Shown here: positions 1 to 64,000 of the stretch, piece after piece
Layout of the letters: each line of letters opens with the position of its first letter
Position numbering within the stretch: the first letter of the stretch is position 1
NCBI GenBank assembly: GCA_951406725.2
Contig: OX597817.1
Location: forward strand, 73,222,001 to 73,286,000
Direction: 5' to 3'
Source of the DNA: Octopus vulgaris
Lineage: Eukaryota
DNA length: 64,000 nucleotides
The notes under the pieces: model-generated
What the model was told of the DNA's origin: nothing
The model's input: the letters and a program-made list of their open reading frames with translations, nothing else
The model's database searches: none
Program-made: the position numbers and the translations under genes

Positions 1-440
1 TACCCCACAACATAACCAATTAATTTCTTCAATAGAGCATGGGTACTTACTATATTATGAGCAAGAAGCAGTTAAAACTTTTGGTATTTTATTGCTTGAT
101 GGCTGTGTTCCCTTTGTATCTTACTGTGACATTAGCAGTCATACTCTGGCTGTTCTACATCAAAACCAAATCGAAGGTCAGCTTCTCAGAAAGAAGAAAA
201 ACAGAAGCGATTATACTTAAAGAGCCATAAGCAAATACCACACATTATTTTTGTTTGAAGCAGTACTGATCCTGCTATTCTTGTCAATCACTCACTCACT
301 ATCTCTCTCTCTCTCTCTCTCAATATATATGTGTGATCAACAAAACAACCTCAACATGATTGTTCATTTTGCCCAAAACAGCATCCAAATCTCCCTCAAA
401 TCACATTAGAACAACTTGGGACATTAGATAATGTAGTCCT

Positions 441-772
441 TCATCATCATCATCATCATCGTTTAACATCTGTTCTCCATGCTAGCATGGGTTGGACGGT
501 TCGACCGGGGATCTGGGAAGCCAGAAGGCTGCACCAGACTCCAGTCTGATCTGGCAGTGTTTCTACAGCTGGATGCCCTTCCTAACGCCAACCACTCCGT
601 GAGTGTAGTGGGTGCTTTTTACGTGCTACCTGCACAGGTGCCAGGCGAGGCTGGCAACAGCCACGATCAGATTGGTGCATTTTACGTGCCACCGGCATGG
701 AAGCCAGTCAAGGCGGCGCTGGCATCAGCCACGATTCGGATGGTGCTTTTTACATGCCACTGGCACGGAAGG
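441..772 (-). mobile_element. Non-autonomous retroelement family C (RTE-type 3' end, (GAT)n tail)
   Basis: (CAT)n then CCATGCTAGCATGGGTTGGACGG...GGATGCCCTTCCTAACGCCAACC; near-identical blocks at 2646-2940 and 5334-5630. Confidence 0.75.
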
Positions 773-1469
773 GTTACAGACACAAAAAAAGTTACATGAG
801 ATAACATGATAACCTAGTGTATTTTAAAAGTTGAATGAAATGTCTTTCATCTTAGGTTAATGAGGATTGACTTGATACTAAACAGCAGAAAAAAAGGAAT
901 GCAATTAACAAGAACAATCTGTCCATTGCTACCACTAACAACCCATCAACTTTTGAATAACCAGCTGGCAACTACAGTATGTCAGCACAATAGCAATATC
1001 TGTAGATACATAGGTTTTATGTCAACACAGTGGATGTGTGTGAGTAGAGTGTGGAGTTTTTATGTCTAAAGTCCAGGGTGCAAAGGAAAAAGTGTCCATA
1101 GATCTGATAACCCTTGAACTAACTGCAATCATGCAGTGCTTCCTCCCATCTCACTTCTTCACTCTTTCAACTCCTCATTTCCATACTTATGATAACAATT
1201 ATTTTGCTTTCACAAAGCAGTTCTTTCCAGGTGCAATCCTCTTTTGCTACATATTTGATGTAGATAATTTTTGATCTCTGACATTATTTGATTTAACTAC
1301 AATTCACGATGCCTGGAAAGAAACGATCAAATGGAAAACAACGTTGTAATGCAAAAAGGAACCATAAAAAGATTACACTGGATTTTAAACTTGATATAGG
1401 AGAAAAACCTTGGAAATTCTGCAATATGACAATACAGAGATAATTAAGTCAAGTTCTCAGGGTATTATT

Positions 1470-2060
1470 CAATCAGGCTGACAGAGAAGATTTCCTCTGT
1501 ACTAAGTGTAGTTAATAGCTAGAGTACTTGTAAAGTTAACTTCTTCATCTGTTTAAAAGATATCCTAAAAGAGTTGACAGCTTTTGTAACTTTGGTGACC
1601 TAATCAACAGTGGAAGCTGGTGTTCTGAAAGTATTGTAGCCAGAAGAGGAACTGGGAGGAATAAGAATAGGGAGCTATTACCTTTGTTGACAATAGAGGA
1701 GGTCCTCTCTCTAAGCAAAGGGATGATTGTATGATGCTTATAAATAAAGTGTGATGTTACATAATAGCAAAACATGCACATTGAATGTGGAGGATCTGTA
1801 AAGGCTGGTGTAAAATGAAGCAACCATGCTTCACTTTACTGGATTTGTAATGTTAGTGTGGATGTAGAAGCAAGATGAGTGATTTGAGAGAAAAATTAGG
1901 CATAAGAAGAATAAGAAACTGTGCTGATATAAACATGTGTTGTATATAAATGAGACAGCAGAGTAAAGAAATCCAAATGAAGGGAAGAAATGGTGGGAGC
2001 TGATATTAGGAATTTAAACCTTATAAAGGACTGCAGATAGTGATAAGATACTGTGCTGAG
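1470..2060 (+). mobile_element. Highly decayed RTE-like LINE fragment (post-RT region)
   Basis: Conceptual translation near 1573-1695 gives VDSFCNFGDLINSGSWCSESIVARRGTGRNKNRELLPLL, resembling the RTE 'F.YLG..I...G.....I..RI..GW..FREL' region. Confidence 0.5.
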
Positions 2061-2411
2061 GAAAGCAAACACTTACAAGCAGGGGAAAATGTACAAAATG
2101 ATGCTGATAAAGAAAAGTCAATGGTGCACATACTTCAGGAACACAGAGCTGCAAAAGCAAAATCTCACATGAAACTTTAAAAAAAAAAACAATGATGTTT
2201 ATGATTTCAGCACAAAGATAATGGGGATATACAAAAATATGACAACTACGAAAATAGGTTAATTTCTTGAAAGTGTTTTGCTCCCATGTTTCTATAGCAT
2301 TTTGATTTCCTGTTCTCCACCCAATATATATATATATGTATAGATAGATAGATAGTTAGATATAGATATATATATACATTTATATATAGATATATATATA
2401 TCTATATATAG

Positions 2412-2449
<38 letters not shown>

Positions 2450-2544
2450 TAGATACATACATACAGTTAGATATAGATATATATATACATTTATATATAG
2501 ATATATATATCTATATATAGATACATATATATATCTATATATAG

Positions 2545-2589
<45 letters not shown>

Positions 2590-2645
2590 TACATACATAC
2601 AGATAGATAGATAGATACATATATATATACATAGATAGATACATA

Positions 2646-2940
2646 TCATCATCATTTAGCATCCGCTTTCCATGCTAGCATGGGTTGGACGGTTCAACTG
2701 GGGTCTGGGAAACTAGAAGGCTGCACCAGGCCCAGTCTGATCTGGCAATGTTTCTACGGCTGGATGCCCTTCCTAACGCCAACCACTCCGTGAGTATAGT
2801 GGGTGTTTTTTATGTGCCACCAGCACAGGTGCCAGACGAGGCTGGCAAACGGCCACGATCGGATGGTGCTTTTTATGTGCCACCGGCACGAGGCCAGTTG
2901 GGGTGGTGCTGACAACAGCCACGTTTGGATGGTTCTCTTA
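2646..2940 (-). mobile_element. Family C retroelement copy
   Basis: Same sequence as 441-772, preceded by (CAT)n. Confidence 0.75.
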
Positions 2941-3576
2941 CGTAAATTCAAATTATGATGAATGTAAACAAACGAACAAAGTTTGCTTTAGAAGCATTGA
3001 GATGTCTTAGAAAGTTAAAGAAGTGATTTTAAATTCTCAAATACAGGATAATGCTAATAATATAGCCTGAACAGGATAAGCTACCCCTATTTTGCCAACA
3101 CTTCTTTCTGCAAAATAGGGGTAGCTTATCCTGTTCAGGATATATATATATATATATATATATGTAGATATAGATATATATTATACATACATACATATAT
3201 ATATATATGCACACACACACATTCATATATAAGGCACAGGCATGGTTGTGCTGTAAGAAGTTTGCTTTCCAACCACATGATTCCAGGTTTAGTCACATCG
3301 CGTGGTACTTTGAGAAAGTGTCTATAACTCAAGACCTTGTGATTGAATTTCACAGATGAAAACTGGGTGGAAGCCTATATAAATACAGCAAGACATTTAA
3401 TCTTCAGTCTGTTGCTCAACTCATTGCATATATGCATGTGTGTGTGCATTTTGTGTTTGTCTGTGCAGCTTTGTTTACAGCCAGTAACTCAGGGGTTTGT
3501 GACAAGAGATCTATAGAATAAGTATCAGCATGGCCTACAGCAATGACTAAAATATGCTAAAATTTTTTTGAATTTA

Positions 3577-3932
3577 TGGCTGTGTGGTAAGTAGCTTGTT
3601 TACCAACCACATGGTTCCGGGTTCAGTCTCACTGTGTGGTACCTTGGGCAAGTGTCTTCTACTATAGCCTTGGGCCAACCAAAGCCTTATGAGTGGATTT
3701 GGTAGACAGAAACTGAAAGAAGCCCGTCGTATATATGTATATATATATATGCGTGTGTGTGTCTGTGTTTGCCCCCTAGCATTGCTTGACAACCGATGCT
3801 GGTGTGTTTATGTCCCCGTTACTTAGCGGTTCGGCAAAAGAGACCGATAGAATAAGTCCTGGGATCGAGTTGCTTGATTAAAGGCGGTGCTCCATCATGG
3901 CCGCAGTCAAATGACTGAAACAAGTAAAAGAG
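3577..3932 (+). mobile_element. tRNA-derived SINE family A
   Basis: A-box-like TGGCTGTGTGG and B-box-like GGTTCAGTC, internal TA/TG microsatellite, conserved 3' end GACTGAAACAAGTAAAAGAG; at least 8 copies in window. Confidence 0.85.
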
Positions 3933-4767
3933 AATATATATATATATATAGCAAAAAGTGGTACATGTGTATACTTATACACACACACACAGATTGATAT
4001 ATATACGTATAAACATACACACATACAGAGAGAGAGAGAGAGATTGATAGATATACATACATATACACACACATACACATTGACTTTGTCTCACTCAATC
4101 ATCTCTTTTTGTCTCTCTAGTTACTATCATATCACATCACTCTTGCTCACTCCCACACTTTCATCTCTTTCATTTTTTATCCCTCTCTTCTTCTGTCCCT
4201 CTCTTGCCTTGCATGCCTTCATTTCTCTTTCTCTCTCCCACTTTCTCCCTCCTTCTCTTGTCCTCTTCACTATCCCTTCTCTCATAAATATATGGAAGTA
4301 ATCATAATTGAAATACCACACTTGTTGCAATTTTCCTTACAGACACTCAACTACAAAGTTTATGTTCTTACCATTATGATGAAAATTTATATTGGTGGCA
4401 TACTTCTTTCGTCACTGAAGCAATGTTGAGGTATGCGGCTATCTAACCACCCTAATCACCACCTTCCACTGTTTAGAAAAAGAGAATGAAGCTAAACAAC
4501 ATTTATTTTAACATGCTTTATGTAATGTTTAGCAAGGGTGAAGGGAATATCAGGCTGGCACTTGGGGTGAAGAGTTGTCTAGATGTCTGGTCTTCTGGTT
4601 GGCTGATCTCACTGTCTGGCTGGTTGTCTAGCTGTGTGGCTATCTAACCTTGTGGCTCTATTCAGCTGACAGGCAGTCTAGTTGTCTTGTTTAATAGCAG
4701 GGTGGATGGGTCTGTTGTATTTCTGTTAATTTATCTATTCGTTCATGTCTATCTATCTATCTATCTA

Positions 4768-4827
<60 letters not shown>

Positions 4828-4863
4828 CTCAATCTGACAGTCTATCAATCTAATCTATGTGTC

Positions 4864-5071
4864 TCTTTTACTTTTTTCAGTCATTTGACTGTGGCCATGC
4901 TGGAGCACCACCTTTAGTCGAGCAAATTGAACCCAGGACTTATTCTTTGGAAGCCTAGTACTTATTCTATCAGTCTCTTTTGCTGAACCGCTAAGTTACT
5001 GGGACGTAAACACACCGCTATCGGTTGTCAAATGATGTTAGGGGGACAAACACAGACGCACAAACATATAT

Positions 5072-5134
<63 letters not shown>

Positions 5135-5290
5135 ACAGGCTTCTTTCAGTTTCTGTCTACCAAATCCACTCACAAGGCTTTGGTCAGCCCGAGGCTATAG
5201 TAGAAGACACTTGCCCAAGGTGCCACACAGTGGGAATGAACCCAGAACCATGTGGTTGGTAAGCAAGCTACTTACCACACAGCCACTCCT
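4864..5290 (-). mobile_element. SINE family A
   Basis: Reverse complement of the family A sequence. Confidence 0.85.
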
Positions 5291-5333
5291 GTCTGTTTAT
5301 CTATCTATCTATCTGTCTGTTTATCTATATATA

Positions 5334-5630
5334 ATCATCATCATTCAACATCCATTTTTCATGCTGGCATGGGTTAGATGCTTTGACTAGAACTGGTAAG
5401 CCAGAGAGCTGCACCAGGTTCCAGTCTGATTTGGCATGGTTTCTACAGCTGGATGCCCTTAAAAATGCCAAGAACTCCAAGAGTGTAATGGGTGCTTTTT
5501 ATGTGCTACCAGCATGGGTGCCATATACATGACACTGGCACTACCGGACAACTATAATTTCATGGGTACTATCTGCATGACATTGGCAATGGCCATGATT
5601 ACAGTTTCACTTGGTTTGATGAGTCTTCTC
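5334..5630 (-). mobile_element. Family C retroelement copy (diverged)
   Basis: CATGCTGGCATGGGTTAG...TTTCTACAGCTGGATGCCCTT matches family C. Confidence 0.65.
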
Positions 5631-5941
5631 TAGCACAACATATTGCCATGGTCTCAGTCACTTGTCAATATAAAGTTTAAATCTGATATAAACTAATCCT
5701 TTCTACTAGACCCGCATTTTCAAGAAGGGAATTAAGTTGATTACACCAACCCTAGTGTTCAAATGGTACTTATTTTTTTTTTGAACCCGAAAGGATGAAG
5801 GGAAAAGTTGACCCTGGTGGTATTTAAATGCAGAATGTAGTCAGAAGAAATGCCAGTAGGCACAAGGCCAGCAATTTTGGATGAAAGGCTAGGTCAATCC
5901 CAGTGGCATTTGAACTCAGATCAAAAAGTTGGAAGAAATAC

Positions 5942-6153
5942 CTATTTCTTTACTACCCACAAGGGGCTAAACGCAGAGGGGACAAACAAGGACAGACAAA
6001 CAGATTAAGTCGATTATATCGACCCCAGTGCCTAACTGGTCCTTAATCTATCGACCCCAAAAGGATGAAAGGCAAAATTGACCTCGGCGGAATTTGAACT
6101 CAGAACGCAGCAGCAGACGAAATACCACCAAGCATTTGCCCGGCATGCTAACG
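5942..6153 (-). mobile_element. SINE family B (tRNA-like head, Nin/Deu-like central domain)
   Basis: Reverse complement contains GAGTTCAAATTCC (B-box) and GCCTTTCATCCTTT.GGGGTCGAT; more than 10 copies in window, decayed pieces also at 5700-5940. Confidence 0.8.
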
Positions 6154-6234
6154 TGGAAGAAATACCACTAAGTATTTTGTCTGGCATGGTAATAATTCTG
6201 CCAGCTCACTACCTAAATAATAATAATAACAATA

Positions 6235-6815
6235 CAAACCAGCTCCAGTGCTTGAAAATGATGATATCTCATTCCTCTGGAACTTCACCATTCAAACTGA
6301 CAGAAAGGTAGATGCAAACAGGCCAGACATCATATTGAAAGACTTCAGACAAAAATCATGCCTCCTCATTGATATGACTGTCTCAATCGATATAAATGTA
6401 TCTGTCAAGACCTACCAAAAACTGAGCAAGTATAAAGATCTTGAAATAGAAATTAGCAAAATGTGGAACCTGAAGACTAAAACAATACCTGTTGTCATAG
6501 GTGCCCTGGGAATGATAGCAAAAGGGGCTGATTGCTACTTAGCTCAGATACAAGGAAACCTCAAAATGGCTGAAATTCAAAAGATAGTGCTCATGGGAAC
6601 TGCTCATATCCTATGCAAAATACTTTCTATGTAATCTCAAGTTTTAAAACAAACACATAATTTTTTTATGGTCTCTTAAACATTCTCTAGAACAACACTA
6701 TGTACAAAACCAAATATATGGTACCCTAGGCATAACACCAACATGAACTTCCAACTTGTCTCTTGAGGTCTCTGGGTGAGACTTGTACAAATGTAAAGCA
6801 AAAGTCAAACATAAA
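6235..6815 (+). mobile_element. R4/Dong-like non-LTR retrotransposon 3' fragment (restriction-like endonuclease domain + 3' UTR)
   Basis: ORF 6248-6634 LWNFTIQTDRKVDANRPDII...LLIDM...KLSKYKDL...IPVVIGALG is a PD-(D/E)xK REL domain; flanked on both sides by (TAA)n, the target of Dong-type elements. Confidence 0.85.
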
Positions 6816-6834
6816 ATAATAATAATAATAATAA

Positions 6835-7045
6835 TGGTTTCAAATTTTGGTACAAGGCCAGCAACTTCAGGGGCAGGGTAAGTCAATTATATTGACCCTA
6901 GTGCTCAACTGGTACTTATTTTATCAACTCCAAAAGGATAAACGATAAAGTCGACTGGTGGAATTTGAAATCAGAACATGAAGATGGATGAAACACCACT
7001 AAGCATTTTTCCCAACATGCTGATGGTTCAACTAGTCTGCTGCCT
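6835..7045 (-). mobile_element. SINE family B (diverged)
   Basis: Family B body; sister copy at 7427-7655. Confidence 0.7.
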
Positions 7046-7426
7046 TGATGATGATGATGCACTTATTAGATAAAGTGCAACTCATTAACGAATGGTAGAA
7101 GTGGGGACAAAATGCAGAAATAAAGCCACGTAAAGAAACTATAATGATAGCCAGAATTATGGATTAGTACACGGCATTAAAACACAAGAAGGTAAACAAG
7201 TAAAAGAATCATAAAGAGAAAAGTGAGTATATGTCAGAAGTAGTTTTGGTAAATTTTGGGAAGGCATAGAATTCTTGAAAGATACTGTATCATAACAGTT
7301 AACAATTGTCACAGGTAGTTTATTTCATGCTCTGACGATTCATGGTGTGTAAAAATATTTCCAAAAGTGATGGGTGCTTTATTATTTTTTTATTTTTGTA
7401 GGTGTGCCAATGGTTAGTAGAGATAT

Positions 7427-7655
7427 TGGTTTCAAATTTAGGTACAAAGCCAGCAATTTCAGGAAAGGGGGTTAGTTGATCACATTGACCCCAGTGCTCA
7501 ACTGGCACTTATTTTATTGTGTGTGTGTGTGAGTGTCCACAAAAGGATGTAAGGCAAAGTCAACCCAGTGATGTCTGAACTCAGAATATAAAGAAGGATG
7601 AAATGCTGCTAAGCATTTTGCCTGGCATGCTAATGATTCTGTCAACTCACCACCT
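7427..7655 (-). mobile_element. SINE family B (diverged)
   Basis: Family B body. Confidence 0.7.
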
Positions 7656-8017
7656 TATACAATAGCAGAGGTGTTAAATTAAAAAAGTAAAGCTGGAGAG
7701 ATGGTCGATAATCTTGTAGGCTTCTAACAAGTGAACCGCTTGACATCAAAGTTGTAATGTGTCAATGCTCAGAGAAGAAAGACATTCAAGATATGGTAAG
7801 TTGCTGACACACACACACATTATCATCACAGTAAAACATCGATGATGATGATTTGTACAGGATGAACCCCATTTTTGGGGGGCTTTTACAAAGTCAGCTG
7901 CTAAACATCAAATCTTTGGTGTGTCCTGTTGTGTCTGGGGAGAGTCATTTTCTTTTTGTGCGTGATAATGTAACACACACACCGGTAAAATTTCCACTTA
8001 TTTCTTATTTTTATTTT

Positions 8018-8052
8018 CCTAAAATTTTCGTTGCGTCTTGCAACCTTTTCAC
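8018..8052 (-). ncRNA. Truncated hammerhead-like motif
   Basis: Minus strand GUGAAAA-G-GUUGC-AAGAC-GCAAC-GAAAAUUUUAGG: stem II and GAAA with palindromic stem III present; 5' core and stem I disrupted. Confidence 0.4.
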
Positions 8053-8321
8053 AGAAAAGCAAGACATTCAAGTTAAGGCAAGTGACTGATGAAAAGTATT
8101 TTTCTGGTTGCATATCTCTGAACACCTTTCACTATATTGATATTCTGAACAAGATGCAGATAGTAAGTATAGATGAACCATATGTTTAAATAGCTAACTG
8201 GAGAGTTGTTGCTAAAGGTCTTACTGAGTGGTGCTAAGAAACCTTTGGCCTTTTTTAATGATTGTAGAAGTGCAAATCATCATCATCACAGTAAAACAGT
8301 GATGATGACAAACTGATACAT

Positions 8322-8552
8322 ACCTATTTCTTTATTACCCACAAGGGGCTAAACACAGAGGGGACAAACAAGGACAGACATAGGTATTAAGTCGATTACA
8401 TCGACCCCAGTGCGTAAGTGGTACTTAATTTATTGACCCCGAACGGATGAAAGGCAAAGTCGACCTCGGCGGAATTTGAACTCACAACGTAACGCAGACA
8501 AAATACCGCTAAGCATTTCGCCCGGTGTGCTAACGTTTCTGCCAGCTCGCCA
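8322..8552 (-). mobile_element. SINE family B, near full length
   Basis: Ends ...GCTAACGTTTCTGCCAGCTCGCC, the family B head on the minus strand. Confidence 0.85.
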
Positions 8553-8611
8553 CCTGGTACATACCTGCATGTGCTGACATGGCTGTAAGGTTATTAAGTT
8601 CACTTACCAAG

Positions 8612-8990
8612 AAGTTACCATGAAATCCTCGGAACTTTCCAATCAATTTTCCCAGAAGCAGGGGAATCCCTGGAACTTTCCAGGAAGTTGAGAAACCCCT
8701 GGACCTTTCCATTAAATCCCCGTAACTTTCCAACCAATTTCCCAGGAATTTGGGGGAATCCCTGGAACTTTCCATGAAATCCTCCGAACGTTCCATGAAG
8801 TTTCCGAGCAAATTTCCAGTAAGTTAGGGAATTCTCGGAACTTTCCGAACAAATTTCCAGGAAGTTGGGGAATCCCCGGGCCTTTCCATGAAATCCTCGG
8901 AACTTTGCAGGAAGTTTCCGATCAATTTGTCAGGAAGTTATAATATCTTCGAAACTTTCGAGGAAGTTCCCTACAAATTTTTAGGAAGTA
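8612..8990. repeat. Degenerate minisatellite
   Basis: Recurring GGAACTTTCC, CCATGAAATCCTC and CCAGGAAGTTGGGGAATCCC modules. Confidence 0.75.
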
Positions 8991-9377
8991 ATGATAGTAC
9001 TGCAGCCATTCCAGAGCACCGCCTTAATGTATTTTCAATTAGGTTCTGTTGTTTCTTCTGGACTGGAAGGTGGTCTATGATTGAGTTTTCTAGCAGCTGT
9101 CCTCTGAATGCATCATCCTTGAATGGTTGACTTCTAAGGTATCGTTAAGAGTTCATCCAATAAGTTTTGGGAGGGTTTTTTTTTAATGTTTCAGTAGAAG
9201 TCTCTTTTATATTTCTTTTAATTTAGATAGGTAGTTGAACAGTTGAGGGAACTCTAAATGTCAGATTTTAGCCCATGATTACGAATGTAGTATATTTACA
9301 AGCTTTGAGTATATAAATGTTCGTGCATTAAAAATCTCTCCAGTGCTGAAGTTTGGAATATGTCCCTCCACAGTTCT

Positions 9378-9630
9378 ATATTTAAGAGATGAGGAATTAT
9401 ATACATTATTTACATTCGATGGATATTTTTCCTCATCTTGTTTGTTGTTAACACAACGTTCCCTCCAGCCTTCTTCGGGTGTCTTGGGGAAATTTCGAAC
9501 CTGTGTTCTCATTCCTAATGTATTTTTCGATGTTATTATTGTTGTTGTTAGTGTTCAGGTCACTGCTTGGAATTGAACTTGGAATCTTGGGGTTAGTAGC
9601 CCGCGCTCTTAACCACTACGCCATATGTCC
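9378..9630 (-). mobile_element. tRNA-headed SINE with hammerhead remnant in its tail
   Basis: Minus strand head GGACATATGGCGTAGTGGTTAAGAGCGCGGGCTACTAACCCCAAGATTCCAAGTTCAATTCC (A and B boxes); HHR remnant at 9451-9482. Confidence 0.6.
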
Positions 9631-9699
9631 CCCAACAACTTTCCATATGAATGCGATAGTATATATTTCTCTTGGGTTTCAAGAGACTCAGTGCTTTCA

Positions 9700-10755
9700 G
9701 ACATTCTCGGTAAATAAGACTTTTAACTGAAGGTATTTTACCAGTGAACATTCCTTGTAACCCTTCAATTTCTTCTATGAGACCGGATGAGTTAGAAGAT
9801 TAAAATTGTAAGCAGTAATATAAACTGCTCATAACTAGGGTTTTCCCTAAAAATAAAACTAACTACCGGTTTCCTTGTCATGAATGTTTGTAGGATGCAG
9901 CCTATGAGTTTGCTGCATTTAAAGGTTAGTTTGATAATATGGCTGATGGAAAATGTATCATTTGACATGATTACACCTAAGTCCTGTCTGTCCTTAGTGC
10001 TCTGAATCATTATGTTACCTTGTGTCAAGTATTGCGATTTGGGTGAATTCGTTTGTAATGAAGAAGCTGAAATTTTGATATACTAATTTTCGTATTTTTT
10101 CTAGTTTAGCTCCCTGCCATCGATATTTTTGTGTAATTCATATACGATGTATTAAAGGTAACTTAGAGAGAAATCCATTTGCAGTAATTGGTTGACTCCT
10201 ACCGTATAGGGAGTTAAAGAACCATTCTCCGACTTTTCCTGTGATACCAAGATTTCTTAAATTATGACAGATGATTCAATGATCAGTCTTGTCAAACGCC
10301 TTAACAATACCAAGGTTTTAACAGTCAATGATCATTCCTCTAAAGAAATTATTAGAGGTAGTGTTATGATGTTGTAAGAATTGTGACAGGCAACTTTGTT
10401 CAGTCCGAAACCTATACCGAGTGTCATCTAAGTTGTTTTCTTCCAGGTATATTATTACTTTTTGTCTTCGGACAAGGCATTGGATAATTTTAGATGTGTA
10501 AGACGTGAGGGAAACAGGTCTGTAATTTTTAGCTTTAGCACTGCTAACACCTTTGTACCTATATAGGTTTTATTGCAGCTTCTTTCAATAGTCTCGGGAA
10601 TATCAGTATCTGGCGAGTTTTGATATAGTACCTTTAATGATTTCATGAGGTGGTTTTGCACGTTTTTTAGCAATATAACTGGAATACTATTTGGTACAGC
10701 TGCTGAGTTTGGGTCTAAATCATTAATAGCCGCAAGTATATCAACTTCCATGATA
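9700..10755 (-). mobile_element. Old, decayed CR1-like LINE fragment
   Basis: Peptide remnants DLGVIMSND..FS.HI and ILAAINDLDPNSAAVPNSIPVILLK resemble CR1/L2 ORF2; many stops. Confidence 0.55.
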
Positions 10756-10764
10756 TTAATTTTA

Positions 10765-11930
10765 AGTTGTGTCTCTACACTTGAGTTGTGGGATCAAAGA
10801 ATTCACTTGGATTATGCACGGGGCTGCGATACGGATTATGCATGGGGCTGCGATACGGACAGAGAATGCAGCCTTCTGCCTGTTGAAACGAAAGTGTCGG
10901 GGATAGAGTTTGCGATCATGCCCATGAAGACCTCTATCTGGCGCAGGGGTGAATATCTCCGCAGATGGTAGGTTTACATGTCTGTTGAAGATGTTGGAAG
11001 TCGGATGAGATTTCCCTGCATCCTCCGTCATTTGAGTGAAGGCAATGCCAGCTGTTGGATATGTTCCTCTTATGCAAGCTTAGACAAGCCCGCTCCCATT
11101 TGGGTGGCCAAGTGCTGAACTCGTTCCAGGTGCTGAATGTCTTTCTGAAAATATGGGTTTGAGGTATGCATGCAATATTCGAGGATGGGTTGAACTAGAG
11201 TGATATATACAGGCCAAAAGACTCCATTGAAGGGTTGGCAAAGGATCGGTGGATGAGGAAAAGATTCCTTCTGGCTTTGTTTGCCGCCTCGATACCCTGC
11301 CGTGGTAGTTTGAAAGTAGTATCGATCCTTATGCCGAGATCCTTTTCTTCAGTGACCATCTTAAGATATTGATGTTTGTGGCCAATAGTCAAGGGAGAGT
11401 TTGGAGGTGAACCTATTGGCAAATAGCTGCATTTTAAGGCGTTCAAGTTCAGATTCCATTCTTCCGCCCAATTCCAAGCTCGGTTCAGCGACGATTGGAG
11501 TATGTCGTATTGATTCCTAGGTGAGACAAGTTTGACGTCGTCTGCAAATAGGAGAACTCTTCCATCAAGAAAATCTGGCAGGTCGTTGATATAGAGAAGG
11601 AAAAGTATTGGCCCCAGCACCGACCCCTGGGGAACACCGCTGCATGCATTCATCTCCGCGGAGAGTTCTCCATTTATCTGCACCCAAAAGGTTCGATTGC
11701 TAAGGAAGTAAGAAATCCACAAAGTCAGCAATAGATGAATCTTGAATGCTCGAAGTTTGCACAAGAGAAGTCAGTGATTAACTGAGTCAAACGCCTTTGC
11801 CAAGTCCAAAAATACCACGCCCACCAAGTCTTTTTCATCCATGGTCCTTGTAATCCATTCTTCAAGAAGGAGAAGATTTGTTAGGCAAGATCTTCAGGGT
11901 AGAAATCCATGCTGCGAGTCGGATATTTCT
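10765..11930 (-). mobile_element. CR1-like LINE 3' portion (reverse transcriptase pseudogene)
   Basis: SGVPQGSVLGPILFLLYINDLP...LLFADDVKL...KDLGI (11195-11764); upstream QHGFLP.RSCLTNLL and VVFLDLAKAFDSVNH; C-terminal GLHGHDRKL...AFSVRI. Confidence 0.9.
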
Positions 11931-13137
11931 TTGTACCATATACAGATAATTGTATAATATTTTGGTTGGAAATAGCTGTGGGAATGACCTGAACATTGTG
12001 AATAAAAACAAAGTCGAGTATGTTATTTTCCCCTAATTGGATGGGTAGTGATTTGTTGTATGGGAAAGTCTTTTGTTGTAAAAGGGTTCATATCCCTCCA
12101 CTTCAGTTGCTTAGTTCCAGGCTGGATATAATCCTCGGACTAGCTAAGATTAGTAAAATTAAAGACCCCTGTTAAAAGTATATTAGCTTGTGTGCTGGCC
12201 TCAGCTAGGGTCAGACTTATGAGCAAAATATAGCACCTCTGAAGTGATCTTCGTGGTTAACCGCATTAGGATGGCTGTAGGTAATGCTTTTAATATAATT
12301 TCCTTTTTATATAAATTAGTCCGAAATTGTCCAATACATTTCTTTGCAAATTAGGTAATTTCGGGGTTGGTCTGCAATCATTTATAGTTAAATGTTTCCT
12401 TTCAAAATCTTTTTTTATTATTAAGCTGGACTAGTATTTCGAATGAGCAATAAGTATCAAAGCATTTAACAATGAGCATAAAATATCAAAGATAAAAATA
12501 AATCATTTTGTTCCCTTGTCAAACTTTGGACCTAACAACCTAAACGAGAAAACCGATATGACTGAAAGAATTTTTAAAGGGCTTTTATTTTTAGGCTGAC
12601 GTCAAACAGTCGAATCCATTCAACCATGTCGTCAGTCTTTAGCAACATCAACTTCAAAGAACTTGAGAGAGGTGACAGACTGAGAGAGGACAAGAACCTT
12701 CACACATTTTCAGCATTGCAAGATTTTGGAATTATTTTTGTCAGAATAGAGCTGTCTTCACGAATCCAAGTAATGCTATGGATTGAAGAGTAGCCATAGA
12801 TGCTGGTCATATTATTGTTCTTGTTGTTTGCTGCTACTGTTGTTGTCACATACTTTTTATTTTGACGCTACTTTACTTCAGAAGTTGGTTAGTCATAAAT
12901 TCCCTTGGGAATTTTAAGCCCAGCTTCATCACTTTTATTTATTTATTTTTGTTCTTTGCTTTTGCTTTGAAAGGAAATCTAGCTTCAAGCATCTTATACA
13001 GATAAGTTTTTAGACACTATTTTCTGAAACTGGTAAAATTATGTAGGGGGTGCAAATTTTGATATTGCACCACCTGAAAATTCCAAGGGGTGCAGGTGCA
13101 CCCGCTGCACCCCTGTTCCCAGGCCCTTGCACACACA

Positions 13138-13192
<55 letters not shown>

Positions 13193-13249
13193 TCTCTAGG
13201 TGTGTGTGCAATACCAGAGTAAGACTACCAGACAGTGCCTTTGAGTATA

Positions 13250-13479
13250 TATTTCTTTATTGCCCACAAGGGGCTAACATATAGAGGGGACAAACAAGGA
13301 CAGACAAACGGATTAAGTCGATTACATCGACCCCAGTACGTAACTGGTACTTAATTTATCGACCCCGAAAGGATGAAAGGCAAAGTCGACCTCGGCGGAA
13401 TTTGAACTCAGAACATAATGGCAGACGAAATACGGCTACGCATTTCGCCCGGCGTCCTAACGTTTCTGCCAGCTCGCCG
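13250..13479 (-). mobile_element. SINE family B, full length, flanked by a direct repeat
   Basis: Family B sequence; GTGCCTTTGAGTATA occurs on both sides (about 13235 and 13479), consistent with a TSD. Confidence 0.85.
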
Positions 13480-13634
13480 TGCCTTTGAGTATAATCACAG
13501 TGGGTGAGACTGGCATTCACATGTAGGTCTCACTATCACAGCTGATGCTATTCTATCAACTAGACCTAAACAAGACTTTCCAAGTACAGATCCATGCATT
13601 CTCAAGACTAACAGATGCCTCCAATATATAAATA

Positions 13635-14865
13635 CAAGGGGTGGACAAAATAATGGAAACACCTAGCATCATAGCATCATAATTTTAAAATATCTATAAA
13701 ATCGTCAAAAGCTTGTTTATTTTTATGTTTTTGATTTATTATTAGTGTTGCTTAATATCTTTTGCTAAAATTGCTGTTTCTTTTCAGATATCATCAGAAA
13801 AAGGTAATCAAAATTTATTAAAATGACAGATCTATTAGACTTTCAAAGAGGTCAAATTGTTGGTGTTTGTATGCCAGGCGCTAGCATAATGAAAACAGTC
13901 AAAATGTTTGGTGTATCGAGAAGTACTGTCTCGAAAGTTATGACAGCCTTTGAGAAAGAGGTAAAAACTCTGGCAGAAAACCAAAACTTTCAGATAGGGA
14001 CCATCAAACTCTTACACGAATTGTTAGAAAGGATCACAAAAGTACAGCTCCCAAAATTACTGCAGAGCTTAATAACCACCTCGAGAACCTAGTCTCCACA
14101 AAAACTGTTTGACAGGAGTTGCACAAAGCCGGATTTCACAGGAGGGCTGCAATCAGAAAACCACTCCTTTCAAAAACAAACATTGCAAAGTGTTTAGAGT
14201 GGAGTAAAAACCTACAGAATTGGTCCCTAGAGCAGTGGAAGAATGCTATTTTCTCAGGTGAGTCATCCTTTACTTTATTTCCGACCACTGGCTGAGTATA
14301 CGTGCGGAGACAGCCAAAAGAAGCATTTGACCCAGACTGCCTTTTTCCAACTGTTAAACATTGAGGAGGTTCTGTGATGATCTGGGGGGCTATATCTTGG
14401 AAATCTACCAGCTCAATGGTTTCCCTTTATGGCAGAATTAATAGTCAAAACTATTTAAGCATTTTATCTGATCAAATTCATCTTATGGTTGCACAATCTT
14501 TCAGGATGATAATGCACCAATTCACACAGCTAAAGTTGTTACTGAATGGCACAAGGAACATTCTAGTGAAGTTGAACATCTTAATCTGGCCACCACAGTC
14601 TCCAGATCTCAATATTATTGAACATTTATGGTGCATTTTAGAAAAACAAGTAAGGAATCAATATCCTCCACCATCATCACTACAAGAGCTGAAAACTGTT
14701 TTAGCTGAAGAATGGACAAAAATTCCTTTGGAAACAATTCAAATTTTGTACAAGTCCATAACTCATAGAATTCAAGCTGTAATTAATGCCAAAGGCAGTC
14801 CTACCCCATATTAAAATAAATTTGTTTGAAATTTTAAGGTGTTTCTATTATTTTTCCAACCTCTG
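13635..14865 (+). mobile_element. Tc1-like DNA transposon with frameshifted transposase
   Basis: TIRs CAAGGGGTGGACAAAATAATGGAAACACCT and AGGTGTTTCTATTATTTTTCCAACCTCTG, left TIR preceded by TA; HTH N-terminus MTDLLDFQRGQIVG; FS(G)ES, FQDDNAPIH and WPPQSPDLNIIEHLW motifs. Confidence 0.9.
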
Positions 14866-14887
14866 TGTGTGTGTGTGTGTGTGTAAT

Positions 14888-15800
14888 ATCTGGTTGGAAA
14901 GAAAGTCCTGTTACATTTCAAGATGGGCAACAAACAAATGTTGCTATGGTATTAAATGATTTATTTAATCAAGATATTTTCTCTCGTTATTGATAAGGAC
15001 AAATTGTTGATCCCTCAGGCACAAAACTCATCAGGTTTCAAAGCAAAAAACCCCTGAATATCATTTCATAATGATATTGAACATTGTCATCCTAAATAAT
15101 GCTACAATGATCCGAAAAGATGATATTCACATGGATCAAAGATAAGAGAGTAAGGAGGATGAAGCAAATAGTTTCCATATTTAGTATCATAATCTTTTCC
15201 TGGATGACTTAGGCAAAGTATGGTCTTATATTATTGCATAAAAGCAACTCACCTTTACACCTGACTAGTGATGGATGCTTCCAGTCCACAATACTTCTTG
15301 GCATTAACTAAAGCACAAAGCATATTTTTTTTCTTTTGAAGTGTGAAGTATGGAGTATAGTCCTAGTTTGAGGATGGATTTTAGTGGGTGCTAACCATTA
15401 TTGCTTTTGTTGGATATAATTATAGACAACCCACTTTTTCCTCACTTGCAACATGATAATTCTATTCAGGAAAGGTTTGGTAGCAGATTTACTGTTTGAT
15501 TACGAGAAGAGGGCAGCTCTTTGATTAATCCGGGACCCACATGACAAGGTTAGCTACCTTTCTTAGGTCATGAAGATGTTTTATGATTGAAGTGTGTCTG
15601 GAATTGATCTGTTTTGCTAATCTCATGTAGGTAGATATATCAAAACAGTTTGATTCAGAATCCTCGGTAGTTTGAGTTTCAAGTGCATGGCTAGTCTTCA
15701 ACCATCGGAGTCTGAATTTCAGATTGATTGAAGAGATTGATTGATGATGTTAGCCTGCAATTGGTTGAGAAAGGTCACCGATACAAATTAACCCCTATGA
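14888..15800 (-). mobile_element. Decayed mariner-like transposon
   Basis: Mariner-like terminus TATCTGGTTGGAAAGAAAGTCCTG; transposase-like remnants on minus strand; no intact ORF. Confidence 0.4.
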
Positions 15801-16362
15801 CAGCACTACAAATCACCAATCACCAAAATTTTCCTATGCCTGTCTACCGGCTTACTCTCACCCCTTGTACATCACTACTTGTGTATGACCATGCGAGTGT
15901 ATGTGAGGTTTTTCTTATGAGGTTTTTCACTCTAACTACTTGATAAAGTCTTATAAAGAATTTATCCTATTTTTAAATTGTAAATTTAACCGGAGTATAT
16001 TCAGTACTGAATTTTTATTCTGAATAAGCATGTTGTACCAAGATGCAATTCGAAAAAGCCTGCCTTTTACATAGATGTATAAAGGTTGAACATTTCTATA
16101 TGCTACACTGGATACAATGGGTGTTCATCTGGTATGTTGATTTTTGTTCATTTTTTTATAATCTTGAATTATGCTTGCACTGACGATTAAAAAGTGCATT
16201 TCTGCACTAATTATGAAATCATGTGATTTTTCAGCTGAATTCTGTTTTTAAAAGGCTCGCTTCAAGAATTGCATTCCCTTACATTCAATACTATGTGTTT
16301 ATTTATTTTGGTAGTTTTGACTTTAAATTCCTCCTAGCATGTGGCATTTATGTATAGTAATA

Positions 16363-16400
<38 letters not shown>

Positions 16401-16406
<6 letters not shown>

Positions 16407-16702
16407 GAATGGAGTTGAATGACGAATTAACAAAATTCCTTTATTTTTGACATATGTTTCGAAGGCTGCATATTCCTAATTGTGAAGGAATAAGGAGTAT
16501 ATTATGCCACTTTCTCATCAGGAAAAGCAAGGAACTTATGTCAACATCAACTCCATTCTTTCATATATTTATATTTAAAAAAAAAAACATACAAATTTCC
16601 ACACGAAAGCACGTAACTTCAAACGTGTCTTCTCTGATGTGAATTTGCTACCCAGGTATCGGTTAACCAAATTATCCATAACAAGATAATTCATTCAACT
16701 AC

Positions 16703-16705
<3 letters not shown>
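16401..16705. mobile_element. Penelope-like pseudo-LTR fragment inserted in (TA)n
   Basis: 18-bp inverted repeat ATGAAAGAATGGAGTTGA (16401-16418) / TCAACTCCATTCTTTCAT (16547-16564) enclosing an HHR; (TA)n on both sides. Confidence 0.6.
16444..16527 (-). ncRNA. Type I hammerhead ribozyme motif, canonical core
   Basis: UUUUC-CUGAUGA-GAA...UUC-GAAAC-AUAU-GUC-AAAAA; long stem II with GCAUA/UAUGC and AUUCCU/AGGAAU pairings; palindromic stem III ACAUAUGU. Confidence 0.7.
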
Positions 16706-16760
<55 letters not shown>

Positions 16761-17185
16761 ACAATAATGAAATACATAAATACATAACAAAGTTTGAGGA
16801 TTTTTTCTCTGTTGCAGTATATATCAAATGGTTGAAGAAGAATGACAAGTGGTGAGGTAGTTTATTGAAACAGATCTGTCCGTTCTATGCCAGTCTGGAA
16901 AAACAGACATCAAATGATGATGAAGATGATAGAGAAAATGCTGATTTGGCTATTTGGTTGTCAAAATTAAAGACATGAATGTTCAATCACATATAGATAT
17001 ATTTACATATATACTTACATATACATACACAAATACATGCAAATATGTGTGTGTATGTGTATGTTTGTATGCATGTATGTGGGTATGTTTACATATATAT
17101 GCACATGCATATATGTGAGTATATATGATGATGATGATGATGATGATGATACGTGTATATGTACACACACACACACATACATATA

Positions 17186-17401
17186 TGAGGGGGTGCTGAA
17201 AAGTTCCTGGCTTTAAGGGTATTGTGAAAGGCCTGGTTGAAGGCCCAGCCTTCAGAGTTCCTTTACAGGGCTTAGAAAACCTGATGGACTGCTGCAGTAA
17301 GTGTGTGAATCGAAGACGGGAATATATTAAATAAAATCATAATTCAACTGATCTTCCTGCATTTTCTTTTACCCAAAGCCAGGAACTTTTCAGCACCCCC
17401 T

Positions 17402-17403
<2 letters not shown>
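17186..17403. mobile_element. Mariner-derived MITE
   Basis: TIRs TGAGGGGGTGCTGAAAAGTTCCTGGCTTT / AAAGCCAGGAACTTTTCAGCACCCCCTCA; partial copy at 58873-59025. Confidence 0.85.
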
Positions 17404-17451
<48 letters not shown>

Positions 17452-17862
17452 CATATGTCTCTGTCTCTGTGTGTTGTTTGTATATGCATACATGTACTTA
17501 TCTTGATATATGGTTTCATATACAAAACAGAGAGTTTGAAATGATTACATTTGACATGTAGAAGAGCATGCAAAGAAAATAATTATTCCTGGTAGAAAAA
17601 CAGATGACATGTTAGCTACCAGCCTGTGATTTTCTGTCATCTCTCTTAAATCAATATTTCTTATTTTATTGCAAAAGAACATGATTCCTAGCTATCAGAA
17701 CCATATTTCTTTCCCCATTGGAACTTCTGGTTGGAAGTCAGAAGAGTTACTTTTACCAACTAAAAAGAAGGCTTTTATCTTGTAGAAAACATGCAGATTA
17801 TTAAGTAATAAAGGTTAGTTAGTGACCTGTAATCTTCAGTGAGACAAGAGGATGAGAGGAGT

Positions 17863-17895
<33 letters not shown>

Positions 17896-18888
17896 TGAGA
17901 GAGAGAGAGATGAAAGAAAAGAAGGCAGAAGAAAAGAGAGAGTGGAGAGAAAAGAGAGATGGAAGAGAAATGTATGTGTGTGTGTGTATGTATAAATATA
18001 TATATATGCACACACACTCATACACACACACGCGCATGCACACACACACACACACATAGTGTTGATTAGTTATTTATATATACACATGGCGGTTGTTAGA
18101 AATTTCAAGGTCACATAGAAGAAGAAGAAGAAGAAGAAGAAGAAGAGCAATAACAACAACCCATCATCATCATAATCTGCAGTCCTGTAATAAGAACCAG
18201 AGCCTGTCTAGATCTAATAAGATAAATAGACTGAAATGAAGGACTCATTGTATTATGTAGTCCTTTTCTGCTTCAGGGATTTAGCAAGCCACAAGAATTA
18301 CTAAAATATTTTTACTTTCCGTCTTCTGTCTGTCTATCTCTCCCCCACCCACCCCTCTCTCACTTTCCCTGTCTCTCTCTTTCTCTTCCTCTCATCCTAA
18401 TTTTTGACTCATATTTGATGAGTTCATAAATAGGACAATATGCATCTTTAAACGAAAATAAGGCTTTTGTCTGCCTTTCTCTAATTATTCATCTATGTGG
18501 CTCTTGGCTCTGATGATGACTTCTAACAGTCTTCTCTCTTTATGTACATAACACTCTACCTATCCTATTCTAGCTTCATTACTCTATCTATATCTTTTTA
18601 CCTATCTTATTCTATCTATATCCCTCAGTTTATCTTCTTTTATCTCTCTCTCTCTCTTTTTCTTTCCCTTTATATATTTTTGTATATCTCTCTCTATTGA
18701 TATCCCTCTCGATAGACTCATGCTACCTCCACTCAGGCATTCCTGTCTCACTCATCTCTACTCCTTCCATACCTTGTTGAGTCTAACCTCTTAGGCCCTA
18801 CACTAATTAACTTATTCAGTCCATCCCAGAACAGCAGCCCTTTGAACTTCTCTCCCTGCTCTTATTTTTTCTGCAGGTGTTTACTTAC

Positions 18889-18973
18889 AAAGATTCAAGA
18901 ATAACATTAATGGAATCAATCTCACCAATCTAAGAGAACTTGTAAAGGTCATGGGCACAGCTCCTTCGTCCAT
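18889..18973 (-). CDS. Candidate first coding exon of a secreted or membrane protein (MDEGAVPMTFTSSLRLVRLIPLMLFLNL...)
   Basis: Minus strand: acceptor TTTTTTTTATCACTTGCAG|ATCATGG (exon starts 18976, ATG in Kozak-like context), open frame, donor TTT|GTAAGT at 18888; hydrophobic C-terminal half; non-repetitive sequence. Confidence 0.45.
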
Positions 18974-19027
18974 GATCTGCAAGTGATAAAAAAAATACAC
19001 ACACACACACACACATACACACATTGA

Positions 19028-19280
19028 AGGCACATGGCCTAGTGGTTAGAGCATTGCATTCATGATTGCTAGATCATAGGTCGATTCCCGGATCAGGTGG
19101 TGTGTTGTGTTCTTGAGCAAAGCACTTCATTTCATGTTCCAGTCCACTTACCTGTAAATGGGTAACCCTATGACAAAAATAGCCTTCTGATCACCTAGCC
19201 AGCAATGTGGTATTATTCAAAATCTAAAACAATGCAATGTGCATTGTGACTAGTGATGCATAGCAATATCTGATAGTCAA
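19028..19280 (+). mobile_element. tRNA-derived SINE family D
   Basis: TGGCCTAGTGGTTAGAGC (A box), GGTCGATTCCC (B box), then GTGTTCTTGAGCAAAGCACTT; related copy at 55150-55270. Confidence 0.65.
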
Positions 19281-19689
19281 GATATATATATATACCCTGC
19301 TATCTCATTTATACAATTAGACAATTCCTGTTAAATAAATTTACTATACTTATGTCTTGGTGGTATATTGTAATGCATCAAATTAAGGATTTCACTAACT
19401 ATATTAGCTCTTACTTCTAGATTAACTTCTGGATTGTTCCAAAAAATATTCTTCTTACCTATGCTTGTTGCTTTCATTGTTTATTTGTATCTGATCTTAT
19501 TGGGGAATTAGCTGAGTGTTTTATTATAACACACACTGTATGCACACGTGCAGGTGCATGCACACACACACATACACATGCACACACACACATACACATG
19601 CACACACACACATGCTCACACACACACACAGAGAATGTTTGGACTAAATTTGAAAGTTTGCATAAAAGGAAAAGAAAACACAATATTCC

Positions 19690-20200
19690 ATCAAAAAATA
19701 AAACTATTTTAAAATAACAAAAGTATCAATTAGATTATGGTTGGGAGAAAGCAGTTTATTCAAAGCAGGTGCACCTCAGCTCTCTCTATGGCCTCAACAT
19801 GGCTCTGGAACCTGGTGCAAGTGGTCCTCTCTGTGTCCCTGATAAGATCTTCGAACACCTTCTTGATCTTGGTTACCAGCTTGGCTTTGTTGTTGTAAGC
19901 AGAACAGCTGATATCTTTCTCAACCATGTCCTACAATAGTAGCTCATAGGATCACAATTGACGGGATTAGGAGGCCAGAAAATGGGGCTGGTGAAGTCAT
20001 GGAAATTCTCCAATAACCACTCGTAACTCTTTCTGGAGGCATGGCAAAGAGCTGAATCCTGCTCCAACCCTCTTCCAATATCCCATATCAACTAACTTTT
20101 TCTCAACTACAACTTTTTAATCGTTATATTCTCCAATGCTGTTGACTTTTCATCAATATATCCTGAAAAAAAGGAGACATAAAAATCATCAAATTTAGCC
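19690..20200 (-). mobile_element. Decayed Tc1/mariner transposase fragment
   Basis: QDSALCHASRKSYEWL...FWPPNPVNCDPMSYY resembles QD.AP.H...WPP.SPDLNPLDY. Confidence 0.55.
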
Positions 20201-20596
20201 AAAGCGCTGTGTGTGTGTGTATATATATATACCCCACCCTCACATCCCCACATGGCCACACCACATCATACCACCCCACACTACTCCATGCACACTAGCA
20301 CTGACCACTTCCCAGCACCCACACCACACACCATCATCCACATACCCATACATTACAGGCATGCACACACACACACACATCCACATGTCAAAGTCATTAG
20401 CCCCTATCCACACGCACACATTTACACACTCTCTCACACACACACATGCACTCGCATCTTCATTTTGGGATCACCAGTACTTTATTATCTTCCCTTCTTC
20501 CTAGTTCTCCTGTCCAGCTACCTTTTTCCAACCAGTTGCCATGATTGACCGTTAAATCCACATCTATATTTTCTCTCCATTTATTTCCTTATGTTC

Positions 20597-20632
20597 CTTT
20601 CTGTTGAAGAGCGCAGGCTCAAAACGTAAAAG
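20597..20632 (+). ncRNA. Hammerhead-like motif, A6U family, inactivated copy (G12A)
   Basis: CUUU-CUGUUGA-A-GAGC-GCAG-GCUC-AAAAC-GUA-AAAG inside a repeat spanning about 20570-20720. Confidence 0.5.
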
Positions 20633-21648
20633 ACTTCTCACCTTTCCAAGCATCAAACTAATACACCTGCTTGTTGTTTATACATCTGTTTTTGTCTTTT
20701 GTTTTTCTGTAAATTTCAACTATATATATATATATATATATATACCTGTGTACATGTAGCTGTAAGGTAAAAAGTTTGCATTCCAACCACATAGTTCTGG
20801 GTTCAGTCCACTGCATGGTACCTGTAGTTCCAGGTTGACCAAAACCTTGTGAGTGGATTTGGTTGATGGACAAGTTTCTTTCAGTTTCCATCTACCAAAT
20901 CCACTCATAAGGCTTATATGTATGTGTGTGTGTTTGTCCTCCTTAACATTAGTGGTTTGGCAATAAGAGACGAATATAAAAAAAAAAACAGACTTTGCAA
21001 GAAAGTACAGAGGTCAATTTTTTTGACTAATCCTTTTCAAGGCAGTGTCCCAATGTGGTTGCAGTTTGATGACTAAAACAAGCGAAAGATAAAAGATAAA
21101 AGAAATAGGTAAAGTCAGTAATACAATTTGTGGTGATGGTAGTGATTTATCTTTGACTTTGAGTCATTGTCTTAAAACACTTCTCCCTCCGCATCATCTT
21201 TGTTGTCATCATCATCATCATCATTGTCACAATCGTCATCATTGTCATTATCACCATCACCACCATCATCATCATTATTGGCAGTAGCAGCAGTATTAGT
21301 AGGGGTTAGTACCAGAAAGAAGGCCTGATGGGTAATACGGGAGATGGTGATTGTTTAGTGTTTCTCTTTCTTTTTTTTCTCTCTCTCTCTCTCCCCCTTG
21401 CACTCACTCTCATTACCCCTCTTGTTATCGCTTAACTTCTAACTAGGATTGACTAATGAATTGATTGACTGAATGAGTGATTGATTGATTGACTCATTGA
21501 TTGAAGCGGACAGATTAACTGATTAGTCGATGGATTGATTGATTGACAACATCATTACACCATCCCCATAATCACCACAACTACCATTACTTCTTTCTAA
21601 CTACCACCATCATCATCATCACAATCACTTTTAATCACCATCATTTCT

Positions 21649-21685
<37 letters not shown>

Positions 21686-21928
21686 AACTACAACTACTAC
21701 ACTCATTATCTCCATAATTGACACTAATATTCACTTCCATCACAAAACTTTCTGTCACCATCTCTACCTGAACTACTCCCATCATCACTAATGCCAGTCA
21801 ATTACCACCACCACCACTACTACTGCCATTGCCATCATCAGCCCCAATACCAGAATCACTATCACCTCCAGCCTCGTTGTTACCACCACAAGCACTACCA
21901 TGATCAAGGGACAAAATGTGTGTGAGAA

Positions 21929-21970
<42 letters not shown>

Positions 21971-22711
21971 TATGAGTAAGTCACATAACCTTTATTGTAA
22001 TCCAGCCAAAAACTTATATTCAGGAGAAGTTGAAAAACCGAAGAGAGCAATAGGAGAAGGAGTAGGAGAAGAAAATGAAAATACAAGCAGAGAGAGAGAG
22101 AGAGAGAGAGAGAGACTGAGTTGGTGCCTCACTAATGAATCTGTGACATTGTGTCAGCTGTGATTGATATCTCTTGCAATATGTATGTATGTATGTATGT
22201 ATGTCTGTCTGTCTGTCTATCTGTCTGTATGTATGTATTATGCATGCATGTATGTATGAGTATTTGTGTGCATGTGCTTGTATATATATATATATATACA
22301 TTCAACAACTATTGAAAAGGTTGCACGATGCAATGAAAATTTTAGAAATTTTAGTAAATGAGTAGAAATTTTATCAGTGGGTATGTTAAATTATAAGGCA
22401 TTAAAAGAGAATGACTCTCCCTAGATCCCACAAGGAGAATATGCTTCAACACATGAACTCATATAAAGAATCTTGCAAATCAAATCCAAAAACGAAATAT
22501 GTAATAACAAATATACGTTAATCTACTCTAAAAGGAATATGAGAAACCTGTAAAATGGAAAGAATGTTAATAGTTCTACAACCTGAAATCAAATTTCAAA
22601 CATATTTATGAAGGCTTAGCATCAAAAAGGGAAACAATTTTGGAATGAAATAGTCCAACAACATACCACTTGAATATTCTATCATTAGACGGTAAAATTG
22701 ATCACATAACA

Positions 22712-24500
<1,789 letters not shown>

Positions 24501-24513
24501 TTGATAGATATAG

Positions 24514-24544
<31 letters not shown>

Positions 24545-24812
24545 AAGATAAATTGATAGATACAACCGAGTGGGCAAACAAAAATATGAGACACAGCCTA
24601 GTGCTTTTTTATGTTGATAAGCCTAGTACTTATTCTATTAGTTTGTTCTTGTGAAACCAGTAAGTTTTGTGGATGTAAATAAATGAACAGCAGTTGTGAA
24701 GCAGTGATGAGGGCGAAACACAGACACAAAGACACACACATACACTTACATATATATATATATATATATATGATTGATTTGTTTCAGTTCCTGTCTACGA
24801 AATCCATATATA

Positions 24813-27522
24813 TTGTTGTTGGCATCCTATTTGTCTCGGGATACAATGGAATTGCGCATAAAATAATCTAGCCTGGCTTTTACATTTCATGTCCTAATAC
24901 ATCTCCTGCTGTGGCTGTGTAGTCCTATCCTGGACAAGCACTCCCTCTGGCAGGTGCCACAAATGTAGCGAAGACTTTGCCTGGCTGGTTGTAATGTCAT
25001 ACTTTCTTGTTGACGTCTTTTCTTGTCTTTCCATTTCTCCTTTCTCACTATGTCACTCCTTGTGTTCCCTCTTTTACGGTACGTCGCCAATCTCCACGGT
25101 TGCTGGCAACTGCTTCCCAGTTGGTAATATTGATGTTGCAAGCATTCATGTCCCTTTTGCAAACATCCTTGTATCGTAAGAACGGTCTTCCCACAGACCT
25201 AGTGCCCTTAGCAAGCTCTCCGTTGAGTATGTCCTTGGGGATTCTACCATCTTCCATACGGCTAACATGTTGAAGCCATCTCATACGTATTTGTGTGAGG
25301 AGTGTAAACATGCTTGGTATTCCTGCTTGCTTGAGGACATCTTTGTTGGGGACATGATTCTGCCATTTGATGCGAAGGATTTTCCGGAGGCAGCGCAGGT
25401 GAAAGATATTTAGGTGACGTATGGCGTCCTATGGCGTGTGTATGGCGTTCAAGTCTCACTTCCATACAGTAGAGTGCTAAGTACACATGCCTGGTAAATC
25501 TTCATTTTTGTGGTCTTGGTCAGCTTATTGTTGTCCCATGTCCGTTTGGAGAGTTGGGCCATCACAGCAGCTGCCTTGCCAATGCGTGTATTGAGCTCAG
25601 TATCAAGGGATAGGTTGTAGGTGACGGTAGAGCCAAGATAGGTAAACTTCTCCACCTCCTGTAGTCTGTGGTCTCCAATATGTATGTTTGGGATGGTCGA
25701 TGTAGCTTGACCCATGATGTTGGTCTTCTTGAGGCTGATAAATAAGCCAAAGTTTCCACATGCTTGCTCAAAACAGTTGATGAGCCTTTGTAGGGCTTCT
25801 TCTGTGTGTGATACCAGAGTGGCATCATCAGCAAATAGCATCTCTTTGATCAGGACACTTCTGATTTTGGTCATGGCACGCAGACGCGAGAGATTGAACA
25901 GTTTCCCATCACTTCTACTGTGCAGAAACACTCCATCATCTGATGTCACAAAGGCATGTGACAGCAGCAGCAAGAAGAAGATGCTAAATACTGTAGGAGC
26001 AAGGACAAAACCTTGCTTTACCCCATTTTTTATTTGGAAGGCGGCTGATGTTGAACCATTGTGCTGTATGGTGCCTTGCATATCATCATGGAAAGATGTG
26101 ATGATCCTCAGCAGCTTTGGTGGACATCTGATTTTTTGGAGCAGGAAGAAGAGGCCTTTTCTACTTACCAAGCCAAAGGCCTTTGCCAGATCAATGAAGG
26201 CCATATATAATGGCATTTTCTGCTCTCTGGACTTCTGAAGTTGGCGTATAGAGAATATCATGTCAATAGTTGATCTGCTTCTTCTAAAGCCACACTGCGA
26301 TTCTGGATAAATTCGAGAAGCAAGCAGTTGCAGCCTGGACAGGATAATGCGAGCAGAGGCCTTTCCAACAGTGCTTAGAAGAGATATTCCATGGTAATTG
26401 TTACAATCACCACGGTCACCTTTGTTTTTGTAAAGCGTAATGATGTTAGCATCTCGCATATCCTGAAGGACTGTACCCTCTTCCCAGCACTGACACAGAA
26501 GCTCATGAATGTGCTGAAGCAGGATGGTGTTTTTGCCGATTTTGATGATCTCTAAGGGGATGCCATCTTTTCCCGGAGCCTTGTTACTTGCTAGGGAGTC
26601 AATAGCCTTGGTGAGCTCTGCTATAGATTGATTGATTCTAGTTTCAGCTCACGAGGCAGACTGTCAAGATCTTGACACCCTTGATTGCAGCCTCAGCTAC
26701 CGTGGTCTCTCGTGAGTAGAGATCCTGGTAGTACTCCACTCATCTATCCATTTGCTTGCTTTGGTCCTTGATGAGATCCTTAGTAGTTGATTTCAGAGGG
26801 GCAAACTTAGTTGTGGATGGACCGAAGGCCTTCTTCAAACTGGCATACATCCCATCGGTGTCGCCACTGTCAGCAGCTGACTGGATACTCTGACAAATTT
26901 CCTGCCAATACCTATTTGCACAGCATCTGGAAGTCAGTTGGATTTTATTTCTTACCTTTCTGAGTTCTTCGAGTGACTTTATAGAAGAATTACTCTTGTA
27001 TTACATCAGAGCTGCACGCTTTGTTTCAATAACTGTTTCCAGCACTGAACAAAATCTGGGTTTTGCCTTTCTCTCATGCCGAAAGTATCTATTGATGTGG
27101 TATACAAAGCTTCCCTAATATAATTCCACCTACTTTCAGCAGAGGTGGTTGGGCAGCTACTGAGGGCAACTTTGATAGAAACAGCAAAACATTGTCGCAG
27201 TGTAGGGTTGGAGGTTCTGGCAGTGTTAATGCGTGGTCGGCCCATTTTCTTGGAGTGATGGACTTTTTAGGCAGAATCCTCACCCTGCTTCTTATTAGTG
27301 AATGATCTGTGTCACAATCCGCGCTGTGTCAGTTGAACAGAATTCAGAAAGGGTCTTCGTGTAATGATGATATCCAGCTGATGCCAGTGGTGAGATCTTG
27401 GATGTCTCTAAGATGCCTTGTGGGATGTCTTGTTGGCAAAGAATGTGTTAGTGATGCACAGGTTATTGTATGTGCAAAATTCAAGTAGTCTCTGGCCATT
27501 GTCATTCATGTTGCCAATACCA
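24813..27522 (-). mobile_element. RTE-clade LINE, 5'-truncated, with frameshifts
   Basis: ORF 25449-26459: DANIITLYKNKGDRGDCNNYHGISLL, PESQCGFR, AFIDLAKAF, GVKQG..LAP, MLFADD; C-terminal zinc finger C..C.REC.SRIGLHSH; end of APE domain HPRSHHWHQLDIII near 27370; (CAA)n tail. Confidence 0.95.
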
Positions 27523-27594
27523 AAACACATACACTTACATATATACATACATATATATACGATCGATTTGTTTCAGTTACTGTCTGCGAAATCC

Positions 27595-27625
<31 letters not shown>

Positions 27626-27668
27626 TGAATAAAAAATGGAGTTAACGCAGGTGTAATCAAATATTTTT

Positions 27669-27754
27669 ACTTTCGACACATGTTTCGAAAATTCCACTGA
27701 TACTATTCAAAAGAATAAATGGTATAAACAATGCAATCTTCTCCTCAGGAAAGT
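27669..27754 (-). ncRNA. Type I hammerhead ribozyme (left-arm copy)
   Basis: Reverse complement of 27848-27933. Confidence 0.8.
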
Positions 27755-27847
27755 GAAAAAACGAAACTCGTCAATAAGACATTTTAGCAAAAAATGATGG
27801 ATCTCATTTTTTGCTAAAATGTCTTATTGACGAGTTTCGTTTTTTTC

Positions 27848-27933
27848 ACTTTCCTGAGGAGAAGATTGCATTGTTTATACCATTTATTCTTTTGAATAGT
27901 ATCAGTGGAATTTTCGAAACATGTGTCGAAAGT
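27848..27933 (+). ncRNA. Type I hammerhead ribozyme, intact canonical core
   Basis: Stem I ACUUUC/GAAAGU; core CUGAGGA; stem II GAAGAUUGCAUUG...CAGUGGAAUUUUC; GAAAC-AUGU-GUC with predicted cleavage after C27927. Confidence 0.8.
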
Positions 27934-28272
27934 AAAAATATTTGATTACACCTGCGTTAACTCCATTTTTTATTCATATTATTCAAAATATTCAACGTAA
28001 ACACGAAGTTTCTACCTTTATAAACAAGGAGTTACAACACCTTTACTTGTGAGATTTTTGCTGCCCTGGTAACTATTTATTAATTTTTTCCGTGTTAATT
28101 GTTAACAAGGTAAAAATACACTCATCTATTTTATATATATATATATATATAATAATATTAAGGAATGGCCTTAATAGGCCATTCAACTCACTAAAACAAG
28201 CAGCTAAACTCAAATCGCTAAATAGTAGTAATTCAGAAATCAAAGGAAAATTAAAAACATTTATCCGAATCA

Positions 28273-28385
28273 TCTTTGGACTATGCATAGTTTCGACGTA
28301 CTTTTTGGCAAACCAGCCTAATTAAATTAAATTAAATTAAATTAAATCAAGTCAATTTACCACTGGCCCGTCTCATCGGCAAAGA
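28273..28385 (-). ncRNA. Type I hammerhead motif with U4C core and long loop II
   Basis: UCUUUG-CCGAUGA-GACG-[about 70 nt]-CGUC-GAAAC-UAUGCAUA-GUC-CAAAGA; 6-bp stem I; 12-nt palindromic stem III. Confidence 0.7.
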
Positions 28386-29349
28386 AGCCAGGAGGAATAA
28401 ATATTCCACGAGGCAACAGCATCGATGCCTCGGGAATATATACTCTAAATTTTCAAAATCTACCGTCATCGCGCCAACTTATCAGCAGCAAATATAAACT
28501 GCTGATTTAATTTCAGAATTAGCCAAAAAATCATTAATTAATCAATATAAGGGTAGCAAAAAATTCAATAGAAATTTTTTCGCCACCAGCGGTCTAGTAA
28601 GAAAGAAAAAAAAAATATATATGCATACACACACATACATACATATATATTTGGAATTTACAAAAGAAACGAACAAAAGACGAAGACGGGTGTATAAACA
28701 GCAAACAGGTTTATTAGTTTAACGCTCCGGACTTAGGAAAATTTATATAGGGAGTACTACTAATTTTAAAATTAGATTTAGGGGACACAAGAATTCATTT
28801 ATTCACCCCTATATAAAAAATTACAGACATTTTAGTATGTTGTAAGCATAAATATTTAGCGTCTTATAATTTTCTTAAACTTTAAAATATATTTTTTTAG
28901 AATATAAAAGCGTTTTGAAAGTACGGTCCAATTAGATCATTAGATCCAATGAACACTTATGCACAAACCTGTAATCTTAAATTATTTTTTTATAGTAGAG
29001 AGTGGAATATTCCCATTGGCTATTATTTGCATGATTAACTAAAGTTAACCTTTCAATGAATTTCATTTCTTATTTAAACGTGGTAATCCTCCTGAAAATT
29101 TGTCACTTATTCATCGGTACTCAAAAACTGAACTTTCACCAACTGAATACTCACCATGTAGTGCCTTAATGCTTTTTGCTGGATTTTACCTCGAGAAAGG
29201 AACCCTGAGGAAGGAGGGCTGAATTTCGAATACTTCGTACAACCACTTTTCTGAAACGGTTGCAGGTTAGGAAAAAAATTTTAATCGCCTCTTTCAATTT
29301 AGGTTTTTATTTTTCATGTTTATATTCGTATTTCATTGTTATGTTTATA

Positions 29350-29915
29350 TTGGGTTGTCCGGAAAGTTCGTTCCAATTTTTAAAGGAAAGTAAAGGTCAC
29401 TAAATACTTGCCATTACATTTTTAATGAACCAAATCTGAACCATTTCGTTGCACAATACGTCTCCATCTTTCCTTTACCTTGAAAATACCCTCTTCCCAG
29501 AATGGGGGTGGTTTCATGGCAAAGAATTCGTCAAGGTATCTTTTTACGTCATTTAAGGAATTGAAATTTTTATCATTAAGACTTTTCTGCATAGACCTGA
29601 ATAAGTGGAAATCCGAAGGAGCAATATCTGGGGAATAGGGAGGGTGGGGGTAACACATCCCAGCTGAGCTGCAGCAATTTTTGTCTGGTTCCCAAAGCAT
29701 CAAGTGCCGAAAATGAACTTTCTCATCTTTTATTTTAAAGGGTTACAGAATTAACATAGGTTACAGGAACATAAACCTTCTTCCACGAAAAGATAGCTTA
29801 AACTGTGCTCTAAATGGAGGTGTAGTCAAATCCTATTTTATGTACTCAAACATGTTCTAAAATAAGTCGAAAGATAAGCTACTATAAACCGGCACGAACT
29901 TTCCGGACAAGCCAA
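29350..29915 (-). mobile_element. Internally deleted mariner transposon
   Basis: TIRs TTGGGTTGTCCGGAAAGTTCGT / ACGAACTTTCCGGACAAGCCAA with TA on both sides; HPPYSPDIAPSDFHLFRSMQ motif. Confidence 0.9.
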
Positions 29916-30161
29916 TATTTCTATATTTTTATCATGAAACTCTTAACATATATATATGTATATTCGTATGGAATAATACCTCATGTGCTACATCTGAATT
30001 TTCTTGTCTGAATGTTTTAAGACAAATATCCGAAATTTTTATCGTATACCTCATTTTATTAATACTTAGCTCATATACGGAGACAAAAATGCTGTACTAT
30101 ATACTGCAGGTTATCTCCATTAAAATTCTCGTATATATACATTATATATATATAAAATACA

Positions 30162-30888
30162 CACTGGCGAAAATAAATTTAAGACCGATGATAAAAGTTC
30201 TATTTCTTACAAAATATTCTGTTACTAGTCCTTTGCCGATCTTTATATTGACCAGTCTCCGAGTATAACTTCCACGCTTGCACGCAAGCCGGTTTACTGC
30301 ACTTTAGTTGCTTGCTGATGTTCGAAAAGGAAACTTTTTGCAGTAATATACGATTCTTGCTCTCGTGACTGGACTAAGGCTACGTTGTTTTCCCATTATT
30401 AATAAATTGTATAATAACATTAAATTATAACTTTATATGGTGCATTTAGGCTCGTTGTGTGACCACCCATTTTGGCCAAAAAAATTGCATACATATTACA
30501 CGGTCTTAAACTAATTTTGCCGGTAAATTTGAAACGTTTATATTACGTTCTGAGTTCAAATTCTGCCGAGGTCGACTTGGCCTTTCATCCTTTCGAGGTT
30601 GATAAATTAAGTACCAGTCACGCACTGGGGTCGATGTAATCGACTTAATTCGCTTGTCTGTCCTTGTTTGTCCCCTCTATGTTTAACCACTTGTGGGCAG
30701 TAAAGAAATATATATTAATTTAGCATTAGAATTCTTCAAGTTGTATAAAAATTGTTTGCATCATTCGAAAGAGAAATAAATTTTGCATAAGGTGTAAAAG
30801 ATATAAATAATTTGTATGGTGTTAGTAACAAAATATTTTGTAAGAAATAGAACTTTTATCGTCGGTCTTAAATATATTTTCGCCGGTG
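30162..30888. mobile_element. MITE with about 65-bp TIRs, interrupted by a SINE B (30544-30710)
   Basis: CACTGGCGAAAATAAATTTAAGACCGATGATAAAAGTTCTATTTCTTACAAAATATT is inverted at 30822-30888. Confidence 0.8.
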
Positions 30889-30896
30889 TATATATC

Positions 30897-31975
30897 TCAG
30901 GTCATCCCATAAGTTATGTCCGAATTTTGGATAAAGAATCCAAGTGATCAAATGTTATATTTAATTGAAAGTTAATCATCAATGTACTTTCCCTGATTAT
31001 CTATGACTTACTTCCATCTATTTACAAGCGTTTTAATCCCATCAATGTAAAACTCTTTTGGTTTCAAAGCGAAGAACTCTGAAATGTCAGGTTCGACCTC
31101 CTCCTGGCTTGCGAAAGTTGTGTTACCCTAATAATTCTGTAAACTATGAAACAAATTGTATCCTGGAGGAGTAAAGTCGGGAGAATAAGTTGGATGAAGA
31201 AATTTTTCCAAACCGACCTATTCGATCTTCTGTGATGTGATCTTTGCAGCGTGGGGTTGCGCATTGTCCTGATGAAACATCACTCGTTTTCGACTCACTA
31301 AAGCGGCTCTTTTTTCCTTCAAAGCTTGGTTCAAACGCTTTAATTGCTGACAGTAGACTTGAGCATTGATTGTTGCATTAGGCGGTAACAATATAAAGTG
31401 AATTACACCTTTGCAATCGCACCAGATAGAGTAGAACCTTTTCCCCATGAAGTTCCCTTCTCGGTTGTGGTTGAGCATTTTCCCTTTCACCAAGCCACTG
31501 TTTACGACGTTTAATATTTCGATAGAAAATCTATTTTTCGTCACAAGTCTATCGAAAAAGGGTGAAATGAATTTGCGAGAATGGAGAGAAGAGCAGATGT
31601 CAACTCGGGATTTGCGGTTGCTTTCGGACAATGTATGAGGCACCTATTTTCCAAGTTTAGGAATCTTTCCACGTTGTTGAAGATGACGATGAACTGTTGT
31701 ATGGTTTGAAGTAAGCTTTATTGCCAATTCTTCAACTTGATAATGACGGATTTTCTTCAAGTAATGCCTCAAGGAACTTATCATCAAATTCAACTGGACA
31801 TCCTATTCGATCTTCATCTTCAATTTTGCAAACGATCTCCTGCAAGTTCTTTCATTCAAGCACTTTCCCATAAACTGAGTGTATGTTTCGAGTCACTTCG
31901 GCTGCAGAGTTACCTTTATTGTACTCATAAAGAATTATATGTGCCTTAAATGCTCCTTGGATACTTCCATGTTGA
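30897..31975 (-). mobile_element. Mariner transposase pseudogene
   Basis: VPHTLSE, SIWCDCKGVIHF, MFHQDNAQPH and YSPDF.P.GY.LF.SLQN remnants; TIR-like TCAGGTCATCCCATAAGTTATGTCCG at 30897. Confidence 0.85.
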
Positions 31976-31989
31976 AAGGGTTGTATTTT

Positions 31990-32345
31990 TTTTACTACCG
32001 TCGGGAAATTGATCAAGAAATTTAAAGAAACAGGCAGTGTTTTGGATAAACCTCGTTCCGGGCGACCAAAGACTTCAGATGAAACAAAAGAGGCTGTCAT
32101 GGCTAAAGTTTCTGCTAGCCCAAAGAAATCACTTCGTCGGACATCCACGGTGTTAGGTGTTCCAAAACCAACCATCCACAAAATGCTGGTTGAAGAAAAG
32201 TTTCATCGATACACCCTACAGATATTGCATCACTTAAATGAAGACGACCCTGATAGACGAATGTAGACGTGCGAATGGTTTTCAGATAAATTGGATGAAA
32301 ATATCAATTTTTACGAAAAACTTTGTTGTTCAGTGACAAAGCTAC
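31990..32345 (+). mobile_element. IS630/Tc1/mariner transposase N-terminal fragment (rosa/DD41D-like)
   Basis: KKFKETGSVLDKPRSGRPKTS...SPKKSLRRTS..LGVPKPTIHKML...LHHLNEDDPDRR. Confidence 0.75.
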
Positions 32346-33099
32346 GATGGTGACATCTGCGATGATTTTGTGACTATCTTATATTTTACAGAGAAATTGG
32401 AAGCCCCGAATGTAAGCCACCACTTTATGCATAATACAATATTTATAGTTCTCTATTTCTAACTCAAATTCTGTCCTCAATAATTATAGATCTCTATTTC
32501 TAAATGTAATTCTTTTTCTTCTCGTTCAGTTTATAACTATAACACGCATTCTTGTCTGTCTCTTGACAACGCTTTTTTTCTCCAGCGTTCACCACTTCAC
32601 CTCGTTAGGGTTAAACAGCCCTTACAGAATGTTTTCACTGTCCTGTTTTTGTTAGCAGCTTTGACGTTCCATGTATCTCAAATTTTATTTAATTTGCTTT
32701 GTGGGAGCAATTGCTTTGACGAAGACGCATCTTGTTGCACTGCTCGGAATGCGGAGTAGGTAAATCTGCCAACAATTGAGGAAGGGTTGTTTTTTTATGC
32801 TGCCTTCGCGCTATAGTTCTCAATATATAATGGGAATTCTTTCCACCCAACCCGACCCGACCCAACCCAACCCAACCCACAGGAATGAATCATTGCAAGC
32901 AAGTACAGGTGGAGTCCAAGTTATATCTTGATATCGCCAGTGATAACAATACTCAAAATATATAACAGACTGGAATTGTAGGCCCGTCTCTTGCAATTTC
33001 GATCAGTTGGATCTTGTCTTCCTTCTTGTATAGAAGTGTACGGCTGCAGCGAAATTCCTTTTTGGACTTTCTTCTATCGAAGGCATTTTAACAAAAAAT

Positions 33100-33805
33100 G
33101 CTTCCGTAAAGACGGTGAAAATATTGTCAATTTCCCCAAACAGGGACACAATTCAATTTTTAAACAATAATCAAAGCCCCTTCTCCGAAAGGGGGAGGGT
33201 TACGGTTTACAATCATTTAACAAATGCAACACAACAACGTTTCCCTGACGAGGAACCAACAAATGTGATTACAATAGTCAAACAGTAATAATAATAACAA
33301 ACCTTTTTAATTTATCCCCATTTACGTGAAACCACTTATTCAAGTTCAAGTCATTGATGCAATTTTATACGAATTGCTAATACACACATAACAAGGGTGA
33401 AAAATTGAATATTAATTTGATTAATATGAATTGAAAACCAGTGGTGTAGCATATAAGACCATAGCGGATCTTCTTCTAGCAAAATGGATGACCACTGTTA
33501 ATGGTTCATACCTGATATATAATACTTACACTTTAATAGTGAAAGTATTAAAGTAAATGTCTGCACTACAACAGAGAGATGTTTTAGTTTCACTTTTAAC
33601 ACGTAATACTGAAATAGTGGAGAAGATATGATATTGCTGTGGGGTCGCCCTTGGGAAAAAGTTAAAATTTTTTTGCCGATGACACTCCCGGACCTTAAGT
33701 AAGGCATGTGTAAAATTTGAATGAAATTGGTTGTGTAGTTCTCAAGTTTTAGGGAAACACACAGACAGACACACACACACATTCTCAGTTTTATATATAA
33801 AGAGA
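33100..33805 (-). mobile_element. Non-autonomous Helitron-like element end
   Basis: ...AAATTTGAATGAAATTGG...ACAGACAGACACACAC...TTTTATATATAAAGAG terminus typical of invertebrate non-autonomous Helitrons. Confidence 0.5.
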
Positions 33806-34551
33806 TTACAGTAAAGATGGAGGTGTATCTGATGTTATATTTATGCAAAATCTTCGACGTTTAGTAGGATACTTGCTTGTTTTCGGGTTTTTACTCCCTC
33901 ACTTTTCGGCATTGTGGGCTATTTCTACAAGATAAAACTTTCAGCCAACCACCCAACAATATCAAAATATTGAGTTATTCTGCAATAGCATTATCAATTA
34001 AAACACGAAATAGATTTCCTAAAGTAGGCCTCTTATAGTGAACCATCTCTCTCAAGTTGGTATCTTAAGTCGTGTTATCGTACACCTTTTTCTTCCTTGA
34101 CCTAGACTCCAAATGAGCATTCTTCAATTTCTGTCTCAAGAACTTTGGCTTCATTCCAGAACTTTTTCCAGTTGTTCTGCAACTTCTTCAAGTCTTCAAG
34201 GAGAGTTTTAATATTATATAATTCCACGTTTAATACTGCATCTCTGATTCGAATGACCTTTCTTCAAAAATACATTAAATGAATATTAAACCCAACAATC
34301 TATAAAAAAGCAACCGACATTAACACCCAAACAAAACTCTTCAGGTATGTTAATACTCCGTTTATTCCATTCCTTGTCTTGGTTGTTAAATTAAGATCTA
34401 AACGATCATGATATAATAACTCAATTCCGGTAAACTGAGTTGCAAAAAGTCTGATACTGTAGAAAAGTGAGGTAGACAAAAAAGAAAAGGATCGCACCTG
34501 TCAAGCTTACCAGTATCTAACAGCAATTTTGGAGTAATTTCTATCGTTTTC

Positions 34552-34962
34552 TTTTTACTTGTTTCAGTCATTTTGACTGCGGCCATGCTGGAGCACCGCC
34601 TTTAATCGAGCAACTCGATCCCGGGACTTATTCTTTGTAAGCCCAGTACTTATTCTATCGGTCTCTTTTGCCGAACCGCTAAGTGACGGGGACATAAACA
34701 CACCAGCATCGGTTGTCAAGCAATGCTAGGGAGACAAACACAGACACACAAACATACACGCACACACACACACATATATATATATATACATATATACGAC
34801 GGGCTTCTTTCAGTTTCCGTCTACCAAATCCACTTACAAGGCTTTGGTCGGCCCGAGGCTATAGTAGAAGACACTTGCCCAAGGTGCCACGCTGTAGGAC
34901 TGAACCCCGGAACCATGTGGTTGGTAAACAACCTACTAACCACACAGCCACTCCTGCGCCTA
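34552..34962 (-). mobile_element. SINE family A, full length
   Basis: Reverse complement of family A. Confidence 0.9.
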
Positions 34963-36169
34963 TATAGCCACTCTTGCGCCTATTTAAATTATAAATCGTT
35001 TAGTGATTTAAATTATAAATCATTTGAACCCTTCCAATATGGCATGGCTTCCGATATGCACTCTGCTGTGCCGTTTCCACCCAAATTAATAGTATGTCAA
35101 CAATGAAGTTCAAGGAAATTACAAAATGATATGACATCCATAGGCGCAATTTTTCTGGAGGGTTTCACTTCTTTACTTCTCCATTCTTATATTCTTTCTT
35201 CCTTTTAACTTTTAAGTTTTATCGCACTAGATTTAGGGTTTCTTCACCCTTAATCTTTAATACTACATTTGTAAGTTTTGTTTCTAAATTTCATTTCAAG
35301 CTATATTAAGTTCCTTAACCACCAATCTTCCATACGACTTCATTTATTTCTAAATGAATGGAGAATCGCTTTCTGCTTTTACGGTTTTCTACGTTACATA
35401 ATGTAATCTCGCCCCCTTAATTTACTTTTTGTTCCCTTATTACTCATCTTGGCCCTTCTAAATTAGTTATCGTTACTTTTTCTCCCTAACTATTTGAATC
35501 ATACACATTTTCACATAATATACCGCAAGTACAAAGGTCTGTTTCACTTCTTCACGCGTATCCATCATTATCGTTTTGTCTAGTGTTTTTCCATCGACTC
35601 TTTAGTTACACCTACAATTAGCCTTTTTCTTCTCGTTTTCGTTTCGTCTCACTGCTCCCTTAACCCTATTAAACATCCCGTCATCATCTTCAGCCTAGTC
35701 ATACCGCTGTGTAGCATTTCTTTCGTCAGGCTTCAATGTATTTGTAATAGCAGTGGACGTTTTCTTTCCTCATCACTCGAGTATTCGGTTTACACCTTTA
35801 ACTTACATCAAATACAGTACCAACAATTTTGTTCCACTATAACCCATTATACTTCACGCCTAATAACACTTCGTTTCCTTCTTTTCTGTCATTCAAGTAG
35901 TTACATTATTAACTCTACACCTTTCAAGATACGAGTTTTAATTAACTAATTTACTAATTAGTGAACAAATAAGTTGTTCGTTTACTTAATACTTAATCAT
36001 GCTAAAATTCCATCTTATTCTATTTCTTAGAGCACTTGTTCTAACAAATTCCTGAGTATTCTTTTTTTCTTTCCGTTTCATTAAAAAAATTTTTTACCTT
36101 TCCACCTTTCGTTAAAATTTTTTTTTACCTTTTCACCTTTCATTTATCAGTGAACCATTTCTTCCAGCT

Positions 36170-36475
36170 TGCAGCGTTGGGACGTTTGGAGGGGCTGAAC
36201 CACTAACTGAAGTTCTTGTCATCGTTGGCGGCTCTCCTTACCGAGATGTCAGGTGATGCCCGTGAGGGTGCTTGGCTGGTCCAACGCCTTAGCCTTGCCA
36301 TCGCCCCTTTAATAGGTTTCGTTGAACCTTGTGGTGTGCGACCAAGTGAAGCACTTACTATTGAATTGATGCTTTTTTCTTTTTTCTTCTTTTTTTCTCC
36401 CTTTTCTTTTTTTCTTTCTTTGCTCATGTTTGTGTTTTCGCTTTGTATTTGTATCTTAATGTGGTTTTATATTAC
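36170..36475 (+). mobile_element. CRE-like non-LTR retrotransposon 3' fragment
   Basis: LAALLTEMSGDAREGAWLVQRLSLAI resembles the CRE REL C-terminus (..GD.RE...L.QRLS.AIQ); ends in (AAT)n. Confidence 0.5.
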
Positions 36476-36496
36476 AATAATAATAATAATAATAAT

Positions 36497-36875
36497 TATG
36501 AAATTATGTATACAGTGCTCAGGTGCACCACAACTTGTCAGAAAGTGCGTATAAAGTATATGCAGTAATGTACAAATGTCTGGAAAGCGAACAATGTATG
36601 AGTCAGATACATGCTTGTGTGTGGATGGAGGGGAGAAAATCAGGTGTAGTGTTGGCGAATCTCAGGAAGCATAGAAGTTTTGAAGGATGTAGTGCTCCGA
36701 CAGCTAACAACTGATGCCGGCAGTTTGTTCCATGCTTCAGCAACTCTCAGCGTGAAAAAATGTTTCCTAAAGTCATGGGAGCTGTGCTGTTTTCTGACTT
36801 TGTAAATATGTCCACGGGTGTTAGACGGGTGGAGTTTGAAAAGGTGCTCAGAGTTATTGTTTGTAAGATGGTTTA
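36497..36875 (-). mobile_element. CR1-like LINE 3' end
   Basis: NTRGHIYKVRKQHSSHDFRKHFFTLRVAEAWNKLPASVV followed by 3' UTR and (ATT)n tail. Confidence 0.8.
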
Positions 36876-37331
36876 TAATAATATGTATCATATACATACG
36901 TGTTATATATGTAATTATTAAATTTCTTAAATTTTCTTCAAAAATTTATTCTCCTCCTTCCACTGCTCATGGGGTCGATGGTCAATGATATATGCTTTGA
37001 TGCACATTTTCTTACTCCCTTCTCACTCACTTATTTCTATGTTGCGATGTAACAAGCTCCAGTGGAATGCATATCAAACAACAGTCGTCCACGACAACTT
37101 TATTATTTTATCATTATCACAACTGCATAGCTGCTTGCCTTAGAAGTCTATTGTCAGAAACTTCTCTTTTCACCTACGACACACTACTACACTCCAAATT
37201 ATGTTTTTGCCCAAGCGTTTCATTTTTCATCAACATAATTGTCGTTGCTCTCACCATCAGCGTCATTATCATTATTGCTATTATTATTATTAGTAGTAGT
37301 ATTTGTTTCTTGATGTTCTTGCCAGTATTAG

Positions 37332-37443
37332 TTCTTCTTCTTCTTCTTCTTCTTCTTCTTCTTCTTCTTCTTCTTCTTCTTCTTCTTCTTCTTCTTCTTC
37401 TTCTTCTTCTTCTTCTTCTTCTTCTTCTTCTCATCATCATCAT
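37332..37443. repeat. (CTT)n/(CAT)n microsatellite
   Basis: Direct reading. Confidence 0.95.
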
Positions 37444-37750
37444 GCACCAAGAAGTCTATGAGATGTTTTCTCATGGCATCTGTCGCAGTATTCTGTGTTC
37501 TAACACAATGCCCACTTTTAAGTGGGGCTAAATGTCACCTCTTGGTATTAATACTGCTTCTGTCGCAATTGATTACCATGATGATGATGCAATTTTTGGT
37601 ATTGATACATGACGTTATACACCCCAAAACCTTTAGTAGAAAGGTTTATTGCTATTATTATTGAGGGAGAGAGCAGTGCATGCCCTCAAAGTGACACTGG
37701 GGTAAAATATACGAAGCCCAGTATACCCATCATCATCATTATCATTATTA

Positions 37751-37950
37751 AGGCGGTAAGGTGTCAGAATCGTTAGCTCTCCGGGCAAAATGCTTAGTGA
37801 CATTTCGTCCGTCTTTATGCTCTGAGTTCAAATTCCGCCGAGGTCGACTTTGCCTTTCATCCTTTCCGGGTCGATAAATTAAAAACCAGTGAAACACTGG
37901 GGTCGATGTAATCGACCAGTCCCCTCCCACCAAATTCCAGGCCTTGTGTC
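37751..37950 (+). mobile_element. SINE family B
   Basis: GGCGGTAAGGTGTCAGAATCGTTAG...GAGTTCAAATTCCGCCGAGGTCGAC. Confidence 0.8.
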
Positions 37951-37979
37951 TTTAGTAGAAAGGTTTATTGCTATTATTA

Positions 37980-38175
37980 TTGAGTGAGAGAGCAGTGCAT
38001 GCCATCAAAGTGACACGGGGGTAAAATATACGAATCCCAGTATACCCATCATGACTACCCGTCTGATAAGGGTACACCAGGCACATGCATCACAACCATA
38101 TATGCGTGACATGGTGATCTCATATCAAGATAAACAGCGCATGACCTTGCAGGTGGGGCCCAGTTAGAATTTTCG
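37980..38175. mobile_element. Interspersed repeat family E
   Basis: TGAGTGAGAGAGCAGTGCATGCCATCAAAGTGACAC...; longer copy at 52495-52970, short copy at 37660-37735. Confidence 0.7.
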
Positions 38176-38394
38176 GATCTTTTCGGTTTGAACGGCAGTT
38201 TTTAAAAATAATTTCCACGTAACTAAACACTTTTAAACTTCGTATACTGGTAGAATGTGTTCATAAAACATCTTTTTCTCTTGGCTTTATTGAGAAAATT
38301 CTATAGTTTGTAAGATATTTGTTGTTTTTTTTCTTCAATTTCTGCAATTTCAATCAATCAATGACGTCTATTGAGACGGGAAAAAAAAACAATG

Positions 38395-38478
<84 letters not shown>

Positions 38479-38728
38479 GGGTACGGTCGTTTATAAGCTC
38501 CAAGTAGTCAGTGACATGTACAGAGAGCAAAAAGTGGACAGTGTACAAGGAACAATAACAATTTATTGGCATCGGGAGTTACACGTTTTTTCCCATATCA
38601 AAGTTATGAGGAAATTCGATAAGCTGATAGTTTCTTTTTAGATCACGGTTAGCAACTAGTGTTGCTACAAATGCGAATGAAAATTCCAAATTGAGGGAGT
38701 GAAACGGGTAAAATGCAAGCTATATATC

Positions 38729-38760
<32 letters not shown>

Positions 38761-40753
38761 TGTATGTATGTATGTATGTATGTATGTATGTATGTATGCA
38801 TGCATGTATGCATGCATGTATGTATGCATGTATATATGCATGCATGCATGTATGTATGTATGCACGCACGCATGCATGTATTATGCATGACGGGCTTCTA
38901 TATGGTTTCCATCTACCAAATTTACTTGATAGAAGACACTTGTCCAAGGTGCCAAACATAGGGACTGAACTCAAAATCACATCGTTTGCATAGCGAGCTT
39001 CTTAATTCACACAACCATGTCTGGACGATGTCTGAAATAAAAGTCGAGATGAGTCAAGCCCTGAATACCGTTGGTCATAGACTTCCTTGATAAAATTGAT
39101 CTGGAGCGAAATAACAATAATTCAGCTGAATGGTTTATTCGCCAACGCCGTACAGGTAATCGTTCATCCACTCCACCCATGTGTCTTCTCACTTGTCACT
39201 TCTATTGATAATTATATGGTCTCTGTACCTTAGAATTAACAAAGTATAGAGCCAACAGACGAAACTCTACATGGTTAGTAGACCTGCTAAAAGTAGCAGT
39301 CAACTCTCCTTCAAATCATACCATATATTAAAAATGGAAGGACACATTTGGATAATGTAGTCTGAAAAGTATCCAATATCTAGAAATCAATGGATTGGAT
39401 GGATTATAGGCCTGTTCAGTTAAGGTTGATCTGGGATTAAACAATATCATTAACAACTTTATCCATGACTAATATTATGTTTCTCCTCCGAGTCCAAGAA
39501 CTAGAGGTGACAATCAAAATCACCGAAGTTATGGTAATAAATAAATAAGATAAAATAAGAAAGGAAAGAAGAAACTAAGGACTGATAGAAGAAAGAAACA
39601 ATTTGATAAAAGAAAGAAAGCAGGAAGACATGATGAAGGGAAAGAACGAAATAAGCGAAAACATGACAACAGAAGAAAAGAGAAGGAAGAAATGAAGAAA
39701 CAAAGTAAGGAAAATGGAAGAAAGAAATGAAGAAAGGATAAAAACGGAGAAAGAAGAAAGAAATCAAGAAACAACGGAAGTAGGAAACAAACAAGCGAAG
39801 AAACGAAGAACGAGAGAAAGAAAGGAAGAATTAAAAAAGTAATAAGAATAATTGAAATGGAAAGAAAAGGAAAAAGAAATTAGGCTGGTTTTAGCAGTTG
39901 AGATTTTCATTCAGAACATAATACTGAAATAGTTTGAGGTTTGTTATTATTGTGTAGTCCTTGGCAATCTCTGATCAAATATAACTTATTTATATAAGAC
40001 GTTACAACTATGACCATACTAATTTCATTAATTTAATAAAAATAATTTAAAACTCTATAATCACATGTAGCCTTTTTATTTCTCTCATAAGATGATAGGA
40101 TGCGGTTAGAGCGAAATTTGACGTCTGTTTTATCTATGTTGTTGTTTCTGAAACTCAAGGTAGGCGAATCGCGAGTGACGGCTTCACATGTCATCGCCCG
40201 GTCTGACAGAGTCTATCTTATGTATTCTTTATTTTTAAGACTGTGTAATGATATGAGAGAAATTTGACCTCTATTTCTAGCAGATTTGTTGGATCGTTAA
40301 AGGATTGGACAAAATGCCTCAGTAGTTGATTACGGCCTTTACGTTCTGAGTTCAAATTCTAGTAATGCTATCTTTACGTGCATCCTTCTTGGATCTATAA
40401 GAAATCAGTACTAATCAAGTCGAGTTAGTATTTTTATAAATCACTCTAAATTTAGATTCAGTTGCAATACATCACGACTTAGAGCCTCTATCACTTATTA
40501 AAAGTTGTCGAATATAGTCAGTCATAAACAACCACAATACAAAATGGAAGGGAGCATATAGAAACGGTATTCATCCAATTTACAAATAACCCATCATTTT
40601 ACGTAAGTGCCTTCTTTGTAAGATGAATTAAACTGAGTAAACTACTGTCTTACGGAATATTTCACAAACAAAAATCGGTACACCTTATATTGCTTGTAGA
40701 GTTTCGGGGGTGAGCCAATGAAGGAGCCTGTGATTACTTGGATATATTAAAAC

Positions 40754-40992
40754 CAAGGTTCTCAACCGGGATTCATATGTCCCTTAAGGGTCCATATAAG
40801 ATTTTGTTGTTAAAATTTATCTGCAATAAATTGGTTTTACTTCTTCAACACACAAAATATTTTAATAATTATTTTTGTACTCTTCCAAATAATATTTAAT
40901 TACGAAAACATAATAGGATTTTTACAAAACATCGAATGGCTATGAAGATCCATCCAAGTAAAATAGGTACAAAAAAAGATCTAGAAACACTG
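40754..40992. mobile_element. hAT-type MITE (diverged)
   Basis: CAAGGTTCTCAACC start and ...GAAACACTG end; homologous to 50561-50813. Confidence 0.6.
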
Positions 40993-42039
40993 TTATAAGC
41001 AATAAAATACTATACTTCAGAATCTTTGTAAACATTCAGTAAGTTTATTAAGTCGTTACTACGTGGTCTGCTCTGCTTTGTAGTGGAGGTTGTTGTTTAC
41101 GCATGTGTTCAACAAATTTTTCTCGTATTGATCAGTTAGAAGTATAGGTGAAGCTAATTGGCTGTCATTAGGAAATATTAAGTCATTAGCTCATCGGGTG
41201 CGGTGGGGTTTATTTCATTATTACTTTTAAACATGTCGCCAGTTGGAAGAAGTCATATACCGAGACGTGTGTAATTAGCAAATAGAGAGGTAAAGGTAAT
41301 AATACTTTTATCATACACGCTCTTTCAACCGTGTCAAGAAAGTATATGATTGGTTTCAAATAATTCCTGGTGTACATTTCTTATTGATTGGTGTGCATAT
41401 TATTTTACTATTTAAAGCAACAGTCTCAAAATACTTTGAGTATAGATTTTATCTGAATTTTTAAGGAAACATTAACAACCTATGTATCATTTACATACGA
41501 AGGGAAATAACTACCAAATATATCGTAATGTACAAAAGTAGCTTCCCTTGAAAACTCTGCCCAGTTTTAATAAAAATCCTTCAGATGTATGGCTCAACGT
41601 ATTTTAAATATCGGTGTACGACTTTGTATCAGTTCGAAAATGTTGTAATATGTTAATAGTAGGTTAGATATTATTTATAACGTTCCTTCCAAGGAGTGTA
41701 AAATTTATTTCGTTACATTTTATCATCTCATCAAAGATAAAAGTTGAAGAAAGTTCTCTTCTGTTTTTAATTACATTCTTCTTTTGAGGAAGGAGTTGCT
41801 CTCTAACAAATATACAAAGCTCCATCGTTGGAATGTAGATAACAAAAACAATGTTACTTTTGAAACTTGAGAAAATTTTGCATATTTTTACTGTTCTGCT
41901 TACGGATTGTATTTGTAATGTGCGAATTGATTTCTTTTCCTTTTTTTCTACTCTAGGTACAAGGCCCGAAAATTTTTTTGGGGTGGGGGTCCAGTCGATT
42001 AGATCAACCTCAGTACGCAACTGGTACTTAATTTATCGA

Positions 42040-42720
42040 CGTTGATTTCTTTTTCTGAAAAACGAAAGCTTATCCAGATTGCCATTTAGGCATTTATTCA
42101 CAAACCCAAATGCACCAATTACTATTGGTATAAATGTGAATTTATAATCTGGATATAGACGCTGGAGGTTTCGAAGCAGTTGTTCATAGTTATCCTTCTT
42201 CTCTTTGATTTTCAAAGCGATATTCACATCAGCAGGACAGCTGACCTTTAAGGTGATACGTACTTTTTCTTGTCTGTCCCAAACAACAATATCCAGTCTG
42301 TTATGTTTACACTTGACAGATATTTTGATGGGAGTGTTCCACCAGCATTCCTTGTGTTGATGTTCGTGTATGTATTCAATAACTGAGGGGTTCAGTATTT
42401 TATTTCAGGACAGTCTTTTTGCTGAATGGCATTGTATATTGTTTTTACAATAAGGCCATGTCACATAGGGAGGTAGTATCTTGATGACATTTTTGAGCTG
42501 CGGCTAATCACATGTGTAGTGTCTTTTACAAAAATATGACATAACCTCTATTTTCGGTTGCATTTTGGAGTTTCAAGGGCTTCACCGTCCCTTCTGATTA
42601 TTAGGTATTTAGTATCAACCCCCTGTTCTTGTATTGCAAACGCATAGTCTTTGAAGTGTGATGCGATGTAGCGGTCACGAGTCGAAGACAGGCTTCGCTT
42701 CATGTCAATATTACTGTCTT
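42040..42720 (-). mobile_element. R4/Dong-like non-LTR fragment (zinc-knuckle remnant + REL domain)
   Basis: WWNTPIK...KHNRLDIVVWD...VSCPADVNIALKIKEKKDNY..L...IPIVIGAFG. Confidence 0.75.
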
Positions 42721-42724
42721 TTTA

Positions 42725-43125
42725 AGGCAGCGAGCCGGGAGAAACGTTAGCACGCCGGGCGAAATGCTTAGCGGTATTTCGTCTTCTGCTACGTTCTGAG
42801 TTCAAATTCCGCCGAGGTCGACTTTGCCTTTCATCCTTTCGGGGTCGATTAAATAAGTATCTGTTACGTACTGGGTGTCGATATAATCAACTTAATCCGT
42901 TTGTCTGTCCTTGTTTGTCCTCTCTATGTTTAGCCCCTTGTAGCTAGTAAAGAAATAGGTTTTCCGTTTGTCTTTACGTTCTGATTTCAAATTCTGCCGT
43001 GGTCGACTTTGCCTTTCATCCTTTCAGGGTCGATAAATTAAGTACCAGTTGCGTAATAAGGTCGATCTAATCGAATAGCCCCCTCCCCCAAAATTTCGGG
43101 CCTTGTGCTTAGAGTAGAAAAGAAT
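42725..43125 (+). mobile_element. Tandem dimer of SINE family B
   Basis: Two consecutive family B bodies; same dimer arrangement at 53077-53410. Confidence 0.8.
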
Positions 43126-43251
43126 ATTATTGTCTTTTTCAAATCTTCGGGAAACATACTCATACATAGTCTTTTTCTGCTTTGGAATGCTAAGCGTTTC
43201 TTTGAGTTATGTAAGTCTGGCTGTTTTGGGTTATGGGCAGTCATTAAGAAA

Positions 43252-43319
<68 letters not shown>

Positions 43320-44221
43320 CTGTTTGTGTGTGTGTGCCATTTCTTTTGTTCCCCACAACCAACGTTGGTTTATTTACGGCGACACTGTCTCGGCATGCCC
43401 TTAGTCTAATGACTGAAACAAGTACAAAGATAAAAAATAGTGTATGTATGTATGTATGTTTATATGTATGTATGTGTGTATGTGTGTGTTTGTCTACTTG
43501 CATGCATGCATATCTGTCTGTCTGTCTGTCTATCTTCTTCCATCGATCAAAAAGAAGAGGCTCATACGTCGATTTCACAAAAGCAGTTTGCCCGTTAGAT
43601 TAAGACTTTACTTTGAATTAAGATGGCTCAGACGGCTTAATTCATTGTATTTTTATAGTTTTAAGTTAATCCCTACTCATTGCAGTTTTTTTCAACTGTT
43701 TCTGGGAGAATATTTGTCGTTCTCTGGTGAACTGTAACTTTGTCCTTGTATCTCAGCCAGTGTCTCCCTAGGTTTCCTCTTCCACCATGGAGCTGACTTA
43801 GAATTATGTTGTTACTCATTCTGACGACTTGAACAATCCATCTTTATTGGGATTGTGAAAGGAAAGGCTCAATACCGCCAAATTTACATTTAGGGAATTT
43901 CTGTCATTCAGGTTGCATCGATATATGGTCTGAAGATACCACTTATGAAATACACCATCCTGGTTGACAGGTGATCGATAGAAATCTGAAGATTCCTATC
44001 ATTACAGATGAGAAGAAAGAACTACATCGTGGTAGACATATTTTGCTTCTAATGAGATTCTCTGTTCATTTCACAAACGATGACGAAGTCTGTCGAAAGC
44101 ATTTGTAGCTTTGGCTAAGCAGTTTATTATTTCATCCCCAAGAGAGGCAACTGAATTTGCTCTGACCGCGAAATCCACAAGTTTTTAAAAAATTCTTTCT
44201 CTACTTATTTCCTCGTGTTCC

Positions 44222-44259
44222 TCTTTCTGTTGAAGAGCGTAGGCTCGAAACGTAAAAGA
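44222..44259 (+). ncRNA. Minimal hammerhead-like motif, A6U family
   Basis: UCUUU-CUGUUGA-A-GAGC-GUAG-GCUC-GAAAC-GUA-AAAGA. Confidence 0.65.
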
Positions 44260-44420
44260 CTTTCTCATCTTCTCGAGCGTCAAACTAATACACCTGTTTG
44301 TTGTTTATACACCTGTCTTTGTCTTATATACAAACAATTGCAGCGTGGAAGGTGTTTATAAGCCATTTAAAAACACACACAAAAGCCGTTAGATTCACTT
44401 CAACATTTAAATTCAATTTG

Positions 44421-44467
44421 TGTCAAAATATTTTCGTCGCTTTGAAACCGCGACCTGTTCACTGACA
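44421..44467 (-). ncRNA. Hammerhead motif with compensatory G3-C8 core
   Basis: UGUCA-GUGAACA-G-GUCGC-GGUUUCAAA-GCGAC-GAAA-AUAU-UU-UGACA. Confidence 0.65.
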
Positions 44468-44593
44468 AAAGATTGGTTACTGACTTTCTTAAAATTTATA
44501 TTTGTATTGGCGACATATTGTTGTGCAACAGAAAATATTGCCTAAGTGGGTTCGAATTTAAACCGTCTCATGAAAGTTGAATAGTATCTATGG

Positions 44594-44635
<42 letters not shown>

Positions 44636-44754
44636 TTTTTTTTCATACGTTTCACTCCTAATCAATACTGCATACTTAACGTATGCGTGGTGGTTAAACG
44701 ACAGAACCTACGGTTTTTCGTCCAGCAGTAATCCTTTTAAAAACACATAATGTT

Positions 44755-44821
<67 letters not shown>

Positions 44822-45841
44822 ATACTTCTGAGCTAGGTAAAACGAAATCGTCCTAGAAGAGATCACGAGAGCAACGAATAGCATATTTTGCCATATTTAC
44901 GGCTTATCCATGTTGTGTATTCGTGTGACTTCAGAAATAAATCGAAACCGCTGGTCTGTATTATATACAGATAGTGTAAAAACTATCTGCTGGTTTGTAA
45001 TGGCATCGCACAAAAAAATATATATTAGAACTATGCAATAGAAACAGTTCTATAATGAAAATAGTAGCAATACCACATACTTAACGTATGTGTATTGTCT
45101 GAAAACCAGAAGTTTCGGCTTTATATATATTAATACTTTCCGATGCTCCAAACACGACCAAAAAGTTACAGGACGGCTTCATAAAAATAAAATTGCTTCT
45201 CTATAAGGAATCTCTATAAAATTGCTTCTCTATAAGCCAACACGCATGGCCGGCCGGTAAAACGTATAGCTTGGTCTCTTGTGTAATGCAGGTTCATCAG
45301 AAGACATTTGGTCAAGTTGGAATAAAAAAGGCCCCCACCTCACCCCTATACAAGGAAAAGATAAAGGAAACAATAGCACTATGCAATACGTGGCCTAGTC
45401 ATTCCAGAGTTATGTCCCTTAGATTGGCTTGTGACGTCAAAATTACACCTTGTAAGTCAGGCCAATGTGCTGTTTTTGAAGCAGTCGTGTATATATATGA
45501 GTGGAGTCGGGTAAGTAGAGAGAAATGGAGGATGGAGGAGGTGCCCTTATATGTATAATTTGTATATGTGAGTGTATGTGTTGGAGTATGATAATGAATG
45601 AAAGCAAAGTGTAAGAAGGAAAAAAAAAATACGAGATGGGGAAAGAAGGTAAGCAGAAGGAAAGGAGAGAGGTTTTAGGGAAGAAGGGAAACAATATACA
45701 GGGCTACGGTGGATGACAAAGGGAAGACAAAGATGAGAGTCAGAGTATGTCGGAAGGGATCAACACATCCTAAAAGGTTTAAAAGCCAGGTGTACCCACT
45801 TTGATATTGTTTTATTTATTTAATATATTTTTCTTGTATTC

Positions 45842-46049
45842 TTTTACTTGTTTCGGTCATTTGACTGTGGCCATGCTGGGAGTACCACCTTGTGGGGGTT
45901 TTAGTCGAACGAATCGACACCAGGACTTTTTTTTTTATATTCTATCGGGTTCTTATGCCGAACCACTGAGTTACAGGGGCACGTAAACACACCAACATCA
46001 ATTGTCAAGCGATGAACTGAGGACAAAACACAAAGACACACACACGTAA

Positions 46050-46139
<90 letters not shown>

Positions 46140-46960
46140 ATACATACACATATTCTTTTATTCTTTTATTTGTTTCGGTCATTTGACTGCGGCCATGCTG
46201 GAGCACCGCCTTTTAGTCGAACAAATCGCCTTTAGTACTTGTTCTTTGTAAGCCTAGTACTTATTCTATCGGTCTGTTTTGCCGAACCACTAAGTTACGG
46301 GGGTGTAAACACACCAGCATCGGTTGTCAAGCGATGGTGGGGGGGGGGGGGCAATCACAGACACACATAGACACACACACACACACACACACACATATAC
46401 GACGGGCTTCCTTCAGTTTCCGTCTACCAAATTCACTCACAAGGCTTTGGTCGGACCGAGGCTAAAGTAGAAGACACTTGTCTTAGGTGCCACGCAGTGG
46501 GACTGAACCCAGAACCATGTTGTTGGGAAGCATGCTACTTACCACACAGTCACCATTTGTTTATGTTTTTATATCTAGAGTCTTGTTCTAGGCATGGTTG
46601 TGTGGTTAAGAAGCTAGCTTCGCAAACACATGGTGTTTCAGATTCAGTCCCACTGCGCTGCATCTTGGGTAAATGTCTTCTACCACAGCCTTGAACGACC
46701 AATGCCTTGTGAAGGATTTTTTTAGGCGGAGATGGTGTGGAAGCCTGTTGTATATACATACATGCATACGTGCATGCACAAATACACGTACACGCACGCA
46801 CACACACGCACACGCACACACGTGTGTGTGTTGATTTGTTCAGGTCATCGTAACTTAGCGGTTCGGCAAAAAGAAATCTATAGAATAAATACGAAAATCA
46901 AAAGTAAGTACCGGGGTTGATATGTTTGATTAGCACCCTTCAAGGCGGTGCTTCAGTATA
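45842..46960. mobile_element. Cluster of three SINE family A copies (partial -, full -, diverged +)
   Basis: Family A sequence at about 45842-46140 (-), 46155-46549 (-) and 46590-46960 (+). Confidence 0.8.
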
Positions 46961-46964
46961 GAAA

Positions 46965-48200
46965 ACATAAAAGATATAGCGTTCTCAGCTTTGTTAAAAA
47001 CTGTCCCGACCTTAGTGATAAGACATATGCAAAATCATGCACGCCAAGAGACCCTTAATGTTCGACAAGGGAACAGCTTGGATCAAGCGAACGGACCCGG
47101 GAAGCTCCTTTTTTGATCTAACGTTAAGAACATTTGACGGCGCGGTCATCTGGGATGTTCTAGACCTGTTTATTCTGGATACACTGGGCAAGAAATTCTT
47201 CTTAACCGGCTCTGATCTATATGGAGATGACACTTTCTCCATATCTACAAGAAGTATAATCTCTGGATAGGCCCAGGAAGTTTTAATCCATATCCACATT
47301 TCTTCCAGGCTTAGAATTGCAATAGAGAAATCTGGCATTAATAAATTCTTAAGATCTAACACTGGACCTTGGACAAAGCGATTCCGCAAAACAATCGAGA
47401 AACTAATGTACATTAGTACAGCTTCCTGCCATCCGAGCATAGAGTTCAAAACCTCGTGAAGTACGTTAGCAAGAGGATTTTTCATCTATTGTCCAGTAAG
47501 GGGATCTTCGACGCAGCGATTTCTTATAGTAACGAGGCTTCACTGAAAGAGAACATCACAGCAAGTTAATCTAGTTTGCACCCTCGTTCTCTCAACGTTA
47601 AAACTTGCGTAGTTAGGAATTGCTTTTAGGTTAAGAGACAGCATTTCCCACCGACATATATGTACAGAAAGTCTTCAATAGACATCTCTTGAGGATTTCA
47701 GATGCACACCTAATATATGACAAATTTTATTTAATACGTTCAAAACAAACACTGAGATAATTTGCTTATGCAAAAGTAGCGCTACATGACCACGAAGCAG
47801 TTAATGAATCAGAAGCCATCGAATATGCGACGGGGGCAATGTCGAAAGGTCCAGTAGGATGACACAGAGACAATGATATGTTGGAACCATAGAAGGTCCT
47901 TTTTAGAATAGAAAGAATAACCACAATTGCTCTCTTAAGAACTAAAATAGGCATGGTCACAGTGTTATCAAAGCTCACATACATGTTGAAGGTAAACGCT
48001 GCATCATATAAAGTCAACTGGAAATTGCTGAAAAAGTGCACACTGTATCTCAACTGTAGTGGAAGGTTCAAGCACTATTTGGTGGGGGAAATTATTCTGA
48101 AGAATTTGCTTCATTCGAGGGTTCTTTCTGAATTCTAAAAGCGGCATTTCTCACCCATGCCATCACGAGAGGCTGTTCATTTTAGCTAACTATCAAATAC
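46965..48200 (+). mobile_element. Decayed Penelope-like element (RT and C-terminal GIY-YIG remnants)
   Basis: AWIKR...FFDLTLRTFDGAVIWDVLDLFIL...LYGDD resembles the PLE RT FDVTMGSFDGAE.CELVGL.IL...LYRDD; VNWKLLKKC..Y...SGR...LLHSRVLSEF resembles the PLE endonuclease C-terminus. Confidence 0.65.
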
Positions 48201-48660
48201 CACATAGCTGTATGAAATGGCATTTAACACTTTTGTGGTTTGTTCATGGAGCATAATTTATAATTCTGAATAAGTAATATTCCCACTGTTACCTTATTCT
48301 GAGTAATGTGCCTCTTTTTTCCATGAGTTATAAAACGCCTTCGGACAACTATATATATGGTAGATACTCAGTCGTAGAAGACAGATGAGGGTTCCCGTAA
48401 TTTCATGCTAGACAACCTGCAAAGATGATTTTTTTATAGTAATCGTATGTTGGTGCTGTACATTTTATCACTCCCTCCATCAAATTGACACTGTATGTAT
48501 AGGTGCATGGTGTGTCACGTGATCGCAGAGCAACGCGAAAAGAAGTGTTTTGTTCAAGAACAAGAACAAAATGCATAGCCCAGTTCGGAACTAGTAAGCA
48601 TAATCATGAATGTAATATCCTAATCACTAGGCTATACGCCTTAGTGCGCGCGCGCACACA

Positions 48661-48739
<79 letters not shown>

Positions 48740-50560
48740 CGTTTGTATGTTGTTGGAAAACCAGAAGCTGCAGTTTTTGTCCAAGAAAATATCGCAGTAT
48801 ACTTCAGATACGAATTCTCTTCGGAAGTAATCGCGAGAGAGACAGATGTACATTTCGCCATTTTTGCTGTTTGTCAATGTCACATTGTCGTGTCAATTCT
48901 GAAACGAGGTCAACTCGATCTGTCTGAAGTATATAGAGACAGAGCATAAACAATACACTGACTTTCAATGACACCACTTAGGCTGAACAAAATTCGAATG
49001 ATGCAATTTGTAGTTCTAGAGCAAAATCATTATTTATATTACATACTTAACAAACGTGTATCATTGAAAAGCTAGCAGCTGCTAGCTTTTTCCTTCGGCA
49101 AAAAATTCTTTTATAGAAGCTTTGTGCTAAAAAACAATATACTTCACTGCTAGGCGAGACGAAGTCGCCCGAAAATGACTGTGAAAGCGAGAGATGCGCA
49201 TTTCGCCGTCTTTGCGGTTTGTCAACATCCTGTACTCGTGTCACTTCAGAAATTTACGAAAACAATGCAAAGCAATAATAAGCAGTATTATGAGTGCTTT
49301 TGACGCTCTTTACTAACAAAGTTTTCAATAAACTACAAGTTCTTACAAGAGCAACATTACTAGTAAGAAGATATAGTCTGAGTGTATTATCTGTAGTATA
49401 TTGATTTCTTCTAAGGAAGTTCATAGCAAGGTCATAGATCTACGACCTTTATGACTCCACATTCATGATCATTATGATTTTTCTGATCTTAGATTTATGT
49501 CTTTTAATCTTAGACGTAAACGACATTACATATATGTCATTTATCACCTTAAAATGTACCACCTTTATGAGCTCTGATTTACGAGCTTTATGCCCTCAGA
49601 TGTATGACCTTCTTAACCAAAAGCTAATGATCTAAGATTTATATCATTCATTACCTTGGAATGATGACTTCAGGAACCAAGCGAAAGAAAATTGTGATTC
49701 CTTGTATCAAAAATTGGTCTCGTAATGTCACTCGGCTAAATATAATCTATCAGTGAATAATGATCGAGTATTCCAGCCGATTAACTTCATTGATTATAGA
49801 CGTTCAAAACTGATGTTACGAAAGTCGGAAGTGTTTATAGCAAGGGAATCGAATGTAAGGGAGGTAACTAAAATTAACAGCTGTATTGGCAAAATGAAGA
49901 TTTGAGAAATTTTGATGGAATTTTAGAGAGAGCGCCAATGATGGAGATGGCAATGTAATAGTGAGGTTGAGGGTGATTTCTTGTGTATGTATATTATATA
50001 TAATACAATACACATTGTTATTATTATTATATATACATCATATATATATATATATATTAGGCCCACTAGGACCACACGGGCCTTTTCCACAGCTTGGTGT
50101 GAGGATGCTACTAGTTTCATTGTTATTTAACGATTCATCGGGGTTTTCTCTTTCCTAGTCCGGCAATGAAAAGAGCCTGAGAAGTCACCTTCTAGTCATC
50201 CGTCCATGACACGGTGCGGCTCATTATCCATCACACTAAAGATAGAATAACCTCTTGGTTCATGACCATGTCGGGATTGGAAATGTTGCCTCGGTCGATC
50301 GTCTTGTTAGCGGTAATAATGAGAGGACATTCTCCCCCGCCAGCTTGTTCTCATTAAGCATATAAGATAAGCGTTTCTCCCTATCCCAGTCGTGTAAGAC
50401 AAGACACAACCAAAATCACTCTCCTTTCACCCTTACAGTGTGGGATCTTAACAGAATTTTCATAAAATACTCATACTTCCTACACGAGCGCATAATTATG
50501 ACTCATTCTTTAAAACACTATATAAACTCGCAACATTTCGTCTATATATTCTCTTTAGAT

Positions 50561-50813
50561 CAGGTGTGCTCAACTGGGGTCCGTATGACCTTGGGGTCTC
50601 ATATAAGATTTAGTTGTTAAAATTTATCGACAGCAGAAGGGTTTTACTTCAACAATACACGACATATTTTAATTATCATATTTTTACTATTCCTAAAAAA
50701 CATTTAATTATAAAAATATATTATGCTTTTTCTAATATTGAATGGCTAGGAGTTTCATCCGAGTAAAATTGCAATCAAAGGTGTCCATAGGTAAAAATGG
50801 TTGAGAGACACTG
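50561..50813. mobile_element. hAT (Charlie-like) MITE with 8-bp TSD
   Basis: TIRs CAGGTGTGCTCAAC / GTTGAGAGACACTG; exact TSD CTTTAGAT at 50553-50560 and 50814-50821 with central TA. Confidence 0.85.
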
Positions 50814-51744
50814 CTTTAGATGAAGAAACTCATGAGAAAAGTTACGGGTTATTGAGTGCAGTATGAACGCAACTACACCAAGCAAAATCCTCTAATGGCG
50901 TGGAAATAAACTGGTGCTGCAGCTCTACTCAGCTGATTGGACGGCTCAGTTTCCGGTGAGCTGGTATAAAACACCGAACTGATTTTACTTTTCTTCACAA
51001 GATCGTTCTTCTTGTAATATGTTTTTCATCAATCACAGACTTTCTTGGCGAGACGGGACAATCTCTTTATGACTGAAAGCAATGACAATCGATCTAGAGT
51101 GTATCTCATTACGATAATGTAATCTCTCGACAAACAAACACAGCTCGTGCTTCGTCTGGCTTGTAGAACGGTGCGCGTTTTAGTCTACCCTGTCTGATGT
51201 ATTTTTGATCTTTCGGATATTATGGAGACTGTGCGGAATTCAGAACTACAATCGTCACATTTGTGGCTCGAGTCGGAGCGGGTGGGGAATTTTGTCATAA
51301 CACTTGCCCGTACAAAGGCCTATGCTTGCCGCTAGTAGATGGGACAGAGAAATATCTTAGTCATAAGGGACACGACAGCATACTTTTCTATCAAAGTGTT
51401 ATACAGTAATTTTCAACCCTAAGCGGACGATACAGTTTATGATCGAAGTGACAGAATAACAAATTTCAGCACAATACCAAGAGATGAATGTTGGAACATG
51501 CTTCGAAACTGGAGCTGCAGACCAAGGAAAGAGGTAGCAGATTTCTGCCCTATACTAAGGGATGAGTACCGTAATCTGCTACGAATCAGTCTGGACGGTT
51601 TGTGCATACGTTAATCTGTGGCGAAGAATATATAACTGCATGCATAATGTTTTGTTTTGGTCATTGTTAACTTTAATACGACCAGACAAATCCGGCATGG
51701 TTAACAACTCTCTATATGGAAACAACATTCTTCTGGGAGAATAA

Positions 51745-52425
51745 ACTCGTGTTATCTTATTCCGTCCGTTTAATTTCGTCTTAAGGATCAGTCTCAGTCT
51801 GCGCAAGTATTCCACCTTAAAATTTTCTGTCATTTCTTTCTCCATCAATTTATCCATTTCCCACCCCCCAAGTACTTATAGCCCGTCTTTTCTATCTGTT
51901 TCATAACCTCCCCTGACGGCATCGTTAGCCCGTCCATACATTTGATTTTGCCTCTCTTCAAGACTAATACACCACATTTTCTCAGTCCGAACTCCATTCT
52001 GATATCAGCACTGAAAGTATACACCTTAACAACGAGGGAAGAAGTGACTTGGGCTTCATCTTTACCATAAAGTTTGGTCATCCATGAATAACAAATGGTT
52101 GACATTTTGTTGGCGGCTTTTGAATACATACCCAGCTTTGCTTGCCTCAGAATCAGTGTCAGTGGTATCAAACACAGTACAAAGATAGGTGGGGACAGAC
52201 AGTTCCCTTGGAAGATGCCCCTCTTAATTTCTACAGTCCCTAAACTTCTTCCGTATGCTGTCAGCTCCGTCCTCCAATTCGCCATACTTTCTCCAAACAA
52301 TCGCTCCAATATTCGATGTAATACCAAACAGGTTCATACATTCCATAATCCAAGAATGTGGGATCATAATGTACGCCTTACGATAGTCGATCCATGACAT
52401 GGCTAAATTACTTTTCCTCCTCTTG

Positions 52426-52426
<1 letters not shown>
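51745..52426 (-). mobile_element. R4/Dong-like reverse transcriptase fragment
   Basis: IKRGIFQGNCLSP..F, DIRMEFGLRKCGVL, GYKYLG, EYLRRLRLILKTKLNGRNKI; abuts a (TAT)n array. Confidence 0.85.
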
Positions 52427-52494
<68 letters not shown>

Positions 52495-52495
<1 letters not shown>

Positions 52496-52967
52496 GAGTG
52501 AGAGAGCAGTTCATGCTGTCAAAGTGATACTGGGGTAAAATATATGAAACCCTGTACACCCATTATAATTACCCGTCTGATAAAGGGTATACGAGGCACA
52601 TACGTCACAACCATATGTGCGCAATTTAGTGATTTCATATCAAGATAAACAGCGCATGACCTTACAGGTGGGTGACAGTTAGAATTTTCTTCAGGTCGAG
52701 TAGCCTATCCTGCCTAAAAGGTCCCTGAATAAGGGTTGTTTAAGGACGTTGAACGAACCGCTCATGTTTCCAGAGGTGAATTATCCAAACACCAAAGAAT
52801 TCCTCTCAACACATGGCTATGATGCTCTCCCACTACTTTTCGTGATCAGATATGTACATATCGTCAGCCACTATGAGACATGATCAACTGGTTACAGTCA
52901 AACAACTGACAAGCAAATCTGTGGTATTGAGCAGAATATTTGCTGTAGTCCATCTTTTATACCAAGA

Positions 52968-52970
<3 letters not shown>
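52495..52970. mobile_element. Interspersed repeat family E, long copy between (TAT)n arrays
   Basis: Homologous to 37980-38175. Confidence 0.7.
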
Positions 52971-53062
<92 letters not shown>

Positions 53063-53076
53063 CTAAGACTACTTAT

Positions 53077-53410
53077 GCGGGGAGCTGGCAGAAACGTTAG
53101 CACGCCGGGCGAAATGCGTAGCCGTATTTCGTCTGCCGTTACGTTCTGAGTTCAAATTCCGCACTGGGGTTGATATAATCGACTTAATCCGTTTGTCTGT
53201 CCTTGTTTGTCCTCTCTGTGTTTAGCCCCTTGTGGGTAATAAAGAAATAGGTATTTCGCCCATCGCTACGTTCTGAGTTCAAATTACGCCGAGGCTGACT
53301 TTGCCTTTCATGCTATCGGGGTCGATAAATTAAGTACCAGTTGAGTACTGGGTCGATGTAATCGACTATCCCCTACCCCCAAATGCCAGACATTGTGCCT
53401 ATAGAATAAA
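53077..53410 (+). mobile_element. SINE family B dimer (first unit internally deleted)
   Basis: GAGCTGGCAGAAACGTTAGCACGCCGGGCG head; second body starts about 53255. Confidence 0.8.
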
Positions 53411-53820
53411 GGATTATTATTATTACTGTCCCTCCCCCTGGGGGTGGTGGAAAGATCCAGGGGTGCTTTGAAGAAAAATGGGGTGATAATGGGGTGACCA
53501 GAATGGGGCAATGGATGTAAAGAAAACAAATATGGCAAAAGGTTAATTAGGTTGAGTTTTATTTGTGAAATAGTGTTGTTTTGAATTTGCTGCAGAAAAT
53601 GGTCTATGTCTGTGATGGTGAGTGGTGTTGGTGGTGGGTCTCTAGGAATGTGGCCTTAGAACCTAAAAAAGTTTGGCAGCCTAAAAAAGTTTGGAAACCA
53701 CTGCTTTAGAAAACATAATGATGCTTAAGCGAAAGATGGAGTATTCACTACTAGATAGTAACTTTGATAGTAAGCAGGTTTCTTTCATTCGATGTAGACC
53801 ATGCTGCAAGACCGCAAGAA

Positions 53821-53841
53821 CAGCAGCAGCAGCAACAACAA

Positions 53842-53872
<31 letters not shown>

Positions 53873-53935
53873 AGCAGCAGCAACAGTAGCAGCAACAGCA
53901 GCAGCAGCAACAGCAGCAGCAACAACAGCAAAAAC
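53821..53935. repeat. (CAG/CAA)n microsatellite
   Basis: Direct reading. Confidence 0.9.
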
Positions 53936-54434
53936 AACGGTAGTAGTAACAGTAGTAATAACTTTTACTCCAGTTCCTATACGAGTTACAATGACAAATC
54001 TAAACTAAAGAACTCCATCCAGTTTTTATCATTAACCAACCACCTGCTGCTCGTGATACAGCGTTCAACTGTTGCTCATTTCCTATTCATTCTCCCATAT
54101 TTTCTCATCAAATCTTCAAATACGTCCATTACATATCCTCTGACTTGACATCTCACATGAACAAACACCTGATGGTCTTTTGATTTCTCTAGAAGCCCAT
54201 CCCACGCCCCGACTCACTCGACTAACTTCACTCTTCATGGTTCTCATATTTATTATAATACATATCTGATACACTGTATTTATGGCGTTTCTTTTCTCAC
54301 CGCGTTTTTTAGTGTTTGTGTATATATATGTGTACGTGTATGTCTATAATGTATTTGACTTAGTATTTGTATGTATGTATATATGTATGTATGTATGTAT
54401 GCGTGTATGTGTGTATGTGTGTATGTATGTATTT

Positions 54435-54832
54435 CTTTTACTTGTTTCAGTCATTTGACTGCGGCCATGCTGGAGCACCGCCTTTAGTCGAGCAAATCGA
54501 CCCCGGGACTTATTCTTTGTAAGCCTAGTACTTATTCTATCGGTCTCTTTTTGCCGAACCGCTAAGTGACGGGGACGTAAACACACCAGCATCGGTTGTC
54601 AAGCAATGCTAGGGAGACAAACACAGACACACAAACACACACACATACATACATATATATACATATATACAACAGGCTTCTTTCAGTTTCTGTCTACCAA
54701 ATCCACTCACAAGGCATTGGTCGGCCCGGGGCTATAGCAGAAGACACTTGCCCAAGATGCCACGCAGTGGGACTGAACCCGGAACAATGTGGTTGGTAAG
54801 CAAGCTACCTACCACACAGCCACTCCTGCGCC
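54435..54832 (-). mobile_element. SINE family A, full length
   Basis: Reverse complement of family A. Confidence 0.9.
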
Positions 54833-54993
54833 ATGTATGTGTGTATGTGTGTATGTATGTATGTTTGTATGTATGTGTGTGTATGTATGTATGTATGTAT
54901 GTATGTATGTATGTATGTATGTATGTTTGCCTGTATATGTGCGTATATATACGCATGCATATACACACAATTATATTACCCCCTCTTTCTCCC

Positions 54994-55037
<44 letters not shown>

Positions 55038-55054
55038 TTCTTTCTCTTTCTCTC

Positions 55055-55110
<56 letters not shown>

Positions 55111-55980
55111 ACTTTATACGCGTACGTGTCTAAGAATATAGATCGGAATCTATGGTGGCGATTGATCTAGTGGGTAGAATGTTGGGACAATAACATTATG
55201 GGTTCGATTTCTGGATAGCCCAGCATTTTGTGTCCTTGAGAAAGGTTCTTAATTTTTCGTTGCTCCAGTCTACTGTATATTAGTTCAGCCTTCTATCAGC
55301 ATTTAGTTCCTCAATGTTCCGCTAGGTCAAGGGTGAAAGTCCGAGAGGATGTTTATGTCTGCTCACGACTACACAGGCACCTAAAACAATTAGCGAAAAA
55401 GTGGTCCAAGTTACCAGATCATACTGACTTGGGAGTGACCTCGAAATACGGATTAGAAAAACAGCCGACAACTGATGAAGGGTCGTTCGTTATGTTGCTT
55501 GTCTTGTTTTCCATTTGTTTCTTTCATTGTTCGCAAAGAAAGTTCATATTTCATGTATCTGTATTTCGTATTTCATATTTTCGTATTTTATGTTGTTTAC
55601 GTTCTGTGACGCGCTGAAAAGTTGTCTGTGGATATCCACTCCTTTGCGGAGTTTTAAACCTGCGGAGCCAGCTTAGTCAGGAGAGTGGTTTTATGGACAC
55701 CATGCAGGATAAAAAACACAATACATGTCAATGAGCTTTGTTGAGGCAACGGTCATCCAATCGCTGCAAAACCATTGGGAGTGAAGGTATCCAAGCTCGA
55801 AACTTTATAAATAACCGCCACCCACCCAAACAATGCAGAAATCCGTCCTGATCAAGAGGCCTATCGGTCGGGGAAAATATGGTTCGAGATGAAATAAATA
55901 AGAATTGAAATAAAAGCATTCTGTGAATATATATACATAGATATACACATATATATGTATATGTATACACACACACACAC

Positions 55981-56202
<222 letters not shown>

Positions 56203-56758
56203 AGAGGATGTTATAATACTATTCCATAGCCATACCAACAATCCATCATCAGCTGCCCCACGGATATCATTATGGTTTCGACACTTGGGCAGTACCATTG
56301 AATCCGGCAGTGTCAACGGCACTAAAATAAGTGTTGTTTGGGAACAAAGAAACCAAAGAAGCCACAACTTTCAAACACATTTACCCTATGTACAACCGTA
56401 TCGATAAATAAATCCCCTAAGTAATTTACAATCACTCCAAAATACGTAACAAAACAGCAACAATTCTATTAAGTCATACAAAAGTTATAGTTCCTACCGT
56501 CTTCCGTAGTGTAATATAAAAGTAAAAGCTTAATAACCACATTACTTCAATCGATCAATATGTAGGCAGGATTAAACACTAACTTTAATAAAACTATAAC
56601 AATGAGACATATAATCCAATGTACATTTTATCGGTATTAATAGTAAACTACAATAACTAAATTATATGCTAAATTGCGATCAATCTTTAAGTCTATATAA
56701 ATAATAATCCCACCGGTCTTCCATAGATACTACTATAATGGAAGTTCAAGCCTTATAG

Positions 56759-56806
<48 letters not shown>

Positions 56807-57004
56807 TACACACAGATACACGCATACACGTATATTTGTAGTGCAATATATGGATTCATAGAATCCTGTGTCAGTCACAGATAGCTCCTTTATTGGACCC
56901 GGTTATCATACCACATAGTAATCCAATACGGAAGAGTAAAATGCAGAGCCCTATGTAGCTGAAATCCAGAAGATCCAATCGATGAAATTATTTCATGAGG
57001 AGCA

Positions 57005-57275
57005 TATAGACCATAAAAACTCAGGAGGTATGAGAGGTTCATTTAACCACTTGATATCCGTAGCATTACGGTTGTTTCGCAGCCTTCCTCGTATAACACA
57101 CTGTACAATACAATGTGCAGCATACATACTGGTATAGGTATGTGATATAATTTATTATACGCTGAAATTATCATTACATGACGAAGGCTGGGAAACGGCC
57201 GTAATCCTACGTATATCAAGTGGTTAAATAAATATATTCAGCTCTCATACCACCTGGATTTTTATGGCCTATATA
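57005..57275. repeat. Diverged inverted repeat with hammerhead remnants (Penelope-like pseudo-LTR pair)
   Basis: Arm 57005-57092 is complementary to 57178-57275; right arm reads AUGACGA-AGGCUGG-GAAAC-GGCC-GUA. Confidence 0.65.
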
Positions 57276-57836
57276 TAAATGTAATTATGTATGTATGTAT
57301 GTATGTATGTATGTATGTATGTATGTATGTATGTATGTATGTATGTATGTATGTATGTATGAATGCATGCATGCATGTATGTATGTATACATGTATGTCA
57401 TTATCCATGTAATGTGTTTGTGTACATATACGTGTGTGTGTATGTATATACTTCTGTCATGTGTGTATGCAATTATGTATATAAACGTATGTATGTATGT
57501 GTATATATATACATATATGTGCGTGTATGTACGTATATTGTGTGAGTGTGTGAGTGTGTGTGTGTGATCATGTAAGTATTTTTACGTATGTATGGAACTG
57601 TTCCATCTTCACACCTGGATTTTTCTTTCCTGCCTCTCCTTTACCTGTAGCTGTCATCACTGTCCACCTTCCGCTATAATATATGATGATATCTCATTCT
57701 AGTTATACACAGCAGCCAGGTGTGATTTATATCTGGTATTGCTGGTTGTGAGAGAACAAGAAAGAGTATAAATATATGCATACGTGCGCACATACATTTG
57801 CATATACACACAGTCATATACATTTCACATACACAC

Positions 57837-57944
<108 letters not shown>

Positions 57945-58624
57945 ATCTAGGCATATAATTATGCGTGTGTCTGTGTGTTTATACTTATATACAAACAAAC
58001 ACATATTTATATATAAGTATATATAACAATATATATATATAGGTATATATCTATATAATCTATATACATACACACAAGCATTTTATACACACGTATGTAT
58101 GTAGCTAGGTATGTAAGTAGGTGGTGAAGTACCGAATAACATGGACGAAAAAATTCCATGAGGAACTTTTTTGCGTACATCATTCACTACATCTCCACCT
58201 ACTTGAAATATTTAAATTCATACCATTGTCTCATTTGAGCTAAATCCTAAATTGTTAATGTTATTCAATAAAAAAAAAGATGCTTATATTTGTGATTTTG
58301 ACAGTCGTATTTGTCCACAGGCCATTTGGTGTAAACGGTAACAGTCGTCAAACAGGTGATAGATACGATGTTGTTGTTGTTGGAGGTGATGTGGCTGCTA
58401 TTTAGCCACAGGTCAAATCAGTTCGAGCAGACTATGAGCAATGATATTTTCAAGCTGTGACTATCTCGCCATTTCTCTATATTTAAAGGATCCAGGATGA
58501 GATTATTCAACGTGTCCTTTTCAAAGACAACAGAGCATGAATTCGTGGTTGACTCACGTGCTGGGATTTGGTTTTTGTGTTTTGGGCTACAATTGTAAAT
58601 GTTACGTACGTACGTACGTACGTA

Positions 58625-58865
58625 CGTATGTATTGTATGTATGTATGTATGTATGTATGTATGTATGTATGTATGTATGTATGTATGTATGTATGTATGT
58701 ATGTATGTATGTATGTATGTATGTATGTATGTATGTATGTATGTATGTATGTATGTATGTATGTATGTATGCATGCATGCATGCATGCATACATACATAC
58801 ATACATACATACATACATACATACATACATACATACATACATACATACATACATACATACATACG
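58625..58865. repeat. Inverted tetranucleotide array (TATG)n-(CATG)n-(CATA)n
   Basis: Direct reading; the two halves are reverse complements. Confidence 0.9.
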
Positions 58866-59057
58866 TACATATACGGAGTGCTGAAAAGTTCTTAGCTTTA
58901 AGAGTTCGTTTACAGGGCTTAGAAAACCTGAAGGACCGCTGCAATAAGTGTGTGAATCTGAGAGGAGAATATATTCAATAAAATTATAAGTAACTGATCT
59001 TCCTGTATTTTCTCTTACCCAAAGCTATATTTATATATATATATATATATATATATA

Positions 59058-59452
59058 GGCGCAGGAGTGGCTGTGTGGTAAGTAGCTTGCTAACCAACCT
59101 CATGGTTCCGGGTTCAGTCCCACTGCGTGGCATCTTGGGCAAGTGTCTTCTGCTATAGCCCCGGGCCGACCAATGCCTTGTGAGTGGATTTGGTAGACGG
59201 AAACTGAAAGAAGCCTGTTGTATATATGTATATATATATATGTATGTGTGTTTGTGTGTCTGTGTTTGTCCCCCTAGCATTGCTTGACAACCGATGCTGG
59301 TGTGTTTACGTCCCCGTCACTTAGCGGTTCGGCAAAAAGAGACCGATAGAATAAGTACTGGGCTTACAAAGAATAAGTCCCGGGGTCGATTTGCTCGACT
59401 AAAGGCGGTGCTCCAGCATGACCGCAGTCAAATGACTGAAACAAGTAAAAGA
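59058..59452 (+). mobile_element. SINE family A, full length
   Basis: GGCGCAGGAGTGGCTGTGTGG head to GAAACAAGTAAAAGAG tail. Confidence 0.9.
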
Positions 59453-59471
59453 GAAAAGAGAAAGAGAAAGA

Positions 59472-59515
<44 letters not shown>

Positions 59516-59610
59516 CGGGAAGGTTTACGAAAATAAACAAAAGACGAAGGCAGGTGGAGTACAAACAAACAATGTATTAGTATGGCGCTCAGGAATAGAA
59601 ATAAAACAAG

Positions 59611-59648
59611 TCTTTTACGTTTCGAGCCTACGCTCTTCGACAGAAAGA
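59611..59648 (-). ncRNA. Minimal hammerhead-like motif, A6U family
   Basis: UCUUU-CUGUCGA-A-GAGC-GUAG-GCUC-GAAAC-GUA-AAAGA. Confidence 0.65.
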
Positions 59649-60015
59649 TACACAGAAAAGAAACAAGGATAGAAAAAAATTGCGTGTAGGGGCTAACATT
59701 TATATATATACATAAATACAAACTGGGACAAGAACGCAAAACATTTAGAAGACGATACAAAAAACACGGACGAGACGTTCGAAGCCTTCAATATTCAGTC
59801 AAGAACCGGATCATCCTCGCAATTTCGGCTGATTAATCTTGAGATTGCTCCAGTCTGGTCAGCCCCAAGGAAAATCTAAGCTAAGCGCAGTAGATTTCTT
59901 GGAAAAAAGCTTCGAATGTATACAAAACAAGGACGGAAAAACGGACGATGTTTCACGAATATGTATACAAAAATAATACGTAAAAACAACAACAATAAAA
60001 AAAATATAAATAAAC

Positions 60016-60046
<31 letters not shown>

Positions 60047-60220
60047 TAACAGGACATCACAAACAGGTGTCTTTCGACTTAGACGAATTAAACTCAGCTG
60101 GCGTGTTAGGGGCAGACAAAAAAAAAATGTTGGTGCTACCTCGACTGCTGCCAGACCCAAAAGGCCAGTAGTCGGTCAGTCAGTCACGTGTGAAGAGAAG
60201 AGAGAGGAAAATGGGGACAG

Positions 60221-60360
60221 AGGAATTAAGGAGGGGGAGAAGAAAGAGAAAAAGAGGAACAAGGAATTAAGGAGGGGGAGAAGAAAGAGAAAAAGAGGAA
60301 CAAGGAATTAAGGAGGGGGAGAAGAAAGAGAAAAAGAGGAACAAGGAATTAAGGAGGAGG
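60221..60360. repeat. 41-bp purine-rich tandem repeat, about 3.4 copies
   Basis: AGGAATTAAGGAGGGGGAGAAGAAAGAGAAAAAGAGGAACA repeated. Confidence 0.9.
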
Positions 60361-60494
60361 GGAAGAGAAAGAGAGCGCGAGAAAAAGTGACAGGGACAAA
60401 GTGAAGTGCAAAGTAAGAAAGGATGTATATATATATAATATATATATTTGTAAAAAAGAAGTTTGAAAATGCCACTATATTAGATAAATTTTAA

Positions 60495-60537
60495 TTTTAC
60501 GTGTTTCGGTTCTTGAAATAACGAACCTTATCAAAAA
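60495..60537 (-). ncRNA. Hammerhead motif with compensatory U3-A8 core
   Basis: UUU-UUGAUAA-GGUUC-GUUAUUUCAA-GAACC-GAAAC-AC-GUA-AAA. Confidence 0.6.
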
Positions 60538-60645
60538 AAAATTTTTTATAATAAAGAGTATAATTGAACGGTTCATAATTGTTACATACATTCAATAGAG
60601 TCCATGCTATATACATAAAGAGTATAATGGAACAGTTCATAATTG

Positions 60646-60679
<34 letters not shown>

Positions 60680-61194
60680 GATGGGCTTTCAGTTTCCATC
60701 TACCAAATCCACTCACAAAGGTAGGCCCGAGGCTAAAGTAGAATTGAACACCGAACCATGTGGTTGGGAAGCAACCTTCTTATGTTATGATATGATATGC
60801 ATATATTCTGTAAGTAATATGTTATGTTGCTAGTTTCAAATACCTGCCTAAAACGATTTCATTTAACTTTCGTCATTAATGTTCTCAAGGCAAGTCATGA
60901 ACATCACATCTCCAATCATTCTTCTCCTAAAATACCAGGTGTATTTGATCATTCAAAAGAAATGAATTTTTACTGTTCAAACAAATTGAAATATAGTCTA
61001 TTTAATGCACACTCTGTAGTGGAGACTTCAAAGTACGCACTAGAAATAGTCCAGCTTTAATCTTATAACGTTTCAGAATACATCAGTCTCTCTCTCTCTC
61101 TTTCCTTGCCTGTCTGTCTGGTTCCATGTATGTATGTATGTATGTATGTATGTATGTATGTATGTATGTATGTATGTATGTATGTATGTATGTA

Positions 61195-61249
<55 letters not shown>

Positions 61250-61260
61250 ATGTATGTATG

Positions 61261-61328
<68 letters not shown>

Positions 61329-61792
61329 AGCTTAGAGAAGAAGAAGAAACGAAACGAAACCAAACGAATCGAATCGACGCGAAGGCGCTCAGTCATACAA
61401 TAGTGTAATAAATAAAATATATGCATACATACAAACATATATGTACGTACCTACATCTACATGTATATATACATGCATATATAAATATATATACGTGTGT
61501 ACAGGACACCACAAATAGACGTAGAACGCAACGAGAAACGAAAACGTAAAAACAGCATGGAACGGACCATTTTTTTAACAACGAAAAAACAGAGTACAAG
61601 ACAACTACACAAGGAAAAATCCCCTTCATCAGCTGTCCCTAGTTCAACTCCAGCGTGTTTCGAAGGTGAGGACAGAACACATCTCGTCGAACTGATCCTT
61701 CCTGCGAAGGAAAAATCCCCTTCATCAATACAAGTTTATGTATTTATATACGTATACGTTTCTGTTTGTCTATCTATCCCTCTGTCTGTCAG

Positions 61793-62271
<479 letters not shown>

Positions 62272-63140
62272 ATAGATACACACACACACACACACACACA
62301 CATGCACACAGATATATGAGTATATATGATTGATGTCCTCTCGTGTCCGCAGAAAGCTGTATATCAATAACGTAAACAACCTATGTGCTCATTGGTAACT
62401 ACTTGCCCATAACCGATTCAGGTCTGCACACGCCATCACCTCAATATTGCCGGAGAAATTAGAATCAAAAGGACGGACACACACAGACGCACGCACGCAC
62501 GTACGCACGCGCGCACACACACCACCTACATATATATATATATGTCTGTATGTGTGCGTGTGTCTTTGTGTTTACTCCCTCCTCACTCCACCTTTCGACA
62601 ACCGTTGTTGGTTTGTTAGCTTCCCCGTAAGCTAGCGATTTTTCAAAAGACATCGAGAGAATAAGCATCAGACTTAAGAAAAAGAAAACAAAACAAAACA
62701 AAAAAACATGAATAAGTCCCCGGGTCCATTCGTTCAAGGCGGTGCCCCAGCATAGCCGCAGACTGATTACTGAAACAGGTAAATGATAAAAAATATCGTA
62801 GAAGCAGCATTAACACTCATGCACACGCATGTTAACATACATATAAAAAGCGAATTCATGCAGGGTACAGGAAAAAGATTCTAGAAGATTGAATCACGCG
62901 ATGACTTGGTGCTGATTGGTTGCTTAATAGACCGATCACATGAAATTATTGTGGATCGGTCGCGATATATGACCAGTTACCTGGTGGTTCGATTGCGAAA
63001 TACTGTTATAGGCGTTCCTCGGCGATATTCAAATTCAGCGCCTATAGAATTGGAACAAATATCTCACGGCTTTCTATCTTGATCCTGTCGATTTCACTGC
63101 CTACAAATAAACAAATAAATAAATAGATAAATAGATAAAT

Positions 63141-63540
63141 AGACGCAGGAGTGGCTGTGTGGTAAGTAGCTTGTTTACCAACCACATGGTTCCGAGTTCA
63201 GTCCCACTACGTGGCACCTTGTGCAAGTGTCTTCTACTATAGCCTCGGGCCGACCAAAGCCTTGTGAGTGGATTTGGTAGACGGAAACTGAAAGAAGCCC
63301 GTCGTATATATATATATATGTATGTGCGTGTATGTTTGTGTGTCTGTGTTTGTACCCCTAGCATTGCTTGACAACCGATGCTGGTGTGTTTATGTCCCCG
63401 TCACTTAGCGGTTCGGCAAAAGAGACCGATAGAATAAGTACTGGGCTTACAAAGAATAAGTCCCGGGGTCGAGTTGCTCGATTAAAGGCGGTGCTCCAGC
63501 ATGGCCGCAGTCAAAATGACTGAAACAAGCAAAAAGAGAA
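63141..63540 (+). mobile_element. SINE family A, full length
   Basis: Family A head to tail. Confidence 0.9.
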
Positions 63541-64000
63541 AAAGAGAAAAAGAGTATGGTTCATCGGGAACTGAAAAACCTTTGTTCAAGATCTATTTGA
63601 TGAAGCCTGGTCTGGGGCAAAAAGACATTTCTGAGGTGTTCTAGATGCACATGAGTTTATACGAGTGCATATATAAGTTTATGCATGTATATGTGTGGTT
63701 GTTTATCTGTGTAAATACGCAGGTGTGTGAATATATATGTAGTGACTCCATTTAGGCATAGAGTAGATTCGAACCTGAATCGACAAATTTTCCCTAACAC
63801 TTCAACAACATTTTCTCACAGAAAAACAATAATTAATAAGAGTTACATTCAACACATGGCTTTGCCATGTCAATTTATGCCTCTTTCGCTTAAACTTTTA
63901 ACGTCTTCAATGCCATGAAAAGTTGAAATGGATAGGGAATGACCTTCATTAATTTATTCATTGTTTAAACGATATATCTCTTTTTCTGGCTGGTCTGTGT

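What the first reader, a model, noticed from the sequence alone, without database searches (positions are those of the whole stretch)
44421..44467. Natural hammerhead with inverted G3-C8 tertiary pair
Seen: core GUGAACA instead of CUGANGA, with perfect 5-bp stems I and II and palindromic stem III (AAUAUU). Known: positions 3 and 8 form a Watson-Crick pair in the active hammerhead, so the double change C3G/G8C is compensatory. Inference: a double compensatory change points to selection for cleavage rather than decay, and standard CUGANGA searches would miss it.
Basis: partly seen in the sequence, partly recalled or inferred. Interest (0 to 1): 0.75.

Follow-up and report, generated by a model that had tools for sequence, protein, structure and literature searches.

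The report
Swapped-core hammerhead in Penelope retroelement
This is one of thousands of copies of a jumping gene's end-piece that carries a hammerhead RNA motif in which two paired core letters have traded places; related jumping genes keep the usual pair, so the shape is likely still under selection, but cutting is only predicted and would likely be weak.

Summary
The motif is real (minus strand, 44421-44467). G3-C8 is not a change in this copy. It is the inherited state of a PLE family (A; 6,902 pattern hits, 95 of the first 100 listed with G3-C8) whose RT + GIY-YIG copies carry it in their terminal repeats, about 60 nt before the ORF start. A sister PLE family (53% protein identity) has the homologous hammerhead at the same place with C3-G8 and compensated stems. 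Related PLEs from metagenomes show C3-G8 or U3-A8, never G3-C8 (0 of 24 motifs). Older G3-C8 copies exist, so the swap looks old and stable. Against 'selection for cleavage': sister masters amplified with U3·G8, C3·A8 or A9C cores; none of 37 bystander copies begins at the predicted cut; no raw RNA reads were available. Verdict: a new natural variant of a known kind, probably a weak, dimer- or protein-assisted ribozyme. I found G3-C8 in print only as a lab mutant, but key papers were not held. This scan noted the same swap before, elsewhere in this genome and in others. The window copy is a 139-bp inert fragment.

The parts
44421..44467 (-). Minimal type I hammerhead motif of PLE type with G3-C8 core
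   Evidence: sequence; fold; covariance model match 59.4 bits, though this copy is in the model's training set
44463..44467 (-). Stem I, 5' strand (UGUCA)
   Evidence: pairs with 44425-44421; compensated changes against the sister family
44456..44462 (-). Core GUGAACA: G3 at 44462, C8 at 44457, A9 at 44456
   Evidence: family state
44455..44455 (-).
   Evidence: sequence; an extra nucleotide here is a hallmark of PLE minimal hammerheads (PMC4209133)
44436..44454 (-). Stem II (GUCGC/GCGAC) and 9-nt loop II; the loop is where subfamilies differ
44427..44435 (-). G12-A13-A14 and palindromic stem III AAUAUU (predicted dimer helix, duplex only -0.2 kcal/mol)
44425..44426 (-). Predicted cut after U17 (UUU triplet), between 44426 and 44425
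   Evidence: inferred from hammerhead numbering; not observed
44421..44425 (-). Stem I, 3' strand (UGACA)
44332..44470 (-). 139-bp fragment of the terminal repeat (pLTR) of PLE family A, 91% identical to an ORF-bearing copy; it holds the predicted ORF start and the first codons but no intron, promoter region or RT
   Evidence: BLASTN against L245; no tblastn hit of the element's protein in the window

Best explanation
The motif is the minimal type I hammerhead in the terminal repeat of a high-copy Penelope-like retroelement family, with its 3-8 core pair inverted to G3-C8 in an ancestral master element and inherited by thousands of copies; it is likely a weak ribozyme that would cut after U17 only as a dimer or with help from the element's protein. 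Shown: the anatomy; the family state; its place in pLTR-ORF-pLTR elements (two same-strand copies 4.26 kb apart flanking an RT + GIY-YIG ORF); homology to C3-G8 hammerheads in sister families with compensated stems. Inferred: purifying selection on the fold including the 3-8 pair; dimer formation through the AAUAUU palindrome; slow cleavage that would process tandem precursor RNA while leaving most template RNA uncut. This window's copy is a truncated passenger.
For: Family state: 6,902 hits, reversed control 0; 95 of the first 100 listed are G3-C8. G3 and C8 both stand in 52 of 59 copies anchored upstream and not selected on the core (5 of 64 truncated or rearranged copies dropped). 19 of the 20 ORF-bearing loci examined (of 30 fetched) carry GUGAACA. 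Element: GIY-YIG PF01541 at E 1.8e-5, RT motif YVDD, open frames up to 1,025 aa; pLTR-ORF-pLTR layout at L303/L278. Sister family C (53-54% aa) has the homologous motif at the same place; 79 of the first 100 of 840 hits of its older subfamilies are C3-G8 while N7 varies (hand count). Pair counts on 18 hand-picked real copies: 88.5% of cells paired, 7 of 14 pairs with changes on both sides, 3-8 seen as C-G 5, G-C 5, U·G 5, U-A 2, other 1. Subfamily-level changes fall in 6 of 9 loop II positions, 0 of 42 core and stem positions and 9 of 84 flank positions. Metagenome PLE relatives: 19 C-G, 3 U-A, 2 unpaired, 0 G-C among 24 motifs in 19 of 56 loci. Older G3-C8 copies with other N7, loop II and stem III group with family A in a tree with the core masked (73% bootstrap). 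In a lizard PLE, C3G or G8C alone abolish cleavage, the double mutant partly restores it, and cleavage needs the protein (PMC11167929).
Against: None of 37 bystander copies begins within 4 nt of the predicted cut and 28 of 37 begin upstream of the core, so the templates that were copied were uncut. Sister masters amplified with imperfect cores: family B shows U·G 57, C·A 21, U-A 11, C-G 5, other 6 in the first 100 of 145 hits (hand count); the youngest C burst has A9C. The predicted ground state pairs G3 with U17 (probability about 0.6), the monomer cannot form stem III, and the dimer helix is worth only -0.2 kcal/mol. Copies are related, the variation threshold was set after seeing the data, and the tree rests on about 230 columns of decayed sequence with weak support; one G3-C8 copy (L490) fell outside the A+D group. 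In PMC11167929 cleavage was not needed for insertion in vitro and no RNA-seq reads ended at the cut site.
Confidence: 0.6

Rival explanations
1. The hammerhead fold is kept for a job other than cutting, such as a binding or folding site for the element's RT protein or a 5'-UTR translation element. The 3-8 pair is kept for shape, and catalysis is negligible.
For: Copied templates were uncut; successful sister masters carry A9C, U3·G8 or C3·A8; cleavage was dispensable for insertion in vitro in a lizard PLE; Cervera and de la Pena leave functions other than cleavage open.
Against: The catalytic nucleotides G5, A6, G12, A13, A14, A15.1 and U16.1 and a non-G at position 17 are kept across families that differ by about half in protein sequence; the 3-8 pair forms only in the active fold (PMC3884650).
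Confidence: 0.25
2. Neutral hitchhiking: positions 3 and 8 drifted in a master whose ribozyme no longer mattered, landed on a Watson-Crick pair by luck (about 1 in 3 if both change) and spread with the family.
For: The swap seems to be a single event; non-paired 3/8 states exist in family B masters; the flanks are also well conserved within family A.
Against: G3-C8 persisted while N7, loop II, stem III and flanks diverged between families D and A; no subfamily-level change in 42 core and stem positions against 6 of 9 in loop II; 22 of 24 motifs in outside relatives keep a Watson-Crick 3-8 pair.
Confidence: 0.13
3. Chance look-alike or decayed canonical hammerhead in this one copy.
For: The bare core pattern occurs at chance level; Rfam has no match.
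Against: Full descriptor is rare in simulated windows (1 of 200); thousands of copies share the state; it sits where PLE hammerheads sit, and homologues have canonical cores.
Confidence: 0.01

Closest known systems
Minimal type I hammerheads in pLTRs of metazoan Penelope-like elements (Cervera and de la Pena 2014, PMC4209133; read: parts 1-2 of 4 of the text, parts 1-2 of 3 of supplement file 2; supplement file 1 not readable)
   Same: Type I order, 5-bp stem I, bulged nucleotide before G10.1-C11.1, short palindromic stem III, place in pLTRs of RT + GIY-YIG elements, most copies on truncated elements, opposite-strand pairs nearby.
   Different: G3-C8 instead of C3-G8. The rows of their Fig. 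S3 alignment that I read show C3-G8, two U3-A8 and one U3·G8, no G3-C8 and no cephalopod. The bulge is G, where their consensus has H (one G case, Nasonia).
Natural U3-A8 hammerheads (Perreault et al. 2011, PMC3088659, passages read; Schistosoma Cercyon family in PMC4209133)
   Same: Natural covariation of the 3-8 tertiary pair.
   Different: U3-A8 keeps pyrimidine-purine order through transitions; G3-C8 inverts it and needs two transversions.
Engineered C3G/G8C double mutant (Anolis PLE hammerhead, Frangieh et al. 2024, PMC11167929, passages and first half of main text read; general statement in PMC8495972, one passage; Martick and Scott 2006 not held)
   Same: Same pair inversion; partial rescue of cleavage in a PLE hammerhead that needs the PLE protein.
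   Different: Here it is the natural state of a family with thousands of copies; there the ORF overlaps the ribozyme, here the predicted start lies about 60 nt past the cut.
Neptune/Nematis-type C-terminal EN+ PLEs (Craig et al. 2021, PMC8557442, passages read)
   Same: RT then Cys-rich linker then GIY-YIG; pLTRs, tails, inverted 5'-truncated copies, insertion in (TA)n.
   Different: Clade not tested by phylogeny here; canonical-descriptor searches of the kind used there would miss this family's ribozyme.

Membership tests
Hammerhead ribozyme | Three helices around the core in type I order | tested here: met
   Stems I and II fold and covary; stem III is 1 bp plus palindrome, formable only as a dimer
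Hammerhead ribozyme | Conserved U4 G5 A6, A9, G12 A13 A14, A15.1-U16.1, H17 | tested here: met
   All present in the window copy and kept in 55-59 of 59 family copies per position
Hammerhead ribozyme | Watson-Crick pair between positions 3 and 8 | tested here: met
   G3-C8 in family A, C3-G8 in sister family C, U3-A8 in relatives
Hammerhead ribozyme | Literal consensus C3 and G8 (CUGANGA) | tested here: not met
   Core reads GUGAACA; no Rfam match. The pair, not the letters, is the structural requirement (PMC11167929, PMC3088659)
Hammerhead ribozyme | Self-cleavage after H17 | not testable with these tools
   Only contigs were offered; no genomic pile-up of ends at the cut in 37 copies
PLE minimal hammerhead | Extra nucleotide between A9 and 10.1; G10.1-C11.1; palindromic stem III | tested here: met
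   G bulge, G-C, AAUAUU
PLE minimal hammerhead | Lies in the pLTR of a PLE | tested here: met
   Same strand, about 1.0-1.1 kb behind the ORF stop and again before the ORF start
Penelope-like element (EN+) | Single ORF with RT and C-terminal GIY-YIG | tested here: met
   PF01541 above cut-off; YVDD motif seen; Pfam RT model did not score on the query, but homologues are annotated as RT-domain proteins
Penelope-like element (EN+) | pLTR-ORF-pLTR, tail, inverted truncated copies | tested here: met
Penelope-like element (EN+) | Spliceosomal intron ending just before the hammerhead | tested here: inconclusive
   Branch-point-like CTAAC and a pyrimidine-AG acceptor-like site about 20 nt before the core; 52 of 74 copies begin within -7 to +5 of it; no spliced RNA seen
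Neptune or Nematis clade | Zn-finger-like Cys motif in RT-EN linker and RT phylogeny | tested here: inconclusive
   Cys-rich linker visible; no tree against reference clades
Non-LTR retrozyme | Head-to-tail monomers of 150-300 nt giving circular RNA | tested here: not met
   This copy is single, and held family copies are single or head-to-head inverted; circles not testable

The most novel reading that the evidence does not exclude
A purine-pyrimidine inverted hammerhead core, so far seen in print only as a lab rescue mutant, is a working natural ribozyme fixed in one of the most successful PLE families of this genome. It acts as a turned-down switch: it cuts tandem precursor RNA only when paired or protein-bound and spares most templates. 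One PLE lineage has toured C3-G8, U3-A8, U3·G8 and G3-C8, so CUGANGA-based censuses miss thousands of retroelement ribozymes.
Probability: 0.45. Interest if true: 0.58.

Novelty: new variant of a known kind. Interest (0 to 1): 0.42.

Why it matters
It would be natural, comparative support for the 3-8 tertiary pair in inverted form, and it widens the descriptors needed to count hammerheads in animal genomes (at least about 6,900 copies here are invisible to CUGANGA patterns and to Rfam). More usefully, one PLE lineage offers a natural allelic series (C3-G8, C3-G8 with A9C, U3-A8, U3·G8, C3·A8, G3-C8) with different copy numbers and ages. That makes the open question of whether PLE hammerheads must cut at all directly testable. 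It does not change hammerhead chemistry: the double mutant is known to work partly in the lab.

Tried and rejected
Rfam scan of the window: no match. A C3-G8 or U3-A8 sister with the same stem III as family A: no such family among the first 100 of 453 hits. Compensation within family A: of 30 non-C8 loci inspected (of 530 hits), 23 were family A, with 19 G3, 4 A3 and no C3-G8. A 3-kb tandem repeat holding a family-B copy had no RT ORF in the loci translated and was set aside as a passenger. Sequencing runs: no RNA holder listed on record, contigs only; the variant table was cut before the core and empty, so neither expression nor core variation in other organisms could be read. Fossil cut ends: not seen in 37 bystander copies; a genome-wide survey of 5' ends was not done, so a small excess remains possible. 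Coding constraint on G3/C8 rejected: the predicted start codon lies about 60 nt downstream, with stops before it. Literature: nine searches found no natural G3-C8 hammerhead. Lunse et al. 2017, Przybilski and Hammann 2007, Martick and Scott 2006 and Hammann et al. 2012 were not held and could already report one. Passages of PMC6466107, PMC12016570, PMC13725137, PMC10085705 and bioRxiv 10.64898/2026.07.22.740005 added nothing on this pair; bioRxiv supplements were closed.

Full report
Observation. On the minus strand, 44467 to 44421 reads stem I (UGUCA), core GUGAACA, one extra G, stem II (GUCGC, 9-nt loop, GCGAC), GAA, the palindrome AAUAUU, U17 and UGACA. Stems I and II are predicted (-11.9 kcal/mol, z -2.0). 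A full descriptor with G3-C8 hit 1 of 200 simulated windows, while the bare core pattern is at chance level. Rfam gives no match.

It is a repeat-family state. A pattern with positions 3, 7 and 8 left free has 6,902 exact hits in G000, reversed control 0; of the first 100 listed, 93 read GTGAACA and 95 have G3-C8. In 59 of 64 copies anchored on upstream sequence (5 truncated or rearranged copies dropped), G3 stands in 57, C8 in 54, both in 52. Copies that lost C8 mostly keep G3: 19 of the 23 family-A loci among 30 inspected, none C3-G8. So there is no compensation within the family, only decay after insertion. The repeat is also held by contigs of runs labelled with six coded organisms; one contig of organism F matches all 50 bases of the motif.

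The host element. [quoted passage not shown] G000 gave 84 scored protein matches, with open frames up to 1,025 aa in this family. Of 20 ORF-bearing loci examined, 19 carry GUGAACA. At L303/L278 two same-strand hammerheads 4.26 kb apart flank the ORF, the pLTR-ORF-pLTR layout of PLEs, and the predicted start codon lies about 60 nt past the cut site, so positions 3 and 8 are not coding. The closest named protein is labelled Octopus vulgaris (57% identity), so the host is probably an octopus. An acceptor-like site lies about 20 nt before the core, and 52 of 74 copies selected on the hammerhead begin within -7 to +5 of it; an intron ending beside the hammerhead is known in Drosophila virilis Penelope (PMC4209133), but splicing is only inferred here. 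The window copy (44332-44470) is a 139-bp pLTR fragment, 91% identical to an ORF-bearing copy, with no RT nearby.

Covariation across families. A sister PLE family C (53-54% aa) has a homologous hammerhead at the same place, with C3-G8 and changed but paired stems. Its older subfamilies have canonical cores: 79 of the first 100 of 840 hits are C3-G8, with N7 varying (hand count). On 18 real copies that I picked from families A, B and C, 88.5% of cells pair and 7 of 14 pairs change on both sides; slid controls reach at most 48% (the copies are related and were chosen by a pattern that favours intact stems). Related PLEs in metagenome contigs carry the same architecture: 24 motifs in 19 of 56 loci, 19 C-G, 3 U-A, 2 unpaired, none G-C. 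A note from this scan (e1-8670522) said the swap is kept across related families; I tested that and found older, decayed G3-C8 copies with other N7, loop II and stem III (family D). In a tree with the core masked most of them group with family A (73% bootstrap) apart from B and C (93%); one fell outside, and support is weak. The simplest reading is one old swap that lasted. Within A, subfamily-level changes fall in 6 of 9 loop II positions, 0 of 42 core and stem positions and 9 of 84 flank positions (Fisher P 5e-6 and 0.03, threshold chosen after seeing the data, copies not independent).

Results against selection for cleavage. Old family B amplified with U·G (57), C·A (21), U-A (11), C-G (5) and other (6) pairs in the first 100 of 145 hits (hand count). 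The youngest burst of family C, most of 1,593 hits, has A9C. Masters with imperfect cores can therefore spread. None of 37 bystander copies begins within 4 nt of the predicted cut, and 28 begin upstream of the core: the copied RNA was uncut. Folding puts G3 with U17 in about 60% of the ensemble, stem III cannot form in a monomer, and the AAUAUU duplex is worth -0.2 kcal/mol. No raw RNA reads were available.

Mechanism. Established: positions 3 and 8 pair in the active hammerhead (PMC3884650, passage); G8C cuts the rate 10^5-fold and C3G partly restores it (PMC8495972, passage); in a lizard PLE the double mutant partly restores cleavage, the ribozyme needs the PLE protein, uncut RNA is the main template and no RNA-seq ends map to the cut (PMC11167929); PLE minimal hammerheads cleave weakly and as dimers (PMC4209133; PMC6765202, passages). 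Inference: family A keeps a cleavage-competent but slow ribozyme that works when two copies pair or the protein binds, processing tandem precursors while sparing most templates (0.6). Rivals: a fold kept for binding or translation without cutting (0.25), lucky drift (0.13), chance (0.01).

Comparison and novelty. It meets the tested structural marks of a PLE minimal hammerhead; only the literal C3/G8 letters differ, and cleavage is untested. Natural U3-A8 is in print (PMC3088659; PMC4209133). The rows of the Cervera alignment that I read show no G3-C8 and no cephalopod. Nine searches found G3-C8 only as an engineered variant, but four key papers were not held. This scan has noted the same swap in other pieces of this genome and in other genomes; those notes are unchecked and are not independent support. 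Verdict: new variant of a known kind, interest 0.42.

Noticed in passing
window 44222-44259 (+): A second PLE-type hammerhead-like motif, tail to tail with the finding: core CUGUUGA (C3-G8 kept, A6U), bulged A, stem II GAGC/GCUC, ACGU palindrome. It belongs to another repeat family; cores CUGUCGA, CUGUUGA, CUGUGGA and CCGACGA were seen in 11 hits in held DNA.
   Followed up: partly
window 44073-44107 (+): A decayed hammerhead-like remnant (CGAUGA, GAC...GUC, GAAA) in a third repeat end, so three PLE-like ends lie within 400 bp.
   Followed up: no
window 22304-22360 (+) and 8012-8060 (-): Two copies of another member of the same hammerhead lineage, found by the covariance model: one U3-A8, one G3·A8, both with G bulge and A17.
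   Followed up: partly
L288:6374-6424 and most of 1,593 hits in G000: Very young sister PLE family C with near-identical copies whose hammerhead has C3-G8 but A9C; older relatives have A9. A distant relative (L374:2489-2539) also has C at 9 with a G bulge and U3-A8. The bulged G might stand in for A9.
   Followed up: partly
L245:9143-9165: Branch-point-like and acceptor-like signals just before the hammerhead; most short copies begin there, which may mark the 5' end of a spliced template RNA.
   Followed up: partly
L152-L170, L177-L180: A roughly 3-kb repeat, tandem in places, that carries a captured old family-B end; no RT ORF in the loci translated.
   Followed up: partly
L293:1942-5877: The family C protein (1,312-aa open frame) has a long Asn/Ser-rich insertion in its N-terminal part that family A lacks.
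   Followed up: no
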